Positions 1-64,000 of a DNA stretch of 64,000 nucleotides are shown piece after piece. This DNA is from an uncultured Mucilaginibacter sp. (GTDB taxonomy: Bacteria; Bacteroidota; Bacteroidia; Sphingobacteriales; Sphingobacteriaceae), in the NCBI GenBank assembly GCA_966212355.1, contig CBIHRB010000008.1, positions 95,084-159,083 on the forward strand. The letters are read 5' to 3'. Under the pieces are notes generated by a model. That model had not been told where the DNA came from. It worked only from the letters and a program-made list of their open reading frames with translations, and did no database searches. How positions within the stretch are numbered: the stretch's first letter is position 1; every line of letters starts with the position of its first letter. The position numbers and the translations under genes are program-made.

Positions 1-1131
1 AACCTGAATACCACCTCTGTCCGCAGGGCAAATTCTATTGCTTTTGATGTGCGTGAGGCTGGCCGTACCCTGCGCGAAGGGGACCCGATCAACGGTAAAA
101 TAGTATACGACGAACATGGCAAAGCCAAAACCATTCCCGGTTCATTGAAGTCTGTAAAAGCTATCGGCTGGTATATTGAGGAATATGGTGTTGCCCAGAT
201 CTCGATGAATTTGACCAATATCAATATTACCCCGGTACATAAGGCTTTTGATGAAGTGTGTGATAAAGCTGCTGCACGCGGTATCAGGATAACCGGCAGT
301 GAGCTGGTGGGCTTGATCCCTCTAAAGGCGATGCTTGATGCAGGCAAATACTTTTTAGAGAAGCAGCAACGCTCTACAGGGGTAAGCGAAAAAGAACTGA
401 TCAGGATAGCCATTAAATCAATGGGGCTTGATGAGCTTTCGCCGTTTAAGCCGGAGGAACGGATCATTGAATATTTACTGAAGGATAAAGCCGACAGCAA
501 ACTCATTAACATGAGCCTTACCGACCTGGCCGATGAAACCGCGAGCGAAAGCCCGGCACCCGGTGGTGGTTCGATCTCAGCCGCTGTTGGTGCTTTAGGT
601 GTGTCGTTGGCTACCATGGTAGCTAACCTGAGCTCACATAAAAAGGGTTGGGACAGCCGCTGGCAGGAATTTAGCGACTGGGCGCAGAAAGGGCAGCAAT
701 TTAAGAATGAGCTGTTAGCATTGGTTGATCAGGATACCACAGCCTTTAACCAGATCATGCAGGCGTTTTCTCTACCAAAATCAAACGACGAGGAAAAGGC
801 AAGCCGTGATAAAGCCATTCAGGATGCCACCCGATATGCTATTGAAATTCCTTTTAAAGTAATGGAGGCCGCTTTGGATAGCATGGAGGTGATTAAAGCA
901 ATGACACTAAGCGGTAACCCCAATTCCATAACCGATGCCGGTGTGGCCGCCCTTTGTGCCCGTACCGCGGTATTAGGCGCGTTCATGAATGTAAAAATCA
1001 ATGCTTCGGGTTATAAAGATAAGAGCTATGTAGTTGACGTTATTTACCGGGGAAATGAAATTGAGCGGAAAGCGATTGCGCTGGAAGCAGAGATTATTGA
1101 GCTGGTAAATGGAAAGATAGGGTTGGAGTAG
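1..1131 (+). CDS. ftcD: Glutamate formimidoyltransferase/formiminotetrahydrofolate cyclodeaminase (bifunctional FTCD), 5' end outside window
   Basis: Frame is open from base 1. Motifs GWYIEEYGVAQISMNL and ASESPAPGGGS are typical of FTCD. Confidence 0.9.
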   Translation, partial: NLNTTSVRRANSIAFDVREAGRTLREGDPINGKIVYDEHGKAKTIPGSLKSVKAIGWYIEEYGVAQISMNLTNINITPVHKAFDEVCDKAAARGIRITGSELVGLIPLKAMLDAGKYFLEKQQRSTGVSEKELIRIAIKSMGLDELSPFKPEERIIEYLLKDKADSKLINMSLTDLADETASESPAPGGGSISAAVGALGVSLATMVANLSSHKKGWDSRWQEFSDWAQKGQQFKNELLALVDQDTTAFNQIMQAFSLPKSNDEEKASRDKAIQDATRYAIEIPFKVMEAALDSMEVIKAMTLSGNPNSITDAGVAALCARTAVLGAFMNVKINASGYKDKSYVVDVIYRGNEIERKAIALEAEIIELVNGKIGLE

Positions 1132-1147
1132 CGGGGGAATCGAAGGC

Positions 1148-1177
1148 AGACTTACGAAGTTTTTACTTCGTGAGTCT
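1148..1177. repeat. REP-like hairpin AGACTTACGAAGT-TTTT-ACTTCGTGAGTCT
   Basis: 13-bp arms with one mismatch; the same 13-mer recurs at 1290-1302 and inverted at 1427-1439. Confidence 0.85.
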
Positions 1178-1289
1178 CATAAGAGGCCAAAGTCTCTATA
1201 ATATGTTTCTCCTAAATGGCGCAAGTGTAATGCGACTTAATCAATTATTTTTTTGGCGCAAGTATGAGGGGCTGCCTTAGGGCAACTGA

Positions 1290-1439
1290 AGACTTACGAA
1301 GTAATTATGTAGGAAAAGCATAGCGCAGGAGCTGCGGTCATCCCCGTTTACGGAGGGCCGAAATTTTACTTTTAAGCGATAACTTTAAGTTTCGCAATGA
1401 TTAACAATTAAAAAGCAGTTTTTGAAACTTCGTAAGTCT
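1290..1439. repeat. REPIN-like element with perfect 13-bp terminal inverted repeats
   Basis: AGACTTACGAAGT (1290-1302) and ACTTCGTAAGTCT (1427-1439) enclose about 125 bp with small internal hairpins. Confidence 0.75.
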
Positions 1440-1459
1440 GGAAAGAAATTCCCACAAAA

Positions 1460-1491
1460 AAAGCGATGAGTATTAACCCACCGCTTTCTTT
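1460..1491. terminator. Imperfect hairpin, possible bidirectional terminator between convergent ftcD and yfhO-family genes
   Basis: AAAGCGATGAG...CCCACCGCTTT (9/11 pairing) flanked by A and T tracts. Confidence 0.45.
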
Positions 1492-1506
1492 TAAATATTA
1501 AGCTGC

Positions 1507-3987
1507 TTATGCTTTTTTCTTATCCACCGGTTTGGCAGCCGGAGCTTTCTTTTTGTTTTCGGTATAAGCGGCACCACCTAAGGCAAGCACCAGTAGGATT
1601 GAGCCTGCTAATGAAATGTTTTCACCTGTGTAGTATGAAGCCGGGTGGAAAATAAATTCAATTTTGTGGTTACCGATTGGGATCTGAGCTGCACGTAATA
1701 GATAATCGGCACGGAAATAAGGTTTCTCAACACCGTCGATATACATTTTCCAGCCTTTGTTGTAATATACTTCAGAGAATACAGCGATTTGTGATGCAGT
1801 AGAACCACTTTGATAAACCATATGGTCGGGTGAGTAGCTGGTAAGCTCAATTTTGCCTTCGCCGGCACCTGCTCCCAAAGTTTTTTCGTCGATAATGCTT
1901 TTGTATTGTTTATCAACAATAGCTTCATCTTTTGGTGTAAAACTGCTGATGGCTACCATTTCCTGGTCGGCATTATCAGCATATTTAATGCTTTTAACAA
2001 ACCATGCGTGGCCACAGGCTGTTTGGTTTACCTGCATGCCTACGTTTTGTGTTTTTGGATCGGAGTTAATGATGTACTTCACGTTCATCATATCCAAAAC
2101 ATCCTGGTTAATGCTTTTGCTTAATTGATTGTCAACAAGTTCTTCCCAGCGTTTTAACCTTGCGGCAGAGTATCCGCCTAACGATTTATAGAAAAATGGT
2201 GTAAGACCATCGCCTTTGATTGATTGTGTAGCGTCAAATACCCTGAAATCAGGATCTTTATCTTTCATGATAAACTGGTCAACCTCGCGTGGCTGTGGTG
2301 TTTCATTGTCTTGTTTTGGCGCAAAGCTGTCGTGATTTAAATAGCGTTTGTCGATACCCCAAAGGTCAACAAGGATCAGCGCCAGGAAAGCAAGCGATGC
2401 AACAGTTGGATTGATCTTCTTTTTAAGGAATGCCCATGCAATACCAAATGCTATGGCAATGAATATAAGTGACCGGATAGCATCTGCTTGTGCTATCGAT
2501 TCCCTGTCGGCAATTAAAGCGCGGGTAAGGGCAGAGCTATCAGTTTTAAGGGCCTGACCAATTTGTGCAATAACGCCGGCTTGTTGTTCGCTAACACTGA
2601 AAGATAACAGCAATGAAGGTACCACGGCCACAATTAGGACAATGCCACCGGTAATGTAAAAAGCAATTTTTAGTTTTTTAAACAGGCTTTCTTTATCTTC
2701 ATTTATAATAGCTTCGTTTACTGCTAATACAGCAAGGATTGGGAAGCAGAAACCTACAATTGCCAATATTGAGTCAACTGCACGGAATTTATTGTAAAGC
2801 GGGAAATAGTTAAAGAACAGATCAGACAGAAAAGACCAGTTTCTGCCAAATGATAATAGCGTAGTTAAAACCACAGCACCAAGCAACCACCATTTAATAC
2901 GGTTTTTAACAATCATTAAACCCCATACAAACAGTAAACAAATTACTGCACCAAAATAGAATGGGCCGGCAGTAAATGGTTTATTACCCCAATATAAGGG
3001 TAGATAATTGGCCGAAATGCCGGTAACCTGATTAGGGTCGGCTCCACTTGCATTAAGCGCTTTGATTACGTGTGAGTCCGGATCGGTAGAGCCTTGTTCG
3101 CCGCCGCCATAAGCGTTAGGAATAAGGAAAGTGATACATTCACCAACACCCTGGCTCCATTCAAAGGCGTAATCGCGTGCCAAACCGTTATTGGGCTCTG
3201 CAGCTTGCCTTGTGAGATTTGATTTGCCACGGATGGTTTCATTGCCATAGTCGGCAGTACTCCATAATATGGATGCATTTACAGAAACCGCAAGAAGAGT
3301 AGCCGCCGCTATATACCCCAGCGATTTTAGAAAGCTGTTAAGGGTTTTATTTTTGATAGCATGGTAAAGCTCAATACCCACCATGATCAATAAGGCCAGC
3401 ATCAAATAGTACGTCATTTGTATGTGGTTGGCCCTGATCTCTAACGCAAGAAACAAGGCTGTAACCGCGAAACCAAGTAAATGCTTGCCGCGAAGCGTAA
3501 GGATGATACCCGCAAGTATCGGCCCGAAAAATGCTATGGCGAAGGCCTGATTAGCATGCCCGGCAACCAGCAAAATGATATTATATGATGAAAAGGTAAA
3601 CGCTATTGCACCTGCCGCTGCAAGCCATGGATTAACCTTTAACACAATAAACAGGAAGTATGTACCTAATAAGAATAACAATACTGTACCAACAGGGGTT
3701 GGGAAAGTGTAATTTATGGCAGTAACCACCCATGTAGTTAAATTGGCTTTATAAGGTGCCCACACCTGGTAGGTTGGCATACCACCATAGATCTGGTTGG
3801 TCCAGAGTATCGTAGTGTCTTTAGCTTTGTAATCGTTGATTTCTTTTTGGGTTGATAGAGCCCTTGTAACGTCATTGCCGCCTAATGTTTTTCCCTGGAA
3901 AGCCGGGGTTAAAAATATAAAGCAGATCACTAAAAAAATTGCAGCTATGGCAAAATGAATGCCGTTACGCTTAAACCAGTTATTCAT
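1507..3987 (-). CDS. YfhO family multi-pass membrane protein (putative GT-C glycosyltransferase)
   Basis: 826 aa, many TM segments; LWTNxxYGGMPTY, YWGxKPFTAGPFYFG and FSEVYY..GWK..IDG...R.DYLLR motifs. Confidence 0.85.
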   Translation of the reverse strand: MNNWFKRNGIHFAIAAIFLVICFIFLTPAFQGKTLGGNDVTRALSTQKEINDYKAKDTTILWTNQIYGGMPTYQVWAPYKANLTTWVVTAINYTFPTPVGTVLLFLLGTYFLFIVLKVNPWLAAAGAIAFTFSSYNIILLVAGHANQAFAIAFFGPILAGIILTLRGKHLLGFAVTALFLALEIRANHIQMTYYLMLALLIMVGIELYHAIKNKTLNSFLKSLGYIAAATLLAVSVNASILWSTADYGNETIRGKSNLTRQAAEPNNGLARDYAFEWSQGVGECITFLIPNAYGGGEQGSTDPDSHVIKALNASGADPNQVTGISANYLPLYWGNKPFTAGPFYFGAVICLLFVWGLMIVKNRIKWWLLGAVVLTTLLSFGRNWSFLSDLFFNYFPLYNKFRAVDSILAIVGFCFPILAVLAVNEAIINEDKESLFKKLKIAFYITGGIVLIVAVVPSLLLSFSVSEQQAGVIAQIGQALKTDSSALTRALIADRESIAQADAIRSLIFIAIAFGIAWAFLKKKINPTVASLAFLALILVDLWGIDKRYLNHDSFAPKQDNETPQPREVDQFIMKDKDPDFRVFDATQSIKGDGLTPFFYKSLGGYSAARLKRWEELVDNQLSKSINQDVLDMMNVKYIINSDPKTQNVGMQVNQTACGHAWFVKSIKYADNADQEMVAISSFTPKDEAIVDKQYKSIIDEKTLGAGAGEGKIELTSYSPDHMVYQSGSTASQIAVFSEVYYNKGWKMYIDGVEKPYFRADYLLRAAQIPIGNHKIEFIFHPASYYTGENISLAGSILLVLALGGAAYTENKKKAPAAKPVDKKKA

Positions 3988-4072
3988 TTAAGTTTTTTGA
4001 AATGGATATTATATTCCTCAAAAATAGAAATTACAATGAGAATAGGAATTATAAGTTTTGTTAAGGAATAAC

Positions 4073-4369
4073 TTAACAGGTTTGCGCACGGCTGCGCAGC
4101 AGGAAAAACATGGCTATCAGCACAATAATAGATATCACATAAGCAATAACCTGCACTTTGCCGTAATCTTCGCGGTATTTGCGGATGTTGAAAAAGTTGT
4201 AAACGCCCAGCCCACCCATGATCACCCAGTAAAAAGTGCTGATCTTAGTGCAATTGGCAAAAATTTGAGTGGCCACTATAAATACGATGACATTGGTAAT
4301 AATCAGCGTAATAGACTCGGGGGTATTGTTATGGTTCTGCCGCCTGTTAAATACCGGGTTATTGTCCAT
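4073..4369 (-). CDS. Hypothetical small membrane protein (about 3 TM)
   Basis: 98-aa ORF co-oriented with its neighbours; hydrophobic segments. Confidence 0.7.
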   Translation of the reverse strand: MDNNPVFNRRQNHNNTPESITLIITNVIVFIVATQIFANCTKISTFYWVIMGGLGVYNFFNIRKYREDYGKVQVIAYVISIIVLIAMFFLLRSRAQTC

Positions 4370-4379
4370 ATTTATTGAT

Positions 4380-4634
4380 TTATTTTACTTCTTCATAGTC
4401 AATAAACTCACCTTCGCTATCAGGTACGCTGCCTTTTTTTGGTTGCGGAACATGATCAATCCTGATTTTTCCATCAGGTTTTGGGCCTTCGTTATAATTA
4501 CGTTGTTGTTGCTGATATTGCTGTTGAGCTTTGTTTACAACACTTTCAAACAGAAATGGCAGCAGGTAGCGTGCCAGGCTGCGAATAATGTATAATATAC
4601 AAATAGATATGATCAGAAAACGAATAAGAATCAT
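4380..4634 (-). CDS. DUF4834-like protein
   Basis: N-terminal TM, Q-rich linker and C-terminal GEFIDYEEVK motif. Confidence 0.75.
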   Translation of the reverse strand: MILIRFLIISICILYIIRSLARYLLPFLFESVVNKAQQQYQQQQRNYNEGPKPDGKIRIDHVPQPKKGSVPDSEGEFIDYEEVK

Positions 4635-4690
4635 ACTGTTAATTTTGAGCTTACAAATATAAGGTATATAACGTTAAAAATGTTTTATTA

Positions 4691-4801
4691 TGATTTGAAG
4701 ATACCTGTAGCTTCTTTAATTTGAAAATAAGACAATTTGAAGATTTGAAAATTGCCCGATGGTTACATTTTCAAATCCTCAAATCAATAAATTTTCAAAT
4801 T
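4691..4801. repeat. TTTGAAGA/TTTGAAAA short-tandem inverted repeat (family C), empty doublet
   Basis: ATTTGAAGATTTGAAAAT (4735-4752) vs ATTTTCAAATCCTCAAAT (4767-4784), 17/18; outer arms 4718-4728 and 4791-4801. Same family at 58711 and 59774. Confidence 0.8.
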
Positions 4802-6824
4802 AAAACTTCTCCTCCATCATTTTTTCCAAAGCAAACATTTCGTCGCGCAGTTTGGCGGCCAGCAGGAAATCCATGTTTTTGGCGGCGGCGAGCATATCTT
4901 TTTTGGTGTTGTCGATTGATTTTTTCAGGTCGGCTTTGGTCATATACTGAACTATCGGATCGGCGGCAAGTGTCAGGGTATCGGTTTCTACATAAGCCTG
5001 CTGTACACCGCCCTTAAAGTCAACTACCGATGTTTGTTCCATAATTTCCTCGCGCGATTTGCCAACAGTTAATGGCGTGATGCCATGTTGTGTGTTGTAT
5101 GCAATCTGAATTTCACGGCGGCGATTGGTTTCATCTATCGTGATCTGCATCGAATCGGTTATTTTATCGGCATACATGATCACCCGGCCCCTATCATTAC
5201 GGGCAGCGCGGCCTATGGTTTGGATCAATGAGCGTTCTGATCGCAGGAACCCTTCTTTATCCGCATCTAAAATGGCAACTAACGATACTTCGGGCAGATC
5301 CAGGCCCTCGCGCAATAAGTTGATACCTATTAATACGTCAAATTCACCAAGTCGCAGGCCACGTAAAATTTCCACGCGCTGCAGTGTTTTTACTTCTGAG
5401 TGAATATAACGGCATTTAATACCCAGCCTGTCCATGTATTTGGCCAATTCTTCGGCCATGCGTTTGGTGAGGGTGGTCACCAGTACGCGGTCGCCCTTTT
5501 TAATGGTTTTATCTACTTCATCCAGCAGGTCATCTACCTGGTTTATCACCGGGCGAACGTCAATCACCGGATCAAGCAGACCTGTCGGACGGATCACCTG
5601 CTCAACCACCACGCCACCCGATTTTTCCAGTTCAAAATCGCCTGGGGTGGCGCTTACATAAACGGTTTGCGGAGCAAGGTTTTCAAACTCCTGGAAATTA
5701 AGCGGACGATTGTCTAACGCAGCCGGCAGGCGGAAGCCATAATCAACCAGCGAGATCTTGCGCGAACGGTCACCTCCATACATCGCCCTGATCTGCGGAA
5801 CGGTTACGTGACTTTCGTCAATCACCATCAGGTAATCTTCCGGGAAATAATCAAGCAAACAGAACGGCCTTGCACCGGGCTTGCGCCCGTCAAAAAAGCG
5901 GGAGTAGTTCTCGATGCCCGAACAGTAACCCAACTCGCGGATCATTTCCAGGTCGTAATTAACCCTTTCTTCCAAACGTTTGGCTTCCAGGAAACGGCCG
6001 TCATCAATAAACTGTTTTTTGCGGGTTTCCAACTCTTCCTGTATCGCCCAGATGGATTGCAGGAAACGCTCTCGGGGGGCAACATACAGGTTGGCGGGAT
6101 AAACCACCATGTGTGTCATTTTTTCGATGGTTTTACCGGTGCCGATATCAAAGGCGCTTAACTCTTCAATATCATCACCAAAAAAGGAGATGCGGTAGGC
6201 ATAATCCAGGTAAGCCGGGAAAATATCCACAGTATCACCCTTCACCCTGAATGTCCCTCGTTTAAAATCGGCAGTGGTGCGGGCGTATAAAATTTCAACC
6301 AAACGATGTAAAAAAGCATTCCTGCTGATGCGCGTACCTACGGCAAATTTGAAAACCGAATCGGCGAAGTCATCAGGGTTCCCCATACCGTAAATGCAGG
6401 ATATAGATGATACCACGATCACATCGCGCCTGCCCGACATTAAAGCCGAAGTAGTGCGTAAACGAAGTTTTTCTATCTCTTCGTTTATCTGCAGGTCTTT
6501 TTCGATGTATGTATTTGTAGTAGGAATGAAAGCCTCCGGCTGATAATAGTCATAGTAAGACACAAAGTAATTCACCGCGTTTTCGGGAAAGAACTGCTTA
6601 AACTCGCCATAAAGCTGTGCCGCTAATGTTTTGTTGTGGCTCAGGATCAGCGTAGGTTTTTGTGTTTGTGCTATAATATTGGCAACCGTAAAGGTTTTGC
6701 CCGATCCGGTAACCCCTAAAAGGGTTTGGTAGGGGTCGCCGTTGTTGATACCTTCAACCAGCTGCCGTATAGCTTCAGGCTGATCGCCGGTTGGTTTATA
6801 TTGAGATGTTAATTGAAAATCCAT
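4800..6824 (-). CDS. uvrB: Excinuclease ABC subunit B
   Basis: Walker A GVTGSGKT, YYDYYQPEAF beta-hairpin, DESH motif, C-terminal UVR domain. Confidence 0.98.
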   Translation of the reverse strand: MDFQLTSQYKPTGDQPEAIRQLVEGINNGDPYQTLLGVTGSGKTFTVANIIAQTQKPTLILSHNKTLAAQLYGEFKQFFPENAVNYFVSYYDYYQPEAFIPTTNTYIEKDLQINEEIEKLRLRTTSALMSGRRDVIVVSSISCIYGMGNPDDFADSVFKFAVGTRISRNAFLHRLVEILYARTTADFKRGTFRVKGDTVDIFPAYLDYAYRISFFGDDIEELSAFDIGTGKTIEKMTHMVVYPANLYVAPRERFLQSIWAIQEELETRKKQFIDDGRFLEAKRLEERVNYDLEMIRELGYCSGIENYSRFFDGRKPGARPFCLLDYFPEDYLMVIDESHVTVPQIRAMYGGDRSRKISLVDYGFRLPAALDNRPLNFQEFENLAPQTVYVSATPGDFELEKSGGVVVEQVIRPTGLLDPVIDVRPVINQVDDLLDEVDKTIKKGDRVLVTTLTKRMAEELAKYMDRLGIKCRYIHSEVKTLQRVEILRGLRLGEFDVLIGINLLREGLDLPEVSLVAILDADKEGFLRSERSLIQTIGRAARNDRGRVIMYADKITDSMQITIDETNRRREIQIAYNTQHGITPLTVGKSREEIMEQTSVVDFKGGVQQAYVETDTLTLAADPIVQYMTKADLKKSIDNTKKDMLAAAKNMDFLLAAKLRDEMFALEKMMEEKF

Positions 6825-6930
6825 GTTGTTATGTAAAAATACAAATAATCCAGAAACAGGGTTTGTAAATCAAAATAAGTACATGGTAATGACAACCGTA
6901 TGTCAACATTGTTGGATTTGGGGTGATAAA

Positions 6931-7410
6931 TTACCTCTCGGCCTTTAAACGCAACGCCCTATCCAAAAAACTCTGCTGCTTTATTTTCTCTTCGGCTTCA
7001 ATAATAGCCTTCATCAGGTTGTTTTGGGTATCGGCAATTTCCGCGGCGGCCGCTTTCATAATTTCCCAAACGGGTTTCATGCGCACAATAAGTTCCTGGC
7101 CTTTTGTTGTTAACATGATAAGCCGTTTCCTTTCGTCGGCCTTGTCCTTTTTTGATCGGATCAATTTCTCTTTTTCCAATTCTTTTAACAGGCTGATGGT
7201 GGAAGGGTGGGTGTAGCCAATTTCAGCGGCGATTTCCACTACGCTTAAAAGCGGCTTAAAATGTAAAGTGTAAATAACAGGGAACCATTTGGGTTCAAAA
7301 TCAATATTACTGGCTTTGTATACAAGTACACCGTCTTTGCGCAGCTGCTCGGCCAGGCGCTGGAGCCTTGTTGAAATTGCTAAAATTCCCGATTCGTCAA
7401 TAACATTCAT
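6931..7410 (-). CDS. MarR family transcriptional regulator
   Basis: wHTH with THPSTISLLKELEK and DKADERKRLIMLT. Confidence 0.9.
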   Translation of the reverse strand: MNVIDESGILAISTRLQRLAEQLRKDGVLVYKASNIDFEPKWFPVIYTLHFKPLLSVVEIAAEIGYTHPSTISLLKELEKEKLIRSKKDKADERKRLIMLTTKGQELIVRMKPVWEIMKAAAAEIADTQNNLMKAIIEAEEKIKQQSFLDRALRLKAER

Positions 7411-7420
7411 TATACCGCTG

Positions 7421-7933
7421 TTAATTGTTCAAATGTAACTGATAAAAAATGGTATCTGCAGCCATAAGCGGGAATGATTCAGGCAAATCCTGCTTGGCAA
7501 GGCGGGTAAAGCCATTTTTTTCATAAAAGCGATGAGCGGCTTTCAGCATCTCAACTGTGCCTAAATAAATGTCGGTAATGTTGTTGCGTTTACAATAATC
7601 AATAAGATTATTAAGTAGTAACTGTGCGATGCCCAGCTCCTTTCCCCGGTATTCTTTAAGCACAAACATTTTGCGTATGGCGGCTGCATTGTTGCCAAAA
7701 GCAATAAGGGCAATGGTGCCAACAAGTTGCTCGTTATAAATCGCTCCCCAAAAGTTACCGCCGGTTTGATGATAGTTGGTTTCAATATCAAGCAGGTCGG
7801 GCTGGGCTTCGAGCGTGATCGGCACATTAAATTCTATTTGCTGAATTGGTAAAATGATATCAATGATCTGCTGGCAATAAGTATTGTTGAGTGAGCTGAT
7901 AACAGGTGTAGTATCCATGACTTTAATATTCAT
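7421..7933 (-). CDS. GNAT family N-acetyltransferase
   Basis: IRKMFVLKEYRG..LGIAQLL and AHRFYEKNGF motifs. ATG at 7933 preferred over TTG at 7939, which overlaps the -7 box. Confidence 0.9.
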   Translation of the reverse strand: MNIKVMDTTPVISSLNNTYCQQIIDIILPIQQIEFNVPITLEAQPDLLDIETNYHQTGGNFWGAIYNEQLVGTIALIAFGNNAAAIRKMFVLKEYRGKELGIAQLLLNNLIDYCKRNNITDIYLGTVEMLKAAHRFYEKNGFTRLAKQDLPESFPLMAADTIFYQLHLNN

Positions 7934-7936
7934 GTA

Positions 7937-7960
7937 CAAATCTACGTAGTTAACTACATA
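7937..7960 (-). promoter_or_regulatory. Bacteroidetes -7 promoter box (TAGATTTG) plus palindromic operator GTAGTTAACTAC
   Basis: CAAATCTA at 7937-7944 is TAGATTTG on the minus strand; perfect 12-bp palindrome at 7946-7957. Confidence 0.7.
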
Positions 7961-8050
7961 TATTCAAAATTTATTATCCTTGCCATGGTGCAGTATGACA
8001 TTTAATAAACAAATAGTGATGCTATTGCTCAAAAACGCTTAAATTTAAGC

Positions 8051-8695
8051 ATGATTTTCATCCTCAATAAAACCGATACCATTGCCAACCAGTTTCTGGC
8101 CGAATTACGGGATGCCGTTATTCAGCAGGATAAGGCACGTTTCAGGCGAAACCAGGAAAAGTTAGGAGCCGTATTGGCTTATGAGCTGAGCAAATCATTA
8201 CATTACGAAACCAAAGAAATTCAAACCCCCTTAGGTACAGCCAGTGTTAATATGCCGGCCGATGAACCGGTGCTGGGTATTATATTGCGGGCAGGGCTCC
8301 CTTTTCACCAGGGTTTTATGCAGTTTTTCGACCGGTCACCTTCTGCATTTATCACAGCCTATCGCAAGGTGAAACGTAACGGCAGCTTTTTGATCCAGGT
8401 TGATCATATCTCAACCCCAAACCTTGATGACAAGATCTTTATTTTGTGTGATACGATGCTGGCCACCGGGCAAAGTATAGTATCTGTTTGTAAGGAATTG
8501 ATGGCGCAGTATAAAATAAAGGAACTACACATTGCCGCGGTAATTGCCAGCACCGAAGGGGTGGCGCATGTTAAAGCAAACCTGCCAAAGGCCAAGCTGT
8601 GGCTCTGCGCGGTGGATGATGAGATGACCAGCAAAGCCTATATCGTGCCTGGTTTGGGCGATGCGGGGGATTTGGCTTTTGGGGAAAAAGTGTAG
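8051..8695 (+). CDS. upp: Uracil phosphoribosyltransferase
   Basis: ILRAG, PRPP-binding DTMLATGQS and YIVPGLGDAGD motifs. Confidence 0.95.
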   Translation: MIFILNKTDTIANQFLAELRDAVIQQDKARFRRNQEKLGAVLAYELSKSLHYETKEIQTPLGTASVNMPADEPVLGIILRAGLPFHQGFMQFFDRSPSAFITAYRKVKRNGSFLIQVDHISTPNLDDKIFILCDTMLATGQSIVSVCKELMAQYKIKELHIAAVIASTEGVAHVKANLPKAKLWLCAVDDEMTSKAYIVPGLGDAGDLAFGEKV

Positions 8696-8698
8696 TTT

Positions 8699-8897
8699 GA
8701 TTTCGGATGTCGAATGTTCGATTTGGGATTTGTTTTGATTTCGAATTTCGGAAGTTCGATTTCGGATTTAGTAATTAAGATTTTCTAATTTTGAGTTTTC
8801 GATTTTTGAATCAAGGAATAAAACAATTTCGAAATCGAAAATCCGAAATCCGACATGAAATGATTAATTCCGAAATCGAACATCCGAAATCCGACAT
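8699..8897. repeat. Heptamer (GATTTCG / CGAAATC) tandem arrays in inverted arrangement (family D)
   Basis: Left arrays 8699-8731 and 8737-8769; right inverted arrays 8826-8856 and 8867-8897. Confidence 0.85.
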
Positions 8898-9588
8898 AAA
8901 GTATAAACACATCTTCTTTGATCTCGATCATACTATCTGGGATTTCGATAAAAATGCAGAGGAGGCCCTGCATGAGCTGTATGTTATTCACCAGCTTGGT
9001 GAAATAGGGCTGCAATCGGCCGAGCTGTTCATCGAAACGTATACCCGCAACAATCACCGCCTCTGGGCGCAGTATCATATCGGCGAGATCTCCAAAGATG
9101 AATTACGCGAGGCCCGTTTCAAATCAACCTTTACTGATCTTGGCCTTCACCCCGATCTGATGCCCGTTGATTTTGAGGATGCTTACGTAAAACTTTGCCC
9201 CACCAAAACCAACTTGTTTCCGCATGCGCACGAAACATTGCAATACCTGCAATCAAAATATACCCTGCACCTCATCTCGAACGGGTTTAAAGATTCAACG
9301 CGGATAAAAATAGCAGGAACCGATCTTGCCAAATATTTTCAGAACATTATTATCTCCGAAGATGTGGGTGTTAACAAGCCGGACAAAGCCATATTTCAAC
9401 ATGCACTTGACCTGGCCGGGGCATCAAAAGCCGAAAGCGTAATGATAGGAGACAGTATTGAAGCTGATATCCGCGGGGCGCTTAATTTTGGAATGGATGC
9501 GATTTATTTTAATCCTTTTAATGCGGAAAAACCTCAGGATGTAACAGTGCAGGTTGCTCATTTAAAAGAGTTAACTTTAATTTTATGA
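8860..9588 (+). CDS. yjjG: YjjG family noncanonical pyrimidine nucleotidase (HAD superfamily)
   Basis: DLDHT motif I, GVNKPD and MIGDSIEADI. ATG 8860 chosen; the TTG at 8791 reads through repeat sequence. Confidence 0.9.
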   Translation: MINSEIEHPKSDIKYKHIFFDLDHTIWDFDKNAEEALHELYVIHQLGEIGLQSAELFIETYTRNNHRLWAQYHIGEISKDELREARFKSTFTDLGLHPDLMPVDFEDAYVKLCPTKTNLFPHAHETLQYLQSKYTLHLISNGFKDSTRIKIAGTDLAKYFQNIIISEDVGVNKPDKAIFQHALDLAGASKAESVMIGDSIEADIRGALNFGMDAIYFNPFNAEKPQDVTVQVAHLKELTLIL

Positions 9589-9634
9589 GTATTATCTGCT
9601 ATTAATACAAACGATTATTTGTTTAAATTTGTTT

Positions 9635-9862
9635 ATGAAACAACGCACATATCGAATATTGCTTACCCCGGAAGAAGAAGGTGGATTTAGTGTTTCAGTT
9701 CCTGCATTACCAGGATGTTTTACACAGGGCGAAACGATTGAGGAAGCCATTGAAATGGCAAAGGAGGCTATTGCATTATATGTGGAAACATTAGAGGAAG
9801 AAGGTGAGCCTGTTCCTGATGATAGCCGTAGTCTTGAATACTCTTTAACATTCGCCTTGTAG
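9635..9862 (+). CDS. hicB: HicB family antitoxin (short form, no obvious C-terminal DNA-binding domain)
   Basis: GGFSVSVPALPGCFTQGETIEEAIEMAKEAI motif; TAAATTTG -7 box at 9624-9631. Confidence 0.92.
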   Translation: MKQRTYRILLTPEEEGGFSVSVPALPGCFTQGETIEEAIEMAKEAIALYVETLEEEGEPVPDDSRSLEYSLTFAL

Positions 9863-9871
9863 TTCAATCAA

Positions 9872-10072
9872 ATGAAGTCTTATACTCCTAAGGAGATTGT
9901 TGCTGTTTTATTAGCGCATGGGTTTGAGCTTGCGCGTACCAAAGGAAGCCATCAGATATTTGTAAACCATACAAATGGTAAGAAGACTGTGGTACCAATG
10001 CATTCGAAGGAATTGAAAAAAGGGACATTACATGCAATACTTAAGCAGGCAGGTATCGATCTGAAAGATTAA
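9872..10072 (+). CDS. hicA: HicA family toxin (mRNA interferase)
   Basis: GF...RTKGSHQIF, VVPMH and GTLHAILKQAG motifs. Confidence 0.93.
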   Translation: MKSYTPKEIVAVLLAHGFELARTKGSHQIFVNHTNGKKTVVPMHSKELKKGTLHAILKQAGIDLKD

Positions 10073-10082
10073 CTTTACTTTT

Positions 10083-10616
10083 ATGAGTATCGCCAAAGAA
10101 CGTAAAGCTATTGATGCAGCCCTTGATGAATACCGCAAACAACTGGATGTTATCCCCGATGAGTTGTTTGATGTTACACCGCAGGATGGCGGCTGGTCGT
10201 TTGCCGAGGTTTACAGCCATATTATGCAGGCTACGCTGGGTTCATCAATCGCGCTTGAACGTTGTACCCACGGCAATTGCGAGCCAACTAAAAAAGGCAT
10301 TAATTGGGAAGGCCGGATCTTGCTGTTGTTAGGTAAATTTCCACCGGTTAAAACAACAGTCCCCAATGCGGTAAGCGATAAAATGGCTGCCAATAAGATC
10401 AGTAAGGAAGATGCCAAAAACCTGATCATCAAATGCCGCAAACGGATTGAAACTACTATGCCACTCATTGCCGAATCATCGCCGGCTAACAGATACAAGC
10501 ACCCGCGTATGGGAATGCTTAATGCCAGGCAATGGTTTAAATTTATCCGCATCCATTTACAGCACCACTTGAAACAACTTAACAGGATCAAAAATAAATT
10601 TAATACAGCAAAGTAA
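10083..10616 (+). CDS. DinB family protein (DinB_2-like)
   Basis: GGWSFAEVYSH N-terminus and HPRMGMLNARQW...HLQHH C-terminus. Confidence 0.85.
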   Translation: MSIAKERKAIDAALDEYRKQLDVIPDELFDVTPQDGGWSFAEVYSHIMQATLGSSIALERCTHGNCEPTKKGINWEGRILLLLGKFPPVKTTVPNAVSDKMAANKISKEDAKNLIIKCRKRIETTMPLIAESSPANRYKHPRMGMLNARQWFKFIRIHLQHHLKQLNRIKNKFNTAK

Positions 10617-10686
10617 CCTTTTATATTTAATGTAGTCTTAACAGTAGGATAATGTTAAATTTCAGACATTTGTAAAAATCTTTGTG

Positions 10687-10797
10687 ATGAATTTTGAGTA
10701 TGCTTATTTGGTAGTTATAGGGTTGCTGATCCTGGTCGGCTGCTTCTATGCAAGTCCATATGAATTGACTGTTAACGAAGATGAGGACGACGAGTAA
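10687..10797 (+). CDS. Candidate 36-aa small membrane protein MNFEYAYLVVIGLLILVGCFYASPYELTVNEDEDDE
   Basis: Translated by hand (below the ORF-track cut-off): one TM helix plus acidic tail; near-consensus AATCTTTG just upstream. Confidence 0.5.
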   Translation: MNFEYAYLVVIGLLILVGCFYASPYELTVNEDEDDE

Positions 10798-10869
10798 TCG
10801 TTGCTTTATTAATGAAAATGTTGTTTTCCGGCATATCTTGCCGGCCTGTAAAATAGCCCCCTTAATTTA

Positions 10870-11724
10870 ATGGCAAAACGCGAAGTTGATATTGTAGTAA
10901 TATCTGATGTGCATCTTGGTACTTACGGCTGTCACGCAAAAGAGTTGCTTAAATATTTAAAAAGCATCAAGCCCAAAATCCTTATCCTTAACGGCGATAT
11001 TATTGATATTTGGCAATTTAGTAAATCATACTGGCCCGAAGCGCACATGAAAGTGGTGCGCCGCATCCTGAAGTTTGTTACCGATGGCATCCCGGTTTAT
11101 TATTTAACCGGCAACCATGACGAAATGCTGCGCAAGTTTACCGATTTTAACATGGGCACTTTTCAGCTGCTTGATAAGCTCGTGTTAAATATCGATGGCA
11201 AAAAAGCCTGGATCTTTCATGGCGATGTGTTTGACGTTACCATGCAGCACTCCAAATGGCTGGCTAAACTCGGTGCGGTCGGTTATGACACATTGATTTT
11301 GATCAACAGTTTTGTAAACTGGTTCCTTACCGCTATTGGCAGGCAAAAAATGAGCTTTTCGCAGAAGGTGAAAGCCAGTTTTAAGGAGGCGGTAAAATTC
11401 ATTAACCAATTTGAGCAAACCGCGGCCGATCTGGCCGTTGATAAACAATACGGCTACGTGATCTGCGGTCACATTCACCATGCCGAAATCAGGGAAATTA
11501 CGTCTACACAAAATACAGGCTCGGTACTTTACCTCAACTCGGGCGATTGGGTAGAAAGTTTAAGCGCTCTTGAATATCACAATGGCAAATGGGAGGTGTT
11601 TAAATACAAGCCGGATGATTTCAATACAGATGCTGATGAAGATGATAAAACCGATTCGGAAGATCTGAACGCTATGCTCGATGTTAAAAACTTGTTGGAG
11701 CGCTTTAAACACGAACACGATTAA
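10870..11724 (+). CDS. LpxH-like calcineurin-type metallophosphoesterase (UDP-2,3-diacylglucosamine diphosphatase family)
   Basis: SDVHLG, NGDIID, GNHD, HGD, GHIH and NSGDW motifs. Confidence 0.85.
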   Translation: MAKREVDIVVISDVHLGTYGCHAKELLKYLKSIKPKILILNGDIIDIWQFSKSYWPEAHMKVVRRILKFVTDGIPVYYLTGNHDEMLRKFTDFNMGTFQLLDKLVLNIDGKKAWIFHGDVFDVTMQHSKWLAKLGAVGYDTLILINSFVNWFLTAIGRQKMSFSQKVKASFKEAVKFINQFEQTAADLAVDKQYGYVICGHIHHAEIREITSTQNTGSVLYLNSGDWVESLSALEYHNGKWEVFKYKPDDFNTDADEDDKTDSEDLNAMLDVKNLLERFKHEHD

Positions 11725-11847
11725 ATTACTTACCGAAAACATTTTTCTTTATTAAATTAAGCCCCTGAATATTGGTGCGGATAAATCAGTGCATTCGTTG
11801 TATCTGCGCCGCACAATCATCATCCTATTTGAAAACAATTTATTTTA

Positions 11848-12837
11848 ATGAAGATACTGTTTGGTATACAGGGAACAGGTAACGGGCATATAAGCCGGGC
11901 AAGGGAAATTGTGCCCCTGCTGCAACAATATGGCGAGGTTGACTTGCTGGTGAGCGGCACCGAAGCCGAAGTATCATTATCACAACCCCTGAAATATCGC
12001 TTTCATGGTGTAAGCTTTGTATTTGGTACCAATGGCGGCGTGGATAACTGGGCTACCTGGAAAATCATGAACCTGCGCCAGTTTCAACGGGATCTGCGGA
12101 GCCTTCCCCTGAAACAATATGACCTCATCATCAATGATTTTGAACCTGTAAGTGCCTGGGCTTGTAAATTGCGGGGTGTACCGTCGGTATCTTTAAGTCA
12201 CCAGTGTTCGTTTGTATCGCCAAAAACACCTCGCCCCGAAAAAAAAGACCCTTTTGCACAGTGGCTTTTAAAAAACTATTCGCCTACTACCTATCATGTA
12301 GGCTTCCATTTTGAGCGCTATGACACTTTTATCAATACGCCGGTAATCCGCAGTGAGATCAGGCAGATGGAAACCTCCGACCTGGGCCATTATACAGTTT
12401 ACCTGCCGGCTTATGATGACAAAACCCTGCTGAAATATTTAAGTGCCCAAAAAGATGTTAAATGGCAGGTATTTTCAAAACGACAAAAGCAGGCCTACAA
12501 ATCAGGAAACGTGGAGATCTTCCCCGTAAATAATGAAGCTTTTAACAAAAGCCTGGCAAGCTGTACTGGTTTGCTTACCGGTGGCGGTTTTGAAGGCCCG
12601 GCCGAAGCCCTTTTTTTACAGAAAAAGGTAATGATGATACCCATGAAAGGGCAATACGAGCAACAGTGTAACGCGCTTTCGGCCTCCAGGTTGGGGGTTC
12701 CGGTAGTGAGCGAAATAAACGGTAAGTTTAACGGGCACTTAAGTAAGTGGATCAATGACAGCAAGAAGATCGTGGTTGATTTTCCGGATGAAACCGCCGC
12801 TATTGTTGATAAACTGGTAAAGCAGTATACAAGGTAG
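11848..12837 (+). CDS. GT-B glycosyltransferase, MJ1255/VC2487-like family
   Basis: MKILFGIQGTGNGHISRA, INDFEP and GQYEQQCNA motifs. Confidence 0.8.
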   Translation: MKILFGIQGTGNGHISRAREIVPLLQQYGEVDLLVSGTEAEVSLSQPLKYRFHGVSFVFGTNGGVDNWATWKIMNLRQFQRDLRSLPLKQYDLIINDFEPVSAWACKLRGVPSVSLSHQCSFVSPKTPRPEKKDPFAQWLLKNYSPTTYHVGFHFERYDTFINTPVIRSEIRQMETSDLGHYTVYLPAYDDKTLLKYLSAQKDVKWQVFSKRQKQAYKSGNVEIFPVNNEAFNKSLASCTGLLTGGGFEGPAEALFLQKKVMMIPMKGQYEQQCNALSASRLGVPVVSEINGKFNGHLSKWINDSKKIVVDFPDETAAIVDKLVKQYTR

Positions 12838-12899
12838 TAAAGCATTGCAACTTAAGCGGTTTTTCTGCTAATTTTGCAACCGCAAACACGGCCGCACAT

Positions 12900-13886
12900 A
12901 TGATCAATCTTTTCAGGAACTATAATCCCCTTAATGTTATATGGCTGGCTATTTTGCTGTTCGTACTGCGGATAGGTTTCATGGTGCAGGTTCCCGAAAA
13001 GGTTGAGTTTATTTTTGTGGAACCCTTTGCACGGCTGTTGGTACCCGTAAAATATGAATATGCGTTTTCGCCGCTGCTTAATGTGATACTGGCCGGCGGG
13101 CTTGTATTTATCCAGGCTTTATTGCTTAATTCGTTAATTAATCATCATAATTTATTAGGCAAGCCAACCTTTTTGCCGGCGCTGATGTATATCACGCTTT
13201 CGGGCTTGTTTACGCCCTTTTTAACTTTAAGCGCTCCGCTTTTATGTAATTTCTTGCTCATCTGGATGTTGTTTAAATTATTCAACCTGTATAAGGGAGA
13301 GGACGTTAAATCAACAACTTATGACCTGGGTTTGATCGTGGCGGTGGGGTCGCTTGTTTATTTTCCGTTTATTTATTTGTTCCTGGTTATATGGATAGCG
13401 CTTATGATATTCAGGCCGTTTAACTGGCGCGAATGGGTCATTTCGATATTAGGTTATGTAACCGTGTTCTTTTTTCTTGCGGTTATTTATTTTATGAATG
13501 ATATGCTGCCGCAGTTTAGCCATATCTGGTCGCCCTTAGGCAAAAAATTTCCCGATCATATCAGCATTAACTCCTATAACTACCTGTTGCTGGTGCCGGT
13601 TATCGTAATATTAGTGCTTTGTTTTTTTAAGCTGCAGCAAAATTTCTTTAAAAGCTACGTGCAGATCCGTAAAACATTCCAGCTGTTGTTTTTTATTTTT
13701 CTGATTACAGCCCTTTCATTTTATCTCAATTCGGAATTTCGCCTGAGCCATTTTTTGCTTTGTGCAGTGCCGGTAACGGTGTTTTTTGCCTATTATTTTT
13801 TGTATGCAACCAAGCGTTGGTTTTATGAAATACTGTATTTGTTGTTGTTTATCAGCATCATTTACTTTCAGTTTAACAAATTTTAA
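12900..13886 (+). CDS. Conserved multi-pass membrane protein (DUF6427-like)
   Basis: 328 aa, about 9 hydrophobic segments; family name is from recall only. Confidence 0.55.
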   Translation: MINLFRNYNPLNVIWLAILLFVLRIGFMVQVPEKVEFIFVEPFARLLVPVKYEYAFSPLLNVILAGGLVFIQALLLNSLINHHNLLGKPTFLPALMYITLSGLFTPFLTLSAPLLCNFLLIWMLFKLFNLYKGEDVKSTTYDLGLIVAVGSLVYFPFIYLFLVIWIALMIFRPFNWREWVISILGYVTVFFFLAVIYFMNDMLPQFSHIWSPLGKKFPDHISINSYNYLLLVPVIVILVLCFFKLQQNFFKSYVQIRKTFQLLFFIFLITALSFYLNSEFRLSHFLLCAVPVTVFFAYYFLYATKRWFYEILYLLLFISIIYFQFNKF

Positions 13887-13986
13887 CTTTTACATTCGTC
13901 CTTATTTCGGCGGTTATGTTAGTTTTGTAGCCTGAAACTATATAATAAACTATTTAGGTTCAACCTCAATTTAAAAAATAATTCTG

Positions 13987-14679
13987 ATGAAGTTTGGAGT
14001 AGTTATATTTCCCGGTTCTAATTGTGATGAGGATATCATATATGTATTAGAGAAAGTGATGGGTCAGCAAGTGGTAAGGTTATGGCATAAAGATCATGAC
14101 CTGCAGGGTGTTGACTTTGTTGTTTTACCCGGTGGTTTTTCATTTGGCGATTACCTGCGTTCGGGCGCTATTTCCCGTTTTTCGCCAATTATGCAGGAGG
14201 TTATCCAGTTTGCTGCCAAAGGTGGTTATGTAATGGGTATTTGCAATGGCTTCCAGATATTAACCGAGGCCGGTTTGTTGCCAGGCGCGCTATTGCACAA
14301 CACCAATCGCAAATTTATTTGCCGCAACATTTACTTAAAACCGCAAACAACGCAATCATTACTTACCGCTCAGCTTGATCCGCAGCGACCCTTAAGGATC
14401 CCGATTGCACATGGTGAAGGCAATTATTTTGCTGATGCAGATGTAATAAAAGCCCTTAACGATAACGACCAGGTAATGTTCAGGTATTGCGATGAGGCCG
14501 GTAATATCACTGCCGACGCGAACCCTAACGGATCATTGGAAAATATTGCAGGTGTTACAAACTTAGGCAGGAATGTATTTGGCTTAATGCCACACCCTGA
14601 GCGTGCTGCCGATGGCTTGTTAGCCAATGAAGATGGTTTAGCTATTTTTGAATCAATATTATCAATAGTTAGGGCCTGA
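13987..14679 (+). CDS. purQ: Phosphoribosylformylglycinamidine synthase subunit PurQ
   Basis: FPGSNC, PGGFSFGDYLRSGA, GICNGFQIL and MPHPER motifs. Confidence 0.97.
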   Translation: MKFGVVIFPGSNCDEDIIYVLEKVMGQQVVRLWHKDHDLQGVDFVVLPGGFSFGDYLRSGAISRFSPIMQEVIQFAAKGGYVMGICNGFQILTEAGLLPGALLHNTNRKFICRNIYLKPQTTQSLLTAQLDPQRPLRIPIAHGEGNYFADADVIKALNDNDQVMFRYCDEAGNITADANPNGSLENIAGVTNLGRNVFGLMPHPERAADGLLANEDGLAIFESILSIVRA

Positions 14680-15422
14680 TGACCAGCCTGGTTATCGATA
14701 TTGGTAATACGCTCATCAAAATCGCAGTTTTTAAACTGCATGAATTGCTTGAAGCTAACCAATATGAAACCATTGATATGCCGGTACTGGATGCTTTGCT
14801 TAACAAATACCATCCTGTTAAGGCAATCATATCATCGGTAAAAAAAAATGCAGAAGCATGGCAGGCCGGGCTGGGGCAAAAAATTTCGCTGACGCATTTT
14901 AATACTTTAATGACAAGCGGAATAAATAACCATTATTTGACCCCTGAAACTCTTGGGCCCGACAGGCTGGCAGCTGTTATTGGTGCATATCATATGTTCC
15001 CCCGGCAAAACAGCCTTGTAATAACCGGAGGCACAGCCATTACTTATGATGGTGTTGACGCCGCAGGAAATTATTTTGGCGGCAGCATATCGCCGGGCTT
15101 AAATATGCGTTATAAGGCTTTGAACAATTATACGGCGGGTTTGCCGCTTATTGAACCCGATGCCGGTTTTGATACGCCATACGGAAACAATACAACCACA
15201 GCCATCCGTTCGGGAGTACAAAACGGAATAAAATATGAGCTTACCGGTTTTATTGAAAGTTATAAAACCGGCGATGGGCAACTGAACATTATACTAAGCG
15301 GGGGCGACAGCATTTTTTTTGATACTCTATTGAAAAATAGCATCTTTGCCCGCTACATAAAAATTGAACCATATTTGGTTTTAAAAGGATTAAACGCAGC
15401 TATACAAAAGCATAATGATTAA
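14679..15422 (+). CDS. coaX: Type III pantothenate kinase
   Basis: IDIGNT, LGPDR and GTAITYD..GGSISPG motifs. Confidence 0.93.
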   Translation: MTSLVIDIGNTLIKIAVFKLHELLEANQYETIDMPVLDALLNKYHPVKAIISSVKKNAEAWQAGLGQKISLTHFNTLMTSGINNHYLTPETLGPDRLAAVIGAYHMFPRQNSLVITGGTAITYDGVDAAGNYFGGSISPGLNMRYKALNNYTAGLPLIEPDAGFDTPYGNNTTTAIRSGVQNGIKYELTGFIESYKTGDGQLNIILSGGDSIFFDTLLKNSIFARYIKIEPYLVLKGLNAAIQKHND

Positions 15423-16737
15423 ATATACCCGGTTTTTTATAACACTTTTATTGGCTGTTGCCGCTTTTTCAGCGCATGCGCAATCAACGGCAACTTCAAG
15501 CTCTCCATATTCACGTTACGGTATCGGCGATATTGATCCTCAACTGATGGGCCAAAACATAGGTATGGGCGGTATAGCTGTAGCTACAAACAGGATAAGC
15601 CTTTTTAACAATATCAACGTAATAAATCCGGCTTCATACGGTGCCATTAATCTTACAACTATTGATGTTGGCTTATATGCAAACTTTTTAAACCTGTCGC
15701 AAACCGGTTCGGCAAGCCAAAAAAACAGCAATTTCAGGCTTAACCACATCGCATTCGCTATCCCTACTTCAAAACGTTCGGCACTGAGCTTTGGTTTATT
15801 GCCATACAGCGAGCGCGGCTATAATTATAAAAAAACGGTAAATAAATTAGGTACCTCAGGTTCACCTGCGGATACCAACGTTACAAACTATACCTACAGC
15901 GGTGATGGCAGCTTATCAAAAGCATATTTTGGATACGGTTTTGGCATCGGTAAGCACTTGTTATTAGGTGCAAACGTATCGTATATATTTGGTAATATTA
16001 AAGATATCGCTACTACCGAAATCCCCGGCCTGGCAGGCGCTATCAATTCAAAAATTGAATCGAGCAATGCCATAGGGGGTATCAACTATGATTATGGCTT
16101 GCAGTATTCATTTGATTTTTCTGAAACCAAGCATCTTGTATTTGGCTATTCGGCATCGGCAGGTACAAAACTGCACACGCAAAGCAGCTTTATTGTTAGC
16201 CAGTACTTTAACGATGCAAACGGCAATCAGGACATAGCTGCCGATAGCGTGGTTAGCACAACGGGGCCTAAATCAAAACTAAAATTACCGCAGATCAACA
16301 GGTTCGGGATCTCTTTTCAAAGTGATGGTAAATTTTTGGTTGGTGCCGATTACTCCATGGGTAAATGGTCCGACTTATCAATTGCCGGCGTTAACCAGGG
16401 CTTACAAGATAGCAAAACTTTCAATATCGGTGGTTCATATACCCCAAACATAGCAACCATCAGAAACTACCTTGCCACAGTTGATTACCGCATAGGCGCT
16501 ATATATGATCAAACCTATATGCACATTAACGGTACTACAATTAAAAGGTATGCCGGTACTGTAGGTGTGGGTCTGCCTTTACGCTCAAATAACGGCAGTT
16601 ACTACAAAATCAATATCGCGGCAGAAATAGGTCAGCGCGGTTCATTGGTTAACGGCTTGGTTAAAGAAAACTACGTTAACATTCACCTTGGCTTTACCCT
16701 TAACGATAAGTGGTTTACCAAGTATAAATTCGACTAA
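15415..16737 (+). CDS. Outer-membrane beta-barrel protein (FadL/OmpP1-like)
   Basis: Signal peptide, SPYSRYGIG motif, INPASY, terminal aromatic residues; coaX-lptC context. Confidence 0.65.
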   Translation: MIKYTRFFITLLLAVAAFSAHAQSTATSSSPYSRYGIGDIDPQLMGQNIGMGGIAVATNRISLFNNINVINPASYGAINLTTIDVGLYANFLNLSQTGSASQKNSNFRLNHIAFAIPTSKRSALSFGLLPYSERGYNYKKTVNKLGTSGSPADTNVTNYTYSGDGSLSKAYFGYGFGIGKHLLLGANVSYIFGNIKDIATTEIPGLAGAINSKIESSNAIGGINYDYGLQYSFDFSETKHLVFGYSASAGTKLHTQSSFIVSQYFNDANGNQDIAADSVVSTTGPKSKLKLPQINRFGISFQSDGKFLVGADYSMGKWSDLSIAGVNQGLQDSKTFNIGGSYTPNIATIRNYLATVDYRIGAIYDQTYMHINGTTIKRYAGTVGVGLPLRSNNGSYYKINIAAEIGQRGSLVNGLVKENYVNIHLGFTLNDKWFTKYKFD

Positions 16738-16747
16738 TTTTGTTGTT

Positions 16748-17326
16748 ATGAGCCGCCCTGCAGTTAACATACCGGCTTTATGCCTGTTACTGTTGCCATT
16801 GGCGGCTTTCATCTCTTCGTGCGAAAATGACCTGAAAAAGGTTAGGGAAATTTCAGCTAATGAGGTTGATACGGTAGCCCAGCGCACCACCGGGCTTGAT
16901 CTGATTATGAGTGATTCGACTAAGGTGGAGATCCATCTTACTGCCCCGCTGATGATCGAATACCAGATCAAGAAGCCTTATAAAATTATGCCTAAAGGCG
17001 TAAAGATAGATTACTATGACCGCGGCACAGGCCAGTTTGCCGGCGATATAATTGCCGATACAGGTATCCAGCGCGAGCAGGAAAAATTGATTGAATTTCA
17101 TGGCAACGTAGTTGCAACCAACGCCAAAGGCGAAACCTTTAAATCAAACGAGTTATTTTGGGACCAGGTAACCAAGCGGGTTTACTCTAATAAACCTGTT
17201 CAGGCCACACTTAGCGGCGGTAATGTCATGAATGGCAATACCTTTGAAAGTGATGATAAGCTTTTAAACCCTACTTTTAAAAGCAGCACCGGGCTGTTTC
17301 ATGTAGATGAAAAAGCGACACAATAA
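16748..17326 (+). CDS. lptC: LPS export ABC transporter periplasmic protein LptC
   Basis: Lipoprotein-like ISSC, ELFWDQ and SNKPV motifs. ATG 16748 preferred to the upstream start that overlaps the previous gene. Confidence 0.8.
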   Translation: MSRPAVNIPALCLLLLPLAAFISSCENDLKKVREISANEVDTVAQRTTGLDLIMSDSTKVEIHLTAPLMIEYQIKKPYKIMPKGVKIDYYDRGTGQFAGDIIADTGIQREQEKLIEFHGNVVATNAKGETFKSNELFWDQVTKRVYSNKPVQATLSGGNVMNGNTFESDDKLLNPTFKSSTGLFHVDEKATQ

Positions 17327-17420
17327 TGACTTTTTTTAACGAAAATTTTGTGTTATAGAATTTTGTTAAAAATTGTATCTTGCGCCCTCTTAAAAAGAAT
17401 AGAATAATTATAAATGTAAT

Positions 17421-19547
17421 ATGGGTATAATGGGTTTTTTGCGCGAAAGGATGGGAAAGATTCTCGCATTCTTTATTGGTTTCGCGCTGCTTGCATTTAT
17501 TGTGAGCGAGGTTGTAAGATCGGGCGGTTCCTTTTTCAGGGACGATAGTAACGAGCTTGCTGTTGTAAACGGCGAAAAAGTGCCCTATGACAAATTCAAC
17601 GAAAAGCTGGAGCAAAACTCTGCACAGTTTAAACAACAGGGACAAAGCATCTCTCCGCAAATAGCAAGCTATCTGCAGGAAACTACCTGGAACCAGTATT
17701 TAAGCCAGTTACTGATAGGCAAAGAAATTGAAAAACTTGGCCTTACTGTTGGTGATGATGAAATGAACGTAATGATCGGTGATAACAATCCCGACCCGCA
17801 GATAGCCCGCCAGTTTGCCGATCAGCAAACCGGTCAGTTCGATCGCAGCAGGTATGATCAGTTCAAAGCCTACCTGCAATCAGGTAAAGCAGATCCTGCT
17901 CAGAAAAAAGCCTGGAGCGATTTTGTGATCGACCTGATAGAAGCTAAAAAAGCTACTAAATACATGACTTTGGTTACCAACGGCCTGTATGTAAACTCGC
18001 TTGAGGCTACAGATGATTACGAAGCAAAAAACAAGCTGGCTAACTTTAAATATGTATCGCTTGATTACGCTTCAATCCCTGATGCTAAAGTTACTTTAAC
18101 TGATGCTGATTACAGCGCATATTATGACGCGCACAAGGCTTCATTTAAAACTCCGCAGGAGTTAAGAAATTTTGAATATGTTAGCTTTAATGCAGCCCCT
18201 TCAAAAGAAGATTCAGCGGCAGTTAAACAACAGGCCGAAAAATTGGCGGGAGAATTCAAAACTACTCCTAACGATTCGCTTTTTGTGCAAATCAATGCCG
18301 AAACCAAAGCGCCTTTGGCTTACCAGCGTAAAGGCAGCCTTGACCCTAAACTGGATACTACCATGTTTAGCGCGGCCAAGGGATTTGTTTATGGCCCTTA
18401 CCTTGAAAACGGCAGCTATAAAGTAGCTAAGCTGGTTGATACCAAAACCACTTTTGATTCGGTTAAAACCAGGCATATCCTGATCGACCTTGCGTCAGCA
18501 GGCGGTGAAGAAAAAGCTAAAGCTAAAGCCGATTCAATTAAAAAATTAATCCAGGGCGGTAAATCATTTGCCGAGTTGGCAACTACATTCTCTGCCGATA
18601 AAGGCAGCGCGGTAAAAGGCGGTGAAATTCCTTCATTTGATGCCAATGGCTCAATGGGCGGTCAGGGCAATTTAGTTCCTGAATATTACAATGCTGCTTA
18701 TAAAGCAAATAAAGGCGATATCCTTGTTGTGAAATCACAATTTGGGTACCACGTTATCCAGGTTGAAGATCAAAAAGGCTCTGTTAAACTGGTTAAAGTT
18801 GGTATAGTTGATAAACCGTTAACTGCAAGCAGCAAAACCCAAACGGTAGCTTACAGCAAAGCCCAGGCATTCTTAGCCTCATTAACACCTGATAATTTTG
18901 AGGCAGAAGCTAAAAAAGAAGGTTTGAAGCCCCGTACTGCCGAAGATGTTACTGCGATAGCTTCTGGTCTTCCCGGCCTGGATAACGCACGTGACGTGGT
19001 TAGATGGGCTTACAAAGCCGAAAAAGGCGATATTACTGATAAAGTATTTACCGTAGGCGACCAGTATATAGTAAGCCGCCTTACCGAAATTAAACCTAAA
19101 GGTACCTTATCTCTTGAGGCTGTTAAAAAGCAAATTGAGCCAATGGTACGTAATGAGGTTAAAGCTAAACAATTGAAAGAGAAGTTTGACGCAGCCCTTA
19201 GCGGTGGTACTTCAATTGACCAGGTTGCCCAAAAAGTAGGCAGTAAGGTAGTTCCGGTTGAAAACATTGTGTTTGCCAATCCTATTATCCCGGGTCAATC
19301 GGCAGAGTATAAAGTTATCGGTTCAATCTTTGGTTCGGCAATCAACAAAATTTCAAAACCTGTTGATGGTGCCCAAGGTGTTTATGTATACCTGGTTAAT
19401 GGTTTCACTAACCCGCCGGCACTTACCAATGCTATTAAACAAAAAGAACAAATTAACCAGGCGCTTTTACAACGCTCACAAGGCCAGGTGCTGGATGCAT
19501 TAAAAGATAATGCAATTGTAAAAGATAACAGGGCTAAATTCTTCTAA
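17421..19547 (+). CDS. PpiD/SurA-type membrane-anchored peptidylprolyl isomerase
   Basis: N-terminal TM, SurA_N domain, parvulin motifs RHILI, FAELA..FS.D and SQFGYHVI. Confidence 0.88.
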   Translation: MGIMGFLRERMGKILAFFIGFALLAFIVSEVVRSGGSFFRDDSNELAVVNGEKVPYDKFNEKLEQNSAQFKQQGQSISPQIASYLQETTWNQYLSQLLIGKEIEKLGLTVGDDEMNVMIGDNNPDPQIARQFADQQTGQFDRSRYDQFKAYLQSGKADPAQKKAWSDFVIDLIEAKKATKYMTLVTNGLYVNSLEATDDYEAKNKLANFKYVSLDYASIPDAKVTLTDADYSAYYDAHKASFKTPQELRNFEYVSFNAAPSKEDSAAVKQQAEKLAGEFKTTPNDSLFVQINAETKAPLAYQRKGSLDPKLDTTMFSAAKGFVYGPYLENGSYKVAKLVDTKTTFDSVKTRHILIDLASAGGEEKAKAKADSIKKLIQGGKSFAELATTFSADKGSAVKGGEIPSFDANGSMGGQGNLVPEYYNAAYKANKGDILVVKSQFGYHVIQVEDQKGSVKLVKVGIVDKPLTASSKTQTVAYSKAQAFLASLTPDNFEAEAKKEGLKPRTAEDVTAIASGLPGLDNARDVVRWAYKAEKGDITDKVFTVGDQYIVSRLTEIKPKGTLSLEAVKKQIEPMVRNEVKAKQLKEKFDAALSGGTSIDQVAQKVGSKVVPVENIVFANPIIPGQSAEYKVIGSIFGSAINKISKPVDGAQGVYVYLVNGFTNPPALTNAIKQKEQINQALLQRSQGQVLDALKDNAIVKDNRAKFF

Positions 19548-19569
19548 ACAAAATTTAAAGTAAATTTGC

Positions 19570-19606
19570 ATCCGGGATCAGCATTAAGCTGTTCCCGGAT
19601 TTTTTG
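19570..19606 (+). terminator. Rho-independent terminator
   Basis: ATCCGGGATCAGC-ATTAA-GCTGTTCCCGGAT followed by a T tract. Confidence 0.8.
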
Positions 19607-19654
19607 TTTATATACGGTCTGTTAGGCTTTTATATAAAGCAGTTAAGTAGTATT

Positions 19655-19749
19655 AGCTTTAAACTTTGTGCGTTCTGCTTTCAGCTTATATAAATATTGA
19701 TAATCAAGCTAAGCGGCTTTTAGGCTTTGTGCCTTCAGCTTTTGGCTTT
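19655..19749. repeat. GCTTT-rich short tandem repeat (family L), two copies; another at 37569-37602
   Basis: AGCTTTAAACTTTGTGCGTTCTGCTTTCAGCTTA (19655) vs AGCTTTAGGCTTTGTGCATTTCGCTTTCAGCTTT (37569), 28/34. Confidence 0.6.
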
Positions 19750-19761
19750 CATATAAAAGAT

Positions 19762-20277
19762 ATGGATATCCAGGAAAACATAATAAACAAGGTGGCTCAG
19801 AGCGGCCTCGTTACCTTAGACCCGGCTTCTTTTTATCCCGCCGGCGATCGCGTTATTTATGATATTAAAGATAACCTGTTCCATGGCCTGATCCTTCGCG
19901 AGAAAGATTTCAGGGACTTTATAAAGGAACATGACTGGGCGCAATATGAGGGTAAAAATGTAGGTATTACCTGCACTGCCGATGCTATTGTACCAGCCTG
20001 GGCATATATGCTGCTGGCCAACCGGATGGCCCCTTACGCCCGCGAAATTGTTTTTGGGGATAAAGAGGTATTAGAAACTGTACTTTTTGAAAAGGAAATA
20101 GCCAAAGCCGATTTTGAACAATACCGTGGGCAGCGGATTGTGCTGAAAGGTTGCGGCGATACCGAAGTGCCGGTATCTGCTTATGTTGAGCTGACTAAAA
20201 AGCTAAGTGCTGTGGTTAAAAGCCTCATGTTTGGTGAGCCTTGTTCAACCGTGCCTATCTATAAGCGTAAGGATTAA
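19762..20277 (+). CDS. DUF2480 family protein
   Basis: IINKVAQSGLVTLD, LREKDFR and LMFGEPCSTVP motifs. The ORF-track extension upstream is repeat sequence. Confidence 0.85.
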   Translation: MDIQENIINKVAQSGLVTLDPASFYPAGDRVIYDIKDNLFHGLILREKDFRDFIKEHDWAQYEGKNVGITCTADAIVPAWAYMLLANRMAPYAREIVFGDKEVLETVLFEKEIAKADFEQYRGQRIVLKGCGDTEVPVSAYVELTKKLSAVVKSLMFGEPCSTVPIYKRKD

Positions 20278-20371
20278 GTATTTAAGCGGCAGTGCGCAAT
20301 AAAAACAAGTTTAAACCATTTATAATAGCAGTTGTCATATCACAAGCCCGGCTAAAAGGGGCTATTAATCA

Positions 20372-21166
20372 ATGAAGAAACTGCTGATAAATAAATATTT
20401 TTTTACTGTACTGCTTTTTATAGCCTGCTGCAAGGGCGGATTTGCCCAGGAACTGAAAAAGATCAATGAGTCGATCTTTAAAGCAGGTGAACAACTGGAC
20501 TACAAGATGAAATACGGTTTTTTTACTGCTGCCGAAGCTACCATAAAGGTAGAGGCCAGCGATAAGAAATATAATGACCGCCCTACATTTCATCTCGTGG
20601 CCGAAGGCAAAACCGCCGGCTCTTTCGACCTTTTTTACAAGGTACGCAACCGTTATGAATCATATGTAGATCAAACAACACTGATGCCCTATTTTTATAC
20701 TGAAAACAGGCGCGAAGGTAAGTACAGGCATACCGACAATGTTACGTTCGATCAGAAAGATAAAAAGGTAACCGCAAATAAAGGAACATTTGGGTATAAG
20801 GGCGAGTCCTTTGATTTTGTATCGGCTTATTATTTTGCGCGGGCCATTGATGTTTCAAAGCTGCAACAGGGCGATACTTTTGATCTGCAATATTTCCTGG
20901 AAGACGGGTTTCACAGTATGCAAATAACCTATGTTGGCACTGAAACGGTTGAGTGTTCGCTTGGTAAGTTTAATTGTCTTAAATTTAGCCCGGCAATTAT
21001 TCCGGGACGCATTTTTCGGAAAAACAGCAAGTTGTACCTTTGGGTTACCAACGATAAGAACAGGATCCCGGTAAAGGCCCACGTTGAAGTGCTGATAGGC
21101 AGCGTAACAATGGACCTGAAATCCGCTGCAGGACTTAAATATCCTTTGAACCCTATAAAAGATTGA
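20372..21166 (+). CDS. DUF3108 domain exported protein
   Basis: Signal peptide, FKAGEQLDYKMKYG and WVTNDKNRIPVK motifs. Confidence 0.8.
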   Translation: MKKLLINKYFFTVLLFIACCKGGFAQELKKINESIFKAGEQLDYKMKYGFFTAAEATIKVEASDKKYNDRPTFHLVAEGKTAGSFDLFYKVRNRYESYVDQTTLMPYFYTENRREGKYRHTDNVTFDQKDKKVTANKGTFGYKGESFDFVSAYYFARAIDVSKLQQGDTFDLQYFLEDGFHSMQITYVGTETVECSLGKFNCLKFSPAIIPGRIFRKNSKLYLWVTNDKNRIPVKAHVEVLIGSVTMDLKSAAGLKYPLNPIKD

Positions 21167-21178
21167 TTTAAAAAGATA

Positions 21179-21742
21179 ATGATTGAGGTTGGCAATGTAT
21201 TACTGCACGAGGATGTAGTAAAAGAGAATTTTGTATGTAATTTAAATAAATGCAAAGGTGCCTGCTGTCTCGAAGGAGATTCGGGCGCACCACTTAATGC
21301 CGATGAACTTGATATCCTGAAAGAGATCTATCCCAAAGTAAAACCTTATCTTACCGCGAAAGGGATCAAAACTATTGAAAAGGAGGGGGTTTACGTAACC
21401 GATTTTGAAGGGGATTATACTACGCCCTGTGTTGATACCAACAAAGAATGCGCCTATGTAATATGGGAAAACGGCATTACTAAATGCGGTATTGAAAAAG
21501 CGTATGAAGAAGGTGCCGTTAATTGGAAAAAACCCATATCGTGCCATTTGTATCCTATCCGCATAACGTCTTATCCCGAGTTTGATGTTTTAAACTATGA
21601 CCGTTGGAGTATCTGCAGCCCTGCATGTTCGTTTGGGGATGAGTTGAAAGTACGCGTTCACGAATTTTTGAAAGATCCGCTCATCCGTAAATACGGAGCG
21701 GATTGGTACCGGGAACTGGAAGATACCGTGGCAGGGATTTAA
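21179..21742 (+). CDS. DUF3109 family Cys-rich protein
   Basis: FVCNLNKCKGACCLEGDSGAP and KPISCHLYPIR motifs. Confidence 0.85.
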   Translation: MIEVGNVLLHEDVVKENFVCNLNKCKGACCLEGDSGAPLNADELDILKEIYPKVKPYLTAKGIKTIEKEGVYVTDFEGDYTTPCVDTNKECAYVIWENGITKCGIEKAYEEGAVNWKKPISCHLYPIRITSYPEFDVLNYDRWSICSPACSFGDELKVRVHEFLKDPLIRKYGADWYRELEDTVAGI

Positions 21743-21889
21743 TCTTTTATAAAACTTTTAAAGCCGGATATTTTTTTCCTTAAACTGTAGTATAGCGCCT
21801 TGCCTAAACCTATATATTGAGCGTTATAGGAGTAATTACAATAAAATTGGATATTATTGTACTACCTAATATATCTACGGTCATAATTA

Positions 21890-23026
21890 ATGAAAAAGGC
21901 TTTAATAACAGGCATAACGGGTCAGGATGGCGCTTATTTAGCAGAGTTTTTGCTGAAGAAGGGCTATGAGGTACATGGGGTTAAACGCCGTTCGTCCTTA
22001 TTAAATACCGACAGGATAGATCATTTATACCATGACCCGCACGAGTCCGGCGCCAAATTCAGCCTGCATTATGGCGACCTCACCGATTCAACAAACCTGA
22101 TCAGGCTAATCCAGGAAGTTCAGCCCGATGAAATTTATAACCTTGCAGCACAAAGCCATGTAAAAGTGAGCTTTGAAACTCCCGAATATACCGCCAATGC
22201 CGATGGTGTTGGTGTACTACGTATTCTTGAAGCAGTAAGGCTTCTTGATCTCACCAAAAAAACACGCATCTACCAGGCTTCCACATCCGAGCTGTATGGC
22301 TTGGTACAGGCTGTGCCGCAAAGTGAAACCACGCCCTTTTATCCACGCTCACCTTACGCGGTGGCAAAACTATATGGCTACTGGATTGTAGTTAATTATC
22401 GCGAAGCCTATGGTATGTACGCCTGCAACGGGATTTTGTTTAACCATGAAAGCCCGGTAAGGGGCGAAACTTTCGTTACCCGGAAAATTACCCGGGCAGC
22501 ATCAAAAATAGCCCTTGGCTCGCAAAACTGTTTGTATGTAGGCAACCTTTCGGCACGGCGCGATTGGGGGCATGCAAAAGATTATATAGAAGCGATGTGG
22601 CTGATGCTGCAGCAGGAAACCGCCGAAGACTTTGTAATAGCAACCGGGGTAACAACCACCGTCCGTGATTTTATCAGGATGGCTTTCATGGAGTTGGGTA
22701 TCGAAGTTGAATTTAGCGGAAAGGATGAGAACGAGCGTGGGGTAATCATTGATATTGATGAGGAAAGGGCCATCGCGCTTGGATTGAACCTGGAGGCTTT
22801 GAGGTTTGGGCAAACTGTTGTAAAAGTTGACCCCAGGTATTTCAGGCCGACGGAGGTTGATCTGTTAATTGGAGATGCTGCCAAAGCTTATAATAAGCTC
22901 GGCTGGAAACCAAAATATGATTTGCAGGCATTGGTGACGGATATGGTACTGGCAGATCTGCAACTGGTAAAAAAAGATGAATATCTGAAAAAAGGTGGGT
23001 TTAGCACGCTTAATTATTTTGAATAA
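21890..23026 (+). CDS. gmd: GDP-mannose 4,6-dehydratase
   Basis: [29 protein letters not shown] and RDWGHAKDY motifs. Confidence 0.97.
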
Positions 23027-23054
23027 CCAAGTATAAAACCATATAAACCATTAT

Positions 23055-24641
23055 ATGAAGAGAATATTTACAAGCATTATTTTACTGCTTTTGATAAGCG
23101 GGTTTGTGAAGGCCCAGTCAATATATCAACCTTATAACTACCAGTTTTATCAGAAACTAAATGAGGATGTTTATTCAACCAAAACAAGGGTACACAGTTC
23201 ATTAAAACCATTTATGGTTGATGACTCACTTTTGAAAGTTCACTATGACTCATTGATGAACTTAAACGATATTAAAGGGCGTTTTTTTAATGAACATCAG
23301 ATTGATGTTAAAAGCAGCAACTCCACCTTCTATGCCGATCTGTTGCCCGACTTCAATCTAAGCCGTGATTTCTCAGGGAAAAAGAACACCAATTTTGGTA
23401 CACTTGGGATCCAGTTGGGCGGTACCTTCGGAAAAAACTTTTCGTATAATGTGGCCGGTTATGAAAACCGCGCGGTATTACCTAATTATTTACAAACCTA
23501 CGTTAACCAGGTTGGCATAGCCCCCGGGCAGGCCTACGCCGGTATTTACGGCAATGAATACCGCTGGTCATATATCACGGCTAATGTTTCGTATACACCG
23601 ATAAAGTTTTTGAACATCAGCGCGGGGCGCGATAAAACCTTTGTTGGCGATGGCTACCGGTCATTATTATTATCTGATTATGCATCGCCCTACCCATTTT
23701 TCAAGTTAACGGCAACGCTGGGCAATGTACGTTATATGGCCATGTGGACTTATTTTAATGACCCGCTTTCGGTAAAAGTAGATAACGGGGACAGGAAAAA
23801 ATTTGGTGTATTTCACTACTTAGACTGGAACGTATCCAACAGGTTATCACTCGGTTTTTTTGATGCCGTGGTATGGGCAGCGAAAGATGATTTAGGCCAT
23901 AAGCGTGGGTTTGATTTTACTTACATCAACCCGGTGATATTTTTAAGGCCCGTTGAAGCTTCAAATGGCTCACCCGATAACGCTTTGATAGGATTTACAG
24001 CTAAATATAAGCTAACTGATGGCATCACCGCTTATGGTCAGTTTTCGCTCGATGAGTTTGAGTCTTCAAGCTTCTTTTCAAGTAAAGGGAGCTCTCGTAA
24101 TAAATACGGGTTTCAATTGGGTGTAAGGGGGGCTAACCTGTTTAATGTTAAAGGCTTAAACTATCTGCTTGAAACAAACAATGTTAAACCATATACTTAT
24201 TCAGAACGTTCTTCGGTAATCAATTACACTGAAAATGGCGAGCCGATAGGACATCCATGGGGCGCCAATTTCCGCGAAGTAGTTGGACTGCTTAACTATT
24301 CATATAAAAGGTTTGATTTTTCAGGGGAGCTCGACTACGGGCATTACGGGCTTGATATCAATGGCCTGAACTATGGTAAGGATCCCTTTCAGGGTTATCG
24401 TGACCCGGCAAGGTTATATGGCAACTACACCGGGCAGGGTTTAACCACCAATATGGTTTACCTGGAGGGAAAGGTGGCCTATTTAATTAACCCTAAGTAT
24501 AACTTAAGGTTTGAACTTGGCGGCCTGGTACGCCGTGAAAAGAACAGTCAGTTTAATGATAAAACCTCAATGTTAACATTTGGTATCCGCAGTTCATTCC
24601 GTGCTATATACAATGATTTGGCGAGTTATAAGGTTCATTAA
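23055..24641 (+). CDS. Outer-membrane beta-barrel protein, Wzi/RemB-like
   Basis: Signal peptide, GDGYRSLLLSDYA and GHPWGANF motifs recalled from this family. Confidence 0.6.
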   Translation: MKRIFTSIILLLLISGFVKAQSIYQPYNYQFYQKLNEDVYSTKTRVHSSLKPFMVDDSLLKVHYDSLMNLNDIKGRFFNEHQIDVKSSNSTFYADLLPDFNLSRDFSGKKNTNFGTLGIQLGGTFGKNFSYNVAGYENRAVLPNYLQTYVNQVGIAPGQAYAGIYGNEYRWSYITANVSYTPIKFLNISAGRDKTFVGDGYRSLLLSDYASPYPFFKLTATLGNVRYMAMWTYFNDPLSVKVDNGDRKKFGVFHYLDWNVSNRLSLGFFDAVVWAAKDDLGHKRGFDFTYINPVIFLRPVEASNGSPDNALIGFTAKYKLTDGITAYGQFSLDEFESSSFFSSKGSSRNKYGFQLGVRGANLFNVKGLNYLLETNNVKPYTYSERSSVINYTENGEPIGHPWGANFREVVGLLNYSYKRFDFSGELDYGHYGLDINGLNYGKDPFQGYRDPARLYGNYTGQGLTTNMVYLEGKVAYLINPKYNLRFELGGLVRREKNSQFNDKTSMLTFGIRSSFRAIYNDLASYKVH

Positions 24642-24697
24642 CGATGTAATAAATCTTATACCGATAAAATTGAATTTTACTTTTAGTATATTTGAGT

Positions 24698-24916
24698 ATG
24701 ATCAGGACTGTGGTGAAGCCGAGTAATCGTAGCATATCAATTAATTTACCAGAAGAATTTGTCGGTAAACAGGTGGAGGTTATTGCGTTTACTATTGAAG
24801 AGGCCGACAACGCCATCGAAAGTATGGACAATATCACAACTCATTTTGCTACCGAAGGAGTTTTAGCTAAAACTTGGTTGACAACAGAAGAAGATGAGGC
24901 ATGGCAGGATTTGTAA
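24698..24916 (+). CDS. Putative antitoxin of the PemK/MazF pair
   Basis: Overlaps the toxin start; C-terminus LAKTWLTTEEDEAWQDL is typical of PemK partners; TATATTTG -7 box at 24687-24694. Confidence 0.75.
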   Translation: MIRTVVKPSNRSISINLPEEFVGKQVEVIAFTIEEADNAIESMDNITTHFATEGVLAKTWLTTEEDEAWQDL

Positions 24917-25230
24917 AAGGAGATATTGTAGTTATTCCGTTTCCTTTTTCTGATTTATCTGGTAGCAAGAAAAGACCTGCTTTAGTATTGGCTGACTTAC
25001 AAGGCGATGATATCATATTATGTCAGATAACGAGTCGGCAGAGTAAGGATATATATGCTATCGCTATTGATCAAACCGATTTTGCAAAAGGCTCTTTGCC
25101 TGTGGCTTCCAATGTTCGCCCTTCCCGTATTTTTACAGCTGATAAAAAAATCATCGTGCGTACCGCCGGGACATTAAAAAGCGCAAGTTTTGCAAAAATA
25201 TCGAGCGCGATTATCAAGCTTTTGGCTTAA
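24901..25230 (+). CDS. PemK/MazF family toxin (mRNA interferase)
   Basis: GDIVVIPFPFSDLSGSKKRPALV and CQITS motifs. Confidence 0.92.
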   Translation: MAGFVKGDIVVIPFPFSDLSGSKKRPALVLADLQGDDIILCQITSRQSKDIYAIAIDQTDFAKGSLPVASNVRPSRIFTADKKIIVRTAGTLKSASFAKISSAIIKLLA

Positions 25231-25266
25231 TCAAAATAAGCTTACACGGGTTAAGACAGATAATTA

Positions 25267-25778
25267 TCATCTCATTCTTCTAAATGTCAGGCTTATTCTT
25301 CCGTTTAGGGTATCCGATGATGGTATGGCATGTTGCCATTCTTCTTGAACTTCTTGTGTCATATATATCAAGCTACCCGACATAAGTTCATAATCCACTA
25401 ATTCCTCTTTATTCTCTATGTTTCGAAACCTCAGAGCTCGGGTTTCTCCCACAGAAACTATCGCCACTCCGGTGTTAGGTAAAGAATGTCTGTTTGATCT
25501 GAGTGATACCCCATTTTAGCCTTGCCATCTAAGTAATAATTTATAAGGCAGTTATTGGCCTCAAAATTAATAATGGGAGTCAGGTCTCGTATGATGGCTT
25601 CCAACTGGCGCGGCAACTGTTGATAAGGATAACTAATTTGTGAATAGTTATATGCCTCTCCGTAGCTGGCCGTTTTACGCGCCGCCATTCGTTCGTCCCA
25701 ATTTACATTCGCTACCAGAAAATCGAATAATTCTGTAGGAGCTTTAATGAAACCTTCGATGTAAAGTACCCCATCCAT
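25267..25778 (-). pseudogene. AlkB-like 2OG-Fe(II) dioxygenase, split by a 1-nt frameshift
   Basis: NCLINYYLDGKAKMGYHSD in one frame and IVSVG..R...WQHAIP...RISLTFR in another; break at the A-run 25481-25483. Confidence 0.85.
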
Positions 25779-25812
25779 TTACCGAAAAAATTATTTGTAC
25801 AGGGCGTGATTA

Positions 25813-27750
25813 TTACGATGCTATCGTATTCACATTCCTTTTCTCTGCCATATTGCGAACCTGTTGGGCTATACCATGGGCGTCGAAACCACATTCGGCC
25901 CAAAGTTCGGGCTGGTCGCCATGTTCAATGAACTTGTCAGGAATGCCTAAGCGTTTTACCTGGATGTTGGTGTAGCCGTTATCAATCATAAATTCCAGCA
26001 CTGCGCTGCCCATGCCGCCTTCAATGCAGCCATCCTCAACAGTAATTACTTTATTAAACTTTTTAAATACATCATGCAGCAAAGCCTCATCAAGCGGCTT
26101 TACAAAACGCAAATCGTAATGGGCTGGGTTGTAGCCTTCGGCATTAAGTTCGGTAGTAGCTTTAACTACTTCGTTGCCGATAGCGCCAACAGACAGAATC
26201 GCCACATCATCCCCATCACAAACCTTACGGCCTTTGCCTACGGGGATAGCTTTGAACGGTCGCTGCCAGTCAACCATAACACCGTTGCCGCGTGGATACC
26301 TGATTACAAACGGCCCCATGTTCTCCTGCTGGGCAGTATACATCAGGTTACGCAGCTCTTCCTCATTCATTGGCGCCGATACAACCATATTAGGGATACA
26401 GCGCATATATGCAATGTCATAAGCACCGTGGTGCGTAGCGCCGTCAGCCCCGGCAAAACCGGCACGGTCAAGGCAAAATACTACATTAAGCTTTTGTATG
26501 GCCACATCGTGGATCACCTGGTCATAAGCCCGCTGCATAAAGCTGGAATAAATGTTGCAGAACGGAACAAGTCCTTGTGTGGCTAAACCGGCAGAGAAAG
26601 TTACCGCATGCTGTTCGGCAATACCCACGTCAAACGCGCGGTTTGGCATGGCCTTCATCATCAGGTTTAATGAACAGCCCGATGGCATAGCCGGGGTAAC
26701 ACCCATGATCTTAGGGTTTTGCCCGGCAAGTTCAATTATACTATGACCAAACACATCCTGGTATTTAGGTGGTTGTGGCTTATCGTATTTGGCTTTTTTG
26801 ATCTCGCCGGTAATTTTATCAAACAAACCCGGGGCATGCCACTTGGTCTGGTCTTTTTCGGCCAGGGCATAGCCTTTACCTTTTACCGTGATGCAATGCA
26901 GCAATTTAGGGCCCGGGATATCCCTCAGGTCCTTCAATACTTTTACCAGGTGATTTACATCATGACCGTCAATAGGGCCAAAATACCTGAACTTAAGCGC
27001 TTCAAAAAAGTTGCTGCGTTTAAGCAGGGTGCCTTTAATGCTTTTTTCAAGCTTTTGAGCTATCTTAAAGGCATCCGGACCAATTGATGATAGTTTGGCA
27101 AGCACATGTGCAATATCATCCCTGAAACGGTTATACGGCTTTGAGGTGGTGATATCAGTCAGGTATTCTTTCAATGCGCCAACGTTGGGATCGATGGACA
27201 TGTTATTGTCATTCAGGATCACCAATAAGTTGGAGTTTTCGATGCCTGCATGGTTCAGTGCTTCGAAAGCCATACCCGCGGTCATGGCCCCGTCGCCAAT
27301 TACGGCTACGTGCTGCCGGTCTGTTTCGCCTTTATAGTGGGAGGCAACAGCCATGCCCAGTGCGGCAGATATAGAGGTTGATGAATGGCCTACGCCAAAA
27401 GTATCGTATTCACTTTCCGACCGTTTGGGGAATCCGCTGATACCACCGTGGATCCGGTTGGTATGAAACTCATCACGGCGGCCGGTAAGTATTTTATGCC
27501 CGTAAGCCTGGTGGCCAACGTCCCAAACTAACTGGTCGTAAGGTGTATTAAGCACATATTGAAGGGCTACGGTGAGTTCAACCACGCCCAGGCTGGCAGC
27601 AAAATGGCCGCCGTTAACTGATACTACGTCAATAATATACTGGCGTAGCTCCTTGCATGCCTGTTCAAGCTCATTTTCATTAAGTAGCTTTAAATCAGAT
27701 GGATAATTTATTTTTTGTAATAAATTCCCGGCCGGTACCTGCATTGACAT
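25813..27750 (-). CDS. dxs: 1-deoxy-D-xylulose-5-phosphate synthase
   Basis: WDVGHQAYGHK, GDGAMTAG..EALN and FDVGIAEQHAVT motifs. Confidence 0.98.
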   Translation of the reverse strand: MSMQVPAGNLLQKINYPSDLKLLNENELEQACKELRQYIIDVVSVNGGHFAASLGVVELTVALQYVLNTPYDQLVWDVGHQAYGHKILTGRRDEFHTNRIHGGISGFPKRSESEYDTFGVGHSSTSISAALGMAVASHYKGETDRQHVAVIGDGAMTAGMAFEALNHAGIENSNLLVILNDNNMSIDPNVGALKEYLTDITTSKPYNRFRDDIAHVLAKLSSIGPDAFKIAQKLEKSIKGTLLKRSNFFEALKFRYFGPIDGHDVNHLVKVLKDLRDIPGPKLLHCITVKGKGYALAEKDQTKWHAPGLFDKITGEIKKAKYDKPQPPKYQDVFGHSIIELAGQNPKIMGVTPAMPSGCSLNLMMKAMPNRAFDVGIAEQHAVTFSAGLATQGLVPFCNIYSSFMQRAYDQVIHDVAIQKLNVVFCLDRAGFAGADGATHHGAYDIAYMRCIPNMVVSAPMNEEELRNLMYTAQQENMGPFVIRYPRGNGVMVDWQRPFKAIPVGKGRKVCDGDDVAILSVGAIGNEVVKATTELNAEGYNPAHYDLRFVKPLDEALLHDVFKKFNKVITVEDGCIEGGMGSAVLEFMIDNGYTNIQVKRLGIPDKFIEHGDQPELWAECGFDAHGIAQQVRNMAEKRNVNTIAS

Positions 27751-27897
27751 TCGTAAGGATATTTAACCTGCAAAATAAGGTAATTATTGTTAAATTCTGG
27801 GTATATAAAGATATTAAATTACTTAACAAACAGGATATGCCAAACAAAATGACACATTAAGGCATATTATGATGGCAGACGGAAACAGCTGATTATT

Positions 27898-27917
27898 GGT
27901 TTTCAAGATTGAAAACC
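27898..27917. promoter_or_regulatory. Perfect palindrome GGTTTTCAA-GA-TTGAAAACC in the dxs/scpA divergent promoter region
   Basis: 9-bp arms, 2-nt spacer; function unknown. Confidence 0.35.
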
Positions 27918-27983
27918 TGTGCTTTGCGGCTTAATTCTTACTGCGATGAATCCGGCCGAAATGTTTATTTTTGACCGGATTTT

Positions 27984-28730
27984 ATGACCGACGATAGTTT
28001 TGCCATTAGGTTACCCCAGTTTGAAGGCCCGTTTGACCTGCTGCTGTTTTTCATTGAGCGCGATGAGCTGGATATCCACGATATCCCGATAGCAAAAATT
28101 GCCGATGATTTTTTGAATTTCCTGCACCAGATGTCGAGCCTCAATATGGAAATTGCCAGCGAATTTATTTTCGTGGCGGCAACGCTTATGCGCATCAAGG
28201 CCAAGATGCTGTTGCCGCGTTATGGCACCGAAGAAGCAGTCGATGACCCGGACACCAAAGAAAACCTGATCAGGAAACTCATCGAGTATAAAAAGTTCAA
28301 AGAGGTGTGTGAAGAGATAAGGCCGATGGAAGATGAGCGCTTTAAACAGGAAAAGCGCGGCAATATCAAACATGACCTCGAACAGGTTGAGAAAGTGGCC
28401 GTCCCCGGCGAAGAGTTATCCGAATTAACCCTTTACCGTCTTATGGTTGTTTATGAGCGGATGATCCGCAATTTCACCAGGCGCAGCGAGGAGGTGAAAC
28501 ACACGGTAGTACAGTATCCCTATACCATCGAAAAACAAAAAAAGGCAGTTGCCGATCTGCTCAAGATCAATAAAATGCTCGATTTTAAAGCAATCGCCAA
28601 AGAATCTGAAAACAAAGTTCATTTTGTATATAACTTTTTGGCAGTGCTTGAAATGTTGCAACAGGAACTGATAGATATCCAGATTGGATTGGGTTATAAT
28701 AACTTTTGGATTTCGCCAAAAGAGATATGA
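27984..28730 (+). CDS. scpA: Segregation and condensation protein A
   Basis: FEGPFDLLLFFI..DI.DIPI, ASEFI..AATLMRIKAKMLLP and FLAVLEM motifs. Confidence 0.93.
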   Translation: MTDDSFAIRLPQFEGPFDLLLFFIERDELDIHDIPIAKIADDFLNFLHQMSSLNMEIASEFIFVAATLMRIKAKMLLPRYGTEEAVDDPDTKENLIRKLIEYKKFKEVCEEIRPMEDERFKQEKRGNIKHDLEQVEKVAVPGEELSELTLYRLMVVYERMIRNFTRRSEEVKHTVVQYPYTIEKQKKAVADLLKINKMLDFKAIAKESENKVHFVYNFLAVLEMLQQELIDIQIGLGYNNFWISPKEI

Positions 28731-29096
28731 GACATTAGATTTGAGATATGAGACGGAATAAGCCAAGTGTTTTAAAAAAGAGGAGGCCATCGGTTAGTTT
28801 ATCGGAGGCTGATTTTTGGACTGATGTTCCAAAAGGAATTAAGCAGGCTATTCAAAAAGCCAAAGAACAACTTGATCGGGGTGAGGGCATTGCACATGAT
28901 AAAGTGATGGAAAAAATAAAATCCAGATTTCTCAACAGTTGAAGTTGTTTGAGATCCAAAGAATAATTATACGTTTAGATCTGATGATTTATTCGCCGTA
29001 AACACCTGGGCGGCAAATAATATTGTGTTTATTTTAAGCTACGTAAAATCTAACATTACTCTTGTCTCAAATCTCACATCTCACATCTCAAATCTA
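28722..29096. mobile_element. Unit bounded by inverted heptamer arrays (GAGAT[A/G/T]T)n (family E), carrying an orphan antitoxin
   Basis: Left arm 28722-28754 and right arm 29064-29096, both 33 bp with 7-bp period, in inverted orientation. Confidence 0.55.
28748..28942 (+). CDS. Orphan or truncated antitoxin-like protein (RelE/ParE partner type)
   Basis: DFWTDVP..IKQAIQKAKEQLDRGEGIAHDKVM resembles addiction-module antitoxin C-termini; no intact toxin follows. Confidence 0.55.
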   Translation: MRRNKPSVLKKRRPSVSLSEADFWTDVPKGIKQAIQKAKEQLDRGEGIAHDKVMEKIKSRFLNS

Positions 29097-29133
29097 TATC
29101 AATTGCGTAACTTAGCGCCGTTAAAAACACACA

Positions 29134-30420
29134 ATGAAAAGAGACAAACTGATATTTAAGCTATTGGATGAAGAGCAGCAACGCCAGGAAGAAGGCATTG
29201 AGCTTATAGCATCTGAGAATTTTGTAAGCAGGCAGGTTATGGAAGCTGCAGGTTCTGTTGCAACCAACAAGTATGCCGAAGGTTTACCGGGCAAACGCTA
29301 TTACGGCGGCTGCCAGGTGGTTGACGAAATTGAAACCATAGCTATCGAGCGCGCCAAGCAATTGTTTAACGCCGAGTGGGTTAACGTACAACCACATTCT
29401 GGTGCGCAGGCAAACGCCGCAGTTATGCTTGCCGTATTGCAGCCGGGCGATAAAATATTAGGCTTCGATCTTTCACATGGTGGTCACTTAACACACGGTT
29501 CGCCTGTTAACTTTTCGGGCAAATTGTATGAGCCTCATTTTTATGGGGTTAAAAAAGAAACCGGCCTGGTTGATTATGATCAGCTTAAAGAGGTGGCCCT
29601 GCGCGAAAAACCGAAACTAATCATTGCAGGCGCTTCGGCCTACTCACGCGATTGGGATTATGAGTTCATCCGCAAGGTAGCTGATGAGGTTGGTGCTTTG
29701 GTACTGGCTGATATTTCGCACCCGGCAGGTTTAATTGCCCGCGGTTTATTGACCGATCCGCTGCCGCATTGCCATATTGTTACTACCACTACCCACAAAA
29801 CTTTACGCGGTCCGCGTGGTGGTTTAATCATGATGGGTAAAGATTTTGAAAATCCATTCGGTATCAAAACTCCAAAAGGTGAAATCAGGATGATGTCGTC
29901 ATTATTGGATATGGCCGTATTCCCGGGTACGCAGGGTGGTCCGTTGGAGCATATCATTGCCGCCAAAGCAGTTGCTTTTGGTGAGGCTTTGAGCGAAAAC
30001 TATATGAAATACATTGTGCAGGTTAAGAAGAATGCCGACGCTATGGCCGAAGCATTTGTGAAACTGGGCTACCAGATCATATCCGGCGGTACCGATAACC
30101 ACTTAATGCTGATCGATCTTCGTAATAAAAATATTACAGGCAAAGCTGCCGAAAATGCTTTGGTAACTGCCGATATCACTGTGAATAAAAACATGGTGCC
30201 CTATGATGATAAATCGCCATTTGTAACTTCAGGCATCCGTGTAGGTACTGCGGCTATTACTACCCGCGGAATGAAGGAAAAACATATGGAGCATATTGTT
30301 GAATTGATAGATGCTGTAATTTCTGATCCTGAAAATGAACATTCTATCAGGAAAATTCGTAAAAGGGTTCACAAGTTAATGTACGACTTCCCGTTGTACA
30401 GAGATAAGGATTCGGAATAA
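29134..30420 (+). CDS. glyA: Serine hydroxymethyltransferase
   Basis: [20 protein letters not shown] and [14 protein letters not shown] motifs. Confidence 0.98.
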
Positions 30421-30422
30421 AA

Positions 30423-33400
30423 ATGACACCAAGGCAGGAAGATCCATCAAACGTAGAAAATAAGCGTTTAGCTGCGCTTAAATCATACAATGTTTTGGAT
30501 ACCATGCCCGAAAAGGAGTACGACGCCATTACGCGCTTAGCCTCCTACATATGCCAGGTACCGGCAGCGCTGATATCGCTGCTTGATGCCGAAAGGCAAT
30601 GGTTTAAATCAACATACGGCGTCGACGTGGGGGAAACACCCCGCGCCGACGCTTTTTGCAACCGCACTATCCAATCCGACGCGCTTCTTGAAATAGCCGA
30701 TTCAAAGGAGGACGAGGAATTTAAGGATAACCCTATAGCCAATGAAATGGGCGTACGCTTTTATGCCGGGGCCCCATTGATTGATCCGGACGGCCACAGG
30801 CTTGGGTCATTATGCGTGATTGATACAAAGCCGCGTAAGCTCACAGCCGAACAGCGTGATGCGCTCCGTACGCTGGCCGATGAGGTAATGTCGCACCTGC
30901 TGCTCCGGAAACAGAAGCTTGAACTGGAGCAAAACCTGAAGAGCCACCAGGAATTTCATGATCTTTTTGACAGCTCGCCCGACATCCATTGTATCATGGA
31001 CAGGGATTTTAATATTGAGCAAATTAACCGCTCTGCTAAACCGGTTTTGGGTTATTTAGCTGCTGAGGTTAAAGGCAAGCCCATCTGGAGTTTTTTTCCT
31101 GAAGAAGAACAGGCTACATTGCTGTCGGTACTGAGAAAAGGCTTGAGCAGGCAGCAACGCCATTTTGAAATAGAAGCAAATATCATAACACCATCGGGCG
31201 ATGTTAAATGCATTAGCTGGTCGGTAACTTTTAAAAGTGATAAATGGTTTGCCAGCGGGCGCGATATCAGCTATCAAAAAAAGGTAGCCGATGAGGTAGC
31301 ATTACTATCATTGGTTGCAAGTAAAGTTACCAGTGGTGTAGTGATCAGCAACGCGGCCGATGAGGTGATATGGACCAATGAAGCTTTTGAACAGATAACA
31401 GGTTACAGCCAGGCGGATGTAGAAAACCGGCGTTTGCGCGATGTACTTAAAGGCGTACCGCTGGATGCCGAAGCTGTAAAACGGCTGGATGAAGCCATCC
31501 GCAACCAGGTATCTTACGAAGTGGACCTGCTGATTGATAAAAAAGATGGTGAACCGGTATGGATCTCGGTATTTAATTCGGTGATCCGCGATAGCGCCGG
31601 GCAAACAGATAAATCTATCAGGGTTATTATAGATATAACCCAGCGTAAAAAGATAGAACAGGAGCTGGAGATCCTGTCGTTCGCGGCCCGTAAATCGCCA
31701 AGCGGCATCCTGATCCGCAGTAATACGGGCGAGGTGATCTGGATGAACGAGGCCCTGGAAAACATTATAGGTTATACCCTTGATGAAATGCGGGGCAAGA
31801 TGTTTGGTACCATGTTGCTTGGCGAAGATACCGACATCAGCGTGTTTAAAGCGGCAGTAAAAGCCGTAGAAGAAAAGCGGGGTTACGAAGTTGAAATAAA
31901 AATTTATAAAAAAGATAAAACACCAATTTGGGTATTTTTATCAAATACCCCCTTGTTTAACGAAACAGGTAGTGTTGAACGGCAGATTGCCGTAATGGTT
32001 GATATTACGGAGCGAAAGAAAACTGAAGAGCAGGTAACCATGCTTTCATTAGTGGCCAGCAGTACTGCCAGTGGCGTGGTAATTAATAACAGTGATGGTA
32101 AGGTTGAATGGGTAAATAAAGCTTTTGAGCAAATAACCGGTTATACTTTGCTTGATGTAAAAGACAATCATCTTGGTGATGTGCTGAAAGGGGAGCTTAC
32201 TGACGTATCTATTATTCAAAAGGCACGGGAGTTATCCCGCAATAAACAATCATTTGAGGTTGACCTGCTGGTTTACCGGAAAGACAGGCAGCCGTTGTGG
32301 ATCTCGGTGATCAACTCGGTGATTATTAACAGTAAGGGCGAGGTTGATAAATATATAGAGGTTATCATTGATATAACTGCTAAAAAGAAGGCCGAAATTG
32401 AACTGATCAATGCCAGGGAGGAAGCTGTGCAGTTGAGCCGCGCTAAAGATATGTTCATATCGGTAATGAGCCACGAGATCCGTACGCCGCTGAATGCCGT
32501 AATTGGTATGTCGCATTTGTTACTGGAGGATGATCCGCTTGATGGGCAAAAGGAAAACCTTAATATCCTGAAATTCTCGGCCGAAAACCTGATGACGCTC
32601 ATCAACGATGTGCTTGATTTTGCCAAGATCGAAACCGGGAATGTTGAGCTGGAGAGGGAGGGGGTTGATTTAACCGAGCTTGTTCAAAGCATAACAAGCT
32701 CCATGCAGTATAAAGCCGCCGAAAAAAATATATATATTAGCAAAAGCATTGATGAGGCTATACCCAAAGTAATTTTGGGCGACCGCACCCGGCTGATCCA
32801 GATATTACTAAACCTTGTTGGTAATGCCATTAAATTTACCGAAAAAGGTGGAGTTACCATCGATCTGCGGGTGATACAGCAATCAGAACAGGATGTGCGC
32901 ATCAGGTTTGCAGTAATTGACACCGGCATAGGCATTGCCGCAAATAAACTGGGTACTATATTTGAGCAGTTTAAGCAGGCCGAACTGGATACTACACGCA
33001 AGTTTGGCGGTACGGGCCTTGGCCTCGCTATCAGCAAGCGGTTAATTGAACTGCATGACTCGCGCATAAATGTTGACAGCGTACCAGGACAGGGATCAAC
33101 ATTTTGGTTTACCATAGGTTTTAAAAAAGGAGATTACCAGTTAAACAGAAATAGTAATAACGTGGAAGAAGGACTTAAGATAAATGTTTTAGTAGTTGAT
33201 GACAACCAGATTAACCGCCTGCTCATTAATAAGATATTAAAGAAATGGGGTGCCAGTGCTGATTTTGCCGAAAACGGCATTGAAGCTATTGAAAAGGTTG
33301 AAACCAACCGCAACTACAACGTAGTGCTGATGGATATCCACATGCCCGAAATGGGCGGTTTGGAAGCTACAGGCATTATCCGCGCTAAAACAGAAACTTA

Positions 33401-33551
33401 TTTCCAGCAGTTGCCGATCATTGCCCTTACAGCCTCTATGCTCAGCAACCAAATGGGCGAGATTAATGATGCCGGAATGAATGACTACATTCTTAAACCC
33501 TTTGACCCGAGGGTGCTTTATGATAAACTAAGCAGGTATCAGCAGCAGTAG
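30423..33551 (+). CDS. Cytoplasmic hybrid histidine kinase (GAF-PAS x4-HisKA-HATPase-REC)
   Basis: GAF (FYAGAPL), repeated PAS/PAC, SHEIRTPLN, NAIKFT, GGTGLGL and receiver VLMDIHMP. Confidence 0.92.
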   Translation: MTPRQEDPSNVENKRLAALKSYNVLDTMPEKEYDAITRLASYICQVPAALISLLDAERQWFKSTYGVDVGETPRADAFCNRTIQSDALLEIADSKEDEEFKDNPIANEMGVRFYAGAPLIDPDGHRLGSLCVIDTKPRKLTAEQRDALRTLADEVMSHLLLRKQKLELEQNLKSHQEFHDLFDSSPDIHCIMDRDFNIEQINRSAKPVLGYLAAEVKGKPIWSFFPEEEQATLLSVLRKGLSRQQRHFEIEANIITPSGDVKCISWSVTFKSDKWFASGRDISYQKKVADEVALLSLVASKVTSGVVISNAADEVIWTNEAFEQITGYSQADVENRRLRDVLKGVPLDAEAVKRLDEAIRNQVSYEVDLLIDKKDGEPVWISVFNSVIRDSAGQTDKSIRVIIDITQRKKIEQELEILSFAARKSPSGILIRSNTGEVIWMNEALENIIGYTLDEMRGKMFGTMLLGEDTDISVFKAAVKAVEEKRGYEVEIKIYKKDKTPIWVFLSNTPLFNETGSVERQIAVMVDITERKKTEEQVTMLSLVASSTASGVVINNSDGKVEWVNKAFEQITGYTLLDVKDNHLGDVLKGELTDVSIIQKARELSRNKQSFEVDLLVYRKDRQPLWISVINSVIINSKGEVDKYIEVIIDITAKKKAEIELINAREEAVQLSRAKDMFISVMSHEIRTPLNAVIGMSHLLLEDDPLDGQKENLNILKFSAENLMTLINDVLDFAKIETGNVELEREGVDLTELVQSITSSMQYKAAEKNIYISKSIDEAIPKVILGDRTRLIQILLNLVGNAIKFTEKGGVTIDLRVIQQSEQDVRIRFAVIDTGIGIAANKLGTIFEQFKQAELDTTRKFGGTGLGLAISKRLIELHDSRINVDSVPGQGSTFWFTIGFKKGDYQLNRNSNNVEEGLKINVLVVDDNQINRLLINKILKKWGASADFAENGIEAIEKVETNRNYNVVLMDIHMPEMGGLEATGIIRAKTETYFQQLPIIALTASMLSNQMGEINDAGMNDYILKPFDPRVLYDKLSRYQQQ

Positions 33552-33644
33552 CCCCACCCAACCCTCCCCGGAAGGGAGGGCTTTGAAAAGAAAGATTCAG
33601 GTCAAAAAGAAAGTCTCCCCTTCCGGGGGAGATTTAGAGGGGGC
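33551..33644. repeat. GC-rich palindromic repeat (family A), intergenic copy
   Basis: CCCCACCCAACCCTCCCCGGAAGGGAGGGCT...AAGTCTCCCCTTCCGGGGGAGATTTAGAGGGGGC; near-identical at 50829-50911 and 63601-63671. Confidence 0.9.
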
Positions 33645-33647
33645 CTC

Positions 33648-34346
33648 CTACACCGCATAAGCTATAGCCGCTATACTCAACTTCAACCCCGGCACTTTTA
33701 ATAACTCAGCCCCGCAGGCTTCAAGCGTTGAGCCGGTAGTCACTATATCATCAACTAATAAAACGTGTTTACCTTCAAGTGCAGCCGGATCTTTAACCGC
33801 GAACACATGCTGCATATTTTCAAACCGGGCAAAGCGCGACCGTTGGGTTTGCGTTTTGGTGGCAACCGTACGTACAAGGCTGTGCTCATCAACAACCGCC
33901 TTTAATTTTTCGGCAAGGCCATAGGCAAAGCAGGCACTTTGGTTATAGCCGCGTTCGCGCAGGCGGCGTTTATGGAGCGGCACCGGAATAATTACATCTG
34001 CCGTATTAAAAATATCATTTGCGGCCAGCTGTGCCCCTGCTACGGCGCCAAGCAGATTACCGATCTGGGGCATGCCTTTGTATTTAAAATGGTGCATCAG
34101 GTTTTGGATCTTTCCTCCTTTATGAAAATAATAGAGCGCGTAGGCGGCTTCAACATTAATTTTACCCCAAAATTGCTGGGCTACAATATTAGCAGGCTGC
34201 TGATGAAAATTGGTAAAGGGTAAATTAAAGCGGCAATCGCTGCAAATGATATGCTCACCTGCTACCAAGCTTGCCTGGCAGGCCGGGCAAAGCTCCGGGA
34301 ACAGCAGGGCGGCAAAATCTGAAAGATAGGCACGCAGTAATTTCAT
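33648..34346 (-). CDS. comF: ComF family phosphoribosyltransferase-like protein
   Basis: N-terminal double CxxC, PVPLH..R.RERGYNQS and LLVDDIVTTGST motifs. Confidence 0.9.
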   Translation of the reverse strand: MKLLRAYLSDFAALLFPELCPACQASLVAGEHIICSDCRFNLPFTNFHQQPANIVAQQFWGKINVEAAYALYYFHKGGKIQNLMHHFKYKGMPQIGNLLGAVAGAQLAANDIFNTADVIIPVPLHKRRLRERGYNQSACFAYGLAEKLKAVVDEHSLVRTVATKTQTQRSRFARFENMQHVFAVKDPAALEGKHVLLVDDIVTTGSTLEACGAELLKVPGLKLSIAAIAYAV

Positions 34347-34369
34347 GCCCTCAATTTAATACGGATTTT

Positions 34370-35437
34370 TTAAACTTCGGCCAGTTTATCTTTTTCTTTG
34401 ATGGCAAGCTGCCCACAGGCGGCGTCAATATCCTTGCCGCGGCTGCGGCGGAGGTGCGTGTTAATACCTTGTTTGGTGAGGTAATCGGCAAATGCTTCAA
34501 CTTTATCTTCGCCGGCATTGATGTAGCTGGCAAAAGCAATAGGATTGTATTCAATGATGTTGACCTTGCAGGGCAGGTGTTTGCAAAATTTAGCCAGCTC
34601 CATAGCGTCCTGGATACCATCATTCACACCATCAAAAATAATGTACTCGTAGGTCACCGGGTTTTTGGTTTTGGCGTAGTAATATTTTAACGCCTCGGCC
34701 AGGGCTTTTAACGAGTTTTGCTCGTTAATGGGCATAATAGTATTACGCTTTTCGTCGTTTGCCGCGTGCAGGGAGAGGGCAAGGTTAAATTTCACCTGGT
34801 CGTCGCCCAGTTTTTTGATCATTTTGGCAATGCCGGCTGTTGATACGGTAATGCGTTTGGCAGCCATATTAAGCCCATCCTCGGAGGTAATGCGCTCTAT
34901 CGACTTCATCATGTTGGCATAGTTAAGCAATGGCTCGCCCATGCCCATGTAAACAATGTTTGATAAAGGCTGATTGTAGTTTTCGCGGGCCTGTTGATCA
35001 ATTAAAACTACCTGGTCGTAAATTTCATCGGGGTTGAGGTTCCTTTTACGCTCCATATAACCGGTGGCACAAAATTTACAGGTAAGGCTGCAACCCACCT
35101 GCGATGATACACAGGCCGTCATACGGCCGGGGGTTGGAATTAAAACGCCCTCAATTAAGTGGTTATCATGTAAAATAAAAGAATTTTTTATAGTTTTATC
35201 AGCACTAATCTGTGAAGAATTAATTTTTACATTATTAATTACAAAATTTGCATCCAGTTTAGCACGGAGTTCTTTTGAAATATTGCTCATCTCGTTGAAA
35301 GAAAAGCAAGATTTTTTCCAAAGCCATTCATACACCTGTTTTGCCCTGAAGCCTTTTTCATCCATACGGATGAAATGCTCCTGTAAAGCATTCAGGCTCA
35401 GGCTACGGATGTCAATTTTATCTTTTGTATTGTTCAC
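34370..35437 (-). CDS. rlmN: 23S rRNA (adenine-C2)-methyltransferase, radical SAM
   Basis: CVSSQVGCSLTCKFCATG, MGMGEPLLN and RGKDIDAACGQL motifs. Confidence 0.97.
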   Translation of the reverse strand: MNNTKDKIDIRSLSLNALQEHFIRMDEKGFRAKQVYEWLWKKSCFSFNEMSNISKELRAKLDANFVINNVKINSSQISADKTIKNSFILHDNHLIEGVLIPTPGRMTACVSSQVGCSLTCKFCATGYMERKRNLNPDEIYDQVVLIDQQARENYNQPLSNIVYMGMGEPLLNYANMMKSIERITSEDGLNMAAKRITVSTAGIAKMIKKLGDDQVKFNLALSLHAANDEKRNTIMPINEQNSLKALAEALKYYYAKTKNPVTYEYIIFDGVNDGIQDAMELAKFCKHLPCKVNIIEYNPIAFASYINAGEDKVEAFADYLTKQGINTHLRRSRGKDIDAACGQLAIKEKDKLAEV

Positions 35438-35592
35438 AGTGCAAAAGTACTTAAATTTAAAAAAATCTATCTTTTTTTAAAGTCATTCTTTTTGGCTAAT
35501 AAAAAACAATAACTAAAAGTTAATTGTACTTATTTTGCAGGACAGATTGTTTTGAAAAACGTTATGTGTTACGATACTAAGTTTAAATTTTA

Positions 35593-36762
35593 ATGAAAAG
35601 TTTTAGAGCCGATTACGTTTTTCCTGTTTATGCCGATCCGATTAAAAATGGAATAGTTACTGTTGATGATCAGGGGAAGATCATAGCTGTTACCGATAAT
35701 ACCAAGTCCCCTGGCGGGCAAATACAGCAGGTAAACGGTGTTATTTGCCCCGGATTTATCAATACGCATTGCCATACCGAACTTTCTCATTTAAAAGATA
35801 AAGTAAAGCCCAAAGGCGGCCTGGTGAATTTTATAAAAGACGTTCAATCCTTACGCAATACCGATCAGCAGGAGGTTCTTGATGCCATAGCTAAAGCCGA
35901 TCAGGAGATGTATGATAACGGTATTGTAGCCGTTGGCGATATCTCCAACACTAATAACAGTGTTGCGATGAAAAAACAAAGCAAGTTATACTATCATACC
36001 TTTGTTGAAACTTTTGGTTTTTTGCCCGAAAAGGCTACAGAAGTTTTTGAAAAAGCGCTGGCGCTGCTCAATGAATTTAAGCCCGGCTCGTGTTCGATAA
36101 CCCCGCATGCACCCTATTCGGTATCAAAGGAGTTATTTAAGCTGATTAAAAAGCACAGCGATACCGATGATGAAAACCTGCTCAGTATCCATAACCAGGA
36201 ATGTGAGGACGAGAACAAATTTTACCGGTATAAACTTGGCGCTTTTTTAGAGTTATACGAGCATTTTGGTATGGATATCTCCTATTTCAAGCCACAGGCG
36301 CGTAACTCGGTACAATCTATTATCCCGCTGCTCTCTAACAAGCAAAAGGTTTTGCTGGTACATAATACCTGTACCAACCTGAAGGATATTTACTTCATCA
36401 AACGGTTCGACCGAAAGATAAACTGGTGTTTTTGCCCTAATGCAAACCTTTATATTGAGGGGCGTTTACCTAAAATTGATCTTTTTGTTGACCAAGGTTT
36501 TAATATTACCCTGGGTACCGATAGCCTTGCATCAAACAGCAAATTATGTTTATTAAGCGAGATGCGTGCTATTCAGCAAAAGTTCCCTTCCATAAGCTTA
36601 CCGCGCCTGGTTGAATGGGGGACCCGTAATGGAGCCGAATACCTGGGTATCGACGATGAAAAGGGTACGCTTGAAGCAGGCAAAACCCCGGGCCTGAACC
36701 TGATCAGCGGCCTTGATGGGTTTAAGATCACCCCCGAAACCAAAGTAAAGAAACTGATATAA
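35593..36762 (+). CDS. Amidohydrolase family metal-dependent hydrolase
   Basis: PGFINTHCHTE, PHAPYS and LGTDSLASN motifs. Confidence 0.85.
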   Translation: MKSFRADYVFPVYADPIKNGIVTVDDQGKIIAVTDNTKSPGGQIQQVNGVICPGFINTHCHTELSHLKDKVKPKGGLVNFIKDVQSLRNTDQQEVLDAIAKADQEMYDNGIVAVGDISNTNNSVAMKKQSKLYYHTFVETFGFLPEKATEVFEKALALLNEFKPGSCSITPHAPYSVSKELFKLIKKHSDTDDENLLSIHNQECEDENKFYRYKLGAFLELYEHFGMDISYFKPQARNSVQSIIPLLSNKQKVLLVHNTCTNLKDIYFIKRFDRKINWCFCPNANLYIEGRLPKIDLFVDQGFNITLGTDSLASNSKLCLLSEMRAIQQKFPSISLPRLVEWGTRNGAEYLGIDDEKGTLEAGKTPGLNLISGLDGFKITPETKVKKLI

Positions 36763-36785
36763 TTGGCACTAATTTTCACGAATCA

Positions 36786-36833
36786 AATCGAATTACACGA
36801 ATAAAGTCAAGAGAACATTCGTGTAATTCGATT
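36786..36833. repeat. REP-like perfect 17-bp inverted repeat (family J)
   Basis: AATCGAATTACACGAAT / ATTCGTGTAATTCGATT; degenerate extra copy at 36767-36783. Confidence 0.75.
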
Positions 36834-36870
36834 AAATTATAAGCAATCTATGCAAGGATTCGTGCAGATA

Positions 36871-37392
36871 TCATCCTTTACTCACCGGCACAACCAAATG
36901 TATGGTAACTTCGGGCGGTGTGCCACTTCTGTCAATACCATATTTGGGAGGTTGTACTTTAAAGTCGCCTTTAAACACACCCTCGCTGCCTTTTTCATCA
37001 AACGTAAAATGGATGGCTTCGGGATTGGTTTTGCCTTTCATGGTTAGCTTTCCGCTGGCTACGTAGCCGTTACCGCTTTTTGATACCGAGGTTGATTCAA
37101 ATTTAATGGTTGGATAATCGTCGGCGCCCAGGGCCGATTTTACGTGGCTGGTTTTAATAAAGAAACCGGTTGCCGCGGTTGTAACATCGATAGTTGCCGA
37201 AATTTTAGCTTGTTCGGGATGGTCTTTATCAAATGTTATATCGGCTTTTAAACCGCTGAATGAACCGCTTACCCTGTGGCCTTCAAAAGTTACCTGGGCT
37301 TCATCGCCTTTCACTTTCCAGTTGCCCAAAATAGCGAATGCCGAAAAGGCTGTAAAAGCAATGATCAGGGCAGAAAAAATAATTTTTTTCAT
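36871..37392 (-). CDS. YceI family protein
   Basis: Signal peptide, YPTIKFES and GKLTMKG motifs; ATG 37392 (MKKIIFS) preferred. Confidence 0.85.
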   Translation of the reverse strand: MKKIIFSALIIAFTAFSAFAILGNWKVKGDEAQVTFEGHRVSGSFSGLKADITFDKDHPEQAKISATIDVTTAATGFFIKTSHVKSALGADDYPTIKFESTSVSKSGNGYVASGKLTMKGKTNPEAIHFTFDEKGSEGVFKGDFKVQPPKYGIDRSGTPPEVTIHLVVPVSKG

Positions 37393-37623
37393 AAAATAGA
37401 TTTTTAGAGTTATATCAATCAAAATAAAATGTAATGCGTTTTGTAGTAATTACGCTTGTTAAGTAAAACAGGTTGCTTAGCCGGAAAAAAGTTAACTTTG
37501 CGGTGTTTTATAGAACCTGTTGATTGTTTCATACAATCCGGTTAAACAATATCAATAATCAGGCTATCAGCTTTAGGCTTTGTGCATTTCGCTTTCAGCT
37601 TTATTTAATACCCGATACAACTG

Positions 37624-37905
37624 ATGATAAAACATCTTAATATTACAGTTAAAGGCAAGGTGCAGGGCGTTTTTTTTCGTAAATCAACCAAAGCGGTTGC
37701 GGATCAGCTCGGTGTACGCGGTTTTGTATTGAATGAGCCCAACGGTGATGTGTACATCGAAGCCGAGGCTGATGACACATTTCTTGATATGTTTCTTGAA
37801 TGGTGTAACGAGGGACCTCAGGATGCCGAGGTAAATGCCGTTGAAAGCCATGAAGACGAATTGAAAAACTATCGTAATTTTGAGGTTGTTAAAAGGCGTT
37901 TGTAA
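37624..37905 (+). CDS. acyP: Acylphosphatase
   Basis: GKVQGVFFR and GFVLNEPNGDV motifs. Confidence 0.95.
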   Translation: MIKHLNITVKGKVQGVFFRKSTKAVADQLGVRGFVLNEPNGDVYIEAEADDTFLDMFLEWCNEGPQDAEVNAVESHEDELKNYRNFEVVKRRL

Positions 37906-37938
37906 TTAAACACAAACTCATTAAATCGAATATCTCCA

Positions 37939-39459
37939 TTGTCTACTATAAAAAAATTCGCCGGGCAAACTGCTATATATGGTCTGAGTACTATCATTTC
38001 CCGGATGATCTACTTTGTTTTAACGCCAATTTACACCCGTACCCTGCCGGTAAATGCTAACGGCGTTTTTACATCAGTATATGGAAGTGCTTCTATCATT
38101 AACGCCATTTTGGCTTTTGGTATGGAAACTACCTATTTCAGGTATCTGCAAAAACGTTCGGATAACAAACAGCAGGTTTATAATAATGCGTTTGGTGTTG
38201 TTATAATGGTATCAGTAATATTCCTTGTTTTTTGTGTACTGTTTTTAAATCCTATTGTCAATTACATGCAGGCCGGCGTCACTAAAGATCATGCCGACTA
38301 TACTTTTTACGTAAAGTGCTTCCTTGTAATTTTAGTGCTTGATGCTTTTTGCGTAATCCCTTTTGCCCGCATCAGGGCAGAAGGCCGCCCGATAAAATAC
38401 GCCATTATCAAATGCTCAAACATCGGCCTTGTGATGATGCTCAATTTGTTTTTTCTGTTCGGCGTTCCGTTTATAATAAATCATCATTTGCCGGCCGGAG
38501 CGTGGATGGCAGGTTGGTACAGGCCCAATTGGGTAGGATATGTATTTTTAGCTAACGCAATAGCAAGCGGGCTTACCATACTATTGTTATTGCCCGAGAT
38601 ATTGCAAATGAAGCTGAAGTTTGACAGTGCCATGTTAAGCGAAATGTTTGCATACAGCTGGCCTATATTGATAGCCAATATATCATTCATCATCAATGAG
38701 TCATTAGATAAGGTGATGCTCAAGCAAATGCTGCCCCAAAGTATCGCCGATACGCATGTGGGCATTTATGGCACCTGCGCCAAGATTGCATTATTCCTGA
38801 GTATTTTTGTGCAGGCCTTCAGGTTAGGTGCCGAACCGTTTTTCTTCAGCCATGCAAAAAACAAAAACTCGGGCGAAACTTATGCCCGCATCATGACCTA
38901 CTTTGTAATTATGGTGGCCGTTATATGTGTAGCACTTATTGCCAATGTTGATATACTGGCTACTGTTATAGTAGGAAAGGAAACGCATGAGGTGAAACAT
39001 CATATAGTTTACAATCCATTTTGGCAGGGCCTTGGCGTTGTACCGCCTTTATTGTTCGGTTATCTGAGCCTTGGTATTTATATGAATCTTTCGGTGTGGT
39101 ATAAATTGTCTGACCAAACCAGGTATGGCTTATATATATCTGGGATAGGAGCGGTATTAACCGTTATTTTAAACTGGCTGCTCATTCCTAAATACAGCTA
39201 TATGGCTTCGGCGTGGATCTCGTTCGCGGCTTATGCTACCATGATGGTACTCTCGTACCTGTGGGGGCAAAAAAATTACCCCATCCCGTATAACCTAAAA
39301 AAGAACCTTGCGTATATAATTGTCTCGGTATTGTTTGTTTTTCTGTCGTTCACGGTATTTAAACGTAATATTTTTGTTGGTAACGGGCTTTTACTTTTAT
39401 TTGCGGCCGGGGCGTATTACTTTGAACGCAAGGAGTTAAAAGCTATATTTAAACGATGA
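37939..39459 (+). CDS. Oligosaccharide flippase / polysaccharide biosynthesis protein (Wzx-like)
   Basis: About 13-14 TM; [20 protein letters not shown] and [11 protein letters not shown] motifs. Confidence 0.8.
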
Positions 39460-39887
39460 TCATCCGCATAATTAACAAATCAAAAAATAGTTTACCGGCT
39501 TATGAAACTGCTCATGCGGCAGGCATGGATCTGCGTGCCGATGTAGAAACAACGGTAGTGCTTAAACCAATGGAACGTAAACTTATTCCAACAGGTTTAT
39601 ATATTGAATTGCCCGAGGGTTTCGAAGCGCAGATCCGCCCGCGAAGCGGCCTGGCATTTAAGCATGGTATTGGCATTGTTAACTCGCCGGGTACCATTGA
39701 TGCCGATTATCGCGGAGAGATCAAAGTATTGCTCATCAATTTCTCGACAGAGGATTTTGAGATCAATACCGGCGACAGGATAGCCCAGATGGTAGTCGCC
39801 AAACACGAGCGTGTTAACTGGGAGCAGGTAGAAGTACTGAACGAAACCCAAAGGGGTGAAGGCGGCTACGGGCATACAGGGAGGTAA
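39456..39887 (+). CDS. dut: dUTP diphosphatase
   Basis: [22 protein letters not shown] and [10 protein letters not shown] motifs. Confidence 0.97.
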
Positions 39888-39889
39888 TT

Positions 39890-40032
39890 AGAGTCAGGAC
39901 TATAAGAGTCAGGAAGCAAGAAGAATGAAGATTGGTAAAAGCAATATTAAATTAGAAAGTACGCGGAAAACACACCTGTTTTCTGCGCCTTTTCTTGCGT
40001 CTTTATTCTTGCCTCTTGCCATCTTGCCTCTA
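39890..40032. repeat. Heptamer arrays (family F): AGAGTCAGGA/AGCAAGA left, TCTTGCC right; right arm is coding
   Basis: Left 39890-39923; right 39993-40032 (TCTTGCG TCTTTAT TCTTGCC TCTTGCC A TCTTGCC). Confidence 0.6.
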
Positions 40033-41724
40033 AATTCTCAGGCTCAGCATAAAAAGGGCGGCGATAATAAAGCCCTTGCATCGGCAGGTAAAGTAATGAG
40101 CTACCAGGACAGCGCCATGGTTAAGCAGCTTTTCTTTTCGGCCCTGCGCGAAAAAACGGTTGAGAACTATAAGCTTGCCACCGAAATGTTTGAGCGCGTT
40201 TTACAGGCCGATCCTGCAAATGATGCTTCCTTATATGAACTGGCTAACCTTAAAAGGCAGCAAAATAATTTTGCAGCTTCTGAGCCTCTTTTAGAGCAGG
40301 CTGTAGCAATAAATAAGGATAACGAATGGTATTGGGCGGCATTGGCCGATAGCTATGAAAAAACCAATACCATTGATAAGCTTGAAAATGTTTTTAACCA
40401 GCTGATCAGGCTTAACCCGGACAAATCAGCGTATTATTTTGACAAGGCCAATGCTTTCACCATCCTGAAAAGGTACGATGATGCCCTTAAGGTGTACGAT
40501 GAGATTGAAAAACTGAATGGCCCGAGTGATGATGTTTTAGCCAATCGTCAAAAGATCTATTTAAAGCAGGGCAAAATTGACCAGGCCACTTCCGAACTGG
40601 AAAAGCAGATAGCCGCTAATCCCGGGGAAATCCGCTATTACCTGGCCCTTGGCGAAGTTTACAACTCGAACGGGTTTGCCGATAAGGCGCTTAAAGTATT
40701 GCAGCAAGCCGAAAAGCTTGATCCGCGAAATGGTATGGTGCACTTCGCGCTGGCCGATATCTATCGCGATAAAAAGAATAACGAAGCCAGCTTTAACGAG
40801 CTTACCCAGGGATTTGCCATTTCGGATATCGGCATCGATCAAAAAATTAATATTATATCGGGATACTTTCCTAAGTTTCCGGAGGCCAATGCCAAAGCCA
40901 GCGCGCTTGAATTAAGCCGGATCCTGACCGTTGCCCATCCTAACGACGCCAGGGCTTATGCCATTTATGGTGATATGCTGATCCAGAATACCAAATATAA
41001 AGAGGCAAAGCCGGTACTTAAAAAATCGGCCCAGCTTAATAACCAGGTATACAATGTTCAGGAACAGCTGGTGCGCCTGGATTTAGGCGACAATGACCTT
41101 GACGCCGCTATTAAAGATGGTGAAAACGCATTGTCATTATTCCCCAACCAGGCCTGGATGAACTATCTTGTTGGTGTGGCCTGGGCACAAAAAAAGGATA
41201 ACAATAAAGCGGTTGGTTATCTTAAAAACGCTACTTCATTAGAACTTCAGGATAAGGAGCTACTTTCGTTAAGTTTTTCATTATTGGGCGATTGCTATCA
41301 TGAGTTGAAGAATATTAAAAGTTCTGACGAGAGTTATGAGAAAGCTTTAACCTACAATCCGGATAATGCATTCACTTTAAACAATTATGCTTATTATTTA
41401 TCGTTAAGGAATGAGCAGCTGGAAAAGGCGGCAGCAATGTCGGCACATTCCAACGAGTTGCAGCCTAATACGGCATCGTTTGAAGATACTTATGCCTGGA
41501 TCCTGTTTAAACAAAAAAAATATGCCCAGGCAAAAGAATGGATGGAGAAGGCCCTGACGCATGATAAAGACAATAGCGGGGTTAAGTATGAACATTATGG
41601 CGATATATTATTTTTCCTCGGGAATACCGATGCTGCCGTAACTAACTGGAAAAAGGCGAAAGGCTTTGGTGAGCAGTCACCAGTTTTAGATCGTAAGATA
41701 AATGAAAAAAAATATAGCGAATAG
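39925..41724 (+). CDS. Exported tetratricopeptide repeat protein
   Basis: Multiple TPRs, LNNYAYYLS and FEDTYAWIL motifs; dut-DUF4292 context. Confidence 0.9.
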   Translation: MKIGKSNIKLESTRKTHLFSAPFLASLFLPLAILPLNSQAQHKKGGDNKALASAGKVMSYQDSAMVKQLFFSALREKTVENYKLATEMFERVLQADPANDASLYELANLKRQQNNFAASEPLLEQAVAINKDNEWYWAALADSYEKTNTIDKLENVFNQLIRLNPDKSAYYFDKANAFTILKRYDDALKVYDEIEKLNGPSDDVLANRQKIYLKQGKIDQATSELEKQIAANPGEIRYYLALGEVYNSNGFADKALKVLQQAEKLDPRNGMVHFALADIYRDKKNNEASFNELTQGFAISDIGIDQKINIISGYFPKFPEANAKASALELSRILTVAHPNDARAYAIYGDMLIQNTKYKEAKPVLKKSAQLNNQVYNVQEQLVRLDLGDNDLDAAIKDGENALSLFPNQAWMNYLVGVAWAQKKDNNKAVGYLKNATSLELQDKELLSLSFSLLGDCYHELKNIKSSDESYEKALTYNPDNAFTLNNYAYYLSLRNEQLEKAAAMSAHSNELQPNTASFEDTYAWILFKQKKYAQAKEWMEKALTHDKDNSGVKYEHYGDILFFLGNTDAAVTNWKKAKGFGEQSPVLDRKINEKKYSE

Positions 41725-42487
41725 TTTACTTATAGCTTGCTGCCTGCTGGTAATGGTGAGCTGTAAAGCGCGTAAACAAGTTTTGGTTACCCGTAAGGCA
41801 GATTCGACGGCAAGGACGAGTGATATTGCCGGCAAACTGGCTGCGATAAGGGCAAACCAGGTAAATTTTACAACATTTGCGGGCAAGGCAAAAACCAAGC
41901 TTAGCATCAATAATAACAGCAATGATGTTACCCTGAATATCAGGATAGCAAAAGATAAAAGGATCTGGGTTTCCATCACAGCAGTATTAGGAATTGAAGC
42001 GGCCCGCGCCGTTATAACGCCCGACAGCATTATGATCATTAACCGCCTGCAAAGCGTTTATATTAAAAAGCCATTCAGCTATATATATACTTACGCCAGC
42101 AAAGAAGTTAATTATAAAACGCTCGAGTCATTGCTGATTGGCAACGCGGTGCCCGAACTGCTGAACGAGCAGTCGACCTTTGACCATGCCGATGGCAATA
42201 CAACCTTAAGCGGCACCCTGAACGATCTGGTTTACAAGCTGATACTTGGTCCGGATAATAAGGTTACGCAAACCAATTTAGATAACCAGCGCCAGGCGCA
42301 ATCATTACAGGTTACCAATAATACCTTTATCGAGGCAACAAACCGGGTATTGCCGGCACAAATAGATATCGCATCAGTAGTAAAAGATAAAAAAATACAA
42401 GTTAATTTGCATTATACTAAGGCCGATTTTGAAGTACAGCAAAACTATCCGTTCAGCATTCCTGACGGATACGAGCCTGGCAAATAA
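41702..42487 (+). CDS. DUF4292 domain lipoprotein
   Basis: Lipobox VMVSC, IWVSITA.LGIEAAR and YPFSIPDGY motifs. Confidence 0.8.
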   Translation: MKKNIANSLLIACCLLVMVSCKARKQVLVTRKADSTARTSDIAGKLAAIRANQVNFTTFAGKAKTKLSINNNSNDVTLNIRIAKDKRIWVSITAVLGIEAARAVITPDSIMIINRLQSVYIKKPFSYIYTYASKEVNYKTLESLLIGNAVPELLNEQSTFDHADGNTTLSGTLNDLVYKLILGPDNKVTQTNLDNQRQAQSLQVTNNTFIEATNRVLPAQIDIASVVKDKKIQVNLHYTKADFEVQQNYPFSIPDGYEPGK

Positions 42488-42500
42488 TTAATATGTTTAT

Positions 42501-43811
42501 TTGATGAAGTTTTTAAAAGCAGTTTTCTTTTTAGTATTGGTATTTACGGCGTTTACGGTGCATGCCCAAAGCAGCGATGAGCTGAAACGCAGGCGCGATA
42601 AATTAAATAAGGAGCTTGAGCAGCTTAACCAGGACTACCAGGAAACCCTGAACAATAAAAAAACTTCATTAAAGCAATTAAGTATCCTTAAAGCGCAAAT
42701 AAACCTGCGGCAGGAAAAAATTGAGAATATCAACTCGGAGGTAAGAAACCTGGATAACCAAATCTCTGAGAGCAATAATAACGTACGGAGCTTACAGTCG
42801 CAGTTAGACCAGCTTAAAAAGGAGTATGCAGCCATGATCCTGTTTGCATACCGTAACCAGAGCGCCTATAATAAAATGATGTTCCTTTTTGCATCAAAAG
42901 ACTTTAACCAGGCCTATAAACGTTTAAAATATTTACAGCAGTTTGGTACCTACCGCGAGCGGCAGGCAAACTATATCCAGGGCACGCAAAAAGAGCTGCA
43001 TGTTAAAATTAATGAGCTTGACCGTACCAAAGACGAAAAAAATGATCTTTTAAAAGATCAGCAAAAAGAAAAGGAAACACTGGGTAACGAGCGGAACAAC
43101 CAGGTTAGGGTGGTAAGCGATCTGTCGCAGCATGCGGGGATCCTGAAAAAACAACAAAGGGATTTGCAGGCTAAGATAGCTAAAACGAACAGTGCTATTA
43201 AGGAGGCGATTCGCAGGGAGATTGAGGAAGCCAGACGCAGGGCTGAAGAAGAGGAAAGACGCAGGGCCGAAGAGGCCGCAAGACTGGCAGCTGCAAGGGC
43301 AAAAGCCGAAAATAAACCGGCTCCCGTTGCTCCTGTAGCACCTAAACCGGTTGCCCGTACAAACTCAAGCGCGTTAAATGCTACGCCGGAAGCCGCTAAG
43401 TTGTCAAATGACTTTTTAGGTAATCGCGGAAGTTTACCGTGGCCGGTTGCTAATGGTATCCCAACTCAGGGCTTTGGTATTTATACCACACCAGAAGGGA
43501 TCAGGAGTGAAAGTAACGGCTGGGATATCCGCACCAATTCGGGTAGCGCGGTAAGAGCGGTATTTGATGGAACCGTTGTAAAAGTAATGGATGTGAGCGG
43601 TACCTACCTGGTGGTTATAGTTCATGGCGAGTATTTTACTGCATACAGTAATTTGCGTTCGGTTAGTGTGGCAAGAGGCCAAAAAGTAAGTACTAAACAA
43701 TCCATAGGTGTGGTGGCAACTGATCCGTCGACAGGTGAAACTGAAGCCCATTTTGAAATTTATAAGGGAGCAACGCCGGTTAACCCCAAGATCTGGCTGG
43801 CGCCTAACTAA
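42501..43811 (+). CDS. envC: EnvC-like murein hydrolase activator (coiled coil + degenerate M23)
   Basis: Long coiled coil, F..NRGSLPWPV and HFEIYKG...NP.IWL. Confidence 0.85.
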   Translation: MMKFLKAVFFLVLVFTAFTVHAQSSDELKRRRDKLNKELEQLNQDYQETLNNKKTSLKQLSILKAQINLRQEKIENINSEVRNLDNQISESNNNVRSLQSQLDQLKKEYAAMILFAYRNQSAYNKMMFLFASKDFNQAYKRLKYLQQFGTYRERQANYIQGTQKELHVKINELDRTKDEKNDLLKDQQKEKETLGNERNNQVRVVSDLSQHAGILKKQQRDLQAKIAKTNSAIKEAIRREIEEARRRAEEEERRRAEEAARLAAARAKAENKPAPVAPVAPKPVARTNSSALNATPEAAKLSNDFLGNRGSLPWPVANGIPTQGFGIYTTPEGIRSESNGWDIRTNSGSAVRAVFDGTVVKVMDVSGTYLVVIVHGEYFTAYSNLRSVSVARGQKVSTKQSIGVVATDPSTGETEAHFEIYKGATPVNPKIWLAPN

Positions 43812-43870
43812 TTAGTTATGAACTATAAGAAATTTTAATTGTATATATTTGTATCCTTAAACAGAATGCT

Positions 43871-44314
43871 ATGTTAAGTTCAGTTTTGTTATTTTTAAAT
43901 ATTGGTACGGGCGAGATGGTACTGATACTTTTTGCAGCATTGATGCTATTTGGCGGCGAAAAGCTGCCCGGCCTGGCGAGGAGCCTGGGTAAAGGTATCC
44001 GCGACTTTAAAGATGCCTCCGAAGATGTTAAACGTGAGATCAATAACCAGATCAATAATTACGAGGAAAAGAAACCTGCACCTAAAGTAGAAGAAGAAAA
44101 GCCGCTTTTAGATGAAAAAGCTTCAGAAGCTCCTGAAGCTGCAGCTGAGCACGAAAAGCCGGTTGTTGAAAATACTGTTCCAAATACAATCGCTATCAGT
44201 GATTATCATGTAAATACCCCGGCCGAGCCGGAACATCAAAGTCATATCAATTTAGATAAGACCATTACCGGTAGCCATCTGGATACCGAAAAAGAAGAAG
44301 AATACAAATCATAA
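43871..44314 (+). CDS. TatA/TatB-like twin-arginine translocase subunit with long acidic tail
   Basis: GTGEMVLI..LFGGEKLPGLARSLGKGIRDFK. Confidence 0.85.
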   Translation: MLSSVLLFLNIGTGEMVLILFAALMLFGGEKLPGLARSLGKGIRDFKDASEDVKREINNQINNYEEKKPAPKVEEEKPLLDEKASEAPEAAAEHEKPVVENTVPNTIAISDYHVNTPAEPEHQSHINLDKTITGSHLDTEKEEEYKS

Positions 44315-44346
44315 TATAATATTAATCATACATAAAACTTAAAATC

Positions 44347-44520
44347 ATGGGTGGATTAGGCGCACCAGAAATTATTCTGATCATCATTGCGATACTTTTA
44401 TTATTCGGCGGTAAAAAAATACCTGAATTAATGAGAGGTTTAGGGAAAGGCGTTAAGGAATTTAAAGACGCGCAAAACAGCGACGGCTCATCTTCTTCAT
44501 CTGAAGAAAAAAAAGCTTAA
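44347..44520 (+). CDS. tatA: TatA/E twin-arginine translocase subunit (57 aa, absent from ORF track)
   Basis: Hand translation [43 protein letters not shown]... Confidence 0.92.
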
Positions 44521-44569
44521 TACCCTAACAGGGATTAGGTTTTAATGCCATTTTTATTGAGTATATGAA

Positions 44570-44612
44570 CTTATCTGTTGATTTATTTCTTATTTCAACG
44601 GATAAGTTTTTT
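44570..44612 (+). terminator. Rho-independent terminator after tatA
   Basis: CTTATCTGTTGA...TCAACGGATAAG followed by TTTTTT. Confidence 0.7.
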
Positions 44613-44623
44613 ATTTTAGCCCC

Positions 44624-46048
44624 ATGGCTAATATTTATTCCTCTTTAACCGAAATAAAGAGCGGGTTGCAACGTGCAGAAATTACTGTTGAAGGTCTTGT
44701 AAAAGGCTATTTGCTTGAAATTGAAAAAAATGCTCATTTAAACGCTTTTAATGAAGTGTTTGCTGATGAAGCACTGATTGCTGCAAAAAACGTTGACAAC
44801 AAAATAAAGAATGGCACCGCCGGCAAATTAGCCGGTATGGTTATCGGCATTAAAGATAATATCTGCTATAAAGGGCACCAGGTTAGTGCCTCCTCAAAAA
44901 TCTTAACAAGTTTCACTTCCATCTTTTCATCAACCGTGGTTGAACGCCTGCTGGCCGAAGACGCGGTGATCATTGGGCGCTGTAACTGCGATGAATTTGC
45001 TATGGGGGCCACCAACGAATCATCATACTTTGGCCCGGTAAAAAACCATGCCGACGAAACTAAAGTTGCCGGCGGGTCGTCGGGCGGTTCGGCTGTGGCC
45101 GTACAAGCAGGGATGTGCCATGCCGCTTTAGGTACGGATACGGGTGGTTCAGTAAGGCAACCGGCTTCATTTTGTGGTGTTGTAGGTTTAAAGCCAACAT
45201 ACGGGACAATTTCAAGGCACGGTATTATCGCCTATGCTTCATCGTTTGACCAGGTTGGCCCTATCACTAAATCGGTAGAAGATGCAGCATTATTGCTGGA
45301 AGTACTTGCCGGTCCGGATGAGTTCGACAGTACGTTATCACAAACTCCGCCGCCTGCATCATATACTAACCTTCAAAAGCCGGGAAAAAAGAAGATAGCT
45401 TACCTGCAGGAAGCCATATCAAGCCCCGGTGTTGATACCGAAGTAAAAGATAATCTTGTACAATATATTGATAAGCTGCGTGCCGAGGGGCATACGGTTA
45501 CCCCAATAGCTTTTGAGCTGCTGGAATACCTGGTGCCAACTTATTATATCCTGGCTATGGCCGAAGCGTCATCAAACCTGGCAAGGTACGATGGTGTACA
45601 TTACGGCTATCGCAGTCCGCTGGCTACAGATTTACAGTCTACTTATAAACGTTCCCGTTCTGAAGGTTTTGGTAAGGAAGTAAAGCGCCGTATCATGCTG
45701 GGCACTTTTGTTTTGAGCGCGGGTTATTACGATGCCTACTATGCAAAAGCACAAAAAGTACGCAGGTTGATACAGGAAAAAACCAACCAGATACTGGAAG
45801 AGTATGATTTTATACTGGTGCCTACCGCGCCCGAACCGGCCTTTAACATAGGTAAGGAAGAGAAAGATCCGGTGGTAATGTATCTTTCTGACATTTTTAC
45901 CGTACAAGCCTCATTAACCGGCGTGCCGGCCATATCAATACCTACGGGCAATAACAGCAACGGTTTGCCGTTAGGTTTACAGTTATTAACAAAGCACTTT
46001 GGCGAACAGCAACTGTTAGATTTTGCCAAATATTTTCTCGATCTGTAA
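44624..46048 (+). CDS. gatA: Asp/Glu-tRNA amidotransferase subunit A
   Basis: Amidase signature GGSSGGS, GTDTGGSVRQPA, LARYDGVHYG and EVKRRIMLG. Confidence 0.95.
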   Translation: MANIYSSLTEIKSGLQRAEITVEGLVKGYLLEIEKNAHLNAFNEVFADEALIAAKNVDNKIKNGTAGKLAGMVIGIKDNICYKGHQVSASSKILTSFTSIFSSTVVERLLAEDAVIIGRCNCDEFAMGATNESSYFGPVKNHADETKVAGGSSGGSAVAVQAGMCHAALGTDTGGSVRQPASFCGVVGLKPTYGTISRHGIIAYASSFDQVGPITKSVEDAALLLEVLAGPDEFDSTLSQTPPPASYTNLQKPGKKKIAYLQEAISSPGVDTEVKDNLVQYIDKLRAEGHTVTPIAFELLEYLVPTYYILAMAEASSNLARYDGVHYGYRSPLATDLQSTYKRSRSEGFGKEVKRRIMLGTFVLSAGYYDAYYAKAQKVRRLIQEKTNQILEEYDFILVPTAPEPAFNIGKEEKDPVVMYLSDIFTVQASLTGVPAISIPTGNNSNGLPLGLQLLTKHFGEQQLLDFAKYFLDL

Positions 46049-46115
46049 TAAAAAATGATATTTTAGTAAAATGCTGATGCTTTGGGCATTATAAATTAAT
46101 CAAATCCCTGAATAA

Positions 46116-47390
46116 ATGAAGAGATTATTTACGCTGACCATTTGCCTCTTATCACTCCAAGTTTTACAAGCCGAAACAAACACAACCAATTCGGCAAAGT
46201 CAATTAAGCAAATAAACCGGGTAACCAAATTTAACCCCGATATTGTAAACGCCGACACTACTATTTTACCGGTGCTTAATCAGTCGTTGCCGGTAAGTAC
46301 ATACGGCGGTTTGTACAAGCGCAGGTTAGATTCCATCCGCAAGGATATCCAGCTTGATTATAATGAATATGTGCAGGCTTATATCGATCTGTATATGCAC
46401 AACCGCGAAGAAATGGGCCAGGTAGCAGGCTTAACCAAATATTACTTCCCCATATACGAAAAGGCTTTCCGCGAAGCCGGGATCCCCGAAGAAATAAAAT
46501 TCCTGTCGATTGTGGAATCAAAGCTTGATCCAAACGCGGTATCAAGGGTAGGGGCCACAGGTCTTTGGCAGTTTATGGGTACCACAGCAAAAACTTATGG
46601 CTTAAACATGGATAACTATGTTGATGAACGCCGTGACCCTATCCAATCGAGCTATGCCGCGGCTGCCTATCTGAAAGATGCCTACCAGGAATTTGGCGAC
46701 TGGCTACTGGCCATTGCCTCATATAATTGCGGTAAAAGCAATGTGGAGCGCGCCGTTGAAAAGGCAGGTGGCATAACCGATTTCTGGAGCATCCGCCAGT
46801 ACCTGCCTGTTGAAACCCGCGGTTATGTGCCGGCTTTCATCGCCATGAATTATGTGATGCATTATTTTAATAAGCATAACATTGTTGCGCAGGCCTGCAG
46901 TTTTTCTACACGTACTGATACGGTGATGGTAAAAAGGGTAGTGCCGTTAAGTAATGTTGCCCAGGCACTTGATGTTAGTTTAAGGGAGATCACCATCCTT
47001 AACCCATCGTACAGGATGGCGGTAGTTAACGGAAGCGTTAAGGCGCCACGCAGGTTGATCATTCCCCAAACAGCAAGAGATAATTACGCGGCATTATACA
47101 ATGTGTTAAATGGTGTTGATGCGCCGGTGAAACCTGCTGCTAAGCCCGCTGCTTACGCTGCAGTTCAATATACACCGGCTAAGCCTGAACGTAAAATCCC
47201 TACCCATCATAAAGTGAAGAGAGGCGAAACACTTGCTTCTATAGCTGATATGTTTGGTTGTGAAGTTTCCGATCTGAAAGTTTGGAACCATCTTAAAACC
47301 AACAAGGCACCAGTAGGGGCCATGCTAAGGGTATCGGCAGGGGAAGTTGCTGCCAACGTGCAGGATGACGGCCAGTATTCAAAGAATTAA
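46116..47390 (+). CDS. MltD-like lytic transglycosylase with LysM
   Basis: IVES, GATGLWQFM, ASYNCG and ETRGYVP SLT motifs; C-terminal LysM. Confidence 0.9.
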   Translation: MKRLFTLTICLLSLQVLQAETNTTNSAKSIKQINRVTKFNPDIVNADTTILPVLNQSLPVSTYGGLYKRRLDSIRKDIQLDYNEYVQAYIDLYMHNREEMGQVAGLTKYYFPIYEKAFREAGIPEEIKFLSIVESKLDPNAVSRVGATGLWQFMGTTAKTYGLNMDNYVDERRDPIQSSYAAAAYLKDAYQEFGDWLLAIASYNCGKSNVERAVEKAGGITDFWSIRQYLPVETRGYVPAFIAMNYVMHYFNKHNIVAQACSFSTRTDTVMVKRVVPLSNVAQALDVSLREITILNPSYRMAVVNGSVKAPRRLIIPQTARDNYAALYNVLNGVDAPVKPAAKPAAYAAVQYTPAKPERKIPTHHKVKRGETLASIADMFGCEVSDLKVWNHLKTNKAPVGAMLRVSAGEVAANVQDDGQYSKN

Positions 47391-47430
47391 TTTTTTTAGT
47401 CCATAAGTCTGATATACGCAAGTATTTTTA

Positions 47431-47993
47431 GTCGGGAAGTCCGCAGTCCGCAAGTCCGAAAGTTGAGATCCAGCTTTCGGACTTGTCTTTTATAATATTG
47501 TAAATTCTTCAATCGCCGCCCGGTTAATGGCTACAGTGGTACAGCGACCGCAAATAAAGTACTTTTAGCGGATTGTTAGTGTAATCCCTGTTTTTATTAT
47601 ATGTCTTATTGTCAAGGCTTTATATTGACAAATTGCGAAAAGTGTTAACCCTGTTAACCCCCATCGCCGCCGCTCGCATCATGGCGAGTGGCAACTATCA
47701 AGCGGCCTCTGGCCGCCGGGGCAAAAGCAGCTTAGCCGTTTTAACTTGCGCTCGTTTTTAACTTGCGCTCGTTTGCAACGAGTGCTTAACTTGGGTTAGC
47801 GTTTATAACGCGACTGGCGATGCAATCGCCAAACCATATTAAGCACTCGTTGCAAACGAGCGCAAGAGATGATAGTATAAGAATCTTTCGGACTTCCGGA
47901 CTTTCCGACATAAAAAAACATTTGTATTTTTATAGATATAAAGTCTTTCCGTGAAAATCTTTCGGACTTATGCGGACTTTCCGACTTCCGGAC
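47431..47993. repeat. Nested cluster of at least three REP-like families
   Basis: AAGTCCGAAAG-type arms at 47431-47484, 47885-47909 and 47959-47993; hairpins at 47669-47716; perfect 28-bp inverted repeat 47762-47789 / 47839-47866. Confidence 0.85.
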
Positions 47994-48005
47994 AAAAATA
48001 TAGCT

Positions 48006-48374
48006 ATGGAAAAGCCAAAGGAAAATATTGACGAATATATCGCCGGTTTCCCGGAGGATGTACAGCAGAAACTGCAACAGGTGCGCGAAACCATCAAAGC
48101 CGCCGCCCCCGATGCCGAAGAGGCTATCAAATATGCTATTCCTACCTTTATGCTCAATGGCAATTTAGTACACTTCGGCGGTTTTAAAAATCACATCGGT
48201 TTTTATCCGGCACCGCAGGGTTTGGAGGAGTTTAAAGAAGAACTTTCGGGCTATAAAGGGGCCAAAGGATCGGTTCAGTTTCCACTGGATGAACCTATGC
48301 CCCTCGATCTGATCACCAAAATTGTAAAGTTCAGGGTTCAGAAAAATATGGAGAAGGCGAAGAAGAAAAAATAG
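48006..48374 (+). CDS. DUF1801 (YdhG-like) protein
   Basis: IDEYIAGFPE, AEEAIKYAIPTF, HIGFYP and KGSVQFP motifs; ATG 48006 preferred. Confidence 0.88.
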   Translation: MEKPKENIDEYIAGFPEDVQQKLQQVRETIKAAAPDAEEAIKYAIPTFMLNGNLVHFGGFKNHIGFYPAPQGLEEFKEELSGYKGAKGSVQFPLDEPMPLDLITKIVKFRVQKNMEKAKKKK

Positions 48375-48520
48375 AACATTGCCAAATCCATTCTTTTAAA
48401 TCGATCTTATCAAAACATTAACCATATTTTATCCTCTTTTTAACATAATCGTAAAAAGGGGCTTTTTTATGTTTGTTCCATAAAAAGAATTGTAATTTTG
48501 GGCGCTTCAATTTGAAAAAA

Positions 48521-50797
48521 ATGAATAAAACTAACCGAAAACAGGACGCGCTGAATTACCACTCGCAAGGCCGTCCCGGAAAGATACAAGTTGTACCTAC
48601 CAAACCAACAAATTCGCAGCGCGACTTAACCATGGCCTACTCGCCCGGTGTGGCTGAACCATGTTTAAAGATTGCTGACAATACCGAAGATGTTTATAAA
48701 TATACCGCCAAAGGTAATCTTGTAGCGGTGATCAGCAATGGTACTGCCGTACTTGGCCTGGGCAACATCGGCCCTGAGGCCAGCAAGCCTGTAATGGAGG
48801 GTAAGGGTCTCCTGTTCAAGATCTATGCTGATATTGATGTATTTGATCTTGAACTGAACGCCAAAAGTGTAGATGACTTTGTGAACATCGTAAAAGCACT
48901 TGAGCCAACTTTCGGCGGTGTAAATTTAGAAGACATCTCGGCCCCAACCTGCTTTGAAATTGAGCGCAGGCTGAAAGCTGAAATGAATATTCCCGTAATG
49001 CATGATGATCAGCATGGTACCGCCATTATATCCGGCGCTGCCTTGATGAACGCCTGCGAAATCCAGGGAAAAAAACTGGATAAGATAAAGATGGTAGTTA
49101 ACGGTGCAGGTGCCGCCGCGGTATCCTGTTCAAAAATGTACCTGTCATTAGGGGTTAAAAAAGAAAACCTGGTGATGTTTGATATCAATGGTGTGCTCAA
49201 CCAGGAACGCACCGATCTTGACGAGATCAGGATGGAGTTTGCTACTGACCGCAAAGATGTTAAAACACTGGCTGATGCCATGAAAAATGCCGACGTATTT
49301 GTCGGTCTTTCGGCAGGTAATGTGGTAACCCCCGATATGCTGAAAACTATGGCTAAAAAGCCCATTGTTTTTGCTATGGCCAACCCGGTGCCCGAAATTG
49401 ATTATGACCTTGCAGCCGGCACACGCGATGATATTATTATGGCAACCGGCCGTTCCGATTTTCCTAACCAGGTAAATAACGTGCTTGGTTTCCCTTACAT
49501 TTTCCGCGGAGCACTTGACGTAAGGGCTACCGCTATTAACGAGGAAATGAAGATTGCCGCTACACACGCCATTGCCGAAATGGCTAAAAAACCGGTTCCC
49601 GAAGCAGTTAACCTCGCTTATAACCTTACTAACCTGAAATTTGGTAAGGATTATATCATTCCGAAACCAATGGACCAAAGGCTGATCACCGAGGTATCCA
49701 TGGCGGTGGCAAAAGCGGCCATAGCTTCAGGTGTAGCCCGTAAGGTGATCACCGATTGGGATGCGTACGCGGAGGAACTGAGGGTGCGCCTGGGTACTAA
49801 TGATAAACTGCTGCGTAACCTTACCGCTAAAGCAAAACAGAACCCCAAGCGCGTAGTATTTGCCGAGGCTGATAATTATAAGATCTTAAGATCGGCACAG
49901 ATAGTGAAAGAAGAAGGTATTGCCACCCCTATTTTGCTGGGCAATATCGACAGGATCAAAAAGATCATCCATGATAATGACCTTGATTTGGGCGATGTTC
50001 ATATCATTGATCCACGGGAAGGGTGTGAGCATATGGATGAGTATACCGAGTTTCTGTATAACAAACGCCAGCGCAGGGGGATTACCCTGTACGAGGCTAA
50101 AAAGCAATTGGTAGACCGTAACTACTACGGCGCTTGTATGGTGCAGTTTGGCCGGGCCGATGCCCTGATCTCGGGCTTAACCAAAAACTATGTAACCACG
50201 GTAAAACCGGCCCTCCAAATTATCGGTACGGAAGAAGGTGTTAACCGTGTTGCGGGCATGTATATGATGATCACCGCTAAAGGCCCTGTGTTTTTTGGAG
50301 ATACAACGGTGAACGTAAACCCATGTGTAAATGATTTGGTTGATATTACCGTGCTGATCGAGCGCTCGGTAAAGCAGTTTAATATCAGCCCGAGGGTAGC
50401 TGTGTTATCATACTCCAACTTCGGATCGAACGAAGGCGAAATACCGGAAAAAACCAGGGAAACAGTAGCGATACTGCATGAAAAATACCCTGATATGGTT
50501 GTCGACGGCGATATGCAGGCCAACTTTGCGCTAAACGCAGATTTGCTTGATGATAACTTCCCGTTCTCAACACTCAATGGTAAACCGGCCAATACACTGA
50601 TTTTCCCTAACCTGGAGTCGGGTAATATTGCCTATAAACTTTTGCAGGAAATAGGCGGCGCCGAAGCAGTTGGGCCGATATTGGTTGGCTTAAAGAAACC
50701 CGTGCATGTGCTGCAGTTGGGCAGTTCGGTACGTGAAATTGTAAATATGGTTACTATTGCAGTGGTTGATGCACAGGCAAAAGCTGCTGCCAAATAA
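48521..50797 (+). CDS. maeB: NADP-dependent malic enzyme with phosphotransacetylase-like domain
   Basis: [33 protein letters not shown] and VDGDMQAN motifs. Confidence 0.96.
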
Positions 50798-50801
50798 GCC
50801 A

Positions 50802-50912
50802 AGCCCCCTCTAAATCTCCCCCGGTAAGCCCCACCCAAACCCTCCCCGGAAGGGAGGGCTTTTAAGAAATCTCCATAAAGTCTCCCCTACCGGGGGAGAT
50901 TTAGAGGGGGCT
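50802..50912. repeat. GC-rich palindromic repeat (family A) with an extra inverted half
   Basis: Perfect 23-bp inverted repeat 50802-50824 / 50890-50912; full element starts at 50829 after TAAG. Confidence 0.9.
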
Positions 50913-50953
50913 AAAGACGCTGGTATTTAAATGCTTAGCGTCTTTATTTTTTT
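50912..50953 (+). terminator. Rho-independent terminator after maeB
   Basis: TAAAGACGCT...AGCGTCTTTA followed by a T tract. Confidence 0.75.
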
Positions 50954-51087
50954 TGGGTGAGTATCTTGCGGCTTTTTATTTGTCATTATATAACATAATG
51001 ACGCCGGAATTTTATCTTTGGATAATCACTGTAAAGGCTGTTTGCCATTAACATCATTGTTTAATAAACTTAATAAAGTAATAATAT

Positions 51088-51672
51088 ATGTATGATTATA
51101 TTAGTGGGAAACTAATGTTCAAAAGCCCGTCATATGTAGTGATAGACGCGGGAGGGGTAGGGTATCATATTAATATTTCGGTAAATACCTATTCGGGCAT
51201 TAGTGACGACGAGAAATGTAAACTCTTTGCATGGTTACACGTAAAAGAGGACGCGCGCACACTTTACGGCTTTGCTACAGAAGGTGAACGCAGGTTGTTC
51301 TTACATTTGATCTCTATTTCGGGTATCGGGCCAAATACGGCAAGGATGATGTTATCGTCCATAAGCCCGGCCGAGATCCAGGCGGCTATTGTGAGCGGTA
51401 ATGTTTCATTGATCCAGCGGATAAAAGGAATTGGCCCGAAATCGGCTCAGCGGATTATTTTGGAGCTGCAGGATAAGCTACGTAAGGAAGGCCCCGATAC
51501 CTTGACTGTTGTGCCGGTGAGCCAGACGGTTAAGGATGAAGCACTATCAGCATTGGTGATGCTGGGATTTGCGCGTAACGTTGCCGAAAAGGTATTAGAC
51601 CAGGAGATCAAGAAAAATAATGGCGAATTAACGGTTGAAGAACTAATTAAGTTCGCGTTAAAAACGCTATAA
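51088..51672 (+). CDS. ruvA: Holliday junction branch migration protein RuvA
   Basis: LYGF, SGIGPNTA, IKGIGPKSAQRIILEL and ALSALVMLGF motifs. Confidence 0.97.
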   Translation: MYDYISGKLMFKSPSYVVIDAGGVGYHINISVNTYSGISDDEKCKLFAWLHVKEDARTLYGFATEGERRLFLHLISISGIGPNTARMMLSSISPAEIQAAIVSGNVSLIQRIKGIGPKSAQRIILELQDKLRKEGPDTLTVVPVSQTVKDEALSALVMLGFARNVAEKVLDQEIKKNNGELTVEELIKFALKTL

Positions 51673-51696
51673 TTACGGATAAATATCTACTAACTT

Positions 51697-54600
51697 TTGA
51701 CCAAAGTATTTACTTATAAGACACTTATAAGTGTGTTGTTCATTGTGGTGTTCGGGGGGCTGGGTAATGTGTATGCACAACAAAAGCCTTCGCCTGCGGC
51801 TAAAAATGATACAACCAAATCAAATGCACCAATAAACCTGACCGCGCCACGAAGCCAGCGGATGAGGGAAGGTATTTTCAATACCGACCCGGCAGGCCTG
51901 GTACGTACCATTGAATATGATCCGGCCACAAACCGTTATATTTTATACGAAAGGGTAGGTAATTTGCTTTACCGCCCGCCGCAGTATCTTACGTTTGAGC
52001 AATATTTAAAACTTAAAGAACGATCGGTCCAACGGGGCTATTTTCAGCAACTGGCAGATAATTATGCCTATGATTCGCAGCAGCCGGGGTTTATACCGCC
52101 TATAAAGGTGAGGAGCCGTACGTTTGAGCAGATCTTTGGCAGCTCGGTGATTGATATCCGTCCGCAAGGATCAGCAGAAATGATCATGGCCGGGCAGATA
52201 AATAAAAACCAGAACCCGCTTTTTAACACCCGCCAGCGCAGCCAGTTTAACTTTAATTTTGATCAGCGCATCCAACTCAACGTAACCGGTAACATAGGTG
52301 ATAAGTTAAAGATCACCACCAATTACAACACCGACGCGCAGTTCCAGTTTGAAAACCAGATCAAACTGGATTATACCGGATCGCCCGACGAGATCATCCA
52401 GAAAATTGAAGCCGGTACGGTTAGTATGCCGCTTAATACCACACTGATCACCGGTAGTCAGGCGCTTTTTGGCGTTAAAACCAAGCTGAAATTTGGGCGG
52501 CTGGATGTTACCAGTATCTTTTCGCAGCAACGCTCGCAGTCAAAAACCATCACCATTACCAATGGCTCGCAACAAGGTGAGTTTAGGTTGACCCCTGCCG
52601 ATTATGAAGCCAATAAGCACTTCTTCCTGTCGCAATATTTCAGGAATAATTATAACAGGGCGCTGGCCAATATCCCGATCATCAGCTCCAACGTAAACAT
52701 TACTAAAATTGAGGTTTGGACAACCAACCGTACCAACGTAACTACCGATTCGCGCGATATATTGGCTTTCATCGACCTTGGTGAAAATAACCCATACAAT
52801 AAAACAAGGATAGTAGGCGGCGGCAGTGCCCTGCCCGCGGGTTTTAAAGGGCCTGGTTTTGCCCAGCAATCAAACAACCTTTTATCTGTTTTGCCGCAAA
52901 ATGCAAGGCTCACCAACTCCAATGATGTTGCCAGCTTTTTCCAGGGATCGGGCAATACGGATAACTATTCAAAACTAACTTATGCCCGCAAGCTTACCGA
53001 TAAGGAGTATACCCTGCACCCGCAATTAGGTTATATCTCCTTAAATTATCCCTTAAATAATGACGAGGTGCTGGCGGTTGCTTACCAGTATACCGTTAAC
53101 GGTGTACAATACCAGGTGGGTGAATTTAGCAGCGATGTTGCGGTTAACCCAAATACGCCTAATGTGCTTTTTGTGAAATTGCTGAAAGGCGAGTTATTGA
53201 AAACCAACCTGCCCACCTGGGATTTGATGATGAAAAACATTTACTCCCTCGGTGCTTTTCAGATAGCCCCTACCAATTTTAAGCTAACTGTAACCCGCCT
53301 CGATGATAAAACGGGGATCGAAAAAACGGTAATGGAAGAGGGGCAAAACCTAAAAGGCAAACTTTGGCTCCAGGTAGCAGGACTTGATAACCTCAACCAG
53401 CAAAGCGATAAAAAGCCGGATGGCTACTTTGATTTTTTAGAAGGAATCACCATCGATTCGCAAAACGGGCGGATTTCGTTCCCGGTGGTGGAGCCTTTTG
53501 GTTCGGACCTGGCATCCAAATTTACCCCTGGCGAGACCGACCTGGTTAAACGATATGTTTATCAACCATTGTATGACTCAACCAAAACTATCGCGCAGCA
53601 ATATTTCCCGGCATTAAACAGGTATGTAATTAAGGGAACTTATACCTCAACAGGTGGTTCGGAGTACCAGTTGAACGCGGTCAACATTCCGCAGGGATCT
53701 GTAAATGTAACCGCGGGTACGGTAAAATTACAGGAAGGGAACGATTACACGGTTGATTACAATGCCGGGCGGATCAGGATCCTGAACCAGGCACTGTTAT
53801 CTTCCGGCCAGCCTATTACCGTAAAGCTGGAGAATAATGAATTGTTCGGCGTACAGCAAAAGTCATTGTACGGCACCAGGCTTGATTATCATGCCAGCGA
53901 TAAACTTCAGTTAGGTGCTACTTTGATGCACCTAACTGAGCAACCCATTACCCAAAATGAAATTGCCGGTGAAGAATCCATCTCCAATACCATCTGGGGT
54001 TTTGATGCCAATTACAGTTCAAATTCCAGGTTTTTAACCAGGCTGGTTGATAAGATCCCCGGCATCCATACCAAAGTGCCATCGTCCATTAATTTTTATG
54101 GCGAGTTTGCCAAACTGATGCCGGGCAGCCCCGGTGCATTGAATTTTGCAGGCTCCAAACACGGCACATCTTATCTTGACGATTTTGAGAACAGTCAATC
54201 GGTAATAGATATTAAAGGAGCTAACAGCTGGCAAATTTCAGGAACGCCGCAGCTATTCGGCGAATCGGCTTTGTTTGATAACCTGAGCTATGGCTACAAC
54301 CGTGCCCGGCTGGCATTTTATAATATCGACCCTATATTTTATACCAACACAGGTTCCATCCCCATATCAAGAAGCGAGCTTTCCAACCATTATGTAAGGC
54401 AGGTAATTGAGCAGGAAGTTTTCCCCTACAAGCAGTCGGCTACCGGGCAGCCGATTAGCCTGGCTACGCTCAACATGGCTTTTTATCCAACTATCCGTGG
54501 ACCGTACAACTATGCTACCACAGGTATTAATCCCGATGGTACCTTGCAAAACCCTAAAACACGCTGGGGCGGTATGTTCAGGAAGCTGGAAACAAATGAT

Positions 54601-57600
54601 TTTGAATCGTTGAACGTATCCTACATCGAGTTTTGGATGCTTGATCCGTTCATATACAAACCAAACTCGGCTGGTGGTGATTTGTACTTTAACTTAGGTT
54701 CGATATCGGAAGATATTTTAAAGGACGGGCGTAAAAGCCTGGAAAATGGTTTGCCTGTTGATGGCGACCTGACCAAGGTGGATGAAACCAGCTGGGGGCG
54801 GGTGTCTAAACTACAGCCGGTTATTAATGCTTTTGATAACAACCCCGATGCCCGTAAACTGCAGGATGTTGGTTTGGACGGCATGAACGACCAGGATGAG
54901 CAAACCAAATTTGCCCCGGTTGTTCAGCAGATAAAAGGGCAACTGAACGCGCAGGCCGCGACTGCCATCGCTTCCGACCCATCGTCGGATGATTATCAGT
55001 ATTACCAGGGCCCGGCGCTCGACCAGGCCCGCGCCGGCATCCTCGACCGTTATAGCAAATATAACGGTACGGATGGTAACTCGAAAACGGCGCAGCAATC
55101 GCAGGCCGAACTTGGTTTGCAAAACTCGGCTTCAACATCCCTGCCCGATGGTGAGGATATTAACCGGGACAACAACATGAGCCAGGAAGATTCATACTTT
55201 CAGTATAAAGTATCCATGCGCCCGGCAGATATGGTGGTAGGGCAAAATTACATCAGCGATAAAGTTACCGCACAGGTAAAACTGCCCAACGGCACAACAC
55301 AGGCAGTTAACTGGTACCAGTTTCGCATCCCGATTACCGATTATCAATCAAAAGTGGGCAATATCCAGGATTTTAAGGCCATCCGTTTTATGAGGATGTT
55401 CATGACCAACTTTGCCGATACCGCTATACTTCGTTTTGCTACGCTCGAACTGGTACGCGGCGAGTGGCGTGCTTTCAATACCGAAAAAAATCCGTTGAAT
55501 GTTATTGCCGATCCTGCTATCCAAAACCCACCGATAGATAATTCGACCATCGACGTGCAGGCTGTAAATATTGAAGAAAACGGTAACCGCACGCCAATAC
55601 CTTATGTTGTGCCACCGGGTATTAACCGTCAGCGTAATTACAATAACCTGCAAACCAATACCAAGCTCAACGAGCAATCACTGTCCCTTAATATAAAAAG
55701 CCTGCGCGATGGATATTCAAGGGCCGCCTTCCGTACTTTTTATAATGACCTGCGCAAATACAAACGCATGCAAATGTTTATCCATGCCGAGGGTGATTAT
55801 TTGAAGAATAATGACCTGAACGCGTTTATCCGCCTCGGAGTTGATTACCAGGATAACTATTATGAGTACGAATTGCCTTTAAAAATAACCCAGCCGGGTA
55901 CCAGCGACGCAGGAGCAATATGGCCGGATGTTAATGAAATGGACCTGGAGCTTGATTTGCTGATCCGCGCAAAGCTTGCACGTAATCACTCTAACGTGGC
56001 CTACAACCAGCTTTTTAAATACACCGAGGGTGATAAGGTAGTTTATATCAAGGGCCAGCCCGATTTAAGCAAGCTGCGTACCATTATGCTTGGCGTACGC
56101 AATCCTTATAAAGGCACAAATGTTTTGCCCGATGATGGGCTGGATAAATCAGGAACTGTTTGGTTTGATGAGCTCCGCCTTACCGATTTTGATCAGCGCG
56201 GGGGATGGGCCGCTACCGCGAGGATTGATGCCAAGCTTGCCGACTTTGCCGATATTACCGTATCGGGCAGTAAAACGACTATTGGTTTCGGTACCCTTGA
56301 TTCAAGGCTGAACGACCGGAGCCAGAGTGATGATCAAACCTATGACGTATCGGCCAATGTTGAGTTGGGCAATTTTTTTCCGGATAAAAGCGGCATCCAT
56401 ATCCCGGCATACATCAATTTGTCATCACAAAGGAGCATGCCGCAATATGATCCCGGAGCGCCGGATGTTGAGCTGAAGGCCTCGCTGGCGGCGGCAACCA
56501 GCACCAAAGAGCGCGACTCTATCAGGAACGCGGCTATTGACATTACCACCCGCAAAAGCATCAACTTTACCAACGTACATAAGGCGCGTACAAATCAAAA
56601 CGCTCTCAATCATATTTGGGACATTGAAAATTTTAATGCCACTTATGCTTATACCGAATACAATCACCATGATTTTGTGACGCAGAATGATGTGGAGAAA
56701 ACCTATAATCTCACACTCGCTTATAACTATACCAATCAGCCCAAATACTACAGCCCATTTGCCAGGATCATCAAAAGCAATATGCTGGCCCTGTTCCGGG
56801 ACCTTAACTTTAGTCTGCTGCCGTCGCGATTGAATTTCAGCATCAATTTCAACCGCTTTTATTCGGAGAATACCCTGCGCGATAATGATCCTAATAACTA
56901 TATTCCTATCCCGACAACTACATTCAACAAGTATTTCAACATTACCCGTGTATATGGCATAGGCTGGAACCTGTCAAAATCATTACAAATGGATATTGAC
57001 GCTACCAATCTTTCGGTTGTAGATGAACCCGCCGGTCGGATCAACGGTTTAAAGCGCGATACCCTTTGGGATAACCTGAAAAAGCTGGGCCGTACAACCA
57101 ACTATAACCACACTATCAATTTTAATTATACTGTACCTATTAACAAAATTCCGGGATTGGATTGGATATCGGCAGTAGCGCGTTACAGTACACACTTTAA
57201 CTGGCAAACACAGCCGCTGTTCGCTATCAATAGTACCGCTTATGATGTTGGTAACAGTATTCAAAACTCAAGGGCAATCCAGCTTAACCCAACCCTGAAT
57301 ATGGTGTCGCTGTATAATAAGTTCCCTTTTATCCGCAAGGCCAACAATCCCAATAAAAAGAGCAATATCCTGATCGGCCTGCTAACCAGCATTAAAAACC
57401 TAAGCGCAACCTATACCCGTACACAGGGAACGTTTTTACCGGGATACTTACCGCAGTCGGGCTTTTTTGGTGCAGATGGCAATGCCCCCGGGTTAGGCTT
57501 TTTACTGGGCAGCCAGGCAGATATCCGGGCCAGGGCTGTGGCTAACGGCTGGATTACTACCGATACCCTGCAAAATCAGTTGTATACCACATCGCTAAAC

Positions 57601-58707
57601 GAGGATATGCATTTCAGGGGTATTATTGAACCGTTTAAAGATCTGCGGATTGAGCTTAGCGCCTTTAAAACCCAGGACCATAACTACCAGGCCAATTTCA
57701 AATACCTGGCCTCAAGCAATAGTATCGAAACATTAAGCCCGGTTACATCGGGTAATTACAGTGTATCATTCCTCACTATTGGCACCGCCTTTGAATCGGC
57801 GAAGGGAATTAACAATGTTTCATCTACTTTTCAGAAATTTTTGGATGCCCGCGCCGTAATATCGCAAAGATTAGGACGTACTAATCCAAATTCGGCCGGG
57901 GTTGCTGATGGTTATGCCGATGGTTACGGGCCAAATTCGCAAAATGTACTGGTGCCGGCGTTTCTGGCAGCATATGCAGGTAAAAATGCTTCGGGCAGTA
58001 ACCTGTCGCAATTCCCCAAAATTCCTATTCCCAACTGGCAGGTAACCTACAATGGCTTAGGTAAGATCTCCTGGTTCCAGGATATTTTTGATTCGTTTGA
58101 CCTGAGCCATGGTTACCGTTCATCATATAATGTAAGCGGCTTTACCTCGCTGCTGCAATATCGCGAGGCTAATGGCGCCGCCACTTCGCGCGATTTAAAT
58201 AATGATTTCCTGCCGTTGTACCAGTTTTCGCAGGTCACCATTTTTGAGCAGTTTGTGCCTTTGCTGGGCGCAAGCGTACGCTTCAAAAACAGCATGACCG
58301 CCAATGCCGAATATCGCCAAAGCCGTTCGTTAAGCTTAAGTATGCTTAACAGCCAGTTGGCACAGCAAAATGAAAAGATCATTGTTTTTGGTTTTGGTTA
58401 CCACACCAAAGATTTCCATTTTCCGTTTGGCTGGTTTGAGGGCATTCAGCATAAGGACGTGAACTTTAAGCTCGATTTTTCATTGCGCGATAATAAAACG
58501 CTCATTTACCGGGCTGATGTTGAATCGGCTGAGATATCATCGGGTGCGCAAAATATTACCGTAAGGCCATCTGTTGATTATGTGATCAACCAGCGTTTTA
58601 ACCTGAATTTGTTTTATGATTCAAACCTTACCAAGCCCTATACGTCGCAAACGTTTAATACATCATTTACCAATTTTGGGATTAATTTGAAGTTGTTGCT
58701 GCAATAA
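51697..58707 (+). CDS. sprA: Type IX secretion system outer-membrane translocon SprA/Sov
   Basis: 2336 aa; IFG...IDIRPQG, SEDILKDGRK, EDINRDN and VWFDELRL motifs; ruvA-sprA synteny. Confidence 0.95.
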   Translation: MTKVFTYKTLISVLFIVVFGGLGNVYAQQKPSPAAKNDTTKSNAPINLTAPRSQRMREGIFNTDPAGLVRTIEYDPATNRYILYERVGNLLYRPPQYLTFEQYLKLKERSVQRGYFQQLADNYAYDSQQPGFIPPIKVRSRTFEQIFGSSVIDIRPQGSAEMIMAGQINKNQNPLFNTRQRSQFNFNFDQRIQLNVTGNIGDKLKITTNYNTDAQFQFENQIKLDYTGSPDEIIQKIEAGTVSMPLNTTLITGSQALFGVKTKLKFGRLDVTSIFSQQRSQSKTITITNGSQQGEFRLTPADYEANKHFFLSQYFRNNYNRALANIPIISSNVNITKIEVWTTNRTNVTTDSRDILAFIDLGENNPYNKTRIVGGGSALPAGFKGPGFAQQSNNLLSVLPQNARLTNSNDVASFFQGSGNTDNYSKLTYARKLTDKEYTLHPQLGYISLNYPLNNDEVLAVAYQYTVNGVQYQVGEFSSDVAVNPNTPNVLFVKLLKGELLKTNLPTWDLMMKNIYSLGAFQIAPTNFKLTVTRLDDKTGIEKTVMEEGQNLKGKLWLQVAGLDNLNQQSDKKPDGYFDFLEGITIDSQNGRISFPVVEPFGSDLASKFTPGETDLVKRYVYQPLYDSTKTIAQQYFPALNRYVIKGTYTSTGGSEYQLNAVNIPQGSVNVTAGTVKLQEGNDYTVDYNAGRIRILNQALLSSGQPITVKLENNELFGVQQKSLYGTRLDYHASDKLQLGATLMHLTEQPITQNEIAGEESISNTIWGFDANYSSNSRFLTRLVDKIPGIHTKVPSSINFYGEFAKLMPGSPGALNFAGSKHGTSYLDDFENSQSVIDIKGANSWQISGTPQLFGESALFDNLSYGYNRARLAFYNIDPIFYTNTGSIPISRSELSNHYVRQVIEQEVFPYKQSATGQPISLATLNMAFYPTIRGPYNYATTGINPDGTLQNPKTRWGGMFRKLETNDFESLNVSYIEFWMLDPFIYKPNSAGGDLYFNLGSISEDILKDGRKSLENGLPVDGDLTKVDETSWGRVSKLQPVINAFDNNPDARKLQDVGLDGMNDQDEQTKFAPVVQQIKGQLNAQAATAIASDPSSDDYQYYQGPALDQARAGILDRYSKYNGTDGNSKTAQQSQAELGLQNSASTSLPDGEDINRDNNMSQEDSYFQYKVSMRPADMVVGQNYISDKVTAQVKLPNGTTQAVNWYQFRIPITDYQSKVGNIQDFKAIRFMRMFMTNFADTAILRFATLELVRGEWRAFNTEKNPLNVIADPAIQNPPIDNSTIDVQAVNIEENGNRTPIPYVVPPGINRQRNYNNLQTNTKLNEQSLSLNIKSLRDGYSRAAFRTFYNDLRKYKRMQMFIHAEGDYLKNNDLNAFIRLGVDYQDNYYEYELPLKITQPGTSDAGAIWPDVNEMDLELDLLIRAKLARNHSNVAYNQLFKYTEGDKVVYIKGQPDLSKLRTIMLGVRNPYKGTNVLPDDGLDKSGTVWFDELRLTDFDQRGGWAATARIDAKLADFADITVSGSKTTIGFGTLDSRLNDRSQSDDQTYDVSANVELGNFFPDKSGIHIPAYINLSSQRSMPQYDPGAPDVELKASLAAATSTKERDSIRNAAIDITTRKSINFTNVHKARTNQNALNHIWDIENFNATYAYTEYNHHDFVTQNDVEKTYNLTLAYNYTNQPKYYSPFARIIKSNMLALFRDLNFSLLPSRLNFSINFNRFYSENTLRDNDPNNYIPIPTTTFNKYFNITRVYGIGWNLSKSLQMDIDATNLSVVDEPAGRINGLKRDTLWDNLKKLGRTTNYNHTINFNYTVPINKIPGLDWISAVARYSTHFNWQTQPLFAINSTAYDVGNSIQNSRAIQLNPTLNMVSLYNKFPFIRKANNPNKKSNILIGLLTSIKNLSATYTRTQGTFLPGYLPQSGFFGADGNAPGLGFLLGSQADIRARAVANGWITTDTLQNQLYTTSLNEDMHFRGIIEPFKDLRIELSAFKTQDHNYQANFKYLASSNSIETLSPVTSGNYSVSFLTIGTAFESAKGINNVSSTFQKFLDARAVISQRLGRTNPNSAGVADGYADGYGPNSQNVLVPAFLAAYAGKNASGSNLSQFPKIPIPNWQVTYNGLGKISWFQDIFDSFDLSHGYRSSYNVSGFTSLLQYREANGAATSRDLNNDFLPLYQFSQVTIFEQFVPLLGASVRFKNSMTANAEYRQSRSLSLSMLNSQLAQQNEKIIVFGFGYHTKDFHFPFGWFEGIQHKDVNFKLDFSLRDNKTLIYRADVESAEISSGAQNITVRPSVDYVINQRFNLNLFYDSNLTKPYTSQTFNTSFTNFGINLKLLLQ

Positions 58708-59134
58708 GGCTGATTTGAAGATGGGTTAATTTGAAGATTTAAAAATGAAATAATAATCTGAATTTCGGGTGGGTAACGTTCTATCAGGGTCTGTAGCAAA
58801 TTCAAATTAACCTGCAAAATTGTTTGTTGGTTAATCAGCAAGGCGTTGTTTTACCCCTCTGGGGCAAGGGACATATCTATTATTTCGAGGGCTACAAACC
58901 TTTTGCACCTCTGGTGCATCATTTTCAAATCCTCCTTCCCCTCAGGGGCTCTCGGGAGAGGACCCTGAGGGTGATAATTATCTTACGGTTAGCCTTAGTC
59001 GAATACTATATGAACGAAGCTTTACTCTATTCAGGAAAAATTTGAGGATAATTCATGATCCTCAAAAAGAGCTGAAGGGACGCGAACGGCGCCCGGGATT
59101 TTAAATAGCTTCAAGGAATTAGTATATTTGTTAT

Positions 59135-59341
59135 ATGGATGCATTAATTGTTTACCCTGAGAATAAGGAGCAGATGGCAGCTTTAAAAGCAGTGATGAAA
59201 GCCATGAAAATATCTTTTGAACAAAAAAGCGAAGTTTACCCGGATTACGTGGTTAAGGGAGTTAAAGAATCACTAAAACAAGCTGATGAGGGAAAATTAA
59301 CTCCATACACCGGATTTAAGAATGTTCTAAACAGAAGATGA
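59135..59341 (+). CDS. DUF2683-like putative antitoxin
   Basis: ALIVYPENKEQ.AALKAVMKAMKISFE; ATGA overlap with the toxin; TATATTTG -7 box at 59123-59130. Confidence 0.75.
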   Translation: MDALIVYPENKEQMAALKAVMKAMKISFEQKSEVYPDYVVKGVKESLKQADEGKLTPYTGFKNVLNRR

Positions 59342-59628
59342 GTTTAGAAATCCTATCTACGCAAAATGCGGACGAAACATTTATAGCAGTTTACGACTTT
59401 ATTGAAATCCGTTTCGGAAAAAAAGTTGCTGATAAATTTTTAGAAAAGACTGAAAACATCGTAGCTCTAATAGCAGAGTATCCACTTATGTATAAAGCTA
59501 CATCTATAGATGTCAATGTAAGAATTGCAATTATCAGTAAACACACTTCTCTATTTTACCGGGTTACAGAAACATCTGTTCATCTCTTATACTTTTGGGA
59601 CAATCGTCGGGATCAGTTGTTTTTATAA
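59338..59628 (+). CDS. RelE/ParE family toxin
   Basis: A.ETF..VYDFI..RFG.KVADKF, LIAEYPLMY and SLFYRV....HLLYFWDNRR pattern. Confidence 0.85.
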   Translation: MSLEILSTQNADETFIAVYDFIEIRFGKKVADKFLEKTENIVALIAEYPLMYKATSIDVNVRIAIISKHTSLFYRVTETSVHLLYFWDNRRDQLFL

Positions 59629-59807
59629 CAAGTTCCCCAATCAATACCCCGCCGTTGTGGGTGTTCTCATCATAGGTGTTCGAAGATAAAGTTATCTCTT
59701 TTTTAAATGAACATTTTCGCCCAAATTTTATCTTCCGAACACCAACAGCGGCGGAAGAAAACTCGAGGAGCTCCATTTTCAAATCTTCAAATTAAACAAT
59801 CTTCAAA

Positions 59808-61610
59808 TCAAAACTTCCCCTGGTCCATCAACTTTTTCCGCTCCGCTTTTCTTTTCTGGCGCTCTGCTTTATTCTTTAAACGTTCTTCTTTGTTTTTGAG
59901 ATGCTCGTCAATGCGGTCTTTAGTGGCTTTTTGGCTTTCTTCATCAAGGCCGACACATGGTTTTATACCGGTAAGCAGGGTTTTCCAGATAGTTTTAAAA
60001 AATGGCGAATCTTTAGGCCGTTTATAGATCACTAATGATGAAGTGAGCTTCCCCTTATCATCAGGATTACTACGCCTGATCACGAAGAGATTGGCATATA
60101 TCGACATGATTGATTTCCTTTTGAAACGATCATTAACCGTATCGGCTTTTAGTAGCACCACCTTTAAATCGTTATATAAAAAATCAACCTTACCTTTAAA
60201 TACCTTGCTGTTGGCCTGGATATCAAAGCTGAATTTTTTTACGCTGCCCGATGTCATTTTTACCATGGCTAAAGGCATGGTAGCCGGATTTAGCCTTCCA
60301 AATTCCATTGGTCCTAATGTGCCCTTATAACTGAAGGCGGCATCTGCATCGCTTAAATTAAATTTCAATTGCACATCGAGCCGGCCGCGGTTCATAAAAT
60401 ACGTTGTCAGATCAACAAGGGTAATGTTGTTTTTGGCTATGGCCGATGGATTGTTGGTAATGTTATAAATATACCCGCTGGTATTGTTAAATGTAACGGT
60501 GCCTGTTTTTTGAGATTTTTTATTGAACTCGTTATAGATCACATCAACGTGCCGGATTTTCATGGTGTCGATCCTTAAATCAAGGTTTAATTTCCTGATC
60601 ATCATATTGGGGAACGTTTTAACCTTATCTGTTACAGGATCTGGTTTCTTACCCGGGTTGGTGAAAGCTGTTATCTTGCCGTTTGCCATGGTTAGGCTTG
60701 AAGCAGAAACTGTGCGGTATTTGTGATAATTTAAATAGTCAAAATTGTTTAGCTGAACAGAATCGGCCAGTAAGCCCAGCCGGTCCTTCTTGCTTTTATC
60801 AAAAAAAACATCCGATTTAGTTGGCTGCATAACAAGCCCTTCGATATTTAGCCGTGATGTAAGGGTTGAGAGTTTAAGATGCCTGATCTTATAAGTATGC
60901 AAACCGCTCGGTGTTTCTCCGGTGTAATTGTTCAACTCGGTGATAATATCTTTGCAATAAAGCAGGCGCGATTTATCATATTGTGTAGCCGAATCAATGA
61001 GCAGGTCGTTTGCACTTAAGTTTAGCTCTTTAAGTTTGGAAATGGCCACCTTATTTCCCGAGTAATCTTCATAGTTCAGGTTAACGTCATTAAGCAGGAT
61101 GCTGCCGATATGGATCGATTTCAGGCTTTTGGAGATCCGCTGCCAGGCGGTACGGCGATCTTTAACAACAGTATCTTTGGTATGGTTTAACTGGTAGCTT
61201 ACATTCAGGCGCGGCTCATTCAGGATGATTTGGCCAATGTTCAACTTTTTTTGAAAATAGAGGCTAAATGGATGCACGTGGTTAAGCACCAGCCGTTTTA
61301 CCTTAAGCTCAACCAGGGTATTGGGGGCCAGGCGTAAACGCTTTTTTTGATTGTAAACTGTTGTGTCGGGCTTAAGGGTTATATTGTAAATAATAATTTT
61401 GCCCTGCAGGATATGCAGCTCGGCGTCCGAAAAATCGGCTTTGTAAAGGCTGTCGCTGCTGCTTAATACCACATCCTTTACTTTGGCGGCCAAAATGGGC
61501 GACCAATACCTGTTTACTACTACAGCCAGCAGCAATATCACTATAACCGGTATCAGCACAAATTTAAAAGTTTTTTTTTGCCACTGGTGCTTTAAAAAAT
61601 TGAGTGCCAT
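59808..61610 (-). CDS. AsmA/DUF748-like membrane-anchored beta-rich protein
   Basis: N-terminal TM anchor, beta-rich repeats, charged C-terminal tail; family is inference. Confidence 0.5.
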   Translation of the reverse strand: MALNFLKHQWQKKTFKFVLIPVIVILLLAVVVNRYWSPILAAKVKDVVLSSSDSLYKADFSDAELHILQGKIIIYNITLKPDTTVYNQKKRLRLAPNTLVELKVKRLVLNHVHPFSLYFQKKLNIGQIILNEPRLNVSYQLNHTKDTVVKDRRTAWQRISKSLKSIHIGSILLNDVNLNYEDYSGNKVAISKLKELNLSANDLLIDSATQYDKSRLLYCKDIITELNNYTGETPSGLHTYKIRHLKLSTLTSRLNIEGLVMQPTKSDVFFDKSKKDRLGLLADSVQLNNFDYLNYHKYRTVSASSLTMANGKITAFTNPGKKPDPVTDKVKTFPNMMIRKLNLDLRIDTMKIRHVDVIYNEFNKKSQKTGTVTFNNTSGYIYNITNNPSAIAKNNITLVDLTTYFMNRGRLDVQLKFNLSDADAAFSYKGTLGPMEFGRLNPATMPLAMVKMTSGSVKKFSFDIQANSKVFKGKVDFLYNDLKVVLLKADTVNDRFKRKSIMSIYANLFVIRRSNPDDKGKLTSSLVIYKRPKDSPFFKTIWKTLLTGIKPCVGLDEESQKATKDRIDEHLKNKEERLKNKAERQKRKAERKKLMDQGKF

Positions 61611-61786
61611 TTACCGGTGTTACTTTTACTTGTGTTTTAATGCTTTAACAGCAAGGTAGCAACTTTTGTTATAGCGTAGCGGATGGATAAGTTATTTTTT
61701 GTTAAAACTCATACTTAATTCATCATTGTTAATGCGGGATCATATGCCGGTGTTTAACTCAAATAAAGGTTTTGTTTAACTGCAAA

Positions 61787-61812
61787 GCAACCCTCGGGAA
61801 TTTCAGGGCGTT
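61787..61812 (+). promoter_or_regulatory. Possible ECF-sigma promoter GCAACC-N16-CGTT
   Basis: AAC-containing -35 and CGT-containing -10 with a 16-nt spacer, 40 nt before the lipoprotein ATG. Confidence 0.4.
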
Positions 61813-61852
61813 ATGTTTATAAATATCCATAACTAACATCATAAGACTCCCG

Positions 61853-62710
61853 ATGAAAACAAAAATGTACTTAGCCCTGACGGGCTCAATCGCCCTAACT
61901 TTATTAGCGGCATCGTGCAAAAAAAATCACGACAACAATCCAACCACACCTAAAGCTATTACCGGCGTACAGCTTACCTCAAACGCAACTTTTGGTAGTA
62001 TCATAACAGATAATAACGGCCGTGCGTTGTACTTGTTCTCTGATGATGCCGCAAACGTTTCAACTTGTACCGGTGGATGCGCTGTAGCCTGGCCTGCCTT
62101 TTATAAAGAAAACCCATCTATAGGTACCGGCCTGGCAGCTGCCGACTTCGGCGTTATCACCAATGCTGACGGAAATAAGCAAACTACCTATAAAGGCTGG
62201 CCTTTATATTATTATGCAAAAGACGTGGCTATTACCGATGTTAACGGTGATGGCGTTGGCAAATCATGGTTTATAGCCAAGCCGGATTACACCGTTATGG
62301 TTTCCTACGCGCAACTCATAGGGCATGATGGTAACCAATACACAAGCAAAGGTATCGCCGGCACCGAAAACTCGCAATATATCACAGATGCCAACGGCCG
62401 TACTTTGTACCTGTTTACTAAGGATACGTTTAAGACAAATAAATTCAGCACCGGTGTGGCGGTGCATGACGCCAACTGGCCAATCGATGCGGTAACGGCG
62501 GTTCAGAATGTGCCTTCTATTTTAAATAAAGCCGACTTTGATGTGATAACCGTATTCGGACAAACACAACTGGTGTACAAAGGGCATCCACTTTACTATT
62601 TTGGCCAGGACAATGGTGTTAAAGGTAGTACTAAGGGTGTTAGCTTCCCTACGCCCGGTGCAGCTATCTGGCAAATCAATAATACCACCACTGTAGCTTT
62701 AACACAATAA
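61853..62710 (+). CDS. Lipoprotein with Lipoprotein_15 (COG4315-like) secreted repeats
   Basis: Lipobox LAASC; repeated GRxLYLFxxD and QxxYKGxPLYY motifs. Confidence 0.85.
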   Translation: MKTKMYLALTGSIALTLLAASCKKNHDNNPTTPKAITGVQLTSNATFGSIITDNNGRALYLFSDDAANVSTCTGGCAVAWPAFYKENPSIGTGLAAADFGVITNADGNKQTTYKGWPLYYYAKDVAITDVNGDGVGKSWFIAKPDYTVMVSYAQLIGHDGNQYTSKGIAGTENSQYITDANGRTLYLFTKDTFKTNKFSTGVAVHDANWPIDAVTAVQNVPSILNKADFDVITVFGQTQLVYKGHPLYYFGQDNGVKGSTKGVSFPTPGAAIWQINNTTTVALTQ

Positions 62711-62733
62711 ATAACGACTTATTTGAATAGGAT

Positions 62734-62768
62734 AAACGGGTAATGCGAAAGTGTTACCCGTTTTTTTT
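62734..62768 (+). terminator. Rho-independent terminator
   Basis: AAACGGGTAATGC-GAAA-GTGTTACCCGTTT followed by a T tract. Confidence 0.85.
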
Positions 62769-62856
62769 GAAATGAATGAGATTTTATTTAATACTGACAA
62801 TATGTCATTTAGGTATTTAAATTTTGTTTATTTTTGCAAACTAATTTTTTATATAA

Positions 62857-64000
62857 ATGATGGATTTGCTTATTCCGGATAAAACACATGATGAGAGCAG
62901 GCAGGGTGAGGCGTTAATGTTAAAAGCCGAAACAGCTAAAAATAATGGCCGCAAGCTTTATATTGAAAGCTACGGCTGTGCCATGAATTTTTCTGACAGT
63001 GAGATAGTTGCATCGATATTGGCCGAAAGTGGTTTTGAAACTACTGCCGACTATAGCGTAGCCGATGTTATTTTCATCAATACCTGTTCTATCCGCGAAA
63101 ATGCCGAACAGCGCGTACGCAACCGTTTAAAAGAGTTTACCGTTGCCAAGGTAAAAAATCCAGGCCTGGTAGTAGGCGTATTGGGCTGTATGGCCGAACG
63201 CCTCAAATCAAAATTCCTGGAAGAAGAAAAATTAGTTGACGTTGTGGTTGGCCCGGACGCGTACCGCGATTTGCCGAACCTCATTAACCAGGTAGATGAT
63301 GGTCAAAAGGCAGTTAACGTGCTGCTCTCCCGTGAGGAAACTTATGCCGATATCAGCCCGGTGCGTTTAAACAGCAATGGTATCAATGCATTTGTATCCA
63401 TTATGCGCGGGTGCGACAACATGTGCTCGTTTTGCGTGGTACCCTTTACCCGTGGCCGCGAACGCAGCCGCGATCCTTTATCGATAGTTGCCGAATGCCG
63501 CGACCTGTTTGACAAAGGTTATCGTGAGGTTACTTTGTTAGGGCAGAATGTAGATTCATATAAGTGGCGTCCCACCCAAACTCTCCCCGGAAGGGATAAG
63601 CCCCACCCAAACCCTCCCCAGGAGGGAGGGCTTTTAGAAGTCTCCCCTGCCGGGGGAGATTTAGAGGGGGCTGGTGAGGCTGTTAACTTCGCTAACCTGT
63701 TAGAAATGGTTGCACTGATCGATCCTGATCTGCGGGTTAGGTTTTCAACCTCACATCCAAAGGATATCACCGATGAGGTGCTGCATGCCATCAATAAATA
63801 CGATAACATCTGTAATTATATCCACCTGCCGGTACAATCGGGCAACAGCCGTATTCTTGACCTGATGAACCGCACTTATGACCGTGAATGGTATATCAAC
63901 AGGATCGACGCTATCCGTCGTATCATTCCGGATTGTGCAATTTCAACCGATGTGATCACCGGTTTTTGCAGCGAAACAGATGAGGAGCACAAGGATACTG
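62857..64000 (+). CDS. miaB: tRNA-2-methylthio-N6-dimethylallyladenosine synthase MiaB, 3' end outside window (absent from ORF track)
   Basis: Hand translation: [63 protein letters not shown]; no stop codon seen. Confidence 0.96.
63571..63672 (+). repeat. Family A repeat inserted in frame within miaB
   Basis: 102 bp; encodes [34 protein letters not shown]. Confidence 0.9.

Follow-up and report, generated by a model that had tools for sequence, protein, structure and literature searches.

The miaB locus and its insert

The window, by which we mean the whole 64-kb stretch of Mucilaginibacter DNA analysed here, ends inside miaB. The product of the full gene (P0001, 503 aa), which the window translation matches at 100%, contains UPF0004, Radical_SAM and TRAM domains, and its score of 434 bits against the NCBIfam MiaB equivalog TIGR01574 (cut-off 355.3) places it in MiaB. 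The ORF is intact, its CxxxCxxC motif reads CDNMCSFC, and the closest solved structure is B. uniformis MiaB (PDB 7mjv), with the fold agreeing with entries 7mjv-7mjz. A first-pass annotation of this DNA had reported an in-frame, stop-free insert of 34 codons within the gene, and translation of positions 62800-64000 confirms it. The features concerned are:

62857..64000, + strand: miaB, tRNA (i6A37-C2) methylthiotransferase gene, 3' part cut by the window end
63571..63672, + strand: in-frame insert in miaB, 102 bp, stop-free
63571..63596, + strand: truncated older unit A (CCCACCCAAACTCTCCCCGGAAGGGA), ending within the 3' hairpin arm; 88% identical to 63602-63627 across 26 nt
63600..63633, + strand: complete unit A (GCCCCACCCAAACCCTCCCCAGGAGGGAGGGCTT), one mismatch to the consensus; encodes 12 residues
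63638..63672, + strand: unit B (AAGTCTCCCCTGCCGGGGGAGATTTAGAGGGGGCT); encodes 11 residues
33551..33644, + strand: intergenic copy 1, with unit A at 33551-33583, a 27-nt spacer and unit B at 33611-33644
50802..50912, + strand: intergenic copy 2, with a partial inverted unit B at 50802-50826, unit A at 50828-50861, a spacer and unit B at 50878-50912

From left to right the insert thus comprises unit A twice, first truncated and then in full, followed by a 4-nt spacer and unit B. Its GC content is 0.63, compared with 0.46 in the remainder of miaB, and it is open in three of the six frames. The units are 34-35 nt long and share one layout, in which a short loop separates a C/T-rich arm from a purine arm and a purine tail comes last. 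The hairpin arms of the complete unit A lie at 63609-63618 and 63624-63633, while those of unit B (63638-63647 and 63653-63662) include a G.T wobble; the purine tail after them is a mirror image of the 3' arm. Contigs of related genomes were used to set the borders of unit B; there it behaves as a separate multicopy module, with flanks that diverge at 63638 and 63671-63675. An exact 20-mer of unit B is present in many Bacteroidota genomes among the matches listed. The predicted RNA fold of the insert has a minimum free energy of -57.3 kcal/mol, a stability that does not differ significantly from that of shuffled sequences (z = -1.62).

The three repeat copies in the window (94-111 bp each, where none is expected) have both units in common, as the first-pass annotation had recognised. 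The 22-mer CCGGGGGAGATTTAGAGGGGGC has four matches in the window, at 33623, 50890 and 63650 and, on the minus strand, at 50803, but none in 100 shuffles, and a 22-mer of the left arm occurs three times at no more than 3 mismatches, again with an expectation of zero. Most of what had been said of these copies holds: the 34-nt right arm varies at one position only, a single hairpin-loop base that is T, A or G; the partial left arm in miaB is a real duplication; and the spacers, put at 28, 17 and 5 nt, come to about 27, 17 and 4-5 nt by the unit borders used here. The claim that only the coding copy is stop-free was wrong, since all three A...B stretches are open in the VSPxGGDLEGA frame. Of the four unit-B copies in the window, the three outside miaB are intergenic. 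Intergenic copy 1 begins at the final base of the stop codon of the upstream gene, and isolates X7 and X10 have a different 200-nt stretch between its borders; the outer arms of intergenic copy 2 form a perfect 25-nt inverted repeat. Spacers between units are highly variable, from 4 to about 430 nt.

The junctions of the insert with MiaB read ...KW|RPTQ... on the left and ...EGA|GEAVN on the right. In the AlphaFold model of MiaB, residues 240-274 have pLDDT values below 50 and no secondary structure, and they fall after strand 224-229 and before helix 278-286 of the radical-SAM barrel. The best explanation is that the insert occupies what is predicted to be the beta2-alpha2 loop of the radical-SAM domain and is translated along with MiaB, its site having been located through sequence alignment and a model of moderate quality (the two structure models have mean pLDDT values of 64 and 68). 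The proposal that the encoded peptide is Pro/Gly-rich is borne out and the model predicts it to be disordered, whereas the accompanying idea that the repeat lands in tolerant loops, which would imply that it inserts at random and is then filtered, is not established.

Allelic variation at the MiaB site

Loop length is not the same in orthologues that lack the repeat. In the alignment with 7mjv, residues 238 to 273 of the query face residues 223 to 227 of the chain, so that about 34 residues are absent from B. uniformis MiaB, and among the 120 closest MiaB homologues the loop measures 13-14 aa in 6, 16-23 aa in 17 and 32-190 aa in 97. The long loops are built from several unit families, with the right-hand unit in the same frame in all of them. 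All 120 homologues, with loops of 13-190 aa, stay in frame and free of stops, which is expected only if the loop is translated.

As would be expected of a homing-type element, presence or absence is polymorphic at one precise site: MiaB genes that share 96-99% identity include empty, mini (the units without a nuclease, from at least three unit families) and full alleles. With the loop left aside, P0001 has 99.5% identity with P0004, whose loop is a different unit pair, and 99.2% with P0029, whose loop is empty (13 aa). The DNA flanking the loop is 96-98% identical to that of L126 and L124, and the loops themselves are non-homologous. An isolate carries another 102-nt insert at identical MiaB borders. 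L128 has the junctions of the window with flanks that are just 86-89% identical; it bears a complete unit A at the junction where the window has the truncated one, and its unit B is decayed while that of the window is a perfect consensus.

The prevalence of long loops (97 of 120) with a constant right-hand frame, and the identity of the window and L128 junctions despite a flank divergence of 11-14%, could also reflect an old, vertically inherited Mucilaginibacter MiaB loop, that is, one ancient insertion that is decaying, with occasional gene conversion and nothing now mobile. We regard such a history as improbable because genes 99.2-99.5% identical to each other carry either non-homologous loops or a Bacteroides-like loop of ancestral length, and because the contrast between the perfect and the decayed unit B, the different insert of the isolate between the same borders, and the presence of two unrelated DUF559 lineages (51% identity) at the same MiaB site in different taxa all run counter to it. 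The data already point to many independent gains, losses or replacements at this site.

It is very improbable that the insert is an assembly artefact, that this miaB copy is a pseudogene, or that RNA or protein processing takes the insert out. A multicopy repeat is able to mislead assemblers, but the junctions recur in a metagenome assembled independently (L128), P0002 is found on 8 contigs, and dozens of other in-frame variants occur in independent assemblies. A pseudogene would be at odds with the intact ORF, the conserved cysteine motif and a score above the MiaB equivalog cut-off. Against removal stand the conserved frame and openness of all 120 homologues, the lack of an intein domain or Rfam intron, and metatranscriptome contigs that extend from miaB into the insert of a sister allele, although RNA contigs may contain DNA.

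An intein or an intron was considered separately as the identity of these inserts and rejected. A Pfam scan of 40 host proteins found no Hint or other intein domain, only host domains and DUF559/MTES_1575; the 64-kb window has no Rfam match; and frame and openness are conserved over the whole range of loop lengths.

A DUF559 module between the same ends

Two clusters of Mucilaginibacter MiaB proteins hold a module of about 115 aa from the DUF559 family (Vsr clade) at the insert site of the window, between the same ends. In L001-L003 (P0081, 16 contigs) and in P0111, the MiaB loop consists of AGCCCCCTCTAAATCTCCCCCGGTAGGGGAGACTT, a DUF559 ORF and AAGTCTCCCCTACCGGGGGAGATTTAGAGGGGGCT, all in frame. 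The leucyl-tRNA synthetase (LeuRS) of L085 has KPHPNPPREGGL (unit A), DUF559 and KVSPTGGDLEGA (unit B), which are the two ends of the window copy around a nuclease module. The short repeats therefore share their terminal repeats with a protein-coding parent, as MITEs do (A/B in L085 LeuRS; inverted B/B in L001 MiaB), but the ends enclose no ORF other than DUF559 (PF04480/PF18741), which is a Vsr-like nuclease domain rather than a known transposase. Since the window copy has no endonuclease ORF and related copies at the same site have one, the window copy is only a derivative. No DUF559 gene lies in the 64-kb window, so that a nuclease acting in trans on the copies there is an assumption.

Full and mini forms also share a site in LeuRS (site 2; L114 versus L089 and L116), in IspG (L083 versus P0129) and in the MetH linker (L030 versus L158). 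That near-identical genes differ repeatedly at the same sites in MiaB, LeuRS, MetH and IspG, which may be empty, mini or full or hold another unit family, points to a hot spot or homing-like turnover.

All 80 metagenomic loci keep the nuclease motif xDF...ExDG..H intact and without stops. In the model of P0081, a folded nuclease domain is predicted between disordered linkers: over the module (about residues 290-400), blocks of ten residues have mean pLDDT values of 63-97, at least 79 in 9 of 11 blocks, and the unit-encoded stretches 261-286 and 409-429 fall below 50. The predicted fold of the module superposes on 3hrl at a TM score of 0.89 and an rmsd of 1.6 A, and on 3r3p, the catalytic domain of I-Bth0305I, at a TM score of 0.76, and DUF559, Vsr and I-Bth0305I have been grouped in one PD-(D/E)XK clade (PMC3424549). 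From motif and predicted fold, the embedded DUF559 module looks functional, and it may be an active nuclease.

The DUF559 module of MiaB in L001 is 79% identical to the modules at LeuRS site 1 and 51% identical to the MiaB module of L177. For 52 of 66 embedded modules the nearest relative is in the same host gene, a pattern that vertical inheritance of old insertions would produce as well. Units of the same kind also bracket free-standing DUF559 genes. Solo units are common and most unit-B copies in the window are intergenic, so units may spread without DUF559.

Host proteins and reading frame across Bacteroidota

The first-pass annotation had proposed counting in-frame copies elsewhere, and these turn out to be present in many other Bacteroidota proteins. 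In a sample of 128 unit-B matches listed from genome contigs, 24 lie at least 40 aa inside ORFs of at least 230 aa, and 22 of these 24 internal coding copies use the GGDLEG frame (VSPxGGDLEGA). Pfam confirmed at least 16 host families, and the hosts include LeuRS, MetH, IspG, MetRS, SMC, FtsK and DnaG.

A similar picture emerges for the nuclease. Among the 80 best metagenomic relatives, the DUF559 frame runs stop-free for at least 60 aa past the module on at least one side in 62; these loci were the best matches to an in-frame query, and the proportion is therefore biased for DUF559 as a whole. Eighteen host groups with a Pfam domain, all of them enzymes, cover 58 of the 62 loci. LeuRS (14) and MetH (10) are the most frequent hosts, followed by MCM/MeaB and RecG (5 each), Gmk and RNase H (4 each), a type ISP restriction enzyme (3) and MetRS and TsaD (2 each); others include MiaB, IspG, DegT, HsdR and GH31. 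Inverted-repeat flanks surround DUF559 in 35 of 79 loci, compared with 4 of 79 in the control. A perfect hairpin was found in 29 of the 35 inverted-repeat segments (shuffle mean 0.9), with 15 different stem sequences, by a test that is independent of how the segments had been found. In 16 of 80 loci there is no recognisable unit near DUF559.

A proposed homing-type element and its nuclease-less derivatives

We hypothesize that the window insert is an endonuclease-less 'mini' form of a hairpin-ended homing-type element, tolerated in MiaB as a disordered linker, and we consider this the probable explanation. In full-length members the DUF559 module stands between two inverted 34-35-nt units. The whole cassette is read in the frame of the host, and as it has neither a stop codon nor a splicing domain, the nuclease would become an extra folded domain held on two disordered, Pro/Gly-rich linkers encoded by the units. 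The nuclease may cut or nick at or near the units or the unoccupied site, and recombinational repair from an occupied copy would then convert that site. Later the nuclease gene would decay or be deleted and the ends would stay behind because they are harmless in a surface loop, so that a site would cycle from empty to full to mini as in a homing cycle. A mini form would then consist of the ends only, in the manner of a mini-intein or of a MITE beside its parent element; mini forms may arise by deletion, or may instead be what is invaded later. No conserved target motif was seen at the insertion sites.

The units also resemble repeats that are moved by transposases. They could be REP/REPIN- or MITE-like elements mobilised in trans by an unlinked transposase, such as a RAYT or an IS200/IS605-type enzyme acting on single-stranded hairpins; the genic copies would then be tolerated survivors of near-random insertion, as proposed for Rickettsia palindromic elements (RPEs), and DUF559 would be a separate selfish gene that homes into the spacers of existing unit pairs and has no role in the spread of the mini forms. 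Several properties fit this view. The units are imperfect palindromes of 34-35 nt that occur singly or, often, as inverted pairs and are mostly intergenic in the window, the spacers between them are highly variable, and the stem can be extended through the G.T wobble on one strand only, as expected for a single-stranded substrate. The closer relationship of the L001 MiaB module to LeuRS site 1 than to the MiaB module of L177 suggests, moreover, that modules move between sites that already share units. We nevertheless consider this origin unlikely, if a serious alternative, because the units lack a GTAG or CGTC tag, no transposase accompanied them at the individual loci examined, and about one fifth of the sampled copies lie inside genes, nearly all in one frame, unlike REPs. 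Identical sites are also reused in several host genes, and no direct repeats that would mark a target-site duplication, as in MITEs, flank the three window copies or the L001 cassette.

Beyond the homing-type reading of the miaB insert, we tentatively suggest a broader possibility, to be taken as a whole and with reserve: that Bacteroidota harbor a class of selfish elements with an intein-like lifestyle but without splicing, in which a hairpin-bounded cassette carries a Vsr-like DUF559 nuclease as an extra domain of its host enzyme. The 35-nt units with their mirror-image tails might be capable of forming a triplex or a G-quadruplex, and the hosts would be essential enzymes (MiaB, LeuRS, MetH, RecG, IspG and others). 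The nuclease might recognise the unit itself, possibly as a G.T-containing hairpin, as the T:G mismatch is the type of substrate used by Vsr, and might drive gene conversion from copy to copy and from genome to genome. The many short repeats, that in miaB among them, would be nuclease-less remnants, and the family would have been selected for readability in one frame.

Comparison with known systems

RPEs are short palindromic repeats found both between genes and in frame within many housekeeping genes (Ogata et al. 2000, 2002, as summarised in PMC10969869). The repeats described here resemble them in length (about 100-150 bp in RPEs) and in being multicopy, with three copies in the window and others in many genomes, in having in-frame copies in unrelated protein-coding genes (24 of 128 sampled), and in encoding a peptide that, in the same summary of RPEs, is thought to sit where the fold tolerates it. 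The host belongs to another phylum, Bacteroidota, in which no sequence relationship would be expected, and the Mucilaginibacter repeat can be an analogue of RPEs only. The first-pass annotation had drawn this analogy, which is apt for a palindromic repeat translated in a housekeeping protein but incomplete, as the same ends flank a DUF559 module. Unlike RPEs, which have no protein-coding parent, the units here flank a nuclease module, combine a 35-nt hairpin with a mirror-image tail, use a single frame almost exclusively and occupy sites that are refilled by different unit families. The RPE picture gives no explanation for the use of one frame in 22 of 24 copies. A 2024 review of MITEs regards in-frame repeats at such frequency as a peculiarity of Rickettsia and makes no mention of Bacteroidota.

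The likeness to inteins and to the mini-intein homing cycle (PMC1654191, PMC3943268) lies in the in-frame position within conserved housekeeping proteins (aminoacyl-tRNA synthetases, RecG and other helicases, MetH), the expression of a nuclease within the host polypeptide, the coexistence of empty, full and nuclease-less alleles at one site, and a sporadic distribution among close relatives. Unlike inteins, however, the inserts have no Hint domain and no conserved Cys/Ser/Thr...His-Asn junctions, and they should therefore persist in the mature protein. Further differences are that the nuclease belongs to the DUF559/Vsr clade and that the bounds are DNA hairpin units which also exist as free intergenic repeats.

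The insertion in a phage DNA methylase of the ShiLan type (Arsenault, Gosselin and Gogarten 2025, PMC11855218) is the nearest case in the literature searched. It is homing-like, stop-free in the host frame, devoid of detectable intein or intron features and predicted to loop out of the host protein; its nuclease is an HNH enzyme that is out of frame, in actinophages, and the abstract reports no terminal hairpin repeats or mini forms. In the present case, the nuclease is a DUF559 domain read in frame within cellular enzymes of Bacteroidota, and a multicopy repeat family supplies the ends. The literature searched contained no description of the units or of in-frame DUF559 cassettes.

REPs and REPINs with their RAYTs, as outlined in PMC3733652, are imperfect palindromes of 20-40 nt that often occur as inverted doublets, at high copy number and with strand-asymmetric hairpins, all of which recalls the units here. 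The GTAG/CGTC tag of REPs is absent, unit B being AAGTCTCCCC...GAGGGGGCT and unit A GCCCCACCC...GGGCTT, and REPs are essentially extragenic whereas about one fifth of the sampled unit copies lie inside long ORFs. The association, moreover, is with a PD-(D/E)XK nuclease rather than a Y1 transposase, and no link to a RAYT was seen. The same PD-(D/E)XK clade as DUF559 includes the EDxHD/Vsr-like homing endonucleases, for instance I-Bth0305I (PMC3239194, PMC2677866), which are found in group I introns, between the halves of split inteins or free-standing, together with NUMOD/HTH DNA-binding regions. The module here, by contrast, consists of a domain of about 115 aa and nothing more, tethered within its host protein.

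Implications

In-frame palindromic repeats have so far passed for a curiosity of Rickettsia. They now turn up in a phylum that is large and free-living, together with a first candidate for what drives them. If the link to DUF559 is true, a homing-type nuclease could persist in essential genes without splicing machinery, by means of its own flexible linkers and a choice of, or filtering to, surface loops. This would bear on the origin of inteins and mini-inteins, on the function, so far unexplained, of the very large DUF559 family, and on why odd Pro/Gly-rich inserts occur in many Bacteroidota orthologues. Gene annotation is affected as well, since it at present labels neither such inserts nor the spurious small ORFs that overlie intergenic copies. 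Finally, the units would be markers of 'permissive sites' for domain insertion in enzymes, and the nuclease could become a new sequence- or structure-specific tool.

A repeat-built insert in MiaB

The miaB gene lies on the + strand, starting at 62857 and extending past the window end. Its full product (P0001, 503 aa) carries UPF0004, Radical_SAM and TRAM domains according to Pfam and scores 434 bits against the NCBI MiaB equivalog profile (cut-off 355.3). Positions 63571-63672 add 34 codons that are absent from B. uniformis MiaB (PDB 7mjv), an orthologue without the repeat whose loop is shorter rather than equal in length, with query residues 238->273 aligned opposite chain residues 223->227. 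The insert has a GC fraction of 0.63 vs 0.46 in the remainder of miaB and is composed as follows:

63571-63596, + strand: truncated unit A
63600-63633, + strand: full unit A, GCCCCACCCAAACCCTCCCCAGGAGGGAGGGCTT
between full unit A and unit B: spacer, 4 nt
63638-63672, + strand: unit B, AAGTCTCCCCTGCCGGGGGAGATTTAGAGGGGGCT

Each unit contains a hairpin of 7-10 bp, and units A and B are similar once one of them is reverse-complemented (71% complementary), so that the whole insert is an imperfect inverted pair. Translation and repeat analysis bear out the first-pass annotation, which had described an in-frame, repeat-built insert of 34 codons in miaB with a duplicated partial left arm, seen here as the truncated unit A ahead of the full one.

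Two intergenic stretches, 33551-33644 and 50802-50912, have the A...B arrangement as well. The window contains 4 and 3 matches to the arm 22-mers vs 0 in shuffles, and a single loop base is the only difference among the three B units, in agreement with the earlier claim of one element in miaB and at two intergenic places with right arms differing at one base. The coding copy had also been described as the only stop-free one; this is contradicted, as none of the three copies has a stop across A...B in the VSPxGGDLEGA frame and openness is thus not peculiar to the coding copy. In isolates X7 and X10 the 33551-33644 copy is swapped for a different 200-nt stretch with the same borders (33551-33646), so intergenic sites turn over too. 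Both intergenic copies adjoin gene ends (33549-33551; 50795-50955): the first begins on the final base of a TAG stop codon, and the second begins a few bases past a TAA, with a terminator-like hairpin plus T run after it (~50913-50955).

Beyond each hairpin, a purine tail mirrors the 3' arm (window 63653-63672; unit copies in contigs L004-L208), for example GGGGAGA-TTT-AGAGGGG and GGGAGGG-TTT-GGGTGGGG. This tail varies in step with the stem across families (mirror score 0.656 vs 0.593 +/- 0.0095 in permutations). An intramolecular purine-motif triplex would require just such a pyrimidine-purine-purine layout, and several arm-plus-tail strings, with four G runs, are potentially G-quadruplex-forming. 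In 212 of 376 units, belonging to 16 of 51 stem families, the pair next outside the perfect stem (window 63638-63662; other loci) reads G.T on the strand with the purine tail and A.C on the opposite one, so that the hairpin is extendable on one strand only. T:G mismatches are the substrate type of Vsr, a relative of DUF559.

Other repeats in the window include a large palindrome unrelated to the element at 47745-47866 (CTTGCGCTCGTTTGCAACGAGTGC..., 50-nt arms, 84% complementary, 5 nt apart), AT-rich inverted repeats (ATTTGAAGATTTGAAAAT...) at 4715-4813, 58711-58747 and 59774-59821, one pair of which flanks ~1 kb (58747-59774), and inverted plus direct repeats of a TTCGGATTTCGAATTTCG-like motif at 8735-8900.

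Translation and turnover of the MiaB loop

An independent metagenome assembly (L128, whose MiaB, P0002, is found on 8 contigs) has both junctions identical to those of the window, TGGCGY|CCCACCC... and ...GGGGGC|GRGTGAGGCTGTTAAC. Loop length varies from 13 to 190 aa over the 120 closest MiaB homologues, and all 120 keep the loop in frame and free of stops, a constancy that only translation of the loop would predict. Pfam identified no splicing domain in P0001, and an Rfam scan of the window gave no match. As supporting evidence, metatranscriptome contigs, from a type of library that can contain DNA, carry miaB continuous with the insert of a sister allele. These comparisons indicate that the MiaB insert is genuine and translated. 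In an AlphaFold model of P0001 (moderate mean pLDDT, 64), residues 240-274 form a coil at pLDDT <50 between a strand (224-229) and a helix (278-286), and the remainder matches MiaB structures 7mjv-7mjz.

Related MiaB alleles compared with P0001 outside the loop
P0004 (contig L126): protein 99.5%; DNA flanks 96-98%; loop is another unit pair, SPQPSPKERAL...KSLPLGEVGG
P0029 (contig L124): protein 99.2%; DNA flanks 96-97%; 13-aa loop KYSTTGEDVITTN, Bacteroides-like
P0002 (contig L128): protein 97.4%; DNA flanks 86-89%; junctions as in the window

DNA alignment found the loops of L126 and L124 to be non-homologous to that of the window, and contigs of isolate X7 hold a different 102-nt insert with exactly the borders of the window's insert. 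The window and L128 have the truncated, older unit A in common, while unit B is a perfect consensus in the window and decayed in L128; the window copy looks like a partial replacement in which the old truncated A was kept and a fresh A and B follow it. Judged from these alleles, turnover at the MiaB loop site is fast.

In contig L127 the miaB loop (P0031 and 16 similar proteins) is 23 aa, KWKSKVEGSEPEV...SEAETN, and its DNA, with AAGTC at the start and ...CAGAGGCAG at the end, bears a faint likeness to a decayed unit B; it may be an old remnant of unit B, or chance. A further presence/absence polymorphism beside miaB is a PF05635 gene (23S rRNA intervening-sequence protein) between miaB and a sigma-54 activator gene (L126:4549-4920; L127:4518-4886) that is absent in L124 and L128; the window stops short of that point.

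A DUF559 nuclease module between the same ends

Two MiaB clusters, P0081 (16 contigs) and P0111, carry a full cassette in the same loop, in a single open frame with MiaB:

part 1: perfect 35-nt inverted unit B, translated APSKSPPVGET
part 2: ~430 bp, DUF559/PF04480 (+PF18741) module
part 3: unit B, translated VSPTGGDLEGA

A LeuRS in contig L085 reads KPHPNPPREGGL (unit A), then DUF559, then KVSPTGGDLEGA (unit B), which are the two ends of the window's insert with the module in between. The window insert thus shares its ends with a cassette that, in full form, includes a conserved nuclease module. Near-identical genes differ at this one site, which is found in empty (short-loop), mini (ends without the nuclease) and full states. 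In L121 and L122, inverted units of other sub-families also flank free-standing DUF559 genes.

In the P0081 model (mean pLDDT 68), 9 of 11 ten-residue blocks over the module average pLDDT 79-97, and the unit-encoded stretches (261-286 and 409-429) fall at pLDDT <50; in both models the unit-encoded ends are predicted to be disordered Pro/Gly-rich linkers. Superposition of the modelled module gives TM 0.89 and rmsd 1.6 A with 3hrl, a DUF559 structure, and TM 0.76 with 3r3p, the catalytic domain of the homing endonuclease I-Bth0305I. DUF559, Vsr and I-Bth0305I have been placed in one PD-(D/E)XK clade (Steczkiewicz et al., PMC3424549).

Spread across Bacteroidota

Exact unit B 20-mers occur, among the matches listed, in Mucilaginibacter, Pedobacter, Chitinophagaceae, Hanamia, Cytophagales, Chryseotalea, Flavobacteriaceae and other Bacteroidota. 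Internal coding copies (>=40 aa inside an ORF of >=230 aa) made up 24 of 128 sampled matches, 22 of them in the GGDLEG frame; the GRFRGG, APSKSP and PPLNLP frames are also open. Hosts confirmed by Pfam were glycosyltransferase, SMC, class Ic aaRS, aminotransferase, SAM methyltransferase, methylmalonyl-CoA mutase (two copies), MetH, anthranilate synthase, amino-acid kinase, MetRS, DnaG, IspG, FtsK and Lhr helicase, with DegT and acetyl-CoA synthetase also carrying DUF559. Two LeuRS sites are occupied, with or without DUF559. One LeuRS (L116:3135-5654) has two DUF559 modules at different sites, and one methylmalonyl-CoA mutase (L028:2-2536) has two mini elements.

A metagenome scan with a DUF559 alignment returned 557 relatives, of which the best 80 were analysed. 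The nuclease motif was intact and stop-free in 80/80, and in 62 the frame continued stop-free for >=60 aa past the module on at least one side. A host Pfam domain was assigned in 18 groups, covering 58 of these 62 loci, from one representative scanned per group. Hosts among the best 80 were LeuRS (14), MetH (10), MCM/MeaB (5), RecG (5), guanylate kinase (4), RNase H (4), type ISP restriction enzyme (3), MetRS (2) and TsaD (2), and also MiaB, IspG, DegT, HsdR, GH31, UDP-GlcNAc 2-epimerase, SF1 helicase and an IleRS-like enzyme. Inverted repeats were present in the flanks of 35/79 DUF559 loci vs 4/79 in the control. Although these 35 segments were selected without any hairpin criterion, 29 contain a perfect stem of >=6 bp (shuffles: mean 0.9, maximum 3), and the hairpin-bearing segments hold 15 different stem sequences, which amounts to family-level covariation. 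LeuRS site 2, IspG and the linker between MetH domains are each occupied by both full and mini forms. Taken across these genomes, translated units and DUF559 cassettes are a phylum-wide phenomenon.

Proposed mechanism and relation to known elements

We propose, as the most likely mechanism, that the nuclease would cut at units or at empty sites, that the cassette would spread through repair from an occupied copy, and that loss of the nuclease would leave harmless minis, as in the intein/intron homing cycle. The MiaB module of contig L001 (P0081) is 79% identical to LeuRS modules but shares only 51% identity with the module in MiaB of another taxon, which points to the shared units as the landing site more than to host-gene sequence. 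Conversely, for 52 of 66 embedded DUF559 modules the nearest relative is in the same host gene, a pattern that fits old vertical insertions as well. The main rival to this homing cycle is that REP- or MITE-like units are moved by an unlinked transposase and that DUF559 is a secondary invader. REP/REPINs do have the hairpin-doublet anatomy in common with the units but differ in their GTAG or CGTC tags and are extragenic; judged from 64 kb of this genome, we regard this rival as less likely than the homing cycle.

Rickettsia palindromic elements (RPEs), presented as a peculiarity of Rickettsia (PMC10969869), are the precedent for translated palindromes. The analogy with RPEs drawn in the first-pass annotation holds for a translated palindromic repeat but is incomplete, as RPEs are without a coding parent and the same ends here also flank a DUF559 coding module. 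Inteins have the same lifestyle as the cassette, but inteins splice. For homing inserts that do not splice and have no stops in the host's reading frame, the closest conceptual precedent is the ShiLan insertion, which lies in a phage methylase and hides an HNH out of frame (PMC11855218). Within the literature searched, subscription journals being outside its coverage, there was no description of the units, their peptides or in-frame DUF559 cassettes. The insert can be placed with two known kinds of element, the translated palindromic repeat and the homing element, and there is a substantial chance that it represents a distinct class.
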